The notes under the pieces were generated by a model. It was not told the DNA's origin, searched no databases, and worked only from the letters and a program-made list of their open reading frames with translations. A stretch of 64,000 nt of DNA, taken from contig DAOWGI010000092.1 in the NCBI GenBank assembly GCA_030637655.1, forward strand, positions 33,631 to 97,630, in the 5' to 3' direction. Made by a program: the position numbers and the translations under genes. Position 1 is the first letter of the stretch; each line of letters opens with the position of its first letter. Origin of the DNA: a candidate division FCPU426 bacterium (GTDB lineage Bacteria > Oederibacteriota > JAAXVQ01 > JAUVAV01). Of the stretch, positions 1 to 64,000 are shown piece after piece.

Positions 1-585
1 TTGTAACGGTTTTTCGATAAAATCCAGCACATGCCCGCCGTACCGGTAGTTTAAAATCACGACCACAAAAAAACCCATTCCCACACCGGCCAGAATCAAA
101 CCCGATAATTTCAACCAGTTTTCAAAAGGAATAAAACACATGAGCAAAATAAAAAATATCAGCATGGCAATCAAATCCATGCCACGCTCCAGGACTACTG
201 TCCCAATGGCCGTACTGGTCGGGATGTTTTCGGTTTTACTTAACAGCCAGGCCCGGATCACTTCCCCTAATTTGAGTGGAAACACAAAGTTGCCAAAATA
301 ACCAATAAATATTATTCTAAAAAAATTCCAGATATGCGGTGGACAACATTTTTTTAACAATTGATACCACAGCAAAGCACGCATATAAATCGCCGCAAAG
401 ATAAAAACTCCACTAAGCAAAAGCCAGCCAACATTCATCTGCTTTACAGTTTTCCAGAGTTTTACAAAGTCAATGTTGTAGATCGCCAAACCAAGGAAAA
501 CAATACTGATAAGTATTCCCAGAGCAATTTTCCAGCCGGTTTTAGGCGCTTTCTTCTCTGTTACTGTTTTATTCACTGGCGTCAT
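1..585 (-). CDS. Lysylphosphatidylglycerol-synthase-TM / flippase-like (UPF0104) membrane protein, 3' end runs off the window
   Basis: Not in ORF track; read by eye from ATG at 585: MTPVNKTVTEKKAPKTGWKIALGILISIVFLGLAIYNIDF...IGYFGNFVFPLKLGEVIRAWLL...GTVVLERGMD, which matches the family motif GY..N...P..LGE..R and V.ER..D. Confidence 0.8.
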   Translation of the reverse strand, partial: MTPVNKTVTEKKAPKTGWKIALGILISIVFLGLAIYNIDFVKLWKTVKQMNVGWLLLSGVFIFAAIYMRALLWYQLLKKCCPPHIWNFFRIIFIGYFGNFVFPLKLGEVIRAWLLSKTENIPTSTAIGTVVLERGMDLIAMLIFFILLMCFIPFENWLKLSGLILAGVGMGFFVVVILNYRYGGHVLDFIEKPLQ

Positions 586-605
586 GTGTTACCTGCTTAC
601 TTTCT

Positions 606-745
606 TGTAATATGTCAGTAAACTGCGCAGTTAAACAAAGATTGTCATTCCCGAGGGTTTAATCGGGAATCTGGTTTTTTAAACCATATCCCCGATACAA
701 GCATTCGGGGATGACAAACAAAAAAAACATGACTGACCTGTTACA
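606..745. mobile_element. MITE with TGT...ACA ends (IS481-like) carrying a GTCATTCCC-type REP hairpin
   Basis: Left end TGTAATATGTCAGTAA vs reverse complement of right end TGTAACAGGTCAGTCA (13/16); flanks CTTTCT and TTTTCT resemble a 6-bp target duplication. Confidence 0.5.
643..717. repeat. GTCATTCCC...GGGGATGAC double-hairpin REP-like repeat, copy 1
   Basis: Nearly identical (one visible mismatch) to 18706-18781; related partial copies at 18832-18863, 39474-39506 and 62151-62237. Confidence 0.85.
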
Positions 746-759
746 TTTTCTTGGTTATT

Positions 760-1632
760 TTAATTGACTGCCATCTGGGAAATAGTGTATTCCAAGGCAG
801 TGTCCAAATCCCAGAGTTTATTTTCAGTTAATACACTCTGCGCTTTATCTATGTTCAAACCACTGTTTAAGGGGCGGGGCGCCTTTTGTTTGAATTCGGC
901 TGTGGTCACGCTTTTAACGCTTTCCGGGTCTCCACCCAGTTTGGCAACAATCCGCCGGGCCAATTCATCTTTACCCACCCGGGTTGAACCCACGGTATGA
1001 TAAATGCCGGTACACTCTTTTTCAATCAACTCCGTTACCACGCGTGCCAGATTGACCGCCTGGGTGGGATTTCCAATTTGATCGCCGGGCACAGTAATGG
1101 GTTCACCGCAATTGACACGCTTTAATATTTGCATGAAAAAATTCATGGAATTGGGTAAAAAGGAGAAAACAAACATAGGCCGTACCACCAGATGTTTTTC
1201 CACTATATCCGCGACAATTTTTTCGCCTTCTAATTTGGTTTGCGCATACACGGATTTCGGATTAGGCGTATCGGTTTCGCTATAGGGACCCTGGTCTCCG
1301 GCAAAAACATAGTCAGTCGAAAAAAAGGTCAGGCCGGCTTTGATCTGTTGGCAAGCCTGGGCCACGTTTTTGGCGCCCTGTACATTAATGGCTTCTGCTT
1401 CATCCGGTTTTTCTTCACACCGGTCCACATGAGTCATGGCCGCTGTTAAAATAACCTGTTCCGGTTGAACTTCCCGCAAATGTCGTGTTACCGCCGGCGC
1501 ATCCCGAATATCCAAAGGCGGGAGCTGATTGCCCGGCAGCATGGCTGTGCCAAAAACCTGATGCTTAGCTGCCGGCGCGCGCAGAAAAAAGGTTCCGACC
1601 TGCCCTTCAGCGCCAATAACCAATATTTTCAC
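760..1632 (-). CDS. rmlD: dTDP-4-dehydrorhamnose reductase (RmlD-like SDR)
   Basis: GAEGQVG Rossmann motif, AAMTHVDRCE, STDYVF, YAQTK (YxxxK), APRP near the C-terminus. Confidence 0.85.
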   Translation of the reverse strand: MKILVIGAEGQVGTFFLRAPAAKHQVFGTAMLPGNQLPPLDIRDAPAVTRHLREVQPEQVILTAAMTHVDRCEEKPDEAEAINVQGAKNVAQACQQIKAGLTFFSTDYVFAGDQGPYSETDTPNPKSVYAQTKLEGEKIVADIVEKHLVVRPMFVFSFLPNSMNFFMQILKRVNCGEPITVPGDQIGNPTQAVNLARVVTELIEKECTGIYHTVGSTRVGKDELARRIVAKLGGDPESVKSVTTAEFKQKAPRPLNSGLNIDKAQSVLTENKLWDLDTALEYTISQMAVN

Positions 1633-1683
1633 ACCTTCACCTCATTCCGGCTGTGTACCCGGTTTTGTGTTTTTCAGTTCATC

Positions 1684-3923
<2,240 letters not shown>

Positions 3924-3931
3924 GGGTTTTA

Positions 3932-4684
3932 TTACCTCTTTCTTTTTTTCTTGGTCATCTCGCTGTGCATCATCACATTGGCCTCAAACCAGGAATCAAT
4001 GGATTCTCCGGCATCAGCCCAGTGCTCTTTAAGTATTCCGTATTGCATCTTTTGGCGGCGAATATAGGCATTGTTCACATCAGTAATTTCAAGTTCTCCA
4101 CGCCCTGAGGGTTTTAAGGTTTTAATGATTTTAAAAACCAGAGCATCATAAAAATAAATTCCAATCACAGCATAGGGTGAGGGCACTTTTTTGGGTTTCT
4201 CAACAATGCCGGTAATGGTCTTGCCTTTGAACTTAGGCACACCGTAGGAGGATAAATTGCCGACTTCTTTCAAGAGAATCATACCGCCCTGCGTTTTTTT
4301 ACTAAATTGCCGCACATACGGTTTCAAAGAATCGTAGACCATGTTGTCTCCTAAAAAGACCATAATCGGATGTCCTTCGGAAAACTCTTCTGCCAGCCCT
4401 AAGGCTTCGGCAATACCGCCTTCGCCTTTTTGATAAGTATATTGCAAGCGTTTGATGCCAAACTGACGTCCATCCCCGATCAAACGCAAAAAATCGCCGG
4501 CGTTGTTCCCGCCGGTTACCAGCATGATCTCATCAATACCGGCTTCCACCATCTTCTTCAACGGATGAAAAATCATGGGCTGGTTGTACACCGGCAGCAA
4601 ATGTTTATTAGTAATGTCAGTCAATGGTTTCAAGCGTGTACCCAAGCCACCGGCTAAAATAACTCCTTTTACCTTTTTGGACAT
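3932..4684 (-). CDS. rmlA: Glucose-1-phosphate thymidylyltransferase (short SpsI/RmlA type)
   Basis: ILAGGLGTRLKPLT, KHLLPVY, LGDN, EKP, SGRGELEITD. Confidence 0.9.
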   Translation of the reverse strand: MSKKVKGVILAGGLGTRLKPLTDITNKHLLPVYNQPMIFHPLKKMVEAGIDEIMLVTGGNNAGDFLRLIGDGRQFGIKRLQYTYQKGEGGIAEALGLAEEFSEGHPIMVFLGDNMVYDSLKPYVRQFSKKTQGGMILLKEVGNLSSYGVPKFKGKTITGIVEKPKKVPSPYAVIGIYFYDALVFKIIKTLKPSGRGELEITDVNNAYIRRQKMQYGILKEHWADAGESIDSWFEANVMMHSEMTKKKRKR

Positions 4685-4713
4685 AGTATTTCTCCTAACC
4701 TGCTTTTTAAATT

Positions 4714-6009
4714 TTATTTTCTACCTACACCCTGATAAGTAAACCCTAGGGCTTTTGTTTTTTGCGGATCATAAATGTTGCGGCCATCCACAATCACCGG
4801 GGTTTTCATTAAGCTTTTGACTCGCTGCAAATCCATCTCTTTGAATTCGTTCCACTCCGTAAATATCACCAGGCAGTGAGCGCCTGCTACCGCTGTGTAG
4901 GCATCATCAGCCAATTTGACTCCAGGTAATTCTTTTTCCGCGTGTTCCAAAGCAGCCGGATCATAAACGCGCACCCTGGCTCCGTTTTCCTGCAACAACC
5001 GGATAACCTCCACCGCCACCGCCTCGCGCAAATCATCAGTGTCCGGTTTAAAAGAAAGTCCCAGGGCCGCAATCTGTTTGCCTTCCAGCGGCCCCAACAC
5101 ATCCTTAATCCTGGCTAACATGGAACGTTTTTGATACGCGTTGGCCTCAACCACGGCATTGAGCACCTTGAAATCATAGCCTTCTTTCTTGGCTTTCTGA
5201 ATCAAAGCGGAAACATCTTTAGGAAAGCAGGAACCGCCGTACCCGGCGCCGGCATTGAGAAACGCGGGCCCTATGCGGGAGTCCATTCCCATACCGTGCG
5301 CCACTTTGATCACGTCCGCGTCCACTTTTTCGCAAAGATTGGCAATCTCGTTGATAAAGGTAATCTTGGTTGCCAGAAACGCGTTGCTGGCGTATTTGAT
5401 CATCTCAGCGCTGCGCAGATCAGTTACCATAATCTCGGCTTCCAAGGGTTTGTACAGTTCGCTCACCCGTTCGGCGGCAACACCATCATTGGTGCCGATC
5501 AGTACCCGGTCCGGATGCATAAAATCATGCACAGCCGATCCTTCCCGCAAAAATTCCGGATTGGAAACCACATCCACTTTATGCTCTAAGCCGCCGTGTT
5601 CCTCAATAATGCTGGCCACCAGATCACCCATGCCAACCGGAACCGTGCTTTTGTCCACCACAATCTTACTGCCATTGAGGTGCTCACCAATACCGGCTGC
5701 CACCTGCTTGACAGCGCTCAAATCCGCTTCGCCGCCTTCAGCTTGCGGGGTCCCGACCGCAATAAAAATAAATTCCGATTGTTCAACACCCTGCTTCAAA
5801 TCAGTGGTGAAGGTCAGACGTTTATGCAAATTATGATCAATCAATTCTTTGAGTCCGGGCTCATAGATGGGTATACTACCCTGCTGCAATTTTTTAATTT
5901 TAGCCTGGTCAACATCCACGCCAATGACCTCATTGCCCAAATCCGCAAAACAGGCGCAGGTGACCAGCCCGACATATCCGGTTCCAACCACACATATTTT
6001 CACAGCCAA
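4714..6009 (-). CDS. ugd: UDP-glucose/GDP-mannose dehydrogenase
   Basis: GTGYVGL, KSTVPVG, SNPEFLREG, GYGGSCFPKD, FKPDTDDLRE, DGRN. Confidence 0.95.
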   Translation of the reverse strand: MAVKICVVGTGYVGLVTCACFADLGNEVIGVDVDQAKIKKLQQGSIPIYEPGLKELIDHNLHKRLTFTTDLKQGVEQSEFIFIAVGTPQAEGGEADLSAVKQVAAGIGEHLNGSKIVVDKSTVPVGMGDLVASIIEEHGGLEHKVDVVSNPEFLREGSAVHDFMHPDRVLIGTNDGVAAERVSELYKPLEAEIMVTDLRSAEMIKYASNAFLATKITFINEIANLCEKVDADVIKVAHGMGMDSRIGPAFLNAGAGYGGSCFPKDVSALIQKAKKEGYDFKVLNAVVEANAYQKRSMLARIKDVLGPLEGKQIAALGLSFKPDTDDLREAVAVEVIRLLQENGARVRVYDPAALEHAEKELPGVKLADDAYTAVAGAHCLVIFTEWNEFKEMDLQRVKSLMKTPVIVDGRNIYDPQKTKALGFTYQGVGRK

Positions 6010-6087
6010 TCTCCCTTCCCTGGTTACTGAAATGTTATTTTCACTTTAAAAACAGGAATAACTCCATATTTATATAAAAAGAAAGGA

Positions 6088-6116
6088 ATTATAGCATTTC
6101 TCTTATTATCCAACAA
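6088..6116 (-). promoter_or_regulatory. Putative sigma70 promoter of the ugd-rml-gmd operon
   Basis: Minus strand TTGTTG-17bp-TATAAT with an extended TG motif. Confidence 0.5.
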
Positions 6117-6152
6117 GTTTAAACCCGTTTTTTTCCTGACTTGGTAAAGCGT

Positions 6153-8333
6153 TTATTCTCCGATCGAGACGCCCTCAGCGCCTCCCATGCCCAGTTTAAA
6201 TTCAGGAAAGGCCTTAAGATTTATACCTAATCCTACTTCCATATTTCCGTCCGAGTAAACTTTGACACCGGCATTCATGGCCCAGCAGTGCAAGTCCCGG
6301 GAAAGACTGAGCGAGAAATTGGTGAATTCCTTTTTTACTGCATCGTACTGGAGCACACTGTTTAAAGAGACGCCGGTTCCGGGCCGGAAACCGGCACTCA
6401 AGGTGCCAAATAAGGAATGATCCCGAATCGCGGTCCCGATATAGGAATACGAACCACTTATGGTCAGATTCCAAATCTTGCCATACATACTGCTGGACAA
6501 ATAGGCGGAGGTAATACGTTCCCGCACCCAGGAGTGTTGTCCTTGCCCGGTTATGGATATCTGCGGACTGATAGTAGCTCTGCCATTAAAGGTCAAGATA
6601 TCCATACGCTCACGCCAATTGTGGTTCTCTTCAAAATCAAGCAAATTATATCCGGTTGAGGTTTGTAAGGTTATAAAATTGCCCATGTAATAGTCAGTGG
6701 CTAGTCCCACACGATGGGATGTGATCCCAGCCCTTGGCAGACTGATATCCGCCAGCATGGGAAACTTGCGCGTGAACTCATGCGAGATACGGGTCTGCAG
6801 CAAGTGCGTTGGTTTAGTATAACGGTAATTGACCCATTTGTTGGTTAAGGTGACACGCGTGCTGTACGCGGCGTCCAATTCAGTTTGCCGGGTATCATAA
6901 TCAGCATAAAAGGTTTCACGATACACCCCGGCAATCGGCAAATTCAAAGAGCCGGACAGACTGGGCTGGGTCACCACCCACACCGGTAGTGTGAGGGTCT
7001 GAGTAAAACCGGGTCTGACACTAAATGTGTCGCGGTATCGATAACGAATAGCTTCTGTCCCAATACGATCATAGGCGCGGTTAACAGAAGAATTAAAATT
7101 AAAATAAATGGGATAACGCATGTCCGCGACTTTGCGGGAAGATAGCGAAAAATTTACCGTCGGCAATTCGCGGCTGGAAGTATAGTATTGATCCCGTTCC
7201 GGATCCAGGCTTTCCACATCACTGGCTCTCATACTAAAATAGTAACCATCTCCACGATGCGAATACGCGAGATAGGATTTCTGCTGGAAAGTATCCACCA
7301 GATCGTATGAAAATTCACGGTTAAAGGTGCGGTCTGAGAGATAGTCCAGATTGAGCTGCAAGAGATCCCGATCCGTAAATTCATGCCGGTTGGACATATT
7401 CGCGGTCCAGCGTTCAACACCCTGTTCCTTATCATTAACATACATGGCCAAAAGATCACCAGCGCCTTTTCCGTAGAATTCATATTCCAGATGATGGTCC
7501 AGCCCCACACCCACACCTTTTTTCTCCATAAAATCCAGTAAGATGCCGCCATAACTTTCTTTCCAGAGGTAATAATTAAAACGCAGTTTGGTAAAAAAAC
7601 CCTCAAAATCATTGTATCCAATCCGGATCGAGAATGGCGTCCGGTTGTCTTTTAAAGAACGGCGGATCCAGGGCAGATAAAAGAGCGGCGTGGTTCCCAC
7701 ATACACAATGGCATGGTGCGCGGTTAAAGAGTCATTGAGGATAATATCGATCTGATCGGCTGTCAGGTGATAATGCGGATGACGGGCATTGCAGGTGGTA
7801 AAACGCGCGGCGCGAATAGTTACCTTGTCTTCGCCCTCTTTTTCCACGGATGCCCCTTGATAATACCAAGGATGCGTGGCAAACAAAATTCCCTGCATTT
7901 TAGCGCTGCGGGTTTCCAAATCATAATCCAATTTGACACACCTGATTTTCCGCTGTTTTTCAATCAGCACCACATTACCTCTGGCATGTACCCAATTGGT
8001 TTCCATATTTGCTTGCGCTTGGTCGGCATTTAAGGTCACATTGGCATACCACACGCGAACATTACCCACTGCGGTGAGCACGCTATTTGCTTCCTCGTAA
8101 TGAAAACGATCCGCAAACAAGGTGACTTTATCAGGCGCTAAAACCTTGCCAACAGCCGTGTTGGACTCCGCCTCCGGTATAACCGGCGCTTCAGCCTGCA
8201 CGACTGTTGGCACCAACACCGGCAGTGCCAAAATCAGCAGTAAAAAAAGTGGCGTGCCGCTATGCGACACGCCGGTCATCAGTTGTCTCATGGTATGCTC
8301 TCGACCCGGATGGCAGCAGTCGCCCGGGGACAT
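6153..8333 (-). CDS. lptD: LPS-assembly protein LptD (OstA) family outer-membrane protein
   Basis: Signal-like hydrophobic segment, OstA-like N-domain (LTAVGNVRV, ARGNVVL), FTTC..HPHY and PLFYLP motifs, C-terminal RDLHCW, beta-strand-rich body. Start uncertain. Confidence 0.8.
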   Translation of the reverse strand: MSPGDCCHPGREHTMRQLMTGVSHSGTPLFLLLILALPVLVPTVVQAEAPVIPEAESNTAVGKVLAPDKVTLFADRFHYEEANSVLTAVGNVRVWYANVTLNADQAQANMETNWVHARGNVVLIEKQRKIRCVKLDYDLETRSAKMQGILFATHPWYYQGASVEKEGEDKVTIRAARFTTCNARHPHYHLTADQIDIILNDSLTAHHAIVYVGTTPLFYLPWIRRSLKDNRTPFSIRIGYNDFEGFFTKLRFNYYLWKESYGGILLDFMEKKGVGVGLDHHLEYEFYGKGAGDLLAMYVNDKEQGVERWTANMSNRHEFTDRDLLQLNLDYLSDRTFNREFSYDLVDTFQQKSYLAYSHRGDGYYFSMRASDVESLDPERDQYYTSSRELPTVNFSLSSRKVADMRYPIYFNFNSSVNRAYDRIGTEAIRYRYRDTFSVRPGFTQTLTLPVWVVTQPSLSGSLNLPIAGVYRETFYADYDTRQTELDAAYSTRVTLTNKWVNYRYTKPTHLLQTRISHEFTRKFPMLADISLPRAGITSHRVGLATDYYMGNFITLQTSTGYNLLDFEENHNWRERMDILTFNGRATISPQISITGQGQHSWVRERITSAYLSSSMYGKIWNLTISGSYSYIGTAIRDHSLFGTLSAGFRPGTGVSLNSVLQYDAVKKEFTNFSLSLSRDLHCWAMNAGVKVYSDGNMEVGLGINLKAFPEFKLGMGGAEGVSIGE

Positions 8334-9448
8334 TAAACAATAGTTTGCTCTGTAGCTCTGTCAAAAAAGTGGGCCTTACTCATATCAAAAACCAGATCAA
8401 TGTCCTGGTTGACTTCCAACTGCTCGTATGAAGCTACCCGAGCCATAAAAGGACTTTTGCCGGTGGTCAAATACAAATAGGCTTCTGCGCCCATGGGTTC
8501 CACCACTTCCACGGTTGCGGTAATGGTGTTGTCCGGCGAGGCATTGGAAGCATACACTTTATCAAAAATATCCTCCGGCCGGATCCCTAAGGTTAAATCT
8601 TTGCCCATGTATTCTTCCAGCGTGGAAATGTGATCATCATGGACTTTTACTGTAAAATTCTCTTCAGAAAAATAAACCGCATCTTTTTTCTTAATCAATG
8701 ACCCTTCCATAAAGTTCATAGCAGGAGATCCGATAAACCCGGCCACAAATTTGTTGGTGGGTTGATCATACAAGGTAATAGGATCGGCAATCTGTTGGAT
8801 CAACCCGTCTTTCATGACCACAATACGATCACCCATGGTCATGGCTTCAACCTGATCGTGCGTAACATAAATCATGGTAGCTTGCAAACGGGTGTGCAAT
8901 TTGCTAATCTCAGCACGCATCTGGACACGCAATTTGGCGTCCAAATTGGATAGCGGTTCGTCAAAGAGAAATACTTTGGGTTTCCGAACAATAGCTCTGC
9001 CCACAGCCACACGCTGCCGCTGACCACCGGAGAGCACTCTGGGTTTCTTCTCTAAAATGTCAGTAATCCCGAGAATATCCGCGGTTTCCAAAACCCGCTG
9101 CTGGATCTCTTCTTTGGGCAATTTCTTTAATTTCAAACCAAACGACATGTTTTCATACACATTCATGTGCGGATAGAGCGCGTAATTCTGAAAAACCATG
9201 GCAATGTCACGATCTTTAGGAGGCATATCATTGACTAACTTGTCTGCAATCATAATTTCGCCTTCAGTGATATCTTCCAAACCGGCAATTAAACGTAAAG
9301 TAGTTGATTTTCCGCATCCGGACGGACCGACCAAGACAATAAATTCTTTGTCTTCACAACTTAAATTGACATTTCTAACTGCTTCCTTAGGTTTTCCGGG
9401 CTTATCCGGAAATCTTTTCCAAACATTTTTAAGAACCACACGTGCCAA
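8333..9448 (-). CDS. Sugar ABC transporter ATP-binding protein (MalK/MsmX/UgpC type)
   Basis: GPSGCGKST, VFQNYALYPHM, LSGGQRQR, DEPLSNLDAKLR, YVTHDQ, C-terminal TOBE/OB region. Confidence 0.95.
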   Translation of the reverse strand: MARVVLKNVWKRFPDKPGKPKEAVRNVNLSCEDKEFIVLVGPSGCGKSTTLRLIAGLEDITEGEIMIADKLVNDMPPKDRDIAMVFQNYALYPHMNVYENMSFGLKLKKLPKEEIQQRVLETADILGITDILEKKPRVLSGGQRQRVAVGRAIVRKPKVFLFDEPLSNLDAKLRVQMRAEISKLHTRLQATMIYVTHDQVEAMTMGDRIVVMKDGLIQQIADPITLYDQPTNKFVAGFIGSPAMNFMEGSLIKKKDAVYFSEENFTVKVHDDHISTLEEYMGKDLTLGIRPEDIFDKVYASNASPDNTITATVEVVEPMGAEAYLYLTTGKSPFMARVASYEQLEVNQDIDLVFDMSKAHFFDRATEQTIV

Positions 9449-9474
9449 GGTACTACCTCCTCAAATGATGCAAT

Positions 9475-9513
9475 ATATAAATAGGAACAATGTTACTTTG
9501 TTCCTATTTATAT
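9475..9513. promoter_or_regulatory. Perfect 16-bp inverted repeat upstream of the MalK-type gene (operator or RNA hairpin)
   Basis: ATATAAATAGGAACAA-tgttact-TTGTTCCTATTTATAT. Confidence 0.55.
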
Positions 9514-9564
9514 TGGATCTTGATAAAAAACGATTTTAAATACAAAAAATAATAGGTTTTCGCT

Positions 9565-9594
9565 ATTTTACAGACGTTACCTATTCACTGTCAA
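9565..9594 (-). promoter_or_regulatory. Putative sigma70 promoter of malK-lptD
   Basis: Minus strand TTGACA-18bp-TAAAAT. Confidence 0.5.
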
Positions 9595-9598
9595 TCAT

Positions 9599-11044
9599 TT
9601 ATTTGCCCTTTTTGGCCTTTTTAGCCGTAAAAAGACGGTTCCGGACTTTCTTTAGTGCTGCTTTAACTCGGCTGGACGCTGTTCCACCCAATGATTTTTT
9701 ACGTTCAATACTATTTTGCAGACGAACAACCTGTAAAATCCCTGCTTGAAATTGAGGATGAAAGTTTCTCCACTTAGCTAAGCTAAGCTGCTCCAACTGC
9801 AACCCTTCTTGGGCAGCATAGGTCACTGCCCGGCCAACCACCGCATGCGCCTCCCGAAATGGCACCCCCTGAGCAACCAAATGATCAGCAGCTTCTGTGG
9901 CAGTGGGAAAACCGTGCTGACAAGCTGATTGCATGGCCTCCTGGTTTAACCGCATGCTCTCCAACATGGGTGCCAACACAATGAAGGTCTGAATCAATAT
10001 GTCGGACGTATTGAATATTGGTTCCTTATCTTCTTGCAAATCACGATTGTAGGTCATAGGCAAACCTTTGAGTACAGTCAAGAGTGTGACTAAATTACCC
10101 ACAATCTTACCGCTTCGGCCGCGAATCAATTCCGCAATATCCGGATTACGCTTTTGCGGCATAATTGAAGATCCGGTGGAAAATCCTTGATTTAAGGTAA
10201 TAAATTGGTATTCACTACTGGAGAACCACACAATTTCTTCAGCCAGACGCGAAGTGTGAATCGCGCAAATCGCGGCTGCATTTAAAAACTCCAAACAGAA
10301 ATCGCGATCGCCTACCGTATCCATCGAATTCGCGGTAACTCGTGAAAAACCAAGATATTTCGCTACCTGTTGCCTGTCAATAGGATGCGTAGTCCCGGCT
10401 AAAGCAGCAGATCCCAAAGGTAATTCATCCAAACTACCAAACAGGAGTCGGGTAAAACGCGTTTCATCCCGCACCAAGGCTTCCAAATGCGCCAGCAGCC
10501 AGTGTGAAACCAAAACCGGTTGTGCTACCTGCATATGCGTATACCCGGGCATAACCCAGCCCATATGTTTCTCCGCCAATTTCAAGAACACCTTCTGGAT
10601 GGTGCGCAAGCCTTGGATGATTTCTTCACACTCATCCTGCAAATACAATTTTACATCAGTAAGCACCTGGTCATTGCGTGACCGCGCAGTATGCATTTTT
10701 CCTGCTACACTGCCGATGATCTCATACAAGCGTCTTTCCACCAGCATGTGCACATCTTCATCCTGAGAGGTAATTTTAATGCTTCCCTTTTCCCATTCTT
10801 GCAGAATCTTTTGCAGACCCTGCTGTATTTTCCGCGCTTCCGTCCGGCGTAGTATTTTTTGCCTGCCCAGCATTTCCACATGCGCTTGACTGCCAATAAT
10901 ATCATATGGCAACAAACGGATGTCCACCGCCAGCGAAGATGAGTAGGCTTCCGCCCTGGGATCCGGCCCTTGGGTAAAGCGTCCGGACCAGGCTTTGCCA
11001 GGTGCTTTGGTTTTCATTTTTTTTGGTTTGGGGGTCATGGTCAT
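9599..11044 (-). CDS. argH: Argininosuccinate lyase
   Basis: WSGRF, HTARSRNDQV, MPGYTHMQ, GSSIMPQKRNPD, YNRDLQEDKE. Confidence 0.97.
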   Translation of the reverse strand: MTMTPKPKKMKTKAPGKAWSGRFTQGPDPRAEAYSSSLAVDIRLLPYDIIGSQAHVEMLGRQKILRRTEARKIQQGLQKILQEWEKGSIKITSQDEDVHMLVERRLYEIIGSVAGKMHTARSRNDQVLTDVKLYLQDECEEIIQGLRTIQKVFLKLAEKHMGWVMPGYTHMQVAQPVLVSHWLLAHLEALVRDETRFTRLLFGSLDELPLGSAALAGTTHPIDRQQVAKYLGFSRVTANSMDTVGDRDFCLEFLNAAAICAIHTSRLAEEIVWFSSSEYQFITLNQGFSTGSSIMPQKRNPDIAELIRGRSGKIVGNLVTLLTVLKGLPMTYNRDLQEDKEPIFNTSDILIQTFIVLAPMLESMRLNQEAMQSACQHGFPTATEAADHLVAQGVPFREAHAVVGRAVTYAAQEGLQLEQLSLAKWRNFHPQFQAGILQVVRLQNSIERKKSLGGTASSRVKAALKKVRNRLFTAKKAKKGK

Positions 11045-11059
11045 TCGTCCTTTTCATGA

Positions 11060-11206
11060 CGGGCGACCGCGAGGGTCGCCCCTACATTTTTCTTGGGCAA
11101 ATCGTCCTTCTGCCAGGGCGCTGCTAGCTGCACCCCTACATTTTTCACGAGCCATACGTTGCAATGGGTCACGGACACACGGACGAATACAAGATTCGCC
11201 CCTACA
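11060..11206 (-). repeat. Cluster of three GTAG-type REP-like palindromes
   Basis: GGGCGACCGCGAGGGTCGCCCCTAC, GGGCGCTGCTAGCTGCACCCCTAC, GGACGAATACAAGATTCGCCCCTAC. Confidence 0.8.
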
Positions 11207-11209
11207 TAT

Positions 11210-12418
11210 TTATTTGCGTCTTTTCAATCCCGCTCTTACCTTCATTGGCAATCCATACAGGGAAATAAAACCTGTGGCATCGGATTGTTGATACACATCA
11301 TCTTCTCCAAAGGTAGCCAAGGCTTCGGAAAAAAGTGAATTTTCCGATCGCCGTCCCAGCACTGTGGCCAGACCACGATACAACTGCATGCGCACCTCTC
11401 CCGTAGCCGGCTCCATCACCTGATTCATGAAAGCATCCAAGCTCTCACGCAAATGAGTAAACCATTGACCATTGTAAACCAGGTCAGCGTATTTCAGCGC
11501 CAATTGATTCCGCACGTGCATGGTCTCACGATCCAGGACCAGGCTGACCAACTCATGCACGGCGGCAACCAAAATGGTTCCGCCCGGAGTTTCATAAGCG
11601 CCGCGTGATTTCATGCCCACCAGACGGTTTTCCACCAAATCCGAACGTCCGATACCATGTTTCCCACCCAATTGGTTTAAACGCTGAATGATTTTCACGA
11701 GATCCATTTTTATACCATTGAGACTGACTGGTTTTCCGGCTCGAAAACCAATGGTAACCTGGCCCGGCTTGGCCGGCGCTTTTTGCGGATCTTGGGTGAG
11801 CATCCACACCGGCTTGTTGGGAGCAGCCCAAGGGTCCTCCAATTCACCACCCTCATGACTTATGTGCCATAAATTTCGGTCACGCGAATACAAATTCTTT
11901 AAGGACTGCGAGACCGGAACTTTTTTCTGCTTCGCGTAGCGCAAAGCATCTTCGCGCGAACGCAAATCCCAACGTGGATCACGCCAGGGTGCTACGACTT
12001 TCAAATTCGGCGCCAGCGCCTGAAAGGTCAATTCAAAGCGAACCTGATCATTGCCTTTGCCGGTGCATCCGTGCGCTAAAGCATCGGCTCCCTCTCTTTT
12101 CGCAATCGCAACCTGGTGCTTGGCTATTAATGGCCGCGCAATCGCGGTGCCCAGTAGATATTTATTCTCATACACGGCTCCGGATTTCAGCATAGGCAGA
12201 ATGTAGTCTTCGGCAAATTCTTTTTTCAAATCAAGCACATAACATTTTGACGCGCCGGTTTTCTTGGCTTTGGCCGGCAATCCTTTCAGTTCTTCTTCCT
12301 GTCCTACATCCGCGGCAAAAGCAATGACCTCGCAATGGTAATTATCTTTTAACCAAGGAATAATCACCGAGGTGTCCAAACCACCGGAATAGGCCAAAAC
12401 AATTTTTTTAATTTTCAT
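11210..12418 (-). CDS. argG: Argininosuccinate synthase
   Basis: LAYSGGLDTS, HGCTGKGNDQVRFE, ENRLVGMKSRG. Confidence 0.97.
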   Translation of the reverse strand: MKIKKIVLAYSGGLDTSVIIPWLKDNYHCEVIAFAADVGQEEELKGLPAKAKKTGASKCYVLDLKKEFAEDYILPMLKSGAVYENKYLLGTAIARPLIAKHQVAIAKREGADALAHGCTGKGNDQVRFELTFQALAPNLKVVAPWRDPRWDLRSREDALRYAKQKKVPVSQSLKNLYSRDRNLWHISHEGGELEDPWAAPNKPVWMLTQDPQKAPAKPGQVTIGFRAGKPVSLNGIKMDLVKIIQRLNQLGGKHGIGRSDLVENRLVGMKSRGAYETPGGTILVAAVHELVSLVLDRETMHVRNQLALKYADLVYNGQWFTHLRESLDAFMNQVMEPATGEVRMQLYRGLATVLGRRSENSLFSEALATFGEDDVYQQSDATGFISLYGLPMKVRAGLKRRK

Positions 12419-12448
12419 GCTACCTACCTTCTTTCATACCTCTTGGTT

Positions 12449-12506
12449 GTAGGGGCACGGCATCCGACTTCGCTAAAGCGATGTCGGACAAGCATAATGC
12501 CCCTAC
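12449..12506. repeat. GTAG-type REP-like element with internal hairpin
   Basis: GTAGGGGCA...TCCGAC...GTCGGA...TGCCCCTAC. Confidence 0.75.
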
Positions 12507-12508
12507 CT

Positions 12509-13219
12509 TCATCCAAAAATTCCATACCGCAAGATGCAGTACAAAGCCCGCAACGCATCTTTGGCCTGAATTTTCTTGCCTTCTTGATAGGTCCGGCCAT
12601 GGTAGGAAATACCGACCTCATAAAAAATACATTTCTTCCGTGCCACTTTGATGGTCACCTCAGGTTCAAAACCAAAGCGTTTTTCTTTGAGTGGTATGTT
12701 CTGCAAAATTTCGCGGCGAAACATCTTGTAACAAACTTCCATATCGGTCAGACAAAGATTGGCAAACATGTTGCACAACTGGGTTAGAAAACGATTGATC
12801 ACATAATGCCAAAAAAATAGAACTCGCCGGCTTTTGGTAGTCAAAAAACGACTGCCGTACACTACATCCGCTTCACCCTTTGCGATGGGCAAAAGCAAAT
12901 CCTGATAATCGACCGGATCGTATTCCAGATCCGCATCCTGAATAATAATCACATCGTTTTTAGCGTGTCTAATACCCTCCTGCAACGCCGCCCCTTTGCC
13001 GCTGTTCTTGGGAAGACGATAGACCCTCAGGTCTTTGCCGGCCGCCGCCTTGAGCACTTCGGACGTGTTGTCGGTTGAGGCATCGTCCACTACAATTATC
13101 TCTTTGGGAATGGCAATGGCCCGGACCCGGCGCAGTATTTCAGCCATAGTTTTTTCTTCATTATAAACCGGAATAACCACTGACAGCGTCGGCCATTGCC
13201 TGGAATTTAAACCTGGCAT
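12509..13219 (-). CDS. Glycosyltransferase family 2 (DPM1-like polyprenol-phosphate glycosyltransferase)
   Basis: LSVVIPVYNEE, VVDDASTD, GKGAA, IQDADLEYDP, VYGSRF, FGFEPE, GRTYQEGKKI. Start set at ATG 13219 with an AAGGA RBS. Confidence 0.9.
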   Translation of the reverse strand: MPGLNSRQWPTLSVVIPVYNEEKTMAEILRRVRAIAIPKEIIVVDDASTDNTSEVLKAAAGKDLRVYRLPKNSGKGAALQEGIRHAKNDVIIIQDADLEYDPVDYQDLLLPIAKGEADVVYGSRFLTTKSRRVLFFWHYVINRFLTQLCNMFANLCLTDMEVCYKMFRREILQNIPLKEKRFGFEPEVTIKVARKKCIFYEVGISYHGRTYQEGKKIQAKDALRALYCILRYGIFG

Positions 13220-13261
13220 TAAATCATTCCTTTCGAACAGTTCTTCTATTGAACAATTTAC

Positions 13262-13398
13262 CGGGCGCACTCAGTGCGCCCCTACATAATACTTTTCTGC
13301 CGGGTTTCAAATGGGCGGACACAGGGGACCGCCTTTTACGGGCGAACATCCGCCTTCGTTCCTGCGGAACTATGGCGTGACAAGCAGTGGGTCCCTAC
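13262..13398 (-). repeat. Cluster of GTAG-type REP-like palindromes
   Basis: CGGGCGCACTCAGTGCGCCCCTAC (exact copies at 39449-39472 and 54660-54683) plus degenerate units ending in CCCTAC at 13398. Confidence 0.8.
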
Positions 13399-14375
13399 CG
13401 GCCTAATAATAATTTCAAGATTGCTTTTTGGGCATGCAGGCGGTTTTCCGCTTGATCAAACACTATTGATTGTTCCCCGTCCATCACTTCATCAGTTACT
13501 TCTTGTCCGCGATGCGCCGGCAGACAGTGCATAAATACCGCATCCGGAGCGGCATGTGACATCAGTTTTTCATTCACCTGATATTTTTTCAAGGCACGTA
13601 CGCGCTGTGACTGCTCTTTCTCCTGGCCCATGGAAACCCAAACATCCGTATATACTACATCCGCATGCGAGACCGCGCGATTTGGATCCATGGTCATGTA
13701 CAAGGCTCCACCACTTTTACGCCGGTCATTTTCACTTAATTCGATGGTATGTTTGTCAATCTCGTATCCCAAGGGAGAAGCAATGGCTAATTCAATACCG
13801 GTTTTGGCTGCGCCAAAAATCAATGAACGTGCCACGTTATTACCGTCACCCACATATGCCACACGCAAGCGTTTCAATTTACCGAAACGCTCTTTTAATG
13901 TTAACAGGTCTGATAACACCTGACAGGGATGCGCGTAATCAGTCAAAGCATTGATCACCGGAATCGAAGCGTCACGTGCCAATTCCACTATTTTCTTATG
14001 TGCGTCTGTGCGAATTATAATCCCGTTCACATACCGCGAGAGCACTCGGGCCGTGTCCGCGATAGTCTCGCCTCGTCCCAACTGTAAATCCCGGCCGGCC
14101 AGGTACAACATGGTACCACCCAATTGGTGCATGGCGATTTCAAAGGATACGCGTGTTCGGGTTGAACTTTTCTCAAAAATAGCAGCCAATACTTTCCCTT
14201 TCAGCATCTGATCATGCTTGTTCTTTTTGGCGCTGTTTTTAAGTTCAGCCGCTGTTTTAAGAATCAGCTCAACATCACTCGCGCTCAATTGAGCAATAGT
14301 TAACAGGCTATCTACTGACATCTCTTTATTGGATACTTTTTTCACTGTGGTCTTTTTCTTCTTGGTCACTGGCAT
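13395..14375 (-). CDS. argF: Ornithine carbamoyltransferase
   Basis: FEKSSTRTR, HPCQ, TDVWVSMG, FMHCLP, QAENR. Confidence 0.97.
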   Translation of the reverse strand: MPVTKKKKTTVKKVSNKEMSVDSLLTIAQLSASDVELILKTAAELKNSAKKNKHDQMLKGKVLAAIFEKSSTRTRVSFEIAMHQLGGTMLYLAGRDLQLGRGETIADTARVLSRYVNGIIIRTDAHKKIVELARDASIPVINALTDYAHPCQVLSDLLTLKERFGKLKRLRVAYVGDGNNVARSLIFGAAKTGIELAIASPLGYEIDKHTIELSENDRRKSGGALYMTMDPNRAVSHADVVYTDVWVSMGQEKEQSQRVRALKKYQVNEKLMSHAAPDAVFMHCLPAHRGQEVTDEVMDGEQSIVFDQAENRLHAQKAILKLLLGR

Positions 14376-14395
14376 TTTCCCCTCCCCTTAAATGA

Positions 14396-15616
14396 CTACT
14401 GTTCTTTCAAAATCGCTTGCAAGACTTTTCTCATGATCAGCACGGCGTAATCCACTTCTTGTGCTGTTATGGTAAGCGCGGGTAAAAAGCGCAATACGTT
14501 GTCGGCAGTGCAATTGATCACCAAGCCCTGTTCCAAAGCGTTCCGAACCGCCGACGGACCGTGATCTTTGAGCTCCATACCCCACATCATACCAATTCCG
14601 CGCACTTCAATCACCAGCTGCTTAAATTCACCGGCTAGTTGCCGCAATTGCCCGCCCAGATAGACTCCGGTAGTTTTAACTTTGTCCAGAAACCCTGTAG
14701 CAGTCAATTCTGTTAATAACGCATTCCCGCCGGCAGCAGCAACGGGATTCCCGCCAAAGGTTGAGCCATGATCTCCTACTGCCAAGGCAACAGCCACATC
14801 CCCCCGGGTCACTAAAGCAGAGAGTGGTAAGCCACCGCCCAAAGGTTTTCCCAACAAAAGCACATCCGGCACGACCTCAAAGTGTTCATAGGCATGCAGG
14901 CACCCGGTTCTACCCAAGCCGCATTGGATCTCATCAAAGATCAACAATAATTTGTTCCGGTCGCACAGATCCCGCAAATCTTGCATAAATTTCTTAGTGC
15001 CTTGATGGATTCCACCCTCGCCCTGAACAGGTTCAATCATAATCGCGCAAGTCTTGTTGGTAATTGCCGAAGCAGTGCCGGCAAAATTGTTCAAGGTTAC
15101 ATGTTTGAATCCCGGCAACATAGGATCAATCCCTTGATGATATTTATCCTGCCCAGTGGCCGAGAGTGCGCCATAGGTTCTGCCGTGAAACGCGTCCCGA
15201 AAGGTAATTATTTCATATTGATTTTCCTGCGGTCTTTCTTTCCGGGCCCACTTCCTGGCTAATTTGATGGCCAATTCAACAATTTCCGCGCCACTATTTG
15301 AAAACAGCACCTTGTCTCCAAACGATTTCTCGACCAGTGCTTTGGCCAAGGCTACTTGAGATTCCAGGTAATAGAGATTTCCGGTATGCGCGCATTTTTC
15401 CAGTTGGGCTTGCATGGCTGCCTGCTGTTTTGGATGTCCGTACCCCAGGTTCATCACCGCATGCCCGGAAAAGAAATCCAAATATTCTTTTCCGTCCTTA
15501 TCCCAAAGCCGGCTCCCGGTCCCGCGTTCCCATACCACCGGTTGCCGATTGAATGTTTTGGCAAAATACTTCGCTTCCGTCTCAATAATTTCCGTAGTGC
15601 TCAACTTCGTTTCCAC
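14396..15616 (-). CDS. argD: Acetylornithine aminotransferase
   Basis: FHGRTYGALS, EPVQGEGG, DEIQCGLGRTG, PLP lysine in LGKPLGGG, HGSTFGGNP; arg operon context. Confidence 0.93.
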   Translation of the reverse strand: METKLSTTEIIETEAKYFAKTFNRQPVVWERGTGSRLWDKDGKEYLDFFSGHAVMNLGYGHPKQQAAMQAQLEKCAHTGNLYYLESQVALAKALVEKSFGDKVLFSNSGAEIVELAIKLARKWARKERPQENQYEIITFRDAFHGRTYGALSATGQDKYHQGIDPMLPGFKHVTLNNFAGTASAITNKTCAIMIEPVQGEGGIHQGTKKFMQDLRDLCDRNKLLLIFDEIQCGLGRTGCLHAYEHFEVVPDVLLLGKPLGGGLPLSALVTRGDVAVALAVGDHGSTFGGNPVAAAGGNALLTELTATGFLDKVKTTGVYLGGQLRQLAGEFKQLVIEVRGIGMMWGMELKDHGPSAVRNALEQGLVINCTADNVLRFLPALTITAQEVDYAVLIMRKVLQAILKEQ

Positions 15617-15664
15617 CGGACCTTCGCCTCCTTAAAGCTACTGCCAAGGTGAGTGTTCTGCCTT

Positions 15665-16534
15665 TTACGCAGACGCTTTCACCATTTCGGTTCCTATCCC
15701 TTGATCTGTAAATATTTCCAGCAATAGGGCGTGCGCCACGCAGCCATTGATAATATGTGTCTTGTTCACTCCCTGATTTAAGGCTTTCTCACACGCTCGC
15801 ACCTTGGGCAGCATGCCGCCCTGAATCACGTTTTTACTGATTAATTCCTCAATTTCAGTAATCTGCAGGGCGGAAAGCAAGGTAGTCTCATCCTTGGGAT
15901 CTTTCATGATTCCCGGAACATCAGTCATGAGTATCAGTTTGTCGGCTTTTAAGGCAATTGCTATTGCTGCCGCCACATCATCAGCATTGTTGTTGTATGT
16001 TTGTCCCGCCGCGTCCACACCAATGGGCGCGATCACCGGAATGAATTTTTCCTGGTCCAGAATATCAATCACTTCCGGCGCAACCTTACATATCTCACCG
16101 ACAAAACCCAGATCCACATCCGGCTCATTATGTTTCCGGGCTGTCAGCAAACCACCGTCTTTGCCGGAAAGACCGACCGCTTGACCGCCATGCCAGTTGA
16201 TGGCTGCCACAATCTCCTGGTTAACTTTCCCGACCAAGACCATTTCCGTTATTTCCATAGTTTCCTGGTCTGTGACCCGCCGTCCTTTGACAAACTCCAC
16301 TTTTTTTCCCATCTTCTCCATGACCCGGGTAATTTCCGGTCCGCCGCCATGCACTATGACCGGTTTCATGCCAACGTATTTCATGAGTACCAGATCCTGC
16401 ATAACCTTCTCTTTCAAATCAGCATCGGTCATGGCCGCACCGCCGTACTTGACAACCACGGTTTTGCCGTAAAATGCTTTAATGTATGGCAGTGCTTCAA
16501 TTAAAATATTTGCTCTGGAAATAAGTTCCTCCAT
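15665..16534 (-). CDS. argB: Acetylglutamate kinase
   Basis: EALPYI, VKYGGAAM, VHGGGP, GGMLPKV, LLEIFT..GIGT. Start reset to ATG 16534 because the longer start lies inside a REP. Confidence 0.96.
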   Translation of the reverse strand: MEELISRANILIEALPYIKAFYGKTVVVKYGGAAMTDADLKEKVMQDLVLMKYVGMKPVIVHGGGPEITRVMEKMGKKVEFVKGRRVTDQETMEITEMVLVGKVNQEIVAAINWHGGQAVGLSGKDGGLLTARKHNEPDVDLGFVGEICKVAPEVIDILDQEKFIPVIAPIGVDAAGQTYNNNADDVAAAIAIALKADKLILMTDVPGIMKDPKDETTLLSALQITEIEELISKNVIQGGMLPKVRACEKALNQGVNKTHIINGCVAHALLLEIFTDQGIGTEMVKASA

Positions 16535-16560
16535 GGCAATGTCTCCTGATACAAGTATAG

Positions 16561-16634
16561 TGTAGGGAACGGTCGCAACCGAAGGAAATCCCTTACTATT
16601 CAATAATCCTTCCGGTCGGGGGACCGTTCCCTAC
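16561..16634. repeat. GTAGGGAAC-subtype REP-like element
   Basis: GTAGGGAACGGTC...GACCGTTCCCTAC; same subtype at 58561-58623. Confidence 0.75.
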
Positions 16635-16654
16635 GGGAGGTATCAACCATTCGT

Positions 16655-18061
16655 TTACAATATATATTTACTCAAATCCTGGTCTTTTAAAAGATTACTA
16701 ATCCGCTCTTGCACATACTCAGGTGTAATCCGCACTGTATTTCCCGGCATTTCCGAAGCATTAAAACTAACCTCTTCCAAAACCCGTTCCATCACCGTAT
16801 GCAAGCGCCGGGCTCCAATATCTTCCGAGAGTTGATTGGCACGATAAGCTACCTGAGCCAGTTCCTCAATGGCTTCCTGCGTAAAATCCAGTTCCACACC
16901 TTCGGTTTCCATCAACGCTTTGTACTGCTTGGTCAGGGCCTGACGCGGTTCAACCAGGATGCGTTTAAAATCTTCGGCCTTAAGCGAGGTCAATTCCGCC
17001 CGCAAAGGAAAACGGCCCTGCAGTTCGGGTATCAAATCCGAAGGTTTGGAAACATGAAAGGCGCCGGCGGCAATAAACAGGATGTGGTGAGTTTTTACCT
17101 CTCCGTGCTTGGTATTCACTGTGGTCCCCTCAACGATGGGCAGGAGATCTCGTTGCACACCTTCGCGTGAAACGTCCGGACCGCGGTTTTGTTCCCGGCC
17201 GGCGACTTTATCCAATTCATCGATAAAAACAATGCCCAGCTCTTCCACGCGTTTTACCGCCTCGGATTTTATTTCCGCCATATCCACCATCTTGTTTAAC
17301 TCTTCCTGCACGATTTGACGGCGTGCTTCGGATACCTTGATTCTCCGTTGCCGTGGCGAACCGCCGCCACCGGGCATAATATTTTGCATCATGTCTTGAA
17401 TGTTCATACCCAATTCTTCCATGTTGGCTCCGGAAAATATTTCCACCATGGGCATGGGTTGTTCTTTGGCTTCAAATTCCACGGCCTCATCATCCAATTC
17501 CCCGGCCAACAGCTGTGTTCTGACTTTTTCGCGCGCTTCGCTGTGCAACCGATCCTGCGCTTCGGTTTTCTCATACGTGACCGGAGTTGCAGCCATAGTA
17601 CTTTTACGTTTGCCCAAGGGTGGAACCAACAGATCGATTACCCGTTCGACGGCTTGTTCTTCCGCTTTTTCCCTAACCTGATTGCAGCGTTCTTCCCTCA
17701 CCAAGTTTACCGCCTGGTGCACCAGATCCCGGATCATAGATTCAACATCCCGGCCAACATATCCGACTTCTGTGTATTTGGATGCCTCTACTTTTACAAA
17801 GGGCGCGCGCACTAAAGCGGCCAAACGCCGTGCCACCTCGGTTTTGCCCACCCCGGTGGGACCGATAAGAATAATATTCTTGGGCGTTACTTCCTCGCGC
17901 ATGGACTCTGCCAAACGGCGGCGGCGCAGGCGATTGCGCAAGGCAATGGCCACAATCCGTTTGGCCTGAGCCTGTCCAATAATATATTTATCCAATTCCG
18001 CCACGATTTGTTGCGGTGTCAATTCCCATTCACTTTCGTTTTTCTTTTCTTTCTTTTTCAT
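16655..18061 (-). CDS. hslU: ATP-dependent protease ATPase subunit HslU
   Basis: [44 protein letters not shown]. Confidence 0.97.
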
Positions 18062-18597
18062 AACTCTTCCACCATAATTTCCTTATTGGTATAAATACAA
18101 ATATCCGCCGCAATCAGCATAGCCTCCCTGGCAATCTCACTTACCGATAGTTGGGTATGTTGCAGCATAGCCCGGGCAGCGGCCAAAGCATACGCTCCTC
18201 CGGAGCCAATGGCCACAGCCGCCTCATCCGGTTCGATCACTTCTCCGGAACCGCTAATAACCAACGAGCGTTCCTTATCCGCGATAATTAACAGAGCATC
18301 CAAACGCCGCAAATATTTATCAGTCCTCCAATCCTTGGCCAACTCTACTGCCGCGCGTGTCAGATTGCCATGATACTGCTGTAGTTTTTCTTCAAAGCGT
18401 TCAAACAGTGTGAAAGCATCCGCCGCGGATCCGGCAAAGCCGGCCAGTATCTTTCTTTCACCCAGCCAACGAATCTTTTGGGCTTTCCGTTTCATCATAA
18501 TATTGCCTAAAGTTACTTGTCCATCCCCGGCCAAGGCCATTTGATCCTTACGGCGCACGGATAAAATAGTAGTAGCACGAAATTGTTCATTTGTCAT
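18058..18597 (-). CDS. hslV: ATP-dependent protease subunit HslV
   Basis: ATTILSVRR (N-terminal Thr nucleophile), [27 protein letters not shown]. Start reset to ATG 18597. Confidence 0.96.
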
Positions 18598-18705
18598 AAC
18601 CAATCTGCCTTTCTCTTTTTTAATCGTCATTTTATGGGTTGTCATTCCCCAACCGGAAATGAATATTGAATGCCGGTACACTTTAGGCAGTCCGCATGCT
18701 TTCTT

Positions 18706-18863
18706 TTGTCATTCCCGAGGGTTTAATCGGGAATCTGGTTTTTTAAACCGTATCCCCGATACAAGCATTCGGGGATGACAACTTAAAAAATACCCTTTCC
18801 GCAACAGAAACTAATTAAACGCCCCTACCACATCCCCGACAAAATCATTCGGGGATGACAAAC
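18706..18863. repeat. Composite repeat: GTCATTCCC REP copy 2, spacer module, half GTAG-REP and half GTCATTCCC REP
   Basis: 18706-18781 nearly identical to 643-717; modules AAAATACCCTTTCCGCAACAGAAAC and TAATTAAACGCCCCTAC recur at 39420-39545. Confidence 0.8.
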
Positions 18864-18884
18864 ATGAATTGTGACAGAGCCTCT

Positions 18885-19748
18885 TCATGCCCGGGGATGT
18901 GCTTTGCGATAGACGGACTTCAGTTTTTCTGCTGTGACATGCGTATATATTTGCGTAGTGGTCAAATTGGCATGCCCCAACAACTCTTGCACTGAACGCA
19001 AATCCGCGCCATTATCCAGCAAATGCGTCGCAAACGAGTGGCGCAAACTGTGCGGTGACAAACCGCGTTTGGCGCCCACTTGCCGAATATATTTATCCGC
19101 CAAGCGTTCCACGCTTCGCGGTGTGAGTGTGCCACCGCGCGCGTTTCTAAACACGTTCGCTCCCATAGGCGACGGATCAGCTTGTAAATATCTCTGCAAA
19201 GCCGCAATGGCCGGTTCACCCAGTGGAACAATGCGTTCCTTACGCCGTTTGCCCAGCACCCGAACCAATCCGCAGGCAAAATCAATAGCCTCCGGTTTTA
19301 GGGTTGTCAATTCGGACAACCGCATACCGGTTGAATACAAGGTCTCCAGAATCGCACAATCCCGTTTTCCTAAACGTGTTTGTGTATCCGGCGCTTGCAA
19401 CAATGCCAGTATACTTTTCCGGTCAAAAAAACGCGGTAGACGGTGTTCCCCTTTAGGTGTGCTTACCGTGGCAGCCGGATTCTCCAACACGATACCTTGC
19501 CGGAGCAAAAACCGATAAAACGTTCTCAAGCCGGCCAGGCGTCTGACAATGCCGGCTCGCGCACTCTGACGTTCGCTGAGTTTAGCTAAATAAGCACGTA
19601 TGATACGAAATGTCACTTCGCGAGGAAATAATTTACCGGCAAAAACCTGGAAATCACGCAAATCCTGACCATAGGCCCTGATGGTATGTACAGAGGCATT
19701 GCGACCGTGCTGTAAATAATCAAGAAACGCCTGTACGGCATCGTTCAC
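18885..19748 (-). CDS. xerC: Tyrosine recombinase XerC
   Basis: LYSTGMRLSEL, GKRRKERIVP, SPHSLRHSFATHLL, LLGHANLTTTQIYTHV; canonical topA-xerC-hslVU context. Confidence 0.92.
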   Translation of the reverse strand: MNDAVQAFLDYLQHGRNASVHTIRAYGQDLRDFQVFAGKLFPREVTFRIIRAYLAKLSERQSARAGIVRRLAGLRTFYRFLLRQGIVLENPAATVSTPKGEHRLPRFFDRKSILALLQAPDTQTRLGKRDCAILETLYSTGMRLSELTTLKPEAIDFACGLVRVLGKRRKERIVPLGEPAIAALQRYLQADPSPMGANVFRNARGGTLTPRSVERLADKYIRQVGAKRGLSPHSLRHSFATHLLDNGADLRSVQELLGHANLTTTQIYTHVTAEKLKSVYRKAHPRA

Positions 19749-20893
19749 GAACTTGCCTCCGCCTGGAATTTTTCCAGCAGTCGCGAAAATTCATACAAAA
19801 ATTTAATAATGGAAAAATTACCTTGGTAATTCTTTTTACTAGTGGTAATTTTTTCGTTCAATTCCTTCAGGCCATGAACAAAAATAGTAGTCGGCAATTT
19901 TTTCTTCATCGCACTCAGACGAAAACCAGCCAGATCATTCATGCCCTTCTGTAATTTCTCATCGCGTTGATCCAAAGGCAGACTGTTTTTAGCTTTTAAG
20001 ATCAACTCAAAATTAACCTGTCCTCCCGGCAACAATGATCCATCATCGCGTTTGTCCACCCCTTGGAAGAGTCCCGGGTGTTTGCTGCGGGCTTGTGCGA
20101 AACACTCCGTAAACATGAGATCAATCTCGGTGGACTCCAAATGCTTGGCACTGGTTTGTGACATGATACGATACAATTCTTCATAAATGGCCGTCAAACA
20201 GAGATCCAAAATCTCAACCGCAAACTGATCTTTTTTCTCATCTGCCTTAAGCTCCGGTTCCGGCGGTGGTGCGAAACGGGCACTGCGGTCATCGTGCAAT
20301 TCTTCTTCACCGACCGATTCATACACGGATATTTTACCACGCTCATCGGAATTTTCCACCATTTCAGTAACCCACTTCACCGGAAATTTCATTTGTTCAG
20401 GACTGACTTGTTCGGAAAAATAACCCTCCCGTGGCTGTCCTCCCAAGAAAGTAAGATAATTCAACGCGTTGTTTATTTTTACTTCCAAATAACCGGTAAA
20501 CCGTTTGCGCGCGAACAGACTGAGCAGTTGCTTGAAATTGATCAGTTTGGTTTTCAATCCACAGTGTGTGGGCTCAAAAATAAAGGTGCCCATAATCACG
20601 ATCATCAGAAGTTTGGACGTTTCGTAAAAACTGATCGTCCCTTCCTTTTCAGTTCGCAATTTGTTGAGCGCTTCACTCACGGTCATGATTTCGCGGCCAT
20701 CAGGATAAAAGCGGCCGGCTTTGACACCTTTACCGCCCAGTAAAAAAATAATATCCTGAGAATCTTCATAGCGCACATCCAAATAACTGGCCACCCTACT
20801 CTGACTTTCCGCCAGGATTTTATCCAGTTTCGCTGTTGCCAAAGGAATGTTTTCCACCACCGTGCGCATGGCTGGGAGTTTCAAATGATTCAT
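19745..20893 (-). CDS. Uncharacterised protein with two N-terminal PATAN/DUF4388-like repeats
   Basis: 382-aa ORF overlapping the topA stop and the xerC start; repeated pattern L..IL.......YL.V......I.FLGG (ASYLDVRYEDSQDIIFLLGG / TGYLEVKINNALNYLTFLGG). Confidence 0.7.
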   Translation of the reverse strand: MNHLKLPAMRTVVENIPLATAKLDKILAESQSRVASYLDVRYEDSQDIIFLLGGKGVKAGRFYPDGREIMTVSEALNKLRTEKEGTISFYETSKLLMIVIMGTFIFEPTHCGLKTKLINFKQLLSLFARKRFTGYLEVKINNALNYLTFLGGQPREGYFSEQVSPEQMKFPVKWVTEMVENSDERGKISVYESVGEEELHDDRSARFAPPPEPELKADEKKDQFAVEILDLCLTAIYEELYRIMSQTSAKHLESTEIDLMFTECFAQARSKHPGLFQGVDKRDDGSLLPGGQVNFELILKAKNSLPLDQRDEKLQKGMNDLAGFRLSAMKKKLPTTIFVHGLKELNEKITTSKKNYQGNFSIIKFLYEFSRLLEKFQAEASS

Positions 20894-23199
20894 GCGGTTT
20901 CACCCTCCCCGGATTCTGCCGGCTGTTCCAAGCGTGTGTAGTCACATCCTTCCACCGGACATACCAAGGCATCCCCCGTACGTTTGGAATGTTTGCGCGC
21001 CAAATATGGATTGTCGCATTTGGGACATTTTTCCAATACCGGTTTATTCCAGGAAACAAAATTGCATTTGGGATAACGACTGCAACCAAAAAACATACGT
21101 CCCCGCCGGCTTCGGCGTTCGATAACTTGGCCGTCACAATCCGGCAAAGGACAATCCAAACCAATCTCTTTGTTGATGGATTTGGTAAATTTGCATTCCG
21201 GATACTTGCTGCAGGCTAAAAATTTACCAAATCTACTGTATTTAATATGCAAAGGACTTCCACAGGTTTCACATTTCTCATCAATGGTTTCTTCGTCTTT
21301 GACCACAATATTGCCTTGCTCATCCTTGCCCATGGGCTTGGTATTCCGGCAGGCCGGATACTTGGAGCAGGCAATAAATTTTCCGTGCCTCCCCCACTTC
21401 ACCGTCAATTTGGCGCCGCATTTTTCACAAATCTCATCCAATTCCACTTCCACTTCTGATTTGATATCCTGCATATGCTTTTGCGCCTTGTCCAAATCCT
21501 GCTGGAATGATTGGTAAAACTTTTTTAAGACTGCGATCCACTTGGCGTTGCCGGTTTCAATCTCATCCAGCTCATTTTCCATGGAAGCGGTAAATTCGAT
21601 ATCCAAAATATCCGGAAAACTTTCCACCAGCAGATCATTAATAATAATGCCTATTTCTACCGGAGCAAACCTTCCGTTCTTGCGTTCAATGTAATTACGG
21701 ACCAAAATTGTACTAATAATCGGCGCGTACGTACTCGGCCGCCCAATATTATTTTCCTCCAATGCCTTCACCAAGGTAGCATCATTGTACCGTGGCGGCG
21801 GTTGGGTAAATTTCTGTTCAGGCCGAATTTCCTGCATCCGCACTGCTTGTTGCTCTTCCAAGAGCGGCAATAACTTATCGTCGTCCTTGGAATTCGTTTC
21901 AGCTTCTCCGTTGTTGACCGGTTCTTCGCTTTCAATATATACGGACATAAAGCCTTTAAACTTCATAATAGAACCGCCGGCCCGCAAGGTATACGCTCCG
22001 GCTTGAATATCCACCAGGGTGGCGTCAAAACGGGCCGGGGTCATTTGCGAAGCCACAAAACGCCGCCAAATGAGCCGGTATAACTTAAATTGATCAGGTG
22101 TCAGGTGCTTTTTAAGCGCATCGGGTGAATTTTCTTCCAAAATATACGTCGGACGAATCGCTTCGTGCGCATCCTGCACCTGCCGCTTGGCTTTGTATTT
22201 CGGTGGTTTGGCCGGCATGTATTCTGCGCCGTACGTCTGAGTAATAAAATCACGCGCTTGCGCCTGCGCTTCCTCATTGACCCGCACCGAGTCCGTGCGC
22301 ATATAAGTAATCAAACCGATTGGCCCTTCGCTGCCAATATCCAACCCTTCGTACAACTGCTGAGCAACCATCATGGTTTTCTTACCCGTAAACCGCAGCT
22401 TATTGGCAGCTTCTTGTTGGAGCTTACTGGTAATAAAAGGAGGCGCCGGCATCCGCCGCTGCTCTTTTTTTTCAACCTTAACAACTTGATAGGATGCTTG
22501 CTCTAAATCCTCAACCACCTGCCGGCTTTCCGCTTCATTGCACAGCTCCAGTTTGGCATGGTCTTTTTGCGTTACCAGGGCCGTAAAACTTTCCTTGGCC
22601 TCTGTTTCCAGGGAAACCTCGATCTTCCAATATTCCCGCGGCTCAAAGTTCTCGATTTCGCGCTCCCGGTTGACCACTAAGCGAACGGCTACGGACTGTA
22701 CGCGCCCAGCGGAAAGTCCCTTGCGAACTTTTTTCCACAGTAATGGCGACAACGAATAGCCCACAATACGGTCCAGGATTCTTCGTGCCTGTTGTGCGTT
22801 GACCATATTGTCATCTATGGCTTGCGGCTGCTCAATGGCAAGGCCTACCGCCTTCTTGGTAATCTCATTGAACATGATCCGAAACACCTTCTTGTTCTTA
22901 CTCTCAAGCTCATGTTTCAAATGCCAGGCAATGGCTTCCCCTTCCCGATCCGGGTCAGGAGCCAAGTAAATGTTATCCGCAGAGCCGGCCAGACGTTTCA
23001 GTTCTTTTAATATCTTGGAACGGGAACGAATGGTTATATAATGTGGTTTAAACTCATTCTCAAGATCTACCCCCAATTTACTCTTGGGCAAATCACGCAC
23101 ATGCCCCATGGAAGCTTTGACCAAAAACTTTTTCCCTAAAAACTTATTAATTGTTTTCGCTTTTGCCGGTGATTCAACAATAACCAGACTTTTTCGCAT
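20890..23199 (-). CDS. topA: DNA topoisomerase I
   Basis: LVIVESPAKAKTI, DPDREGEAI, SAGRVQS, ITYMRTDS (catalytic Tyr), GRPSTY, C-terminal zinc ribbons. Confidence 0.98.
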   Translation of the reverse strand: MRKSLVIVESPAKAKTINKFLGKKFLVKASMGHVRDLPKSKLGVDLENEFKPHYITIRSRSKILKELKRLAGSADNIYLAPDPDREGEAIAWHLKHELESKNKKVFRIMFNEITKKAVGLAIEQPQAIDDNMVNAQQARRILDRIVGYSLSPLLWKKVRKGLSAGRVQSVAVRLVVNREREIENFEPREYWKIEVSLETEAKESFTALVTQKDHAKLELCNEAESRQVVEDLEQASYQVVKVEKKEQRRMPAPPFITSKLQQEAANKLRFTGKKTMMVAQQLYEGLDIGSEGPIGLITYMRTDSVRVNEEAQAQARDFITQTYGAEYMPAKPPKYKAKRQVQDAHEAIRPTYILEENSPDALKKHLTPDQFKLYRLIWRRFVASQMTPARFDATLVDIQAGAYTLRAGGSIMKFKGFMSVYIESEEPVNNGEAETNSKDDDKLLPLLEEQQAVRMQEIRPEQKFTQPPPRYNDATLVKALEENNIGRPSTYAPIISTILVRNYIERKNGRFAPVEIGIIINDLLVESFPDILDIEFTASMENELDEIETGNAKWIAVLKKFYQSFQQDLDKAQKHMQDIKSEVEVELDEICEKCGAKLTVKWGRHGKFIACSKYPACRNTKPMGKDEQGNIVVKDEETIDEKCETCGSPLHIKYSRFGKFLACSKYPECKFTKSINKEIGLDCPLPDCDGQVIERRSRRGRMFFGCSRYPKCNFVSWNKPVLEKCPKCDNPYLARKHSKRTGDALVCPVEGCDYTRLEQPAESGEGETA

Positions 23200-23322
23200 A
23201 ATATGTTGCCCATTCCTTATTTTGATACTGAATTATAATTTAAGCATAGGCCGGTTTTAAAGTCAATAAAAAGGAAAACCGCTTTAATTCAAGGGTTTTT
23301 AACTATTATGTGACCTATGCCG

Positions 23323-24108
23323 TTAAAACCGCAAAAGCAAGGTGCCGAGTAAGCTGCCGGATTTGATGGTTAATCTGGATATCTCTCCCAAAGCATTCCC
23401 TTCAAACCAACGGAATTGATAAAGAAAATCCAATCCCCACCCGGCTGAATCCCGGTACTCCATTTTCAAGCATCCCTGCCATTGTGTGCCCACTCCGGCT
23501 TCCTGGTATTCTGTGACCAGAAAATCATCCTCAATAAAATACAGACTCTTATAAAAATCCACTACTGCCCGCGGAGCGTACACTACGGCTATAGAGGCAG
23601 TAACATCCTGCGCCTGTAGAAATTCCCACTCCACTAATCCCGTAATTGACTGTAACTGATAATACATGAAACGATAGCCGGTACGCCCGGAATAATGCTC
23701 CAGAGTCCGACTTGAAAACTGCAGACCAACAGCCATGGCTCCCCAAAACTGATATTTACCTTCCAACACTATGCTCTCTTGACCGGCCCAAAAAAAGGGA
23801 TCTATGGAAATGGTATCCAGATTTGTCCCCTTCCATTCCCCGCTCACATTCCACTTCGAAGTGCCGGCCTGTAAGCGTGCAAACCAAGGCCTTTGAGCAT
23901 ACGTTATTTGCACTGACGCCAAAGTACTCTGCAACATAGTATGATAGTATTCTCCCTGCACGTCCTCCACCATGACTTTGACCGTATAATACTCCATGCC
24001 GGCCCCGGCTGTTACCTCAGCCCGGCTTGAGGCGGAAAAAAGCATGCTCAATAGCACAACCGTTACATGCAGTCCGGATTTTAGGGCCTTTATCCTACGT
24101 TTATGCAT
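23323..24108 (-). CDS. Secreted protein, probable outer-membrane beta-barrel
   Basis: Start ATG 24108 (MHKRRIKALK) then a signal peptide ending SSRA; alternating aromatic/hydrophobic strands; C-terminal LLLRF ending in Phe. Confidence 0.6.
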   Translation of the reverse strand: MHKRRIKALKSGLHVTVVLLSMLFSASSRAEVTAGAGMEYYTVKVMVEDVQGEYYHTMLQSTLASVQITYAQRPWFARLQAGTSKWNVSGEWKGTNLDTISIDPFFWAGQESIVLEGKYQFWGAMAVGLQFSSRTLEHYSGRTGYRFMYYQLQSITGLVEWEFLQAQDVTASIAVVYAPRAVVDFYKSLYFIEDDFLVTEYQEAGVGTQWQGCLKMEYRDSAGWGLDFLYQFRWFEGNALGEISRLTIKSGSLLGTLLLRF

Positions 24109-25217
24109 TTTTCCCCCACCCAATGATAGAATTGACCAGGCGCACATTGTACCATACCTTGCAGCTCCAAAGACAACAGACTCTCCAGCAGTGCCGGCAA
24201 AGGCAGTTGGCATTGAATAAGCAATTGATCAATATGCAGCGCTCCGCTTTCCAACGCTTGACAAATCTTCTGGTTTTCCGGGGATAGTAATGGGATGGCT
24301 TTTTCGCGCTGGTTGGGTTGCATTGAACTTGTATGCTTCTCGTTGATTTTGGGCAACTCCTGCAATATATCTTCTACCTGAGTAACCAATTTGGCGCCAT
24401 CTTGAATCAACGCATGCGTGCCCTGCGAAAGCGACGACTGAAAAGAACCCGGAACAGCAAACACGTCCTTTCCTTGTTCGCTTGCCCACCGCGCGGTAAT
24501 CAGCGCTCCGGAACGAACACGTGCCTCAACCACTAATACTCCTTGGGACAAACCGCTGATCACGCGATTGCGTCTGGGAAAAAGCTGTGGTACTGCGGGT
24601 TGGGCCATAGGAAATTCGGATATGACGGCACCCTGCCGCGCGATGCTGTGCCATAGTTCTTTGTTTTCCGGAGGATACACATGGGAAAGACCGTGTGCTA
24701 CCACGGCCAATGTGCGCCCATTATTTTGCAAGGCCGTCATATGCGCCTGCGTATCAATCCCTAAAGCCAGGCCGGAAACAATAGTCAGACCCTGTCGGAC
24801 TAAATCTCTGACCAATAACTTCGTTGCCGTAATACCATAAGCACTGGGCCGTCGGCTGCCCACCACAGCCAAGGCCTTGCTGTCCTCCGGCAGCCAATTC
24901 CCCAGAACATAGAGCACTGGCGGAGAAAAATCAATGGAACGCAATACCGCAGGATATGTTTTTTCCTCTAAGGTCACAATACGAGCGCCACACGCCCGGC
25001 TTTTTTTCAATTCTTCCTCAGCCACTTGCTCCCAGGCTGTGCCGCAAATCCGTTCTGCCAGTTCCGGACTAATATGTCGCATCGCGGCCAAATACCGGCT
25101 CGGTTGCGCAAAAACCTTGCCGGCTGAACCAAACTGTTCCGCCAAGCGCCGGGACAAGACCGGCCCTACTCCGGCAATACTATTTAAAGCAATCCAAGCA
25201 TATGAATTTTTAGTCAT
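24090..25217 (-). CDS. dprA: DNA processing protein DprA
   Basis: AVVGSR, IVSGLALGID, ISEFP, FPRRNRVISGLS, SGALITA, VFAVPG, C-terminal winged helix. Confidence 0.95.
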   Translation of the reverse strand: MTKNSYAWIALNSIAGVGPVLSRRLAEQFGSAGKVFAQPSRYLAAMRHISPELAERICGTAWEQVAEEELKKSRACGARIVTLEEKTYPAVLRSIDFSPPVLYVLGNWLPEDSKALAVVGSRRPSAYGITATKLLVRDLVRQGLTIVSGLALGIDTQAHMTALQNNGRTLAVVAHGLSHVYPPENKELWHSIARQGAVISEFPMAQPAVPQLFPRRNRVISGLSQGVLVVEARVRSGALITARWASEQGKDVFAVPGSFQSSLSQGTHALIQDGAKLVTQVEDILQELPKINEKHTSSMQPNQREKAIPLLSPENQKICQALESGALHIDQLLIQCQLPLPALLESLLSLELQGMVQCAPGQFYHWVGEKCINVG

Positions 25218-25222
25218 GGGAA

Positions 25223-27367
25223 TTAGCCGAAAAAAATTTCAATCCGAGATCCATTTTTGAGTGGTGTGGTAAATGCCGCTTTTTGTCCATCCACCATCAA
25301 TTGTATGGTCCCGGCATTGGGAGGTGGTGTGAGATCCAGACCCTCCAAAATATGTGACAACGTCGGAGAATAACTTTCTTTTTTTTCTATCACAATCTCA
25401 GCATTTTCAGGAACTAAGGCATCAGGTGTTGCTCCCTCACCATTGATGGTTATCCTCTTGCCGCCGCTATCCAACATTTTGGTTTTTCCATTTACGGCGA
25501 CTGAAATCTGATTGGACGGTGGAAGTTCAATTCCTAAATCGCGCATGCGCAGTTCAACCATATCCGTCTGTTTCCATTCAATCCGGTCATTGGGACGAGG
25601 ACAATAGTCAATAGTTACGTTTTGCCGGTTGGCGAGAATAACTGTTCCGTATTCCCGGTGAACTTGCTTTTGTTCTCCATTCACAAAAAACCGGACCTGT
25701 TTCGAAGTGGCGGCAACCGCGGATAATTCCGGCATCAATTCTCCCAAGGTTTTTTGTGAGCCCCAGTTCAACTCAGCCCGATCCGGGATTTCCGCCTCTG
25801 GATCAACCGGTTGATCTTGCTGCCTCAGCACCGGTTCCAACTCCAGGTTGTGTCCATTACAGGTACACCAAAAAGGACCCCCTGGACGAGGAACATCTAC
25901 CGCCTTTAAACGCGCGGCCCGTCCATTCACAGCAGCCGTCAGTTCAATGTCATCACCAGCCTGAACTACGGTATCCAACGTGGCTGGTTTGGAATTGAGT
26001 TTTATTTCCGCCAAGGTTCCGAGGGTCCCGGGAACGGTCATCAGACGGCCGGCCAAAGTATAGGTTATAGCCTGGCCAGGCCGCGGATGCAGTGATTTCA
26101 TCTCTTTGCCGGCTGAGAGCAGCGCTTCAAAAACCGTCGGCTTACTACTTAAGGCTAAAAGCTGAATCGGTTGTTTATTAACATAAGCAGTAATAAAACG
26201 GAGTCCTTTGCCACGCGAAGCCAGCAACGCGATTCCCAAGGGGGTTATCCCCTCAATGCCTTTGAGTGTGGGTGTGGGGTTTTCCAGTTCAGGGATGGTT
26301 TCCGGTCCCCGACATCCGACCCGTGACGGATCCAGTTTTAGAGCTTCTGCCACGCTTGGTCCCAAGCCCGGTGTCGCGCTGCCGCCGCCTACCATGACCA
26401 CTGCCCGAGGAACAGCTCCGTTTAATTTTATAATGGTATCGGCAATAGCTTTGGCCAGTTTTTTCACATCAGGTTGGAGGTTCTGCCGGATTTCTGCGGC
26501 AGAAACATTCATTTTTTGGCCAAGAATGGTGGTAAAGCCCAGCCGGGCATCCCCGGCTGTTTCCAATGCGCGTTTTACTTTCTCAGCCTCATTGAATTCC
26601 AAAAGGTAATGTTCGCACAAGCGCTCGGTAATTTCGTCACCGGCGTGTGTGACCATGGCATAAGCAAAAACCGAGCCATTGCGAGTAATGGCAATATCCG
26701 AGGTTCCCGCGCCCACATCCACCAGGGCAATATTCATTCTCCTTAGATCATTCGGAATGGTCGCTTCAATCGCCGCAATAGGCTCCAAGGTCAAACTGCG
26801 TGCGGCCAGATTCGCACGTCGCAAAACCGCCATGAGCGAATCCACCACCTGACGCGGCAGAAAGGTAGCCAACACTTCAACTGACATTTCCTGCCCTTGA
26901 TGTCCCACTAAATCATCCAACACTTCATTGTCCAGCCTAAAACGAATAGTGGAAAACCCAACACAATGCAATTGATGTTTGTTACCCTGGGAGTGTAAAG
27001 CTGTTTGCGCGGCCCGGGCGGCAGACAACTCCAAGGCCAGAACATCCTCTCGCGTAATTTCGGTCCTGGCAGGGAAATAGCGTTTTTGTTCGGCGGATTC
27101 GGTTAATAAAGCGCGACCCGCGGCAGCCACGGCTGCTTCGGTCAATGTAATTCCCAGCTCTGCTTCCAACACCGCTTTGACCTGAGACACAACTTTGGCC
27201 ACTGCTTCCACGCGATGCACCTGTCCACCCAGCATCGCACGATCAGGGTGTTCGTGTACACACGCAGCCAATACTTTCAGGCCCTGCTTGTGTTGCTTGA
27301 CCACCACACCGGCAACTTTTCTGGTTCCAATGTCCAAAATAAAAATAGTATCGTGCTTAGGACTCAC
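25223..27367 (-). CDS. FtsA/PilM-like actin-fold ATPase with C-terminal beta-grasp (ThiS/TGS-like) repeats
   Basis: LDIGTRKV, LEPIAA, VDVGAGTSD, AEKVKR, MVGGGS; C-terminal ~320 aa with repeated VNG and ...GDDIEL / NDRIEW / GSRIEI units. Confidence 0.8.
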   Translation of the reverse strand: MSPKHDTIFILDIGTRKVAGVVVKQHKQGLKVLAACVHEHPDRAMLGGQVHRVEAVAKVVSQVKAVLEAELGITLTEAAVAAAGRALLTESAEQKRYFPARTEITREDVLALELSAARAAQTALHSQGNKHQLHCVGFSTIRFRLDNEVLDDLVGHQGQEMSVEVLATFLPRQVVDSLMAVLRRANLAARSLTLEPIAAIEATIPNDLRRMNIALVDVGAGTSDIAITRNGSVFAYAMVTHAGDEITERLCEHYLLEFNEAEKVKRALETAGDARLGFTTILGQKMNVSAAEIRQNLQPDVKKLAKAIADTIIKLNGAVPRAVVMVGGGSATPGLGPSVAEALKLDPSRVGCRGPETIPELENPTPTLKGIEGITPLGIALLASRGKGLRFITAYVNKQPIQLLALSSKPTVFEALLSAGKEMKSLHPRPGQAITYTLAGRLMTVPGTLGTLAEIKLNSKPATLDTVVQAGDDIELTAAVNGRAARLKAVDVPRPGGPFWCTCNGHNLELEPVLRQQDQPVDPEAEIPDRAELNWGSQKTLGELMPELSAVAATSKQVRFFVNGEQKQVHREYGTVILANRQNVTIDYCPRPNDRIEWKQTDMVELRMRDLGIELPPSNQISVAVNGKTKMLDSGGKRITINGEGATPDALVPENAEIVIEKKESYSPTLSHILEGLDLTPPPNAGTIQLMVDGQKAAFTTPLKNGSRIEIFFG

Positions 27368-27978
27368 CGAGGCACCTGAGTAGCGCGCAGGATAACATCC
27401 AAAGATACTTTATCCGGCATTAAAAAAAAGTAGCCTTGAATCACCCGGGCGGATTCCATAAACTCGGTTTCAATACAAATGACTTCCATATTAGCCGGAA
27501 ATCCCTTGGACAGCTCACTGATTACAGCTTCCGCCATATCAAATATCAACTGCGGAACAGATTGTAACAACAAGAGCCCTAAAAATTCGGTCAAGGCATT
27601 GAGATACGCGCCGGCCAGAATATTCCCGGCCTCTTTGATGGCTGAGTGCTCCATCATGGTAAGTATTTGTCGCTCTTCGGTATCTTGTTTGGTTAATAAG
27701 CCGGCCATCTGCAGGGCGCTTTTACGCGGAAGGATCAAAACGATCTTGGCGGAAATGTCCCCCAAGACGTGCATGGTAACTCCGGCAATAAGCGACTGCG
27801 CCCCACCTACCAAATGCACCACTTTTTCCATAGGCAAACACAGCACCTTGGGAACGGTAATCATAATCTTTTTTTCAATGAGTTGCGAGAGAGCCGTAGC
27901 CGCATGTCCGGCCCCTATGTTTCCTACCTCGCGTACGGCATCCAATTGTATATCTGTGAGAGCTCGGATATTAGGCAA
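27364..27978 (-). CDS. cheC: CheY-P phosphatase CheC
   Basis: Two D/S-xxx-E-x-G-N motifs (DAVREVGNIGAGHAATALS; SAIKEAGNILAGAYLNAL), DMAEAV. Confidence 0.93.
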   Translation of the reverse strand: MPNIRALTDIQLDAVREVGNIGAGHAATALSQLIEKKIMITVPKVLCLPMEKVVHLVGGAQSLIAGVTMHVLGDISAKIVLILPRKSALQMAGLLTKQDTEERQILTMMEHSAIKEAGNILAGAYLNALTEFLGLLLLQSVPQLIFDMAEAVISELSKGFPANMEVICIETEFMESARVIQGYFFLMPDKVSLDVILRATQVPR

Positions 27979-28002
27979 AACGTCTCACCCCCTTACTAAA
28001 AT

Positions 28003-30066
28003 CTACTGAACTAATGTGGGTACATCCAAAACCAAAGAAATCCGGCCGTCACCCAAAATGGTCACTCCCGAGAATCCTTTAACACTTTTCAACATCTGTC
28101 CCAGGGACTTAATCGCGATTTCTTGTTGTCCCAAGACTTGATCCACCAATAACCCAACCCTCATTTCTCCGACTTCGGTTACCAGAACCGCACGATCAAT
28201 GCTTTTTGATTCTTCACCCGGGACCTCCAGGATTCTATGCAGCCGTAATAAAGGCAACACACTATCCCGGTACATAACAACTTCACCCTGCTGTACAAAC
28301 TTAACGTCTGATTCAACAAACTCAATGGTCTCGACCGTATTGATGACCGGCAAGGCATACACTTCCTTGCCCACGCTAAACAACATGGCTTGAATAATAG
28401 CCAAGGTCATAGGCATACGCATAATAAAAACGCTGCCTTGGCCCGGATCGCCCTCAATACGCAAACTCCCGCCAAAGGATTCAATCTTGGTGCGCACGGC
28501 ATCCACGCCCACACCGCGTCCGCTGATCTCGGTAACCTCTTGGAGGGTGGTAAATCCCGGCAGGCTGATCAGATTGACGGCCTCCTGGTCGGTTAAGCGC
28601 TCGCTTTCCTCCGGACTCATCATCCCGCGATCCACAGCCGTTTGCCGCAATTTTACCGGATCGAGACCTATCCCGTCATCAACCACTTTTATAATAACAT
28701 GATTCTTCTCCCGCATGGCAGTTAAACGCACGGATCCCTGCCGTGCTTTTCCCTTCTGTATACGAACCTCCGGTATTTCAATACCATGATCCACGGCATT
28801 GCGGAGCAGGTGCACTAAAGGATCATTGATTTCATCCAAAACCGTCCGATCCAATTCGATCTCTTTGCCTTCCATTTCCAATTCGATCTCTTTGCCGCTC
28901 TCTTTGGCCAAATCACGAATCATACGCGGAAAACGATTAAAAATATGCTCCATGGGAACCATACGTACTTCGGTAACTTCATCCTGCAGATCATTGGTAA
29001 TCCGATCAAATTGAATCAGCGCTTCTTTCAATTCTTTCATGCTGTGTTGTTTGGAAATTTGTGTTAGCCTGATTTTATTGATGACCAATTCTCCGACCAA
29101 ATTCTGCAGATTGTCCAAACGTTCAATGTTCACACGGATACTTTGGACCGCACGACCGGTAGTATCCCGATTCTTCCTTTTGCTCGCTTGCCGTGAGGGG
29201 GCCACCAATATTTTCGCTTTGGCTTTGGTGTCACCAAAAAAGTCTTCAATCCGTTCTATGGTCAGAGATTCTATCTCATAGGACTCAAGTTCAGCAATAT
29301 TTTTCAAGCTACGCTGTAATAATTCTTGCTTGCGTTGGGACAAAACCAGCAATAAAAATTCCAGATCAAATTCACCTTCCTGCAGGGCCTGCGGATCGGG
29401 AAAACTGGCGACAATTTCACCGTATTCGGAAAGTGCTTTGTACACCATGAAGGCACGAACCCCTTTAAAAGAACAGGACGCAGCTACCCGAACCCGGACA
29501 CCATAGGTCAAGTACCCTTCCGCATCCGCTTGGGCGATTAATTCCTCCATATGTTCTATGTTCAAATCCTCTTCAGCGCTCTTGCTCCCGCCAAACAATT
29601 TTTTCTCTTCACTTTTCTCTTTTTTCTCCGGGACCTCCGCAGATGTTGTCAACAGGGCTTTTTTGTCTTCTAAAGTCGGCTCGCTATCTCTCTGGTAAAA
29701 ATCCTTTAGTTTTTTCAGCAACGGATCAACATCAATATTTTTCAGTTCCGAGGTTGATATTTCTTCAATCAGCATACCCAGGGTATCCAGACATTCAAAT
29801 AAAACGTCTACAATGGGTGAGGTAATGGTCTGCTGACGGGCACGCAATTTATCAAGAACATTTTCCATTTGGTGGGTAAGTTCTGTGATCTGATCAAACC
29901 CCATAGTGGCGGCCATGCCCTTGAGCGTATGGGCGGTGCGAAAAATATCATTCAGGGATTGCTGATCTGAAGTGTCTTTTTCCAACGCCAATAAGGCCTG
30001 ATTGAGGCGGTCAAGGTGTTCGAGGGATTCACTTATAAATAAATCTTTATATTCTAATGTATCCAT
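28003..30066 (-). CDS. cheA: Chemotaxis histidine kinase CheA (P1-P5)
   Basis: FRTAHTLKGMAATMG, P2 domain, LVGELVI, HLLRNAVDHGIE, DDGIG, SGRGVGVD, GVTILGDG. Confidence 0.96.
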   Translation of the reverse strand: MDTLEYKDLFISESLEHLDRLNQALLALEKDTSDQQSLNDIFRTAHTLKGMAATMGFDQITELTHQMENVLDKLRARQQTITSPIVDVLFECLDTLGMLIEEISTSELKNIDVDPLLKKLKDFYQRDSEPTLEDKKALLTTSAEVPEKKEKSEEKKLFGGSKSAEEDLNIEHMEELIAQADAEGYLTYGVRVRVAASCSFKGVRAFMVYKALSEYGEIVASFPDPQALQEGEFDLEFLLLVLSQRKQELLQRSLKNIAELESYEIESLTIERIEDFFGDTKAKAKILVAPSRQASKRKNRDTTGRAVQSIRVNIERLDNLQNLVGELVINKIRLTQISKQHSMKELKEALIQFDRITNDLQDEVTEVRMVPMEHIFNRFPRMIRDLAKESGKEIELEMEGKEIELDRTVLDEINDPLVHLLRNAVDHGIEIPEVRIQKGKARQGSVRLTAMREKNHVIIKVVDDGIGLDPVKLRQTAVDRGMMSPEESERLTDQEAVNLISLPGFTTLQEVTEISGRGVGVDAVRTKIESFGGSLRIEGDPGQGSVFIMRMPMTLAIIQAMLFSVGKEVYALPVINTVETIEFVESDVKFVQQGEVVMYRDSVLPLLRLHRILEVPGEESKSIDRAVLVTEVGEMRVGLLVDQVLGQQEIAIKSLGQMLKSVKGFSGVTILGDGRISLVLDVPTLVQ

Positions 30067-30320
30067 GCAATCCTCTGGGCAGAGTGCTCTATGGTTTTTT
30101 CCCTACCCCCAAAACATATAGAGGGAAATGGTGTATGTTAAGTTAAATTATGTTATCAAGAAAACCAGACCCACGCAACCACCTTTTTTCTCCCGCCAAT
30201 ACACCACTTATTACTACAGTATCTCTAGGTTCGACGAAAACTAACATATCTATAGGATAGAATTAATACTCCTGACCGAATCGTGGCCCCTCAACTCACC
30301 CCTAGTATTCTTTTTTCCGA

Positions 30321-31529
30321 CTATATGACCTTGCCCAAAATGCAATTCAAATACCGGCTTTCCGGTAATTGTGACTTCTCCGGATGGTCCCGGTCCGGAC
30401 CAAATTGAGTAATTATTTTTAATTTCCTTCCGGTGTTACTCACTCCTTGTAAGGCAATTTCCGCAAAAGCCTTGCGTGTGACATGATGAGAGCACGAACA
30501 CGTCAAGAGGAGTCCTTGTGGATGTAATAATTGGGAGGCCCGTCGATGCAATTCCCGATATCCGCGCATCGCGTCTGCCAGCTCTGCTTTAGAGCGCGTG
30601 AAGGGCGGCGGATCCAGTATAATGGTTGAGTACTTCTTTTTTTGCTTTACCGCTTCGGACAAATAGGCAAATGCATTTTCTTTTCGGACGTGAATGGCAT
30701 GCTGCATCCGGTTGAGCCTGGTATTTTGCTCTAAGTGCGCCAAAGCTTGCGCCGATGTGTCCAGAGCCAATACTTGACTGGCACCGGCCCACACCGCTGC
30801 CAGGGAAAACCCGCCGGAATTGGCAAAAACATCCAGTGCGATACCGTTTATTTTTTGCTCTCGTAAACAACGGCGTGCAGCACGCTGATCCAAATAAAAA
30901 CCGGTTTTTTGACCTTTTGCTAAATTCACCCGGTACTTTATCGGACCCTCAAAAATTTCAGTTTCCGGTTCCGGCGCTGCCTCCCCGGGAAACCAAATCC
31001 ACCCTTGTTTGGCAGGAAGTCCTTCCAGCCTGCGACCGTGTCCATCACTTCGTTCGTAGATTCCTGCCGGTTTGCAACGCGATATCAGCCAGTCGACAAT
31101 ATAATTTTTACGTTTTTCCATCCCCTGAGTAATAAACTGTACTACCAGAAAAGGCGCATAATAATCGCAAATCAATCCTGGCAAACCGTCGGCTTCCGAC
31201 CACACCAAACGCCAAGCATTGGTCTCCTTTGTCAGAAATACTCGCTGTGAACGAGCCCGGTCCAATTTCCGTCCCAGCTCCCTTGCTTCGTCCGGAATCC
31301 CACTACCCAGGCGAGCAATAGGTGTATATAACATGCGTATACCAATCTGTGACAAAGGATTGACATATCCATACCCCAAACACTGCTGTTGCTCAGAATG
31401 GACCTCTACCAAATCCCCGGGACAAATACCGGCCGGCCAGGTCTGAATTTGATGGGCAAGCACCCAAAGATAACCCTGGTGTAGACGTTGGGAAGCGATT
31501 GCATTGATAACGACTTTGGCAGGAACCAC
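30321..31529 (-). CDS. rlmI: RlmI-family SAM-dependent rRNA methyltransferase
   Basis: N-terminal PUA-like region, SEADGLPGL, GQKTGFYLDQR, ILDPPPF, TCSCS. Confidence 0.85.
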   Translation of the reverse strand: MVPAKVVINAIASQRLHQGYLWVLAHQIQTWPAGICPGDLVEVHSEQQQCLGYGYVNPLSQIGIRMLYTPIARLGSGIPDEARELGRKLDRARSQRVFLTKETNAWRLVWSEADGLPGLICDYYAPFLVVQFITQGMEKRKNYIVDWLISRCKPAGIYERSDGHGRRLEGLPAKQGWIWFPGEAAPEPETEIFEGPIKYRVNLAKGQKTGFYLDQRAARRCLREQKINGIALDVFANSGGFSLAAVWAGASQVLALDTSAQALAHLEQNTRLNRMQHAIHVRKENAFAYLSEAVKQKKKYSTIILDPPPFTRSKAELADAMRGYRELHRRASQLLHPQGLLLTCSCSHHVTRKAFAEIALQGVSNTGRKLKIITQFGPDRDHPEKSQLPESRYLNCILGKVI

Positions 31530-31543
31530 TCGCGTTGTCTTCC

Positions 31544-32440
31544 TTAGGCCGCCAGACAGGCGACTGCTATAGCATAAAAACGATTATCCACATTGTCTGC
31601 CCGGGAATTCAAAACCATTGGCACTTTAGCTCCCACAGCAATCCCACCCAGCGGTCCTTCCGCTAAAAACGTCTGCGATTTGGAGAGCATATTGCCGCAC
31701 TCGATATTCGGAACCAAAAGAATATCCGCATCACCTTGAATCGGTCCCTCAATTTGTTTTTCTTTACAAACCCATTTCGAAAGCGCGTCATCCAGAGCAA
31801 AGGGGCCAACCACATGCGCTCCGGTTATTTTTCCCTGGGCCGCGAGCTCTACTAACTGGGCCGCTTCTACGGTCACCGGCATTTTTTCAGTCACATATTC
31901 CACAGCAGCCAGGATGGCGGCTTTGGGTTGCTGGTAGCCCAAACGGCGCGTAAAATCAATGGCATTCTGTAAAATATCCGCTTTGCGCTGTAAATCCGGA
32001 GCAATGTTGACCGCTGAATCAGTCACAAACAGCAAACGACCGCAGGGCTTGCTCTCTAAAACAAAAATATGTGAGATAGGTTTATTATTGCGTAATCCAA
32101 ATTCTTTGTTCAACAACGCGGACAAAATAGTGCTGGTCTTCAAGTTACCTTTCATTAAAACCTGCGCTTTTCCTTCAGCAATATATTTCACCGACTCCAT
32201 TGCTGCCAGATGTTCATCTGTGGTATCCACCAGCGCTTTGATCGGAAAATCCACTTTCAAGTCAGTACGCAGTTGCTCGATCTTGCTCTTTTCTCCGGCT
32301 AGAGCAATTTCAGCAAATCCGGTCTCATAAACACGCTGAAGCGCAAGCATAATCTCCTTGGTTTCCGGCACAGCCACGGAAATGGTTTTTTTAGGCGCGC
32401 CTTTGAGTTGTTCTACAATTTCGGCAAAATTTTTCAACAT
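31544..32440 (-). CDS. ptb: Phosphate butyryl/acetyltransferase (PTA_PTB family)
   Basis: LMKGNLKT, TDSAVNIAP, LAAVEYV, GPFALDDA, ADILLVPNIECGN, LNSRAD. Confidence 0.85.
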   Translation of the reverse strand: MLKNFAEIVEQLKGAPKKTISVAVPETKEIMLALQRVYETGFAEIALAGEKSKIEQLRTDLKVDFPIKALVDTTDEHLAAMESVKYIAEGKAQVLMKGNLKTSTILSALLNKEFGLRNNKPISHIFVLESKPCGRLLFVTDSAVNIAPDLQRKADILQNAIDFTRRLGYQQPKAAILAAVEYVTEKMPVTVEAAQLVELAAQGKITGAHVVGPFALDDALSKWVCKEKQIEGPIQGDADILLVPNIECGNMLSKSQTFLAEGPLGGIAVGAKVPMVLNSRADNVDNRFYAIAVACLAA

Positions 32441-32459
32441 AACAAATACCCTTCCTGTG

Positions 32460-32984
32460 CTAAGAAGCTTTAGCTTCTTGCCATTGTACTATAGTATTCA
32501 CAATCATTGGCACGGTCCGCTTATTGGTATCACACGTCCAATCAGCCTTCGCATAATAGATTTCGCGTTGCGCCAATAATGTTTGAATTCTTTCCCACGC
32601 CTCGGCGCGCGTTCCGGCCAACAAGGGCCGGTCTTGGGCCTTGCCCACGCGTTGCAGAATGCTTTCCGGATTGGCGCCCAGACAAATCACATCGCCGAGC
32701 CTGCGCAACAAAGGCCAGTTGTGCTCTGCCAGAACAATCCCACCGCCTGTGGAAATAACCTGCTTGCCTAACGGCTGCCCGGTTAAATATCGTAATAACT
32801 CCGTCTCTAAGGCACGAAACGCAGGTTCTCCGTCATCGGAAAAAATGTTTGAAATGAATTTACCGGCACGCTGCGTAATAAGCTCATCGGTATCCACAAA
32901 AGTATACTGTAGCCGCGCAGCCAGAGCTTGTCCCACAACCGTCTTTCCGGTTCCCATAAAACCCACTAAAACAACAGAAGTCAT
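32460..32984 (-). CDS. aroK: Shikimate kinase
   Basis: GFMGTGKT, GEPAFR, STGGGIV, RPLL. Confidence 0.95.
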   Translation of the reverse strand: MTSVVLVGFMGTGKTVVGQALAARLQYTFVDTDELITQRAGKFISNIFSDDGEPAFRALETELLRYLTGQPLGKQVISTGGGIVLAEHNWPLLRRLGDVICLGANPESILQRVGKAQDRPLLAGTRAEAWERIQTLLAQREIYYAKADWTCDTNKRTVPMIVNTIVQWQEAKAS

Positions 32985-34153
32985 CGCTTAGCCAGATACT
33001 TTTGGTATGTTTTCCAATGGGAACGAATTTCTGAGATCGAATCACCGCCAAATTTCTCCTGCCAGGCGGTCACCAGCGTTATGGCCAGCATTGCCTCGCC
33101 CACGACCGCGGCTGCCGGCACAGCGCAGATATCCGAGCGTTCATAACCGGCGGCTGAGCGTTGTTTGCTCGACATGTCAATCGATAGTATTGGTTTTTTC
33201 AGGGTGGCAATCGGTTTCATGGCCGCTTGCACTAAAATCACTTCTCCGGTACTAATGCCGCCTTCCACACCTCCGGCATGATTGGTCTTCCGGCCAAAAC
33301 CTCCATTGCTTGCTCCTTTATGATATGTAATACTATCATGCACTTGAGAGCCTGCCAGAGTAGCCGCTTGAAATCCCAGGCCAAACGCAACCCCTTTAAT
33401 AGCAGGAATACTCATTATTGCACCGGCCAGGCGCATATCCAAACGCCGGTCCCAATGCACATGACTGCCCAAACCGGGCACCAACCCCCAGGCAGCTATT
33501 GAAAAAATTCCGCCCAGAGTATCACCCGCGTTCTGGGCCTTAGTAATGGCTCGGCGCATATGTTCAGCGCTCTTTTCATCCGGGCAATGGACATCAGACT
33601 TCTCAGCCCTTGCTGCCAGCTGCTTGACTGCGCCTGTCAGCTGCGGTGCGCGCGCAGCTCCGATCTGGGTTACCCACGATCCCAGTGCAATATCAAAACA
33701 TTCTAAAAAAACTTTAGCCACTGCGCCCACTGCCACCCGGGCAGCGGTTTCCCGGGCCGAGGCTCTCTCCAAAATATCCCGAAAATCCTGACGGTCATAC
33801 TTCAATGCCCCCACCAGATCAGCATGCCCGGGACGTGGACACCGCACAACGCGCTTACCGCGAGCTGACGGTTTTTTTTCAACAGCCATAATATCCTGCC
33901 AATTCAACCAATCGCGATTCTCGATGCTCATGGCCAAAGGCGTGCCCAAAGTCTGTCCATGGCGCAAACCCGCTGTGATCTGCACTTGATCTTTTTCAAT
34001 CAACATGCGGCCACCCCGACCATACCCGCGCTGTCTCCGGGCCAATTCCCGGTTGATGCGCTGTGAACTCAGTGACATTCCGGCCGGCAGCCCCTCAATG
34101 ATCATACTCAATGCTTGGCCGTGAGATTCCCCGGCCGTTAAATAACGAAACAT
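32981..34153 (-). CDS. aroC: Chorismate synthase
   Basis: TAGESHG, RPGHAD, ERASARETA, MKPIATL, RSDICAVP. Confidence 0.97.
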   Translation of the reverse strand: MFRYLTAGESHGQALSMIIEGLPAGMSLSSQRINRELARRQRGYGRGGRMLIEKDQVQITAGLRHGQTLGTPLAMSIENRDWLNWQDIMAVEKKPSARGKRVVRCPRPGHADLVGALKYDRQDFRDILERASARETAARVAVGAVAKVFLECFDIALGSWVTQIGAARAPQLTGAVKQLAARAEKSDVHCPDEKSAEHMRRAITKAQNAGDTLGGIFSIAAWGLVPGLGSHVHWDRRLDMRLAGAIMSIPAIKGVAFGLGFQAATLAGSQVHDSITYHKGASNGGFGRKTNHAGGVEGGISTGEVILVQAAMKPIATLKKPILSIDMSSKQRSAAGYERSDICAVPAAAVVGEAMLAITLVTAWQEKFGGDSISEIRSHWKTYQKYLAKR

Positions 34154-34191
34154 AAGTCGTGCTCACTTTCCAGTATGAATGTGGATATCCA

Positions 34192-34219
34192 GTAGGGGCG
34201 CGATTAATCGCGCCCTTAC
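34192..34219. repeat. GTAG-type REP-like palindrome
   Basis: GTAGGGGCGCGATTAATCGCGCCCTTAC. Confidence 0.8.
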
Positions 34220-34225
34220 CATGCC

Positions 34226-36565
34226 TCATTCCAAAATATGCGTGGTTAAAAACACAACCAATTCAACCTTATTCTTCGTGCTTACATTGCTCCGAAATAA
34301 AAAGCCCAGCAAGGGGATATCTCCCAGCAAAGGAACTTTAGACTCCCGCATACTTTCTTCATCCCGTACCATACCACCGATCACAATGGTTTCGCCGTCA
34401 TCCACTAACATTTGCGTGGTCGCAGATCGTGTACTGGTAATAGGCGGCGAGCCTGTTCCCACCACTGTGGCTACTTCCAGGGTCATAGGATTCAGCAGGA
34501 CTTGACCCTCTTTGGTGATCTGAGGCTTGACTGTCAGACTTATCGGCAGTTCCAGATAATTTACCACATTGGAGACAACACCATTGCTGACATTGCTGGT
34601 TGCATAAGGAATGTTCTGACTGGCTTTTAAAACAGCACTCTTATTGTTCAAAGTGGCAATTCGCGGATTTGAGATGGTATTCACCTTACCCTTGGATTCA
34701 AGCGCTGATAAAGTCGCATTCAAATCAATACCCTCTTGCAAGGTACCTATAATAATCTGTCCGACTTGTCCTACAGCATCCGGATTGGTACTGGCTGTGA
34801 ATTGAGGGTCTATGCTCGAACTGATGCTTCGAGCAGTCCAATTGACACCTAAATCCCGCTGATTGGAGCGTGAGACCTCAACAATCCTGGCTTCAATCAT
34901 CACTTGCTGCGCTTTAGTATCCAAACTGCGTATTATTTTAGCGATATGGGTGACCTTTCCCGGGATATCATTAACCACCAGCGAATTTTCGGAATTATTC
35001 TCTTGTATGGATCCCAAAGAGGATAGCATGGGTTGAATCGCGGGCAAGATTTTTTCGGCCTGTGAATAACTCAATACAAAGGTTCGGGTAACCAAACGCC
35101 GTTCCACATCCATGCGACGAATGACCTCGCGCACACGAACCATATCGCTGGGAATGGCGGAAACAATAATGCGATTAGCCGTGGATTCCAATACCACTTT
35201 GCCTTTTGCTCCATCTGTCAGAATGGCTTCTATGGAATCTTTTACATTGGAATCTTTTACTTCCATATTTTTCATAGTAAAGACTCGCGTCTCCACCGGA
35301 AATTCAGAAGCCAAACCAATACGCAGGGTATTGCCGCTTACCACATAGGCCATTTGGCGGGAACGCAAAATGAAATCCAAAACCGTATTGAACGCCTGTT
35401 CCTTAATCGAGAGTGTGACCAGAGCTTGCGATTCCTCGATTTTTTCCATACCCGGAGTCAGGACCATGTCAAAACCGGCCTCTGCGGCCAGGGCACGCAA
35501 CACAGCTCTTAAATCAGCGTTTTGCAAATCCACGGAAATACGCGAGGTAATATTACCGCGTTTACCAGTGGCTTGAACAGAACCCGGATTATTGAATTCA
35601 ACTAAAATTTGATTTTGATCTTTAAAAACCAAATAGGGTGTGGTTTGCGATAACCGCAGGGCAATTTGCACAACCGGTTCTCCCATCACTGTTTTTTGGG
35701 CCGCCTTAACACTGCGCACCACACCAATGGGCAAACGAGGAATCCGTCCATGCCAGGTCAAGTCCGCGCCATGGATTTTGAGAACAAACTTCTTTCCCTG
35801 ATTGGTTCGTTCCACACGATACCGGACTTGTCCATTGGTGGTAACGGTAATCCGTGTTTTTTCCCCAAAATCCTGCGCAGTCACATCCACCACTTGATAA
35901 CCGACTATATCGGTAGTCATTATGGATTTGCTGTAATGGCTGTTTTTCTTGCTTGCTTGGGGTTTGGCAATAACTGCCTCGCTGCGGGCAGAACCAAATT
36001 TCCCGGCATACCGTGCCGGCAAACGCAAGGTAATACCGCGGCGATGGGTTTCCCGAATCCATTTAACACTCTCATCCAAATCCAAAACCACCCAAACGTT
36101 TTCGTCATGCTGCGCCGAACGAATTCTTTTCAAGGGTGTTTGATTTACCGACAGTCGTGTCGTCTTCCAGGTTAGTAAGGTGTCGTGTACTTTTAAAAGC
36201 ATCCGGTTTGGTTTGGACAGATAGCTCATGCTGCTGCTGACTTTCTGCGAGGTAGTAATTTTCACCACCGGCAAACCGTTTTCCGTCTCTACCTGAACCT
36301 TAGTTAAGCGCGCGGACCAGGTTGGTTCGGTGTCGGCTTCAGCTTCCGCCCTGTCTTCAAATCCGCCTTCGTACGGTTCACTCGCGTCGAACTCCCCGGC
36401 GGCCGAGGCATCGGCCACCTGTTCAATGCCAACACCAATAGTACCCTCGGTAGTCACATCATCCAGAGCCCATACCCTAACCGGTGATTGACCTAACCAA
36501 AGCACGCTCAACGCTACTATCACGAAGTTCAGGAATTGTCTCCCCTGCCTTCCAGTTGTATGCAT
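34226..36565 (-). CDS. pilQ: Type IV pilus secretin PilQ with AMIN domains
   Basis: Signal peptide, two AMIN-like repeats, STN/N domains, QVMIEARIVEV, LSALE, KVPLLGDIPLLGFLFR, ELVVFLT. Confidence 0.93.
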   Translation of the reverse strand: MHTTGRQGRQFLNFVIVALSVLWLGQSPVRVWALDDVTTEGTIGVGIEQVADASAAGEFDASEPYEGGFEDRAEAEADTEPTWSARLTKVQVETENGLPVVKITTSQKVSSSMSYLSKPNRMLLKVHDTLLTWKTTRLSVNQTPLKRIRSAQHDENVWVVLDLDESVKWIRETHRRGITLRLPARYAGKFGSARSEAVIAKPQASKKNSHYSKSIMTTDIVGYQVVDVTAQDFGEKTRITVTTNGQVRYRVERTNQGKKFVLKIHGADLTWHGRIPRLPIGVVRSVKAAQKTVMGEPVVQIALRLSQTTPYLVFKDQNQILVEFNNPGSVQATGKRGNITSRISVDLQNADLRAVLRALAAEAGFDMVLTPGMEKIEESQALVTLSIKEQAFNTVLDFILRSRQMAYVVSGNTLRIGLASEFPVETRVFTMKNMEVKDSNVKDSIEAILTDGAKGKVVLESTANRIIVSAIPSDMVRVREVIRRMDVERRLVTRTFVLSYSQAEKILPAIQPMLSSLGSIQENNSENSLVVNDIPGKVTHIAKIIRSLDTKAQQVMIEARIVEVSRSNQRDLGVNWTARSISSSIDPQFTASTNPDAVGQVGQIIIGTLQEGIDLNATLSALESKGKVNTISNPRIATLNNKSAVLKASQNIPYATSNVSNGVVSNVVNYLELPISLTVKPQITKEGQVLLNPMTLEVATVVGTGSPPITSTRSATTQMLVDDGETIVIGGMVRDEESMRESKVPLLGDIPLLGFLFRSNVSTKNKVELVVFLTTHILE

Positions 36566-36604
36566 AGGTTGGCGAACGCTCCTTTCATTTTGGTGAAAAC
36601 GCTC

Positions 36605-37042
36605 TCAGTTCGAGCGAAGCTTAAAAACAATCCGCTTCTCATCTTGTATTAATACCACTTCTTTGGGATTCAACACTTTCCCGGTAATCCCCGGAATCGC
36701 TTGATGATTTTCGCGGAACAGTTTATTGTCCTGCAAAATATAACCGAATTTAGTGCCTGTTTGCGAAGCAAATAAGGCCATGGCTTGCTTCGGATTTCGG
36801 ATCACCCCGGTTAAACGCAAATTCTCAATATTCACCTTCTCAATCACATGATGCAAACGACCGGCATACGGTTGCACAAAAGGATCCCGCCGGCCGTGGG
36901 CCTCATACTTTATTTTTTTTTGCCGCGGAAACGTTTGGGGATCACCAAATCCCGCTACCACCGGCAAGGCAATTCCTGGCAGCAGCAACAATGCGATTGT
37001 CGCGTATCCGAATTGCAAACATTTACTGCGTACGTCGCACAT
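36605..37042 (-). CDS. pilP: PilP-like protein
   Basis: RRDPF motif, LRLTGVI, position between pilO and pilQ; no obvious lipobox. Confidence 0.65.
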   Translation of the reverse strand: MCDVRSKCLQFGYATIALLLLPGIALPVVAGFGDPQTFPRQKKIKYEAHGRRDPFVQPYAGRLHHVIEKVNIENLRLTGVIRNPKQAMALFASQTGTKFGYILQDNKLFRENHQAIPGITGKVLNPKEVVLIQDEKRIVFKLRSN

Positions 37043-37565
37043 AAGTCACCAAGGTTATTTGGGCTGAGATGGAATCCGTAGTACCGGTCTTATCCCGGCC
37101 TGATATTTGAAAATCTTGTGTGGTTACCAAACGCGGCAATGCGTCCAATTTGCCGACAAACATGCCCAAGGCATGATAATCACAGGTAATGGTCAATTGA
37201 ATCGGTTGTATGAAATAATTTTCTTTTACCGCCACGTTCTGCGGAGCAAATTGAAAGTCTTTAATATTGCATTCCGCGGCCACGCGAGTGACGTCCTTCA
37301 ACAATTCCGGCATTCTGGGTTGGCTCGGAACACAGTCCTCCAGATTTTGTATTTCCATTTGCAGTTTTCCCATACGTGCCGTGAACTCATCATAACGGGC
37401 CACTAATTCCTGGGCTGTAGCCAATTGTTTCTGTTGGACAACATACGCAGCGTTACGTTCGGCCATACGTTTATGCAACGGCACAAAAGCAAACAGCACA
37501 TAAAGCACCAGGACCACAACCGCACCGAGACCAATGATGATGTAATTCAACAGGTCTTTATTCAT
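37023..37565 (-). CDS. pilO: Type IV pilus assembly protein PilO
   Basis: N-terminal TM, coiled coil, VP....MPELL, YHALGMFV..L..LPRLV. Confidence 0.88.
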   Translation of the reverse strand: MNKDLLNYIIIGLGAVVVLVLYVLFAFVPLHKRMAERNAAYVVQQKQLATAQELVARYDEFTARMGKLQMEIQNLEDCVPSQPRMPELLKDVTRVAAECNIKDFQFAPQNVAVKENYFIQPIQLTITCDYHALGMFVGKLDALPRLVTTQDFQISGRDKTGTTDSISAQITLVTYVRRTQ

Positions 37566-38142
37566 CCTTTTTCTCCTGAGGTGCCAATTTTTGCGCGTAT
37601 TCCATTTTCAACTTAAACTGCACTTGCGGTGTCTGATTGACCTTGGTTTCGGTCAAAGCTTCCAAAGTCACGTTGGTAAACAGTTGCGAATTTTCCAACA
37701 TAGTCAAGAAATCAGCCACAGCTATTTTATGATACGCTTCTCCCTCCAACATCAGTACTAAGACCTGCTCTTTTTCCTCGCGTTGGGAGAGCACTTTGGT
37801 CAACCACATGTCGGCCTGGATCTGATCTGCCAGTTCATCCAGAATGGTTATCCAAACCGGTTGTTCCCGGGTCAATTCTCGTACCATGGCCTGTACGACT
37901 GCAATTTTTTTTTCCTGCTCCACCAATCCCATTAAGGGACCGGCTTTTTCCGCCACTAATGCTTCAGCTGCTTTTGATTTTCGAATCTTCATCTCAATAC
38001 GTTTGGTCTGTGCCAGGATGCCCAATAATATAAATATCATTATTATTGCCGCCATGGACCCGGTGATAATAATATACGTGTAAAATCGCAGAGCGACTTT
38101 GGTCTTCCGTACTTTTGAGGGAAGTAAATTAATTTGTACCAC
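37558..38142 (-). CDS. pilN: Type IV pilus assembly protein PilN
   Basis: QINLLP motif, TM, coiled coil, MWLT, VADFL..LE.S.LF. Confidence 0.9.
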   Translation of the reverse strand: MVQINLLPSKVRKTKVALRFYTYIIITGSMAAIIMIFILLGILAQTKRIEMKIRKSKAAEALVAEKAGPLMGLVEQEKKIAVVQAMVRELTREQPVWITILDELADQIQADMWLTKVLSQREEKEQVLVLMLEGEAYHKIAVADFLTMLENSQLFTNVTLEALTETKVNQTPQVQFKLKMEYAQKLAPQEKKDE

Positions 38143-38145
38143 GCA

Positions 38146-39252
38146 TTACTCCATTTGTCTCAGGGCGAGTCCCACCCCAATGTTAAACTTCTGCGCTTGC
38201 TCAAAAATAAACTCATGATCAAATTCTTTGTCCGGAATGATAATCTCGCGAAACGGATCATTGATCTCGACAGCCATATCAAATTTATCCGCTAAATATT
38301 TATCCAAACTTCTCAGCTTGCCGGAACCGCCGGACAGCACAATCCGGGAAATGGATTTCTTGCGAATGGAGCTTTCGTAATAATCAAACGAACGTTGAAT
38401 CTCTGCGACCAGCTTGTTGAGCACCGGAGTAATAGCCTCGCCAATGCGCGCCGCATTGTCGTCTTCTTTGGGGATCGACATCTGCATAATATCTTCGGAT
38501 TCAATCAAGACCTTACCGTCGGTTTTTTTCAAAGCCTCGGCATCCGCAAAGGTGATATCAAACTCGCGTTGGATTTCACGCGTAAAATTATTTCCTGCCA
38601 CCGCCACATCACGGGTTAAGTGCGTCACACCGTCTTCCAAAACATTAATAGTGGTCAGTTTGGCGCCGATGTTAATCAAACAGATGGTTTCCCCTTCATT
38701 CAACCCATAATTTAATTTATAAGAATTCTGCAGGGCAAAAGTGTCCACCTCAATAGCAATTGGATTTAATCCGACCAATCGAAGCAACTGGACATGCATA
38801 TCAATAATTTCTTCCTTGGCCGCAACCAGCAACACCTCTATTTTTTGAATCCCCTCTTCTTCCACTTCTCCCAGAATGAAAAAATCCAAAACTACTTGAT
38901 CAATGGCCAACGGTATGTACTGTTCCGCTTCCAGGGAAATAACATTTTTTAGTTCTTCCTCTGACATGAGCGGAAGTTTCACATAACGCACAATCACAGA
39001 ATCACCGGCAATGGAAGAGACCACGTTTTTACAGGTAATTTTATTTTCTTTGAGCACGCTTTTTATTGCTTCGGCGAGCATCTCATTACGCAAGGCAGGA
39101 TCCGCTTCTTCTTGAATTTCAGAAGCAATTTGCATGCTGGCCAGGCTCTCCAGACGTTGCCGCTCGCCTTTTTTCTGGAGCTGAACAACTTTCACTGTAT
39201 GACTTCCGATATCCAAACCAATCAGTTTTCGGCTTTTAAAGAAATCTAACAC
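38146..39252 (-). CDS. pilM: Type IV pilus assembly protein PilM
   Basis: IGLDIGSHTVK, EAEQYIP, VLLVAAK, INIGA, LSGGS, GLALR. Confidence 0.93.
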   Translation of the reverse strand: MLDFFKSRKLIGLDIGSHTVKVVQLQKKGERQRLESLASMQIASEIQEEADPALRNEMLAEAIKSVLKENKITCKNVVSSIAGDSVIVRYVKLPLMSEEELKNVISLEAEQYIPLAIDQVVLDFFILGEVEEEGIQKIEVLLVAAKEEIIDMHVQLLRLVGLNPIAIEVDTFALQNSYKLNYGLNEGETICLINIGAKLTTINVLEDGVTHLTRDVAVAGNNFTREIQREFDITFADAEALKKTDGKVLIESEDIMQMSIPKEDDNAARIGEAITPVLNKLVAEIQRSFDYYESSIRKKSISRIVLSGGSGKLRSLDKYLADKFDMAVEINDPFREIIIPDKEFDHEFIFEQAQKFNIGVGLALRQME

Positions 39253-39297
39253 CCGCGCCTCCTTGTTCTTCTACAACGCAGGTCCCGGTAGCAAAAA

Positions 39298-39416
39298 TTG
39301 GGACTGCTGAAAAACCCGAAAAATCCCCTTTTCTAATTCTAGAGCACATACTTCATGATTTTCTGCCTAGCCCTCGAATAACCTAACACGTACTGGAACT
39401 TTTTTCAGCTTCCCAA
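39298..39416. mobile_element. Possible degenerate MITE with GCTGAAAAA ends
   Basis: TTGGGACTGCTGAAAAA at left vs reverse complement TTGGGAAGCTGAAAAA at right; single copy in the window. Confidence 0.35.
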
Positions 39417-39419
39417 ACG

Positions 39420-39545
39420 GTAAGAGCGTTTAATTAAACGCCCTTACACGGGCGCACTCAGTGCGCCCCTACAATATCCCCGATTAAAGTCTTCGGGTAT
39501 GACAACCCTTTCAGAAAATAACCTTTCCGTAATAGAAACCAAATC
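39420..39545. repeat. Composite REP cluster (two GTAG-type units, half GTCATTCCC unit, spacer module)
   Basis: GTAAGAGCGTTTAATTAAACGCCCTTAC, CGGGCGCACTCAGTGCGCCCCTAC, ATCCCCGATTAAAGTCTTCGGGTATGAC; modules shared with 18706-18863. Confidence 0.8.
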
Positions 39546-39669
39546 TGCTCCGGAAAATTTTCGACCTTGTACTTTTTATAAGTTTTTTGTTAAAGCTTAT
39601 TAACGTTCTGCTTTTTTCTTATTATACATCTTTTTTTGGATTATAAAGACGAATCTCAGAAAAATCAAG

Positions 39670-39709
39670 AAAAAAAGAGCATTCCCGAACTCAGAAAAAA
39701 TGCTCTTTT
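39670..39709 (-). terminator. Possible intrinsic terminator after the pilin gene
   Basis: Minus strand AAAAGAGCATT...AATGCTCTTTTTTT; the loop is long. Confidence 0.4.
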
Positions 39710-39743
39710 CATTTTTTTACTACATTATCCTGTGGTTAATAGA

Positions 39744-40238
39744 CTACTGATACCCATACGTTGTGTAAGATATTCCGCTCGTATCAGTGCACGAACTATT
39801 GACCCAAATTCGTCCGGTGTTGGATTGCTCAGGTCCATCATAACGCCATCCAGTACCATAAGTGTTTGGGCATCCCAGGCTGGGTTCATCGGTGAATGAT
39901 TTATTCGTCACTTCATTTCCTGCCGGACTTTTTTCAGGATCAGCCGGATAGGTAACCAAGACCTTTGGCATTGCCGGCAAATAATCGCCAAAACCATACC
40001 CTGGTGTTTTATCGGAGACATCCAAGGTTGTGGGCCAGACACCTTCATGATCACCATAATAAATCGAGATGGCTGCTTTGATGGCACTAATATTGGATTT
40101 GGTGGCAGCCTCCCGGGATTTTTCCTGCCATTCCTGAATATACGGATAGGCCAACGCGGCCAAAATACCTAAGATCGCCACAAACATGGCCCACTCCAAA
40201 TACGTAAACCCCTGTTGCAATTTAAATACGTTCCGCAT
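39744..40238 (-). CDS. Type IV pilin / pseudopilin
   Basis: Class III signal peptide QQG|FTYLEWAMFVAILGILAALAYP with Glu5; AISIYYGDHEGVWP; C-terminal Cys pair. Confidence 0.85.
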   Translation of the reverse strand: MRNVFKLQQGFTYLEWAMFVAILGILAALAYPYIQEWQEKSREAATKSNISAIKAAISIYYGDHEGVWPTTLDVSDKTPGYGFGDYLPAMPKVLVTYPADPEKSPAGNEVTNKSFTDEPSLGCPNTYGTGWRYDGPEQSNTGRIWVNSSCTDTSGISYTTYGYQ

Positions 40239-40273
40239 ACCTGCTTACTCCTTCTCTTTTTCTATTTTACCTG

Positions 40274-40307
40274 TCTGTAGGGGCACGGCATGCCGTGCCC
40301 CTACAGA
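40274..40307. repeat. Perfect GTAG-type REP palindrome
   Basis: TCTGTAGGGGCACGGCATGCCGTGCCCCTACAGA. Confidence 0.85.
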
Positions 40308-40352
40308 TGATGATTATAATTATTTGTGGCAATTGAAATAAATGTTGTGTCC

Positions 40353-41417
40353 TTACATCGTACCTTTGACAAGCTGTTGCAAATCACGAGGATCCGTGGT
40401 GCGCGAAAAAATCTCGTTGTAGGTAACCAGTTGTTTTTGATATAAATCAAAGAGTGCCTGGTTCATGGTCTGCATCCCATACTCACTGCCGGTTTGCATC
40501 ACAGAAGTAATCTGATGTTCCTTTTCTTCGCGGATTAACTTGCGCACCGCCGATGTAGGAACAAGTATCTCACACGCCAGAACGCGTCCGGAAGAATATC
40601 CGCGCGGCAATAATTGTTGTGCCAATACGGCTTGCAACACAATGGACAATTGCATACGCGCTCGAATTTGTTGATGCGGTTCAAAAGCATCAATTAATTT
40701 ATAAATAGCCTGCACCGAATCCGTGGACTGCATAGAGGCAAACACCAGGTGCCCGGTTTCCGCCAGATTCAAAGCAGCCTGAATGGTTTCGCGTGTAGTC
40801 AACTCGCTGATCAAAACCACATCCGGATCCGAGCGCATTGCGTGATTCAGTCCTATAATACTTTCCCGGGTGTCAGTCCCAACCTCTCGTTGATTCACAA
40901 TGGATTTCTGATGATGAAAAATGTATTCCACCGGTTCTTCCACGGTCAAGACATGCACAGTCTTGTTGTGGTTAATCCAATCCACCATAGCTGCCAGCGT
41001 AGCGGACTTGCCGGAACCTGTTGGTCCGGTTACCAACACAAACCCTTTTGGCAATTGCACGATGTCCACGATGATAGGGGGCAATCCCAGTTCATCAAAA
41101 CTCATGCTCTCACCGGGAATACGACGAAGATTAGCCGCAATCGTACCCCGTTGTTTAAAAATATTCATCCGCACGCGGCCAATCTTTTCAATCTCAAAAG
41201 AGATGGTCAATTCATTATCATGTTCTAATTTTTCCCGCTGGTCATCGGTCAACACTCTATGTACCAAGGAATTGCACACTTCGGGTTTCAATTTTTCCAA
41301 ATCGGTTTTAACAATCTCTCCGTCTATGCGCAAGGCAGGTTCGGCATCCGCTGTAATATGTAAATCTGAAGCATTTTTCTCAAACAGCATGCGAATCAGA
41401 GTATCAATAGTTATCAT
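40353..41417 (-). CDS. pilT: PilT/PilU-family ATPase with degenerate catalytic motifs
   Basis: ASDLHI, GPTGSGKS, VNQREVG, AETGHLV, AVRKLIRE (AIRNLIRE-like), GMQTM. Confidence 0.85.
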   Translation of the reverse strand: MITIDTLIRMLFEKNASDLHITADAEPALRIDGEIVKTDLEKLKPEVCNSLVHRVLTDDQREKLEHDNELTISFEIEKIGRVRMNIFKQRGTIAANLRRIPGESMSFDELGLPPIIVDIVQLPKGFVLVTGPTGSGKSATLAAMVDWINHNKTVHVLTVEEPVEYIFHHQKSIVNQREVGTDTRESIIGLNHAMRSDPDVVLISELTTRETIQAALNLAETGHLVFASMQSTDSVQAIYKLIDAFEPHQQIRARMQLSIVLQAVLAQQLLPRGYSSGRVLACEILVPTSAVRKLIREEKEHQITSVMQTGSEYGMQTMNQALFDLYQKQLVTYNEIFSRTTDPRDLQQLVKGTM

Positions 41418-41469
41418 CGGTTTGCTCCTCTTAAAAAAATTAATTCATTATAGCAAATTTCTGAAGTTT

Positions 41470-42345
41470 TTAAATCGCTATTAATCCTCCGGCTGCCATT
41501 AAAGCTGCTTGCATCTTTTGGATCGGAGGTTTTTTATTGGTCCATAAATAAAACGCTTCCGCGCCCTGGAGCAGCAACATTTTCCAACCAGGAATAAGTA
41601 CATTTCCTTGCTTTTTCGCAGCGTTCAGAAAGGGGGTCGGCTTCTTTCCATAGACCAGATCCATGACACATTTCTTTTTTGGCATCCACGCCATTGGCAA
41701 CGGCAGGGGATCAGTCGCTTTTAATCCCAGCGGTGTGGCATTGATGACCAAGTCTGCTCTGGCAGCCACAGTCTGCAACGCTGCTGTAAGAGGTTTGACC
41801 CCGGCAACTCTGGAAAACCCATTTTTTTTAATGTCTCCTATTAACTTGCTTAAACGCCTTTGATCAACATCAACAATGGTAAGACACTTGACTTTGGCTT
41901 TTGCCAGTGAAATCGCAACTGCCCGACCGGCACCACCGCCGCCCAAAAGCAGAGCATTCTTGGCACGTGGTTGAATCACACCTTTGAGACTTTCTAAAAA
42001 GCCGTAGCCATCGGTATTGTGACCGATCATTTTTCCTTCTTTAAAAACAATAGTATTCACCGCACCGATTTCTTTGGCACTGCCGGCGAAACCATTCAAA
42101 CTCGTCATTACTTTTTCTTTATATGGAATAGTGACATTCACGCCCCAGGCATTCATTGCTTGCAGCGATTTCAGCAAGGGTACCAATCCTGCTGCCGGTA
42201 CACCCAGGGGAATATAAACCGCATCAAGTCCGTGATGTTCAAAAGCAACATTTTGCATAGCTGGTGATAAAGTATGTTCAATTGGCCAGCCGATCACTCC
42301 GGCAATACGGGTTGATCCGGTGATAGCTTTGGCTTTTAGCATCAT
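41470..42345 (-). CDS. aroE: Shikimate dehydrogenase
   Basis: HTLSPAMQN, NVTIPYKE, GAVNT, NTDGYG, GGGGAG, INATPLG, DLVY. Confidence 0.95.
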   Translation of the reverse strand: MMLKAKAITGSTRIAGVIGWPIEHTLSPAMQNVAFEHHGLDAVYIPLGVPAAGLVPLLKSLQAMNAWGVNVTIPYKEKVMTSLNGFAGSAKEIGAVNTIVFKEGKMIGHNTDGYGFLESLKGVIQPRAKNALLLGGGGAGRAVAISLAKAKVKCLTIVDVDQRRLSKLIGDIKKNGFSRVAGVKPLTAALQTVAARADLVINATPLGLKATDPLPLPMAWMPKKKCVMDLVYGKKPTPFLNAAKKQGNVLIPGWKMLLLQGAEAFYLWTNKKPPIQKMQAALMAAGGLIAI

Positions 42346-42408
42346 AGCGTTTTCCTCATTTTCCGAGTATATTTGTCGGCATTATATCAAACCTCTGGAT
42401 AAAAACCT

Positions 42409-42434
42409 TAGAGACGCGATTAATCGCGTCTCTA
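42409..42434. repeat. GTAG-type REP-like palindrome
   Basis: TAGAGACGCGATTAATCGCGTCTCTA. Confidence 0.8.
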
Positions 42435-42463
42435 CCTAAAACAATCTCTGGGTTCTCTGCGCC

Positions 42464-43225
42464 TCAGCGGTACTTTCTCCCCCCAAGATCTCCCCATACA
42501 AATTGGGCCAGGGTGACGGCCGTGATGCCGGCAGTCTCGGACCGCAACACGCGCGAACTCAGTCCAATGGTATATAGGCCTTGCTCCCGCGCTTGGTGTA
42601 CTTCCTGTTTTGAAAAACCACCCTCTGGCCCGACCCAGAGTGAAACAGCTTGGACCGGAGCCAGGGAGCGTAATTGGTTCTCCCAATTTTCATGTTCGGG
42701 TGATGTTGTAGAAAAAAGAATCCCCACGGATGTCTCTAATTTGTGTTCCAGACTCTCTGAAAAAGAACACGGAGATGCAATTTCCGGCAATTGAATCCGA
42801 CCCGATTGACGCACTGCCTGCCGGGCGATCTCCTGCCACCGATCCCGGCGATGTTCACGTTCAGCCTTGGGTTTGATTTGCGAATACTCTGAAATCACAG
42901 GTACAATCCTGGAAACTCCCAATTCAGTGGTTTTTTGAATCACCAAATCGAGTTTGCTCCCCCGGGCAAATCCCTGATAAAGGGTAATGGCCAGCCATGA
43001 TTCCGGATTACGCTGGGTTTCCTCCAACAGTTCCAGTTCCACCCCGTACTTTACAAACCGAATGACACGGGCAATATATTCTTTTTTCCGACCATCAGAA
43101 ACAAAAACACGTTCATTAACCTTTAATCGCAAGGTTTGACAGTGATGAGCATCCGTGCCGGACAAAACCACAGGTCTGTGTTGGAGTGCTTCCGGAGTTA
43201 AGATGAAACGAGCTTGGCTACTCAT
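42464..43225 (-). CDS. rsmE: 16S rRNA m3U1498 methyltransferase
   Basis: QKTTELGV, QSGR, VGPEGGFS, RVLRSETA. Confidence 0.95.
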   Translation of the reverse strand: MSSQARFILTPEALQHRPVVLSGTDAHHCQTLRLKVNERVFVSDGRKKEYIARVIRFVKYGVELELLEETQRNPESWLAITLYQGFARGSKLDLVIQKTTELGVSRIVPVISEYSQIKPKAEREHRRDRWQEIARQAVRQSGRIQLPEIASPCSFSESLEHKLETSVGILFSTTSPEHENWENQLRSLAPVQAVSLWVGPEGGFSKQEVHQAREQGLYTIGLSSRVLRSETAGITAVTLAQFVWGDLGGRKYR

Positions 43226-43237
43226 AGAATATCATTT

Positions 43238-44299
43238 TTACCAATGCGGATCAAAGCAGGAGCCGGTATGAGTGATCTGCTTCTGCCTGGTTCCGTCAAT
43301 GTTCATCACCCAAACATCGGATTGCACGAGTTGATCTCCGGATCCTACCTGACCTTCCTTGGTTTTTTCCATAATGCAGGCCATGTATTTGGCGGTCGGT
43401 GAAAACGCGGGTCCGGACAATTCCGCGGCAAAATCCTGAGGAGTCAATGGATAGACCTCAAAATTAATACTGAACCGTTTGGACATAACTATTATTATTT
43501 TATCCAATTCAAAGGCAATCAAAGCGCCATCATAATTCCATATTACAGTACCCAGATGATACGGCACTTTCTGAAAAGGTTTCATAAGATCCGCTTCCAT
43601 TCTGCCGTCTACCCGAATAGTGCCGATATGTATCACATGATCATGCTTGGTTGGACCTGCGCCGGCTAGAAATTTCATATCCGGAGATAATGAATGCACC
43701 TCGGTCATAAAACTGGTTTTGGGCAAACGAATGGTTTCCACCGGTTTTCCGGTTTCAACACTATATCCATACAAGATAGTGGGAAAATCCATTTCCTGAA
43801 AATAGATAACACTGCTGTCCGGCTTCCAGCTTATTCTCATCTTCCTGGCTTTGATTTTTTTATCCGTCACCAGAGTCCGGGTATCTGTTCCATCTGCATT
43901 GACGACCATAATGGATACCCTGTCCCCTAACGGTTGATCTTTCGGATACTGAAAAAAAGCTATTTTGGTATGCGGCAGATTCCAGGAAGGCCGGCACTTG
44001 TAGCCGGAGGTGTCGCTAATTTGCTTTGCATTTTGTCCGTTTGGCTCAATGGTATGAATTTGCGTTTTTTCATTGACTACCGCAACATACACGATGCGCG
44101 AACTGTCATCCACGCCGTCCATGTGCCTGGTAATACCAATCTTTTTCATATAGGTTTTGCGTTTGACGTCACTCACACTTTTGATTTTTTTACGAAATTG
44201 CTCCTGGATTTTTTTTCCGCACCCGGAGGCTAAAAAACCCATACAGACAATCATAGCAATAGTAAAAAGGTATTTGCATTTTAACCTTGCTCGGAACAT
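43238..44299 (-). CDS. TolB-like (PD40) beta-propeller lipoprotein
   Basis: Lipobox-like FLASGC; repeats PSWN, ISWKPDS, LSPD, PAFSPT; VWVMNIDGTRQKQIT; ends DPHW. Confidence 0.75.
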   Translation of the reverse strand: MFRARLKCKYLFTIAMIVCMGFLASGCGKKIQEQFRKKIKSVSDVKRKTYMKKIGITRHMDGVDDSSRIVYVAVVNEKTQIHTIEPNGQNAKQISDTSGYKCRPSWNLPHTKIAFFQYPKDQPLGDRVSIMVVNADGTDTRTLVTDKKIKARKMRISWKPDSSVIYFQEMDFPTILYGYSVETGKPVETIRLPKTSFMTEVHSLSPDMKFLAGAGPTKHDHVIHIGTIRVDGRMEADLMKPFQKVPYHLGTVIWNYDGALIAFELDKIIIVMSKRFSINFEVYPLTPQDFAAELSGPAFSPTAKYMACIMEKTKEGQVGSGDQLVQSDVWVMNIDGTRQKQITHTGSCFDPHW

Positions 44300-44464
44300 T
44301 GGTCCCTCCTCCTTTTACGCCGGCTGGATCACATCTTCCGGACTACTTCCCGGTTTGCCTTCCCTGTTTGGAGCAGAGGCAAAACTGCCTAAATTGTACC
44401 CTGGAAACTATGTTCTGTCTAGATTTGAGGGCCGGAGAAAATCGAGTATGCTTGAAACCTGCTG

Positions 44465-45595
44465 CTACAGACGTTTAATGGCATCCAAAAATTGCCTCAC
44501 AACCGGATAGGCATCATTGCCGGTCAACTTTTCAAATTCTTTTAGCAGCGATGCTTGTTTACTGTTTAACTTGGTGGGTGTTTCCACTTTTGCGGTCACT
44601 AAATGATCCCCTGTTCCCAAACCTCTTAGATTCGGGAATCCTTTCCCCCGCATGCGAAATGTCTTACCGGTCTGGGTTCCAGCCGGTATTTTCATGGTCA
44701 CCCGGCCATTTAAGGTTGGCACCTCAATCTCACCACCCAACACGGCCGTGGTCAGGGGAACCGGAACTTCACAGAGCACGTCCTCCTCATCGCGCGAAAA
44801 AATAAGGTGCGGCTCTACCTGGATCACAATATGCAAATCACCACGCGGTCCGCCATTGATCCCCGCCTCGCCTTCGCCTGAAATTTTTAAGCGGCTGCCG
44901 GTATCCACACCAGCCGGTATCTTCACGGTTATTTTACGAATAACCCGCTTGCGACCCTCCCCACGGCAAACCATACAAGGCTGTTCAATCACATACCCTT
45001 CACCCTGACAAGTAGGGCAGGTTCTCATAACCGAAAAAAATCCCTGTGTCATCCGGACTTGACCGGTTCCCTGGCAGGCTGAACAGGCTTTTTTCCTGGT
45101 ACCGGCTTTGGCCCCGGTTCCTTGACAGGAATCACAGGTTTCCATGCGCGGCACTTCCAGATTTACCTCAGTCCCATGAGCGCTATCTATAAAATTGATA
45201 GTTAAATCGTAACGCAAATCAGATCCGCGGCGAGCACGGGACTGTGTTCCACCCCGGGAACGTCCAGAGGTTCCACCAAAAAAGCCCTCAAAAATTTCAG
45301 AGAACATATCGCCCATGTCTCCAAAATCACTGAATCCGCCGCCCCCCGGGCCCCCTGCAGATCCTGCCTTTACACCCGCGTGCCCGAATTGATCATAGGC
45401 ACTGCGTTTTTTTCCGTCTTTCAAGACTTCGTAGGCTTCATTCACTTCTTTAAATTTTTCTTCAGCCGTTTTATTACCGGGATTGGCATCCGGATGATAT
45501 TTTTTAGCCATGCTCCGATACGCACGTTTCAGCTCATCATCACCGGCTGAGCGCGAGACACCTAAGATTTCATAATAATCACGTTTACTTGCCAT
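44465..45595 (-). CDS. dnaJ: Chaperone DnaJ
   Basis: [13 protein letters not shown] region, four CxxCxGxG repeats. Likely start MASKRDYY. Confidence 0.97.
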
Positions 45596-45706
45596 TGCTT
45601 CACCTCGTAAGGATGAAAAGACCGCAACCACCCCGGCGTATTCAACACCGGTTTTTTAGTCGCGGCCTCATCCCGATCCTAGCAGCATCCGATATCATCG
45701 GATGTA

Positions 45707-47620
45707 TTATTTTTTTGCTTTGCTCTCGTCTTCGCCCTCGTACTCGGCTTCCACGACCTCTTCCTCATCCTTTTTCCCGGCTTGGGAAGTATCGGCCTGC
45801 TCAGCCTCCTCTTTTTTGCCGGTAGTTTTAGCATACACGGCTTCGCCCAGCTTTTGTGCCATTTTTTCTAACTTTTCGCAGGCTGCCTCAATGATTTCGG
45901 TATCCTTTCCTTCCAATGCTTTTTTCAATTCAGCAATAATTTTTTTGATTTGTTCGCGTGTGGTTTCGTCTAATTTATCACCATGCTCCACCAACACTTT
46001 GTCAGTATTGTATACCAGCGAATCAGCCCGATTACGGACTTCCACACTCTTACGGCGGTTTTTATCCTCATCCGCGTTAACTTCCGATTCTTTTAGCATG
46101 CGTTCAATTTCCGCATCATCCAAACCGGAACTGGCGGTAATAGTAATTTTTTGTTCCCGGCCGGTTCCCATATCTTTGGCAGAAACATGTACGATACCAT
46201 TGGCATCAATATCAAAAGTCACCTCAATTTGCGGGACTCCGCGCGGTGCCGGAGGAATTCCGGTCAAATCAAACTGACCCAAGGTGCGGTTATCGTCCGC
46301 CATTTCACGCTCACCCTGAAGCACGCGGATTGAAACCGTGGGTTGACTGTCAGCGGCTGTGGAAAAGGTCTGGCTTTTTTTAGTCGGAATAGTTGTGTTT
46401 CTTTCGATCAGTTTAGTGCATACACCGCCCAATGTCTCAATTCCCAAAGAGAGTGGTGTTACATCCAGCAGCAGTACGTCTTTGACATCACCTTTCAATA
46501 CACCGGCTTGAATGGCGGCGCCGATGGCCACTACCTCATCCGGATTAACCCCTTTGTGCGGTTCACGCCCAAAAAAATCTTTGATTTTTTGCTGCACCAT
46601 AGGCATCCGCGTTTGACCGCCAACCATGATTACTTCATCGATATCCCCGGCTTTAAACCCGGCATCTGCCAAGGCTTTTTTCATCGGTTCAATCGTACGT
46701 TCCACCAGATGCCCGGCCAATTGCTCAAAGCGGGAACGGGTCAGGGTCATATTCAAATGCTTGGGACCGGTCGCGTCCGCCGTAATAAACGGCAAATTAA
46801 TCTCGGTCTGCATCGTGCTGGAGATTTCGCACTTGGCCTTTTCCGCCCCTTCTTTCAAACGCTGCAAGGCCATTTTGTCTTGGCGCAAATCAATGCCTTG
46901 CTCTTTTTTGAATTCTTCGGCCAGCCAATCAATGATCACTTGGTCAAAATCATCACCACCCAGATGCGTGTCACCATTGGTGGACTTGACTTCAAATACA
47001 CCATCGCCCAATTCCAGAATGGAAATATCATAGGTGCCGCCCCCCAGATCATATACCGCGATTTTCTGGTTTTTCTTCTTATCCATACCATAGGCCAAAG
47101 CCGCTGCCGTGGGTTCGTTCACAATACGCAACACATCCAATCCGGCAATTTTACCGGCATCCTTGGTGGCTTGACGCTGACTATCGTTAAAATAGGCAGG
47201 CACAGTAATTACGGCTTCCGTTACGCTTTCACCCAAAAAGGCTTCAGCATCGGTTTTTGCTTTTTGTAAAATCATGGCTGAGATTTCCGGCGGCGCGTAT
47301 GCTTTTCCCATGACCTCAACCCGCACATCACCATTGGAGGCAGCTGAAGTTTTGTAAGGAACCATTTTTTCCTCATCAGTGGCCTCAGCAAACCGTCTTC
47401 CCATAAAGCGTTTAATGGAAAAAATGGTGTTCTCCGAATTGGTCACAGCCTGCCTTTTGGCAATTTGCCCCACCAGACGTTCATTGTTTTTACTAAAAGC
47501 CACAATCGAGGGGGTCGTTCGTGTTCCCTCGGCATTGGAGATGACCACAGCTTCTCCACCTTGCATAACCGCAACGCAGGAATTAGTTGTCCCCAAATCA
47601 ATTCCAATAACTTTACCCAT
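45707..47620 (-). CDS. dnaK: Chaperone DnaK
   Basis: [34 protein letters not shown]. Confidence 0.98.
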
Positions 47621-47670
47621 AATGCTTACCCATCCTTTCTTTTGCTTGTACTTGTATCAAATTTACCGGC

Positions 47671-48336
47671 TTAGTGTTTGGCCACTTTGACCATGGCCGG
47701 CCGGACGACTTTCCCATTGAGTGTGTATCCCTTTTGCAAAATCACGACCACCGTATCATCCGGAACACTTTTATCCTCCACCCGCTGCAGTGCCTGATGT
47801 ACTGCCGGATCAAAAATACAGGGGGCTTTATCAATTCGGGACACACCGGATTTTTCCAGTGATTTCACAAACTGCCGATAAATGAGTTCAATACCCTCGG
47901 TCACTTTTTTCACATCCGTGGTCTGTCCGGTATGCTCCAGAGTCCGCTCCAAATTGTCCACCACCGGTAGAATCTCCAGCAGAAGATCCTCGCCGGCATA
48001 GCGCAGCAACTCCGTCCGGTCGCGGTTCATTCGCTTTTTATAATTTTCCAATTCTGCTAAAGCCCGCAAGTACCGGTCATAATTCAAATTGGACTTTTCT
48101 TCCAATTGTTTGATGGTTTTTTTCAGGACTTGTACCTCATCGTCGGTGACTTGTCCTCCGGGCATGGTGTCATCATCATCAAATGCCTTGGTCGGGTCAC
48201 TGCCTGAAAAAGCGCTGCCAACCGCACTGCTTACACCCTGGGTAACACTGTGCGAAGCGGTTCCCTCTGCTTCTGTTTCTGCTTTTGCTTTTTCCTGTTG
48301 TTTATTTATTTTTTCATTTTCATTGTCATACCACAT
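47671..48336 (-). CDS. grpE: Nucleotide exchange factor GrpE
   Basis: RALAELENYKKR, LPVVDNLER, FDP..HQA, QKGY.LNG.VVRPAMVKV. Confidence 0.95.
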   Translation of the reverse strand: MWYDNENEKINKQQEKAKAETEAEGTASHSVTQGVSSAVGSAFSGSDPTKAFDDDDTMPGGQVTDDEVQVLKKTIKQLEEKSNLNYDRYLRALAELENYKKRMNRDRTELLRYAGEDLLLEILPVVDNLERTLEHTGQTTDVKKVTEGIELIYRQFVKSLEKSGVSRIDKAPCIFDPAVHQALQRVEDKSVPDDTVVVILQKGYTLNGKVVRPAMVKVAKH

Positions 48337-48365
48337 ATGCCTTACCTCCGCTTACCCAATTTCAC

Positions 48366-49397
48366 TTACAACCTAACCCGAACCAGCGCTTCTGCCGTAT
48401 CCTGCACCAAAGCAATTACTTTAGGATACGCCATTCGTTGGGGTCCAATAATACCAATACGCATAGTTTGCCGTCCATTCAATGCTACGTCCTCAGTAAC
48501 CAAAGAGAGTGCCGGCAACGGCTCTTTCCAAGGAGCCTCGGCAATAACCACGCGAACCCCGGAGCGCTCAATACCGGGGATGGAAAAAAAACGAATTAAT
48601 TCATCTCCCTGATCCAGCATTGCCACCAATTGCCGCATGGCAGAAATATTATTAAACTCCGGTTGCAGAATCAAATTGGAGGCACCCTCAATTGCCAGTT
48701 CCTCCTGCGCCGGAGCAGACAAATTCACACTCGCCCAATGGAGCGCTTGCCGCAGCAGCCCCCACAGCCGGCAATCCAGACCCGACCAATCAGCCCGTGC
48801 CAGCAGTTCCAGTTCTGAAGCGGTTTTACCTTGGCCATGCCGATTAACCCAGTGATTGACCTTTTTCACCAACTGCAATCCCAGGGTTGCTTCCAGAGTA
48901 AATACCTGATGAAATTCTTCTCCGGAAGTAGTCTGTACAATAAGCAACATCCGCTGCGACATCAAGCTAATTAATTGTATTCGGGCCAACCGTTCTTCAC
49001 TGCCGCCGAGCAACCAAGTCACTGCCAGCAATTGCGAGGTCACAGCCAGGACTTTGGCAGCCAAACTCACAATTTTATCTGTTTCCTGCGCTTCTTGCAA
49101 TATCTCAAATCGTTTTTTTCGCTGCACCCGGTTCCAGCTTGGTTGGCTTCCCAGTAAACGTTCCACCAAATACCGATACGCTTTGACGGTTGGCACTTTC
49201 CCGGCTGATGTATAGGGACGATTTAAAAATCCTCCGGCTTCCAAGCGAGCTAATACATTACGCACGGTAGCAGAACTCCACTTAAATCCGTAGGCGGCGC
49301 ACAATTGCTGTGAACTCACCGGTTCTGCCGTAGCAATGTAATGCTCAATAACCGCAACCAAAACAGTCTGTTCTCTGGCAGATAAAATCGAAATCAT
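48366..49397 (-). CDS. hrcA: Heat-inducible transcription repressor HrcA (divergent)
   Basis: YIATAEPVSS, SSATVRN, TSAGKVPT..AYR, QPEF, IGIIGPQRMAY. Start reset to ATG 49397. Confidence 0.88.
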   Translation of the reverse strand: MISILSAREQTVLVAVIEHYIATAEPVSSQQLCAAYGFKWSSATVRNVLARLEAGGFLNRPYTSAGKVPTVKAYRYLVERLLGSQPSWNRVQRKKRFEILQEAQETDKIVSLAAKVLAVTSQLLAVTWLLGGSEERLARIQLISLMSQRMLLIVQTTSGEEFHQVFTLEATLGLQLVKKVNHWVNRHGQGKTASELELLARADWSGLDCRLWGLLRQALHWASVNLSAPAQEELAIEGASNLILQPEFNNISAMRQLVAMLDQGDELIRFFSIPGIERSGVRVVIAEAPWKEPLPALSLVTEDVALNGRQTMRIGIIGPQRMAYPKVIALVQDTAEALVRVRL

Positions 49398-49437
49398 ACT
49401 TCCCTCTATTCCTTCAGGGGCGGCCTGCCTATGAATT

Positions 49438-51027
49438 TTATGAGTAAGATTTATATATTTGATAATCAATATCGGGAAATATATTATCTTTGTACTCAAT
49501 ATCCGACAGCCAATCCAAATCCAGACAATGGTGTTTTAAATCGTTGTACAACCGGGTAAAACGTCCAATATGATCACGGGTCCGCTTGATAGCATACTCC
49601 ACCATGGTTCCGGTTTTCATAATAAAGGCCCAATCCGAGCTTTGCGCCAACAGCAATTCGCGAGCCGCTTGATTAAGGCCCCGGCGTTCAAGGTAGGTTG
49701 GTTCCCTGAAAATATCCGCCAATTCAATCATGTGTTCCGCCATCTTATGCAGATGGCGGTAGATCCAATCATTGCTGTTGTCCAGCCATTGTTCATGGTA
49801 GCCTTTATATCCCCAGGAGGAGGCGCAAGGACGCACTACCTGCAATTTGGGGTTTTCCGTCATATATTCCGTGGCTGTCACGGTCCGAATCTCATCCTGA
49901 TCATAATGCAGTTTCCGGAAAAGAAATCCCAGAAACTCCGGTCCTTCGTACCACCAGTGTCCGTACAGTTCCGCGTCGTAAGGAGATACGATTAAAGGAT
50001 TTTTTCCCATTATCCCCTTTAAATATTCAATCTGTTTTTGCCGGTTAAACATAAAGTTTTCAGCATGCGAAGCAGCTCTATCCCGGGCAACTCCCGGATC
50101 ATATGGCGCTTTATGGTCCGAATCTCCGGTGATACGGTAATACTTAATACCCGTCGGAATTCTAAAACCATCTCCATGAATGTACGGCCGTATGTACTCG
50201 TACTCCAAATCAAAACCAATGTCACGATAAAACTCCCGGTAGGCAAAGTCTCCGGGATACCCTTCTTTGGAACTCCAAACCTGTTTGGATGATTCCACAT
50301 CACGTCCGAACGCGGCTGTCCCGCACCGGGTATATACCGGCGCGTAGATTCCGTATTTGGGTCGCGGAGTACCGTGAAATATACCGTGCGTATCCGTGTA
50401 AAAAAAACGAATTCCCTGATCGCGTAATAATTCATCCACCCCTGATTCAAAACCGCATTCCGGCAGCCAAATTCCGCGCGGCCGCGCACCCAGGCAACGC
50501 TCGTGAGTCTGAGCAGCCACAATAATCTGAGCCCGTTGGGCAATACGATTCACCATCAAAGGTAAATATCCATGCGTGGCACCGCACGTAATAATTTCCA
50601 AATAGCCCAAATCCTGAAATTTGCGGAATGCGGCAGCCAAATTACGGTGATATTTTTCTTCAAAAAGCCAACGGGCGTGACGAAACCGGTGTAAATACAT
50701 CCGCGCTGTGTCGTTGAATTCCGGCTGCCACCGTGTTCGTTCCACCTCTTTTTCCGCTAATTCAATTAATTTGGAAATATGGGACAAGTACCGTTCCTGC
50801 AGCAACTGATCCGTAAACATGGTGAGCAAAGGCGGTGTCAAGGACATAGTCAGGCGAAAGTAAACACCATCATTTACCAACTGCTCACACATATCAATCA
50901 GCGGAATATAAGTCTCGGTAATGGCTTCATAAAACCAATCTTCTTCTAAAAAGTCATCATGTTCCGGATGTCGCACATACGGCAAGTGGGCGTGCAACAC
51001 TATCATTAAATAGCCGTTTTCAGCCAT
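49438..51027 (-). CDS. GH57 1,4-alpha-glucan branching enzyme (DUF1957 domain)
   Basis: LHAHLPYVRHP, ETYIPL, ATHGYLP, GIWLPEC, PYDAELYGHWWYEG, ELLLAQSSDWAF. Confidence 0.93.
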   Translation of the reverse strand: MAENGYLMIVLHAHLPYVRHPEHDDFLEEDWFYEAITETYIPLIDMCEQLVNDGVYFRLTMSLTPPLLTMFTDQLLQERYLSHISKLIELAEKEVERTRWQPEFNDTARMYLHRFRHARWLFEEKYHRNLAAAFRKFQDLGYLEIITCGATHGYLPLMVNRIAQRAQIIVAAQTHERCLGARPRGIWLPECGFESGVDELLRDQGIRFFYTDTHGIFHGTPRPKYGIYAPVYTRCGTAAFGRDVESSKQVWSSKEGYPGDFAYREFYRDIGFDLEYEYIRPYIHGDGFRIPTGIKYYRITGDSDHKAPYDPGVARDRAASHAENFMFNRQKQIEYLKGIMGKNPLIVSPYDAELYGHWWYEGPEFLGFLFRKLHYDQDEIRTVTATEYMTENPKLQVVRPCASSWGYKGYHEQWLDNSNDWIYRHLHKMAEHMIELADIFREPTYLERRGLNQAARELLLAQSSDWAFIMKTGTMVEYAIKRTRDHIGRFTRLYNDLKHHCLDLDWLSDIEYKDNIFPDIDYQIYKSYS

Positions 51028-51042
51028 ACTAACCTCTGAAAA

Positions 51043-52140
51043 TCATTCGGTATGTTTTTCAACAACAGGCGTGACTTTCCGTTCCTGTGTGCCCTCGACA
51101 TTAACTGCCTGCACAACAATAGTCTGTTTGCCGTCAGGCAGAGCGTAACGGACGGAAAAAGTTCCATCCTGGTTTAAGCGTAGTGGTTGGCCTTGAACAG
51201 TAACTGACGCGTCCGGTTCTGTTGCTCCGTAGACAATGAGTTCAGTATTGGCCGCCAACCAGAAATCCCCTGCTTTAGCCGGTTTTGGCCGGCCGCCTTC
51301 AGAACCCATGCTCGCAAACCCTCCGGAGGTGACATCTGCCCGAACACGTTTAAGCATATATTTAGTAATGGCTTCGGACGAGCGGCCCAATTCAGCTGCC
51401 CCGGCAGTCTGATATAATTTGTCAAAGGTTTGGTCCACCACCATCCATTCCTCATCCACTACCGGAGAGACCGAATCTCTGGGTGTGGTGACCACATTGG
51501 AACGCGCCAAAACAATAAAATGACCATCCGGATATACCAGACCCAAATCCACGCAATACGCGCGATCCGCTGCCCACACATTGATGTACCAATTGTTGGC
51601 TGCGGCAGAAATCTCAATATCCATGTTACGATGCGCATTATTGCCGTCAAATTCAATATCCGTAATATCATACACACGCAAGATTAATTTGGCGGCCTTG
51701 GCTGGGATTTCTCTATGTATTTCTTCATGACGATCCGAAGACAAATCCCAGTAAATATAGCACCAGTACGGATCGCGTATCATGAGTACACAGCGATTGT
51801 CTCCGTATTGGTCTTGCCAAGGATACTGCTCTTCAGCCACCGGCGGATGTGGTGCCATAGAATGCGCGACCGGCATTGGGGTACTCGGTGAAGCCGCAGC
51901 TTGTAGAGCTGGTGCAGACAGCACTTCTTTTTTCGGCTTAACTGCCTTTTTCGCGATTTTGGTGACAAGTGTTGATTTCACTTTGCTACTGTCAGCTTTA
52001 GACACGATTTTCTTGGTAACCGTTTTTTTGGCTGACGCGGAAGATTTTTTTACTATCTTTTTGATAACTGCTTTTTTAACAGTTTTCTTTGTTACAGCTG
52101 CTTTGGTATTTTTTTTAGTCGCCTTTTTCTTTTTAGTCAT
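51043..52140 (-). CDS. DUF4912-domain protein with a Lys/Ala/Thr-rich N-terminus
   Basis: LMIRDPYWCYIYWD, LRVYDIT, WYINV, ARSNVVTTPR, C-terminal ELIVYGATEPDA..DGTFS; typical neighbour of GH57. Confidence 0.85.
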   Translation of the reverse strand: MTKKKKATKKNTKAAVTKKTVKKAVIKKIVKKSSASAKKTVTKKIVSKADSSKVKSTLVTKIAKKAVKPKKEVLSAPALQAAASPSTPMPVAHSMAPHPPVAEEQYPWQDQYGDNRCVLMIRDPYWCYIYWDLSSDRHEEIHREIPAKAAKLILRVYDITDIEFDGNNAHRNMDIEISAAANNWYINVWAADRAYCVDLGLVYPDGHFIVLARSNVVTTPRDSVSPVVDEEWMVVDQTFDKLYQTAGAAELGRSSEAITKYMLKRVRADVTSGGFASMGSEGGRPKPAKAGDFWLAANTELIVYGATEPDASVTVQGQPLRLNQDGTFSVRYALPDGKQTIVVQAVNVEGTQERKVTPVVEKHTE

Positions 52141-52252
52141 AACGCAGCCTCCTACAATTTAAAATTCGCCAGGACATAGTTTGACTTCTTAACTAATACC
52201 AATTATATATAAAGACAATTCGTTTTAAATCAGCCTTATAAATTGTACATTT

Positions 52253-52525
52253 TTACTGTACAATCTCTTTTAATTCTTTCCCCGGACGGAATTTCGGAGC
52301 TTTTTTAGCCGGTACTTGAACCGATTCTCCGGTCTTGGGGTTTCTTGCTATACGTGCTTTTTTCTCTTTTACTACAAATGTACCCAATCCTGCTACAGAT
52401 ACTTTTTGTCCGGCTTTAAGTGCGTTTTGAATTGTTGAAATTAATTTTTCCAACATTTTCTCTATTTCGCGCTTGGGCAGACCCAATCCTTCGGCAACTT
52501 TGTCAATTAATTCAACTTTTGTCAT
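52253..52525 (-). CDS. hup: DNA-binding protein HU
   Basis: MTKVELI, GLGTF, ARIARNPKTGE, PKFRPGKELKE. Confidence 0.95.
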   Translation of the reverse strand: MTKVELIDKVAEGLGLPKREIEKMLEKLISTIQNALKAGQKVSVAGLGTFVVKEKKARIARNPKTGESVQVPAKKAPKFRPGKELKEIVQ

Positions 52526-52770
52526 GCAAGACCTCCTCGTCGGAAATTAGTGCATTTTTGAGTAAACTACCATGTTTGAACAGAAATCGTCAAGCTGAAA
52601 ATCAAAAATTTTGCCTATAAAATAATCAGATTCTCAAACTCCACTCTTTGTCGCACTGCCTGAATATAACTCAAAGTTATATTATTTAATTATATTTTAA
52701 TAAAATTTTTATTTTACCTGGAATAGCAGCGATCGGCGGACAGGCGACGAAAACAAAAAAATCCTTATAC

Positions 52771-53925
52771 TTACAAGATTTCCCGAAAAACCAGATTGGA
52801 TAAAAGCATCCCTTGGTCAGTCAAACGCAAAGTGTTGTTCGTAGCTAACAGGAGTCCTCGGGCTGCCATTTCCCTGATAGGCCGGGTAAAATCCTGAGCC
52901 CAGGTTTTTTCATAATAGTCCTGAATCTCTTGCGTATTCACACCAGAAGTCAGACGCAATCCCACAATAAGCTGCTCAGCAATTTTAGCGCGTCCCTGCA
53001 ACTGTTCTTCGCCGCTTTGCGCTGAGTGGTTGGCCTCTATTTTTTCCATATAGTGTTTAACTTGATTCTCATTCCATTTGCGGACTCCTTGTTCAAAAGA
53101 ATGCGCCGCAGCTCCTAATCCCAAATAATCCTGGTTTTTCCAATAGATTGTGTTGTGTTGGCATTCGAAGCCCGGTTTTGAAAAACTGCACAGTTCATAC
53201 TGGAAAAATCCGTTTTGCGCCAGATACTCCTTGGCCCAGGTATACATCTCAGCAGCAAGATCATCATCCAACAGTGGCAGGGTACCAGTTCGCACCTTAG
53301 CTTCCAAGGGAGTCTTTTCTTCCAAACTCAAAGCATACATGGAAATATGCTCAGGATTCCAGGCCAAAAGAGTATGCAGATCCTGCTGAAATTCCAGAAG
53401 TGTCTGTCCGGGCAGACCGTAAATCAAATCGCAGGAAAGATTCTCAAAATTGTTAGCACGAATATCCTTAACACTTTGCGCAGCCTGCTCTGCCGTATGC
53501 GAGCGTCCCAGCAACTGGAGATACTTGTCTTGCGTGCTCTGCACACCCAGGGCAATTCGATTGATGCCCAGCTGCCGAAATTGGGTTAATTTGTTTTGAT
53601 TCACTGTGGCTGGATTGGCTTCCAGCGTCATCTCTATTCCTTTTTCCAAGTGCATGCGCCGGGCCAAAACACCCAACACACTGGACAACTGTTCAGGCTC
53701 AGCCAGAGAAGGTGTCCCGCCTCCAAAATAGAGAGTCCGTGCCATACCGTGCGCACGTTGCTGGATTTCCTTGTTCAACAGAAAAAAATAATGTTGTATC
53801 TCATCTGAAGCTGCGGCCGGTTGCGAGGCAAAATCACAATACAGACATTTCTTTTGGCAAAATGGGATGTGAACATACACCCCATACGCTTCCCGCGCCG
53901 TGGACTTTATTTGATTGATCGCCAT
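52771..53925 (-). CDS. hemW: Radical SAM heme chaperone HemW (HemN-like)
   Basis: YVHIPFCQKKCLYCDF, GGGTPS, DLIYGLPGQ, HNTIYW, GLGAAAHS. Start uncertain. Confidence 0.92.
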   Translation of the reverse strand: MAINQIKSTAREAYGVYVHIPFCQKKCLYCDFASQPAAASDEIQHYFFLLNKEIQQRAHGMARTLYFGGGTPSLAEPEQLSSVLGVLARRMHLEKGIEMTLEANPATVNQNKLTQFRQLGINRIALGVQSTQDKYLQLLGRSHTAEQAAQSVKDIRANNFENLSCDLIYGLPGQTLLEFQQDLHTLLAWNPEHISMYALSLEEKTPLEAKVRTGTLPLLDDDLAAEMYTWAKEYLAQNGFFQYELCSFSKPGFECQHNTIYWKNQDYLGLGAAAHSFEQGVRKWNENQVKHYMEKIEANHSAQSGEEQLQGRAKIAEQLIVGLRLTSGVNTQEIQDYYEKTWAQDFTRPIREMAARGLLLATNNTLRLTDQGMLLSNLVFREIL

Positions 53926-54587
53926 CGCGTGACAGGCCAATAAATAACCCAGGCTTTGCCTTTAATTAATTTGCGCGGCAAAAACCCCCAAAAACGCGAG
54001 TCTGCCGAAAAATCACGGTTGTCTCCCATCATAAAAAAATGCTCTGCCGGTATAGTAACCGGACCGTAGTTATCCCGCGGACTAATTTCCGGCGGCAAAA
54101 CGCGCATGTCCCGAAACCCGGCATAACCGTCATTTTGGGGCTCATTATTCACATACAAAATTTTATTTTTTACTTCAATGACATCTCCAGGTACACCCAC
54201 GCAGCGTTTGATAAAATCGCGGCGCGGATTTTCCGGATATTTAAAGACCAGAATATCTCCTTGCCTGGGATCTCGAATTTTAATGATCCTTTTGTCGGTA
54301 AACGGAACCTGGAGACCATACACTAATTTGTTGACCAAGAGATGATCACCAATAAGCAGGGTGTTTTCCATGGATCCTGAGGGGATTTTGAAGGCTTGTA
54401 GAAAAATGGTCCGGATGATCAAAGCCAGAATAATGGCAATAAAACCGGAATCTACGTATTCCATGTAAATATTGGTCTTGGGTAACTTGACAAGATAACG
54501 CAGAATGACTTCTGCCAAAGTCAGGCCCACCAATAGTCCGTAAAAAATCAGTTCCGCTGCTTCAGCGGTTTTAATCCATTCAATCAT
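53907..54587 (-). CDS. lepB: Signal peptidase I
   Basis: IPSGSMENTL, FIKRCVGVPGD, MGDNRDFSADSRFWG. Confidence 0.96.
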   Translation of the reverse strand: MIEWIKTAEAAELIFYGLLVGLTLAEVILRYLVKLPKTNIYMEYVDSGFIAIILALIIRTIFLQAFKIPSGSMENTLLIGDHLLVNKLVYGLQVPFTDKRIIKIRDPRQGDILVFKYPENPRRDFIKRCVGVPGDVIEVKNKILYVNNEPQNDGYAGFRDMRVLPPEISPRDNYGPVTIPAEHFFMMGDNRDFSADSRFWGFLPRKLIKGKAWVIYWPVTRWRSIK

Positions 54588-54624
54588 AATGTTTTTACCT
54601 TTCTTTAATTATTAAAATAATTGC

Positions 54625-54683
54625 CGGGCGACCGCAAGGATCGCCCCTACGGTTAATCACGGGCGCACTCAGTGCGCCCCTAC
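54625..54683 (-). repeat. Two tandem GTAG-type REP-like palindromes
   Basis: CGGGCGACCGCAAGGATCGCCCCTAC and CGGGCGCACTCAGTGCGCCCCTAC; the second overlaps the lepA stop. Confidence 0.85.
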
Positions 54684-56482
54684 TCATCACCCAGTTTCAG
54701 TACTGCCAAGAACGCCTTTTGCGGGATTTCAACATTACCCACGTGCTTCATCCGTTTTTTACCCTCTTTTTGATTCTCCAACAATTTCCGTTTGCGCGTA
54801 ATGTCACCGCCGTAACATCTGGCAATAACATCTTTTCGCAGCGCACGAATACTCTCGCGCGCAATGACCTTCGCGCCGATCGCTGCTTGAATCGGCACCT
54901 CAAACTGCTGGCGCGGTATGATTTTTCTTAACCGGCCGGCCAATACCCTGCCCCGGCCTTCGGCAAAATTACGATGGCACATAAAAGAGAGCGCGTCCAC
55001 AGGCTCCCGATTGACCAGGATATCCACTTTTACCATATTCTCCCGACGGTATCCGGCCGGTTCATAATCCATGCTCGCGTAACCGCGGGTGCGTGACTTG
55101 AGTTGATCAAAAAAATCCGCGATCACCTCAATCAAGGGCAAATGATAGGCAATCTTAACACGTGTGGTATCCAGGTACTCGGTATTCTCATACACCCCGC
55201 GGCGTTCCTGCGCGAGCTGCATAACCGCTCCCACATACTCCGAAGGCACCAAAATAGTAACATACATATACGGTTCTTCAATATAATCAATCTCATCCAA
55301 GGGCGGCAGCTTGGCTGGATTGTCCACTTCCAGCACATCCTTATTGGTTTTGTGCACCCTAAAAATCACGGAAGGCGCGGTAGCAATCAAATCCAAGTTA
55401 AACTCACGCTCCAGGCGTTCCTGAATAATTTCCATATGCAACAGACCCAGGAATCCGCAACGGAAACCAAACCCCAAAGCAGTAGAATTTTCCGGTTCGT
55501 AAAAAAGTGAGGCATCATTGAGTTTTAATTTTTCCAGGGCCGTACGCAGATTTTCAAATTCTCCGGCTTCAATCGTAAAGAGACCGCAAAAAACCATGGG
55601 CTTGATCTCGCGAAAACCTACTAGCGCTTCTATGGTTGGACGTTTGTCCTCTGTGACCGTATCGCCCACTTTGACATCTGAGATATTCTTAATACCGGCA
55701 ATCAGATACCCAACCTCACCGGCGGAGAGCTTATCCACCGGCTGGGCATTGGGAGTAAATATACCAACCTCATCCACTTCATAGGCCGTATCTGTTGACA
55801 TCATACGGATGGTCATACCCTTTTTGATCCGGCCGTCCATAATCCGCATATACACAATAACCCCGCGATAGGTATCAAAATGAGAATCAAAAACCAGGGC
55901 TTTTAAGGCTGCGTTCTCGTCCCCGCCGGGCGCGGGGACCTTGCGCACAATAGCCTCCAGAATTTCTTCAGTCCCTTGACCGGTCTTAGCAGACGCGACC
56001 ATAGCCTCATCTCCGGGTATTTGGAGCACTTCCTCAATCTGATGGATAATCTCATCCGGACGCGCAGCCGGCAGATCAATCTTATTTAATACCGGCAGCA
56101 AAACCAGGTCATGCAAGATGGCTAACTCAGCATTTGACAGGGTCTGAGCTTCAATACCTTGCGCCGCATCCACCACCAGCAAAGCTCCTTCGCACGCAGC
56201 CAAAGAGCGGCTCACTTCATAATTAAAGTCCACGTGACCTGGCGTATCAATGAGATTGAACTGATAGGTCTGCCCATCTTTAGCGTGATACATCAAGCGC
56301 ACAGCTTTAGCCTTGATGGTAATCCCGCGTTCCCGCTCCAGATCCATGTCATCCAAGATCTGTTCACGCATATCGCGTTTGGAGACCGTATGGGTAAATT
56401 CCAAAATACGATCAGCCAGAGTGGATTTCCCGTGGTCAATGTGCGCGATAATACTGAAATTCCGAATATTTGGATTAGCCAT
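54680..56482 (-). CDS. lepA: Elongation factor 4
   Basis: [51 protein letters not shown]. Confidence 0.98.
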
Positions 56483-56484
56483 AA

Positions 56485-58443
56485 TTACTTCTTACGTGCT
56501 CCTTCTGATTTCCCGGTCCGCGTATTTCCCAGACTGCCATTGGCTGTGGAAGTATTGCTGCTGGGCAAGGGTGGTCCCAATTGTTTGGTAACCGGCAAAT
56601 ATACAAAATCAAACCAAGGCGGATTATCTCCATCCGCCGGCGAGGTGACCTTTATGGCTACCATCTGTTGGCCGCCGTTTTTATTATAAATAGAATCTGT
56701 ACGCAGGCATAAAGATACGGTCTGAGTATTATTGTGAGGCCCCAGATTATCAAGGACTTTGGGTTTTTCGTCAAGCCGTATTAAGCGCGGCATATCCACT
56801 AATTCCGCCGACACAGCGGTAGTACTGTTAGCGGATAGATTGGTAATTTTTAACTTGAGTTCTGTATCACGGTGCAGAATCAATTCCAGCGGAGCTTCGA
56901 TTTCCACCTTATACGAATAGCGCTTGGCCTTTGCTTTAAGCCGGGTAAAAGAGGCGGCGCCGCACATGATCCACTCTTTGCTGCCATACGGACCGCGGGC
57001 GCCAAAAAAAGCCCGGGCCAGATCATGCCAGAACAAGCCAAAGGTCTTGGTTAGCGGATAGAGCTCTTTAATGGTCAGCACTTGCCGGTCCAGATGCTCC
57101 CAAGTGCCGGCAGGATCTTTAGTGCGCTGTAACAGGTTCCAATCCACCGGCTGACCAAACACCAGACTGGCATCTGCTTTGCGCAGATACTTTTTCCAAT
57201 CATATAACATGTGCGGCAAATCCGGTTTCTCAATCTCATAAAACATAGGCGCGTTAAAACCAATACCCGCATCCAGCATCATCAAGAGATCCTGGCCATG
57301 CTGATGCCCGCCTCTCCAGCCCAAAGAAAATACCCAGACCGGTTTGGTAGGTTTCACTTCAGCCATAATGTGCTCAATTACCAAAGCCACTTTATGTGCC
57401 CGCCACCACATCCATTGCTCACGCGCGGCTTTGACCCGTCTGACCTGGATCAGGCGCGCCAGCCAGAGGCTGCGTTCTGAGGAAGACCATTTGGACCATT
57501 GGACGGGAGTAGTAATATCCATATCGCGCACAAACTCATCTGCAAACTCATACCCGCCAAAATCCGTACGCATATAATCCAGGCCGATGTAATCCACATT
57601 CGGATCAGCCTCGAACTTTTTAAGCAGTTCAATAATATGTATAATTCTTTCCTGGCATCCTAAAGACACATAGCGAAGCTGACGCAAAGCATTCTTTTCC
57701 CGGCTGTATCCCAGAGTAAAAGAGTATCCGCTGTCTTCAATCTTATTACCAATCACCACAAACGAGGTAACCCAGGCGCCGTACTGCATGCCGGCCTCAT
57801 GCGATTCCTTAGCTGCGCGTTTCATTAAACGGACTGTGTATTTGGAAAAAGGAAAGAGATCATCCTTGCGTTTGCCCCAGATTTGCGTTTGACCAACACA
57901 CTGCCAAAAGGCGTCAGCGCCCATGTACTTGGTCCAGGAGATTAAATTTCTCCAGGACCGCTTGCCACCAGGTTCCATGCTCGGAGTTTTATTAGGACCG
58001 TATTTCCCGCCTTCGTAAGTCACCACTGAAAAACCTTTGGGCAATTCATAGGGTTTGCGCCCGCGGATTTTAAATTGACCGTGGGCTGTGAGCGTGGTGG
58101 ACTTGCCGTCAAAAACCGCCACTTTGGCCGTATAAGTGCCTAAGGTTGGATTAAACGGAATCGGCCACAAGCCTTCCCATTGACCGGATGCTTGTTTTTT
58201 TAGGACAATTTTTTTAAGACTGCCAACAGTTGTGATCCGGGTCTTGCCTTTCCAGATCGTAGCTGAGAGCTTGTCCGGCAAACTTTTCACCCTGGCCGTA
58301 GGCGTGGTTCCAGGACTGACAATGACTTTCACCAATTCATAACGCCAATATTGATCCTTTTCCGTTGTAAGTGTAAGCTCACCTGCCAGTGCGGAAGAGG
58401 CAGAAACGAGCAGCAGCGTAGCTATCCAAACAAAATATCGCAA
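56485..58443 (-). CDS. Secreted protein with Ig-like ends and a putative glycoside-hydrolase-like TIM barrel
   Basis: TTG start with AGGAGG RBS, signal peptide ending [15 protein letters not shown] and APMFY motifs reminiscent of GHL10/DUF4015. Confidence 0.6.
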
Positions 58444-58560
58444 AAAATCCTCCTTAAGGACCCAAAACTATATGCTTTTAATGAAAAACAATACCATTAA
58501 TAGGACCCCGGATGCAAGTATAACCAAGTGGAAGTGAGTAAATAAAGGGATTATATTAGG

Positions 58561-58623
58561 TGTAGGGAACAGTCGCGACTGTTCCCTACTACAAATTTTT
58601 CCGGTTGGGGGACCGTTTCCTAC
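58561..58623. repeat. GTAGGGAAC-subtype REP-like pair
   Basis: GTAGGGAACAGTCGCGACTGTTCCCTAC followed by GGGGACCGTTTCCTAC. Confidence 0.8.
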
Positions 58624-58676
58624 GTTATCGGTATCCGTTATCCGGACAACGCACTGATTTATTGGGAGCAATGAAG

Positions 58677-58883
58677 CTAAGCCGCTTTGTTTTTTACTTC
58701 CTGATAAGAAAATTCCGCTAAACCGGCTTTGGCTTTGGCGTGCTCAATTGTCATATTCACCAGGTTGCCGTCTTCATCGAGGTCAATATAAATATTCTCG
58801 TTTATTTCTCTTGTTTCAGAAACCGGCTTATCAGAAAATTCCAGATTCGCCGTATCCGTGTCAGTAAAATATTTAATTTTCAT
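58677..58883 (-). CDS. DUF2283-family protein (putative antitoxin)
   Basis: MKIKYFTDTDTA.LEF...V.ET.E...NIYIDLDEDGNLV..TIEHA pattern. Confidence 0.85.
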   Translation of the reverse strand: MKIKYFTDTDTANLEFSDKPVSETREINENIYIDLDEDGNLVNMTIEHAKAKAGLAEFSYQEVKNKAA

Positions 58884-58951
58884 GCTTCATCCTCCTTCTG
58901 AAAACCTCTATCAAAAAACGCATTATGCACAGTTTCGCCGTCCTCGAGGAG
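58880..58951 (-). pseudogene. 3' remnant of the cognate toxin-like gene of the DUF2283 module
   Basis: Reads LLEDGETVHNAFFDRGFQKEDEA-stop with ATGA overlap into DUF2283; the 5' part is replaced by an intron 5' stub. Confidence 0.7.
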
Positions 58952-58961
58952 CCTGGCGCAA
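58951..58961 (-). mobile_element. Group II intron 5' stub (11 nt) after exon motif GGGGACGTTCTC
   Basis: TTGCGCCAGGC is identical to the first 11 nt of the two longer remnants and is preceded by the same exon motif in the same register. Confidence 0.6.
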
Positions 58962-59010
58962 GAGAACGTCCCCCGTCCGTTTTCCTGATGAATTTATTAA
59001 TACCGGTTTC

Positions 59011-59063
59011 CGTAGAGACGTTGCATGCGCAAGTGCCCGTTTTGAGGGTACAACGTCTCTACA
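59011..59063. repeat. GTAGAGACG-subtype REP-like element
   Basis: GTAGAGACGTTG...CAACGTCTCTAC. Confidence 0.75.
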
Positions 59064-59120
59064 GGATGTTATGACATATGATTTCTCGTTATCCGGTTAT
59101 CCTAATCATAACCCCGTCTC

Positions 59121-59993
59121 CTATTGAACTCTCAACTTATCTCTGGTAATGGCGTTGAAAAAATCCGCTGACCACAATTGCAATTCATCAGGATTTCCAA
59201 CAAAAGGCAGCACATCTTTTTTAGCCTGCTCATAGTGTAGGGCCTGAAATTTATTTTCAAGCAATGCTGTCAGGTCTTCTTGCGTGATCTGGTCTTGTGA
59301 TTTCCAATGTCCCGTTTGCACCATCCGCTGCTGCAAATGCTCCAGGTTTATCGAAACGTCTCGCGAAAGGTACCAGATATAATCAAACAGATCCCTCCCT
59401 TTTACCCGGTCACCTTTCCAGTTGCGGCATAATAGCGCATGCAATTTCCCGGCAAACAGGGAACTTTGCGTAAATACCCTGACTGAAAAAGGAATCGGCA
59501 TGAGCAGGTATTTCATCTCATACTCAGCACCCGGGGGCGGATCCGTATCCACTTCAAGCTTGATTTTAAGCGATTCATTTTCATCAATGCCCGCTACCGG
59601 GGGCCGAATGGCTGCTATTTTCAATAAATGTATTTTTGTATTTCCTTTTATAAATGCTGACTCTATGGCAGTATCTGCTGTTTTTTCTTTTTTCTTGACC
59701 TCGACATCAAAACCATAAGCCGCCATTTCTTCCTGTATCACAGCGCAATACGGACTGATATCAAATTGATGGTCTTTTTTTAGAAGAGAAAAATCCAGAT
59801 CCTCTGAAAATCGCGGCAATCCGTAAAATACGCGTAATGCTGTGCCGCCGTAAAAGGCGGCCTTTTCAAAAAAGCGATTCCTAAACAATCCCAGCAGGGC
59901 AATTTGCTGAATAATTTCCTTGAGCGCATTTTTATGTTCATCCGGTGTTTTGGCCTGATAGTTTTTGAGCATCGACTCAATCGCGCTATGCAT
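59121..59993 (-). CDS. abiEii: AbiEii-family nucleotidyltransferase toxin (type IV TA)
   Basis: FYGGTALR, RFSEDLDFS, IKLEVD, AGKLHA, KGRDLFD. Start reset to ATG 59993. Confidence 0.9.
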   Translation of the reverse strand: MHSAIESMLKNYQAKTPDEHKNALKEIIQQIALLGLFRNRFFEKAAFYGGTALRVFYGLPRFSEDLDFSLLKKDHQFDISPYCAVIQEEMAAYGFDVEVKKKEKTADTAIESAFIKGNTKIHLLKIAAIRPPVAGIDENESLKIKLEVDTDPPPGAEYEMKYLLMPIPFSVRVFTQSSLFAGKLHALLCRNWKGDRVKGRDLFDYIWYLSRDVSINLEHLQQRMVQTGHWKSQDQITQEDLTALLENKFQALHYEQAKKDVLPFVGNPDELQLWSADFFNAITRDKLRVQ

Positions 59994-60603
59994 ATCTTTC
60001 TCCTTTTTCCAGATATTGACAAAGCAATGTGATAACGCCTTTTTCATACACTTCTGATAAAAAAGCCATATCCTGTTGGTTTACTAAAAAAAGCGCTTCT
60101 CTTTCCATGCGAAGGTCCTCATAAAGAAGCATTTTCAGCTTCTTTATGCTTGTCACCCTGCCTGCCTTTATCAGTGTGTCACAAAGTGCCTTTTCCCTGC
60201 CGGCGATTAAAAAAGGACTCCCGTTCTCTCCCCTGCGGTCAATACCGTATGGATAAGCATGCGCAGGAACACTTTGATAAAAAAAAGCTCCCAGCGGTGT
60301 GGTAAATAGCTTGCTCTTGTTCTTGCCCATGCTGGCGGAGGTTATCGTATGAACGCGCTCAGGAATAAGCCCGTAAAAACTCAAAGCATATTCAAAAGAA
60401 ATATAGGATGGACCGTAGATTTTATTGGCCAGGGTTTTTAAAGATACATTGGTATTATGAGGCCAAACGTACAATCCCCGTCTGACCTTGATAATCTCAT
60501 TGGACTTGATCATCCTGGTGATCTTGGCCTTGGGCGAAGCATATTCCTTCAGCGCATCCAGAAGATACAAATAATCTATGTACCCTACATCTTGATTAAG
60601 CAT
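59986..60603 (-). CDS. abiEi: AbiEi-family antitoxin (type IV TA)
   Basis: IIKVRRGLY, PSYISFEYALSFYGLIPERV, EKALCD; overlaps the toxin start. Confidence 0.9.
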   Translation of the reverse strand: MLNQDVGYIDYLYLLDALKEYASPKAKITRMIKSNEIIKVRRGLYVWPHNTNVSLKTLANKIYGPSYISFEYALSFYGLIPERVHTITSASMGKNKSKLFTTPLGAFFYQSVPAHAYPYGIDRRGENGSPFLIAGREKALCDTLIKAGRVTSIKKLKMLLYEDLRMEREALFLVNQQDMAFLSEVYEKGVITLLCQYLEKGERYA

Positions 60604-60624
60604 TTTTCCTCCAGCAAGTACACT

Positions 60625-60682
60625 ATTATCATACTTATTGGAGAATATTGCAACATATATCTCTCTTTTTCTCCGAATAGTA
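60625..60682 (-). promoter_or_regulatory. abiE promoter with overlapping imperfect inverted repeat
   Basis: Minus strand TTGCAA-17bp-GATAAT; IR TACTTATTGGAGAA (60632-60645) / TTCTCCGAATAGTA (60669-60682). Confidence 0.55.
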
Positions 60683-60764
60683 CATTATTTCGATACTTTT
60701 GGGAGATTTTATCGGTATTGGAAAAAAAACAAATTTTCATTGCAGATTATTTTGATTTTTTCAT

Positions 60765-60790
60765 GTAGGGGCGGGTTCCGAACCCGCCCT
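60765..60790 (+). repeat. GTAG-type REP-like palindrome
   Basis: GTAGGGGCGGGTTCCGAACCCGCCCT. Confidence 0.75.
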
Positions 60791-60817
60791 TGCGATTTTA
60801 TTTTATTAACCGGTTAT

Positions 60818-60985
60818 CCTGCCGCTGTTGTCAAAACGTCGGCTTTCGGTTGGGGCTTTCAGGGCTCAATCACACGGCCTGCTTTGCCGAGCGGGGTTGA
60901 CTACCCGCTAGGGTTCAATACAAGGTAGTGGTTCAAAAATTCGAACCCCTACTCATCACCTTTGTCCGGACTTTGCCTGGCGCAA
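60818..60985 (-). mobile_element. Group II intron 5' (domain I) remnant, internally deleted
   Basis: Begins TTGCGCCAGGCAAAGTCCGG; contains CAGGCCGTGTGATTGAGCCCTGAAA; colinear with 62068-62517 except for a deletion of about 77 bp. Confidence 0.75.
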
Positions 60986-61009
60986 AAGAACGTCACCTTT
61001 CAACTATCG

Positions 61010-61309
61010 CTAAATTCCCTTTCCAATGGTTTGAACAACGTCAGCGCTTATTTTTGAATAATCTGCGGCAAAACCCAATTTCTTCAATTCTTCCGTCAAA
61101 TCAATCTCGGATTTCAACTTGCTCGGTTTGGGAACAAGAAAATCCATGTCGCGAGTATAAAAAATACTTTTCCCCAAGGTTTTGTTCTCAAAATAATTCG
61201 AATAAAACAGTTCCGCCCAGCTGCCTATGAGAATTGTTTCCTCAAGCACACCCAGATCTGCCAGTTTGCCCAGTAATTTAATGCAAAAATTATATTGTTG
61301 CGGGTCCAC
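61010..61309 (-). pseudogene. Truncated GSU2403-like nucleotidyltransferase-fold (toxin-like) gene
   Basis: ILIGSWA..FY and TRDMDFLVP nucleotidyltransferase motifs, but the ORF stops at 99 aa just before the intron insertion motif. Confidence 0.7.
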
Positions 61310-61604
61310 GCAAGGCGCTCCTGAGGGCTTTTATTTGAGCCTTCAAAATTTTAATGTTTTCCATATATTTCCGGCGCAATTGTTTTGACTTTTTAAATTT
61401 TACGAAAACAGCCTGGTCATATTTGCCATAATATCGATAAACTATTCTAGGCCCGTCACGGCGCGCCAAATAGAGATACTTGCGATTGCGAATGTTTTTT
61501 ACCACCATCACTTCTTTGGGAAGTTTGCGAATTTCGCTTTCAAAGCGCCGGCACATTTGAACCGTATTTTTCAGCTCTTCTGCTAATATGCCTCTGATTG
61601 CCAT
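61290..61604 (-). CDS. Small basic protein, putative antitoxin/regulator partner of the nucleotidyltransferase
   Basis: IRKLPKEVMVVKNIRNRKYLYLARRDG..IVYRYYGK followed by a coiled coil; overlaps the downstream gene; GGGAG RBS. Confidence 0.7.
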   Translation of the reverse strand: MAIRGILAEELKNTVQMCRRFESEIRKLPKEVMVVKNIRNRKYLYLARRDGPRIVYRYYGKYDQAVFVKFKKSKQLRRKYMENIKILKAQIKALRSALRGPATI

Positions 61605-61616
61605 ATTCTCCCCTGG

Positions 61617-61704
61617 TTAACCAACATTTTATATTAATGTTATCATGTTGGTTAACACTTGTCAATTAACCAACATTTATTATATCTCTTTATTTGTTGG
61701 TTAA
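61617..61704 (-). promoter_or_regulatory. Promoter with two tandem inverted-repeat operators
   Basis: TTAACCAACA-N19-TGTTGGTTAA twice (61617-61655, 61666-61704); minus strand TTGACA (61660-61665)-17bp-TAACAT with extended TG. Confidence 0.8.
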
Positions 61705-61775
61705 TAATGCCAAAGGGGATACTCATGATTTTATGACTCAAGCTTTTTTCTAAAGTCATTATCTCGCCGGGTGAC

Positions 61776-61980
61776 CGAGGAGTTTGTCGGACTTAACACA
61801 TCCAAAACAAGTATCCGCGTTGTTAAATAGCACATACTGAAAATCCCTCTCACTCCCCCTTTTCAAAAAGGGGGAGTGAGAGGGATTTTTTCAGCTTGCA
61901 GTCGCCTTTAATACGTGCCTTCTTTTAAAATTCCACGCCAGGCACACCAATTTCCATTCTTCCTGTACTCCTTTCATATC
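61776..61980 (-). mobile_element. IS1182-family right-end remnant
   Basis: 61891-61980 translates DMKGVQEEWKLVCLAWNFKRRHVLKATAS-stop (the EW.LVCLA.N.KR C-terminal motif); then a long hairpin at 61840-61889 and the IR GAGTTTGTCGGACTT at 61780-61794. Confidence 0.75.
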
Positions 61981-61986
61981 CGATTA

Positions 61987-62517
61987 ATCGCTATCCGCTG
62001 GTTTTCAGTTTACAGGTTACCACGGTTCTGTGTCCTCACCATGTTTCCCTCCAGCGATTCCGTTTTTCTACTTCCGCTGTTGCTAGTGTAGTGTCTCTTA
62101 AATAGCTTTACATTTGGTAATGCCATTTTGCAGCGAACTTCCCTTGGTCCGTCACCCCGGAATGGTTTTATCCGGGGTCCAGAATGATTTTGATTACCAA
62201 CGCCTCTGGATTCCGGCTTAAAGCATACCGGAATGACATCTTAAAAATAAAATTCAAATGTAAAGAAGCGTAGAGACACTACACTAGAGCGTCGGCCTTT
62301 AGCTATGGGGATTTCGGGGCTCAATCACATGGCCTGCGTACTCACTGTCTGCGCTTCGTCATAGAGAGTCACCTCTCCATCACGCAAGACTCGCTTTAAG
62401 GCTGTTGGCTAAGCTTTGCCGAGCGGGGTTGATTACCCGCTAGGTTTCAATACAAGGTAGAGATTCGAAATTTCTAACCCCTACTCATCCTCTTAGTCCG
62501 GACTTTGCCTGGCGCAA
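61987..62517 (-). mobile_element. Group II intron remnant: domain I plus decayed start of the intron-encoded ORF, interrupted by a MITE
   Basis: TTGCGCCAGG start; GCGAGTCTTGCGTG, CGAAGCGCAGACAG and GTGATTGAGCCCCGAAA domain I motifs; GGAGGGAAAC-ATG at 62042 reads MVRTQNRGNL*TENQRIA. Confidence 0.8.
62083..62287. mobile_element. MITE inserted at CTAG, carrying a GTCA...TGAC REP hairpin (62151-62237)
   Basis: Perfect 16-bp terminal IR CTAGTGTAGTGTCTCT / AGAGACACTACACTAG plus subterminal CTTTACATTTG / CAAATGTAAAG; removing it restores colinearity with the intron copy near 60822-60843. Confidence 0.85.
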
Positions 62518-62675
62518 ATGTACGTCCCGTTTTCACACTAAAGAGACATGATTGATCTTTCGTCCAATTTGTAATACAATTGCATTTTAGACGATTACTT
62601 TATTTTTGGACTTCCCCCAAATAATACTTAATTTAATATGGAGGTGTGTCCACAATATCGGGGGAAGGTCACATA

Positions 62676-63623
62676 TTACATATAAAAAGACAAGCATAAG
62701 CATATCATTGACCCTAATATTGTAGCTACAATAACAGCACAACCAGACTGCGCCTGTTTCTTCGATTGTTTTGCTTCGATCCGAATAACTTGCGCACGCT
62801 CAGAACGCGATGATTCTCCGTCAAATTTCCACTCCGGAATAAAATCTCCCACAACATAACTATTTGTTTTTTTCACTACAGGTTTAATTCCAACAGCAAC
62901 TTCCTTATACTCTCTTCCCACTTCCTTGTATTCGGTTTTGTATTCCCAATTAGGATCGCTTTTCGGAGAAATTGTTTCTGGTATTTTTGCCAATGTTTCC
63001 ATAATTCTGTTTCGATTGAGTACTGGACATAGTTCATTTTCATTTAATGCAATTTCTAATTCGTGTTTTATTTTTCCTTTATCAAAATACCATATTCCAG
63101 CATTATCAAGTTCACCATATTCCAGCCAACCACCACCCCACTCATATATAGGCATATTCATTCTTTTACATCCCCATATATTTGCATCATAATCTGATTC
63201 ACCAAAACAATATTGTTTTGGTTTATATGCTTTAATTCGATTTCTATAGCATCCAACACCATAGTAAGTTAATTCTTTCTTGGAAGCTGACCGATTATTT
63301 ATCAGCATCTTAGAAGATTTCCAAGTTCCAACAAGATCAAATATCGTTACAATTAGCTCGACTTCTGTTATCGGAAGAGAGATAACGTGGCGTATTGATT
63401 TACCTTCTCCTTCAGTTTCAAAAGATGGAATATTCTTACATATCTCTAATGCTCTCGTATAATTCGAAGATGAACTTAGCCCAAAATATATTTTACCATT
63501 GGGGATTTGTGGCATGTCATTTCGTTCAATAGCTTTATCAGCTTCTGTAACTGGATCACCACACTGCGCACAGAATTTCGCACCATCAGTTATACTTGCT
63601 CCACATTTATCACACTCAAGCAT
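62676..63623 (-). CDS. Hypothetical protein with N-terminal zinc ribbon and C-terminal TM anchor
   Basis: CDKCG...FCAQCG; C-terminal hydrophobic GCAVIVATILGSMICLCLSFYM; AGGAGG RBS; visibly AT-richer than core genes. Confidence 0.75.
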   Translation of the reverse strand: MLECDKCGASITDGAKFCAQCGDPVTEADKAIERNDMPQIPNGKIYFGLSSSSNYTRALEICKNIPSFETEGEGKSIRHVISLPITEVELIVTIFDLVGTWKSSKMLINNRSASKKELTYYGVGCYRNRIKAYKPKQYCFGESDYDANIWGCKRMNMPIYEWGGGWLEYGELDNAGIWYFDKGKIKHELEIALNENELCPVLNRNRIMETLAKIPETISPKSDPNWEYKTEYKEVGREYKEVAVGIKPVVKKTNSYVVGDFIPEWKFDGESSRSERAQVIRIEAKQSKKQAQSGCAVIVATILGSMICLCLSFYM

Positions 63624-64000
63624 TTTTACAACCCTCCTTTTTCAATTTTCGAGGAATGGGGACGATGTATCCCTGGCTTTTTTCTGCATCATTTTCTGTA
63701 TAGCCCTTGTTCTTCCTATACATATAATTAAGGGTCCTTTATGCGTCGTTGTTTTATAAATAAATCATATTCAATTTCCCTCTTTCTGCACATCTTGTCA
63801 ATTCAATTGTTGCGCTTTGTGTGCAATTGGCTGCTGTTATGTTATCTCCGTGTTGTCTGCGTTGCTTGCCTTTGCTTTAATTCCCTTAATCCGTATTCAG
63901 AATCTCTTTAATCATTCTTTTCAGTTCCCTCAACTCAAATTGATCAGCGTCAATTATATTTTCCCTCTAACGATAATTAAAATTTCCGGTTTTTAGATGC

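Follow-up and report, generated by a model that had tools for sequence, protein, structure and literature searches.

The window (the whole 64,000-nt stretch of DNA analysed) carries three truncated intron copies that are probably decayed and 3'-truncated copies of an ORF-less RF02005-type group II intron which homes into a REP/TIR repeat linked to a Y1 transposase, between nucleotides 12 and 13 of that repeat. The copies belong to a group II intron lineage with complete ORF-less members in relatives, the 12-mer in front of them is part of a repeat family that is associated with a transposase gene, and the insertion position within the repeat is constant. The mechanism we propose is that the intron homes to one fixed point in the terminal inverted repeat, so that the shared 12-mer would be the outer end of the repeat, remaining upstream as 5' exon and presumably recognised through EBS1/EBS2 pairing; mobilisation would occur in trans by the reverse transcriptase of another intron, and the 3' parts would have been lost through later deletion. 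The shared 12-mer would thus be explained without a new gene-capture system, and the stubs would lie between gene modules because the repeats lie just downstream of genes.

Sequence reading and a repeat finder agree on three minus-strand intron 5' ends in one register, at the positions first given in an earlier note: GGGGACGTTCTC followed by TTGCGCCAGGC in copy a (58973-58951), GGTGACGTTCTT followed by TTGCGCCAGGC in copy b (60997-60975) and CGGGACGTACAT followed by TTGCGCCAGGC in copy c (62529-62507). The 12-mer upstream of each stub begins GG[GT]GACGT, with GACGT invariant at -9 to -5 in all three, as that note had also claimed; the flanks further upstream are unrelated and the last five exon nucleotides differ. 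The exact 11-mer is present three times in the window, and with at most one mismatch five times, against 1.34 expected (five were reached in 3 of 100 shuffles). Genome-wide, TTGCGCCAGGC occurs exactly at 17 sites, eight of them with the motif in register; a ninth motif-bearing site (C8) has a 1-nt indel, and the remaining 8 of the 17 look like chance.

That copy c represents a group II intron is shown by the RF02005 model (group-II-D1D4-6), which matches at 62280-62431 on the minus strand (64.8 bits, E 7e-16). The same model gives 154 bits on C81 and 120 bits on C80, two other contigs of this genome, and only 14.7 bits on copy b, which is 88% identical to copy c over 120 nt. Intron nucleotides 1-230 of copy c correspond to 62517-62288; a MITE follows, of which there are many copies both here and in relatives' genomes, and homology is found again at 62078-61973. 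Domains D5 and D6 are not recognisable in copy c, which has no D5 match at E<=1. In run X5, a metagenome from another study, a 62-nt version of stub a (Table 1) runs into the same sequence downstream.

Table 1. Positions of the island, its gene modules, repeat termini and intron copies in the window
Feature	Position	Strand	Basis or remark
Inserted island	58444..64000	.	comparison with relatives
DUF2283 gene, 68 aa	58677..58883	-	downstream of stub a
Intron stub a	58951..58961	-	first 11 nt of intron only; too short for RF02005
REP/TIR terminus GGGGACGTTCTC, 5' exon of copy a	58962..58973	-	repeat finder and sequence reading
AbiEi-like/AbiEii toxin-antitoxin module	59121..60603	-	
Intron stub b	60818..60985	-	nt 1-105, internal deletion, about nt 176-239; without D5/D6
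REP/TIR terminus GGTGACGTTCTT, 5' exon of copy b	60986..60997	-	13 nt past stop of NTase-like gene
Two-gene module: 104-aa gene and 99-aa NTP_transf_8-like gene	61010..61604	-	weak Pfam match, below cut-off
Perfect 24+24-nt palindrome, multi-copy repeat	61840..61889	.	at expected D5/D6 position of copy c
Intron copy c	61973..62517	-	RF02005; blastn/nhmmer to complete introns
MITE, 205 bp, 15-bp terminal inverted repeats	62083..62287	.	inside candidate EBS1 loop of copy c
REP/TIR terminus, 12-mer CGGGACGTACAT, 5' exon of copy c	62518..62529	-	same register as genome-wide copies
Zn-ribbon protein gene, 315 aa	62676..63623	-	module upstream of site c
Motif-like GGGGACGATGTA	63658..63669	+	opposite orientation; by sequence not separable from chance

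The 12-mer is not an integron-like site. It makes up the outermost 12 nt of the terminal inverted repeat that belongs to a REP/REPIN-like family (GGGGACGTTGTT, continuing as CGGTAATACGG). With up to three mismatches, GGGGACGTTGTTCGGTAATACGG has 25 matches in this genome and none for the reversed control, and 18 of these 25 A-type copies stand in inverted pairs, mostly about 103 bp apart. The copies are intergenic and form near-perfect 27-nt inverted repeats; the 12-mer is followed by many different sequences, and partial termini adjoin full repeats at about nucleotides 12-13 (C82, C57:5848). GGGGACG alone is not enriched genome-wide (198 against 303 for the reversed control; GGGGACGA, 42). The repeats of a paralogous transposase have a sister motif, GGTGCCGGAGTT, as their terminus, which defines the B type. 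The earlier note's proposal that the motif also occurs without the intron is borne out; its further proposal that the motif marks cassette borders is not, given the short inverted doublets of the A-type copies and the dispersed REP/TIR terminus they represent. The intron-free motif that it placed in opposite orientation beyond copy c is present (Table 1) and indistinguishable from chance by its sequence. Several other readings were discarded: a classical MITE with target-site duplication, the duplication not being evident in the eight short A-type doublets listed; a hairpin directly 3' of the 12-mer, seen by eye only in some variants; the 12-mer as the 3' end of another intron in tandem, as it bears no resemblance to other introns' 3' ends in the genome; and a motif-like sequence at C104:19026, which is not in register, lies within a 198-aa ORF and was taken as chance. 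A 74-bp hairpin doublet at window positions 643-716 proved to be another kind of repeat.

Which enzyme goes with this repeat? The earlier note had named an HUH (Y1/RAYT-like) transposase as one thing to look for near the motif, and such a gene lies between motif repeats on contig C82, where inverted repeats flank a 339-aa ORF in a 1.1-kb unit (7560-8663). The protein matches Pfam Y1_Tnp (37.7 bits, cut-off 23) and a DnaA_C HTH, its translation contains HIH and YIHLNPV, and its best NCBIfam match is the REP-associated tyrosine transposase NF047646 at 63.4 bits, below the 80-bit cut-off; the genome has a single full-length member of this subfamily. A paralogue in a relative (G007:C12:366-1370) has B-type repeats, GGGGCCGGAGTTAGCTTATAAGCTT, on both sides. 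A Y1 gene between inverted repeats at both loci, and intergenic repeats that occur far above chance and mainly as inverted doublets, are what characterises REPIN-RAYT and TIRtron-TIRYT systems. The enzyme associated with the family is a Y1 (HUH) transposase, IS200-like and RAYT-like, of the TIRYT/TIRtron type. Di Nocera et al. (2013; PMC3733652) likewise describe TIRtrons as short intergenic repeats downstream of genes, mainly inverted doublets with GGGG-type termini, each type having one repeat-flanked Y1 transposase gene. The termini here, GGGGACGT and GGTGCCGG, fit the published motif GGGGWSAS only in part, the transposase differs in its DnaA-C-like HTH and its sub-threshold RAYT score, and an intron occupying the repeat is not described in that text (PMC3733652).

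Complete copies of the intron in relatives sit between repeat nucleotides 12 and 13, and their 3' exons are the continuation of the repeat. One, on metagenome contig L069, is ORF-less and 782 nt long (RF02005, 144.5 bits), and its RF00029 (D5) match ends exactly at the inferred 3' end; RF00029, whose gathering score is 40, scores 36.9 bits (E 1.9e-4) on L069 and on G002:C51, and 25.9 bits on the complete, ORF-less 443-nt intron of G007:C52. The 3' exon at G002:C51 has, in order, a 35-nt loop, inverted GGTGCCGGAGTT and inverted GGGGACGGAGTC, and an uninterrupted site at C64:115, GGTGCCGGAGTT followed by AACTTATTAC, matches the exons of L069. The intron begins with UUGCG (against a GUGYG-like start), and a reverse transcriptase ORF was found neither inside nor after any copy. 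RF00029 at E<=1 is absent from window positions 58500-64000 and from all A- and B-type copies of this genome. The window copies are remnants rather than working introns, because D5 and D6 are missing here and present in the complete relatives. All 11 A- and B-type pieces in the genome, a 91.6%-complete draft in which full-length copies may be unassembled and in which C81 runs off its contig end, keep intron nucleotide 1 and lack D5/D6. This asymmetry (11 of 11 pieces 5'-anchored) is not predicted by simple decay and tells against our explanation. Retrohoming normally gives 5'-truncated copies.

The intron's specialisation on the motif, which the earlier note had likened to that of IIC-attC introns on attC, is upheld. 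The intron subfamily co-varies with the motif (A after GGGGACG, B after GGTGCCGGAGTT); the 5 of 11 family genomes with the intron 5' region are the same five that have the A-type repeat; and among relatives at least nine B-type sites can be told apart, their flanks being unrelated. At 12 of 12 loci in this genome, an ORF on the same strand stops 3-191 nt upstream of the motif, some stubs following ordinary genes such as those for MCP and LVIVD proteins. Pattern scans of public collections yielded one locus in genome contigs and two in metagenome contigs. Pairing, which the note had named as a test, gave a divided answer: the B-type D1 loop GACTCC (GACUCC), a candidate EBS1, pairs with GGAGTT/C at 6 of 6 positions, whereas the A-type candidate loop GACAAC pairs with the observed 5' exons at only 3-5 of 6, and for EBS2 there is no convincing candidate, only 5-nt ones at unusual places. 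The A-type result and the difference among copies in the 5 nt beside the splice site both weigh against our explanation; variation there is unusual for IBS1. A further point against it is that no helper reverse transcriptase is linked to the intron lineage, the genome's reverse transcriptase fragments belonging to other introns; beside one of them, on C30, lies a frameshifted ORF that may be IS91-like.

Could motif and stub instead be a DNA-level repeat unit, spread by segmental duplication or repeat recombination after the intron had inserted once or a few times? We hold this to be quite unlikely as a general account, even though part of the data has this character. A composite of B-motif, 72 nt, A-motif and stub occurs five times with one shared left end and nested right ends, so that some copies have therefore spread as DNA and not by retrohoming, which counts against our explanation as a complete one. 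The composites on C96 and C8 have about 84 nt of upstream sequence in common besides the stub, and stubs b, c and d of C96 share an extension that includes a further motif as well as the start of a C80-type intron. The earlier note had named motif and stub forming one duplicated segment as a finding that would speak against its idea, and part of the C96 set is such a segment. The window copies, with their unrelated upstream flanks, differing exon ends and mere 88% identity between b and c, do not fit such a unit, nor do the distinct B-type sites of relatives or the complete copies with proper 3' exons.

The window array itself is an island of toxin-antitoxin and Zn-ribbon modules without counterpart at the relatives' locus. 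In three relatives the 652-aa gene that precedes it (56485-58443 here) is directly followed by genes found here on contig C16; six synteny loci of relatives, four of them examined by tblastn, have no intron-type motif site. The modules between the sites are those that had been described (DUF2283, AbiEii/AbiEi, NTP_transf_8-like pair, Zn-ribbon), and a DNA search of 15 genomes of the order with the module DNA matched only the repeats and the DUF2283 gene.

Such an island invites the reading that the array is driven by the HUH enzyme, the 12-mer being the Y1 cleavage and joining site at which segments, genes included, are excised and inserted single-stranded. We think this unlikely. The same-strand motif arrays would then form a non-integron cassette array with an intron specialised on the junction, a doubtful extension, and the 5'-only stubs would be scars of transposase-driven removal or replacement to the right of the Y1 cleavage junction, which is improbable too. 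Several features are nevertheless in keeping with it: three same-strand motifs stand in 3.6 kb of accessory island in the window; four stubs and three intron-free B motifs on C96 lie among TIR, HEPN, Schlafen, Mut7-C, PIN-VapB and Fic genes; and on G009:C1, in a genome without match to the intron probes, 12 same-strand motifs are interspersed with Mrr, GmrSD and Phd-ParE genes over 4.2 kb. The variety of sequences behind the 12-mer, the partial termini adjoining full repeats and the nested composites also agree with it, as do contigs of run X5 that leave the reference exactly at intron nucleotide 1 (60985) and at 63669/63670, with the NTase and Zn-ribbon modules uncovered. These joints, however, are single contigs of about 4x depth with sides of 37 and 62 nt, in repeated sequence where assemblies break, and the parts of the stretch that are uncovered in runs X4 and X5 are no evidence of absence. 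Three further joints were not used as evidence: 61713 to 61981 (30-nt side), 62086 to 60851 (MITE-free intron copy) and 61616 to 61666 (within operator repeats). Against a cassette system stand the absence of circle junctions, and of any module at two places with motif-defined ends; modules that, the DUF2283 gene excepted, lack a homologue in the 15 genomes; A-type repeats that are mostly ordinary short doublets and not gene borders; the stubs that follow ordinary genes; and the fact that REPs downstream of genes are described already in the available text of PMC3733652. For the gene-capture array of the earlier note there is no evidence of module capture or excision at the motif, and cassette capture stays unproven, the hints being the same-strand arrays in defence islands, the nested copies and the two low-depth joints.

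A degenerate chromosomal integron or CALIN with IIC-attC introns in its attC sites is very improbable. It would account for a same-orientation gene series rich in toxin-antitoxin genes, and truncated introns are reported from CALINs in the available part of PMC7923331. We rejected it on three grounds: the best match to TIGR02249 (integron-integrase) reaches 85 bits where the cut-off is 265, the introns occupy the coding strand and not the bottom strand (PMC3001079, available part), and the RYYYAAC...GTTRRRY frame is, by eye, absent from the near-perfect 27-nt inverted repeats. The enzyme associated with the repeats, moreover, is a Y1 HUH transposase. As the earlier note held, the intron is not of the IIC-attC kind: in the accessible text of PMC3001079, IIC-attC introns, which encode an IEP, occupy the attC bottom strand, opposite to cassette transcription, whereas those here are ORF-less, co-oriented with the genes at 12 of 12 loci, and inserted inside a repeat arm, not after a hairpin, with an HUH Y1 repeat as partner in place of attC/IntI. 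The likeness to introns such as S.ma.I2 is that the lineage has specialised on a repeat, short and structured, that belongs to a different mobile system, and that its copies, often truncated, lie between gene modules.

Insertion sequences that target REPs offer another parallel, one mobile element landing in the conserved repeat of another, although those are DNA transposons (PMC1525189, available part). The nearest case in the literature searched is a table entry there (Tobes & Pareja 2006), a Pseudomonas putida group II intron beside REPs in 2 of 9 copies, a loose association (22%) that, in the text available, has no fixed position in the repeat (PMC1525189). A search of full-text literature outside subscription journals and supplements yielded no paper on a group II intron at a fixed site inside REP/REPIN repeats. 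Transposon ends are known targets, as for IS1111-family elements in Tn21 inverted repeats, and bacteria are known to have ORF-less group II introns that are mobilised in trans; the lineage here resembles the latter as a compact ribozyme without IEP in several copies per genome, and differs in its defined repeat target and in that only 5' stubs survive in this genome.

It is known that group II introns can hide within other mobile DNA, and a lineage specialised on integron attC sites is known too. The lineage described here, an intron that has lost its own protein, would be the second to specialise in this way, its target being the repeat terminus of a RAYT-like HUH transposase. The result would be a three-layer stack of parasites: the repeat of the transposase, the intron and, inside the intron, a MITE. 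The position between repeat nucleotides 12 and 13 may serve as a sequence handle on the cut site of this class of Y1 transposase, and on the question of whether the shuffling of defence and toxin-antitoxin modules is aided by REP-type repeats. If the HUH-driven reading were true, the motif series in defence and toxin-antitoxin islands would be a single-strand, integron-like cassette system.

At each of three minus-strand sites in the window, the earlier note had placed the 5' end of a group II intron directly after a conserved 12-mer; sequence reading and a repeat finder returned exactly these coordinates (see table), and the modules between the sites were likewise recovered (DUF2283, AbiEi-like/AbiEii, a small two-gene unit whose match to NTP_transf_8 is weak, and a Zn-ribbon protein). 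Three occurrences of the 11-mer TTGCGCCAGGC were counted in the window. In copy c, 62280-62431 scores 64.8 bits (E 7e-16) against Rfam RF02005 (group-II-D1D4-6); copy b is internally deleted and 88% identical to copy c over 120 nt, and the intron part of copy a is 11 nt only. The MITE in copy c has a 96% copy on contig C113, and dozens of related elements are spread over this genome and the family. In run X2, one contig joins copy c just past the MITE (62086) to the interior of copy b (60851) via 17 other letters, which represents an intron copy of the X2 population that lacks the MITE.

Several other repeats lie nearby. The four copies of TTAACCAACAT look, in sequence, like an operator for autoregulation, and one 49-nt unit of them is missing from a contig of run X4. 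Hairpins of the classical REP type (GTAG...CTAC), a family distinct from the one targeted by the intron, occur at 58555-58596 and 59012-59062.

Coordinates of features in the window and on other contigs
Feature	Location	Position	Remarks
Copy a	window	58973-58951 (junction)	minus strand
Copy b	window	60997-60975 (junction)	minus strand
Copy c	window	62529-62507 (junction)	minus strand
MITE, 205 bp, 15-bp inverted ends	window	62083-62287	inside copy c, in D1 loop at ~nt 225
Perfect 24+24-nt palindrome (AAAATCCCTCTCACTCCCCCTTTT/...)	window	61840-61889	multi-copy in genome (C28, C88, C108, C36 and others)
TTAACCAACAT, four copies, two inverted pairs	window	61616-61705	just upstream of 104-aa/99-aa gene pair
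C96 island genes	contig C96		TIR, HEPN, response regulator, Schlafen, UPF0158, DUF7309, Mut7-C, PIN-VapB, ORF6N, Fic
12 same-strand motif-bearing repeat singlets	related genome G009 (L102, G009:C1:1036000-1049000)	4872-9075	in Mrr/GmrSD/rve-fragment/Phd-ParE island

In three relatives (G002, G007 and G001) a 652-aa gene beside lepA directly precedes genes that in this genome are located on contig C16, and a fourth (G006) carries its own 4.7-kb insert at the same locus (six loci fetched, tblastn on four of the six). Because the relatives join these genes directly, the window from 58444 to 64000 and beyond is, on this comparison of gene order, an inserted island. There is no integron integrase, and the introns do not oppose the genes, in contrast to the orientation that PMC3001079 gives for IIC-attC introns relative to cassette genes. 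The window (33631-97630 of contig C41) runs to a contig end, and its last ~60 nt (63940-64000) are identical to the ends of C17, C66, C67, C85 and C110, a multi-copy element that breaks the assembly; C16, where the continuation of the island is expected, opens with tandem 36-nt repeats (C16:1-125).

The same junction is found outside the window on C96 (four copies), C8, C43, C70 and C81, and a third intron type starts on C80. C96 is a second island, with stubs between its genes, while the genes preceding other stubs encode Fic, a 162-aa protein (Pfam match weak, below cut-off), an LVIVD protein, a helicase and an MCP. Stubs thus go with gene 3' ends and not with accessory genes alone; at 12 of 12 loci the motif lies 3-191 nt past the stop of a same-strand ORF. 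At the start of C74 (stretch L019, 66-722), an RT/maturase fragment is enclosed by two domain V matches spaced 590 nt apart, possibly nested or tandem introns of a different family.

A loose scan found the 12-mer again at intergenic sites where CGGTAATACGG comes next. These sites bound units of ~103 bp whose inverted repeats of 27 nt, GGGGACGTTGTTCGGTAATACGGTTAT, are perfect. The A-type 23-mer has 25 matches with up to three mismatches in this genome, against none for a reversed control, and inverted pairs account for 18 of them; the eight short A-type doublets listed show no evident target-site duplication. Across 11 genomes the exact 12-mer of type B introns occurs 46 times (control, 10). 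The degenerate pattern of the type A 12-mer occurs 23 times (control, five), and GGGGACG by itself shows no enrichment (198 against 303). The A-type repeat and the intron 5' region occupy the same five of 11 family genomes. C104:39789-40056 is a 268-bp unit that has inverted ends of the motif type (GGGGACGTTGTTTAGTTGTCCAG...) and holds a small ORF of ~55 aa.

One inverted repeat pair (C82:7560-8663) surrounds a 339-aa ORF with Pfam Y1_Tnp (IS200-like) and DnaA_C HTH domains, HIH and YIHLNPV in its translation, and as best NCBIfam match, below cut-off, a REP-associated tyrosine transposase. A transposase of the HUH class (Y1/RAYT-like), which the earlier note had suggested seeking beside the motif, is therefore found between two inverted copies of the motif repeat. 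A paralogue in G007, 57% identical, is flanked by B-type repeats, GGGGCCGGAGTTAGCTTATAAGCTT. Both arrangements are close to REPIN-RAYT systems, and the layout of transposase ORF and flanking repeats is that named TIRtron, with a TIRYT transposase and terminal motif GGGGWSAS, by Di Nocera et al. 2013 (PMC3733652).

The intron 5' region is present in five of 41 related genomes, all of the same family. Type A introns are preceded by GGGGACG(G/T)N(G/C)T(C/T), type B introns by GGTGCCGGAGTT at no fewer than nine sites with unrelated flanks. Complete copies, whose recovery had been proposed, exist in relatives and on a metagenome contig, but the type A and B pieces of this genome have no D5/D6. Metagenome contig L069 holds a complete type B intron of 782 nt (RF02005, 144.5 bits); its RF00029 (D5/D6) match, at 36.9 bits just below the gathering score, runs precisely to the inferred 3' splice site. 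A type A copy in G007 (C52) is 443 nt long, with the D1 loop at ~nt 225 lost, and G010 has an intron 3' end only. None of the intron copies has protein-coding capacity, and the ORFs downstream are unrelated (e.g. PIF1, Fic).

The 5' exon is nt 1-12 of the repeat and the 3' exon its continuation. At C64:115 an uninterrupted site matches the L069 exons (GGTGCCGGAGTT and AACTTATTAAC), the 3' exon in G007 (CGGATGACCGGTTAAC) by eye resembles repeat nt 13-28, and that in G002 (C51) comprises a 35-nt loop and then the inverted B and A 12-mers. Splicing of type B would yield ligated exons GGTGCCGGAGTT and AACTTATT. Complementarity of intron and exon, also raised earlier, is seen at one loop in one subfamily: in B copies the D1 loop at ~nt 225 is GACUCC, which pairs with GGAGUU/C, but the A-type loop GACAAC fits its own exons only in part. 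RNA-guided target recognition is therefore likely for type B, judged from base pairing, and unproven for type A.

Some observations go beyond simple decay. All 11 type A and B pieces of this genome begin at intron nt 1 and none has D5/D6 (blastn, with nhmmer on six stretches), a bias tempered by the draft state of the genome, yet 10 truncation points fall within contigs; in relatives intron 3' ends do occur, for the most part where a contig stops. From abortive retrohoming one would expect the reverse of this 5'-anchored pattern. The bias keeps alive a rival explanation, that the 12-mer is a joining point of the transposase at which repeat-led DNA segments move or get replaced, the stubs being scars of such events. 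It also draws on a composite (B 12-mer, 72 nt, A 12-mer and stub) that occurs five times with a single left end and nested right ends, and on partial 12-13-nt termini that adjoin full repeats (C82, C57:5848). In three stubs on C96 (b, c and d) the sequence runs on to another 12-mer and the start of a C80-type intron. Another point in its favour is the series in G009, a genome that gave no match to the intron probes, with 12 same-strand motif copies within 4.2 kb of its island; ten of these are (G)AATG-GGTGCCGGAGTT-AGTTTATTAGTTTAA-like and two are GGGGACGTTCTT-AAAAGA.. variants, one of which truncates a duplicated small ORF. In run X5, from another study and ~96-98% identical, one contig joins 60985 to 63670 via 12 other letters, and at a second joint, 58948|60924, a 62-nt stub stands immediately ahead of 58948 in place of the 11-nt stub of the reference. 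X5 has AbiE sequence but covers nothing of the NTase and Zn-ribbon modules. As each joint is one contig of ~4x depth at repeated sequence, these are a hint only. Overall we consider the transposase joining point improbable.

Introns specialised on attC and IS elements targeting REPs are already known, and a P. putida intron adjoins REPs in two of nine copies in the table of PMC1525189. In the literature searched, which covered few subscription journals, we found no description of a fixed group II intron site in repeats of this kind. The best-supported reading is that an ORF-less intron lineage homes into the repeat terminus of a RAYT-like transposase, and that the copies in the window are its remnants.
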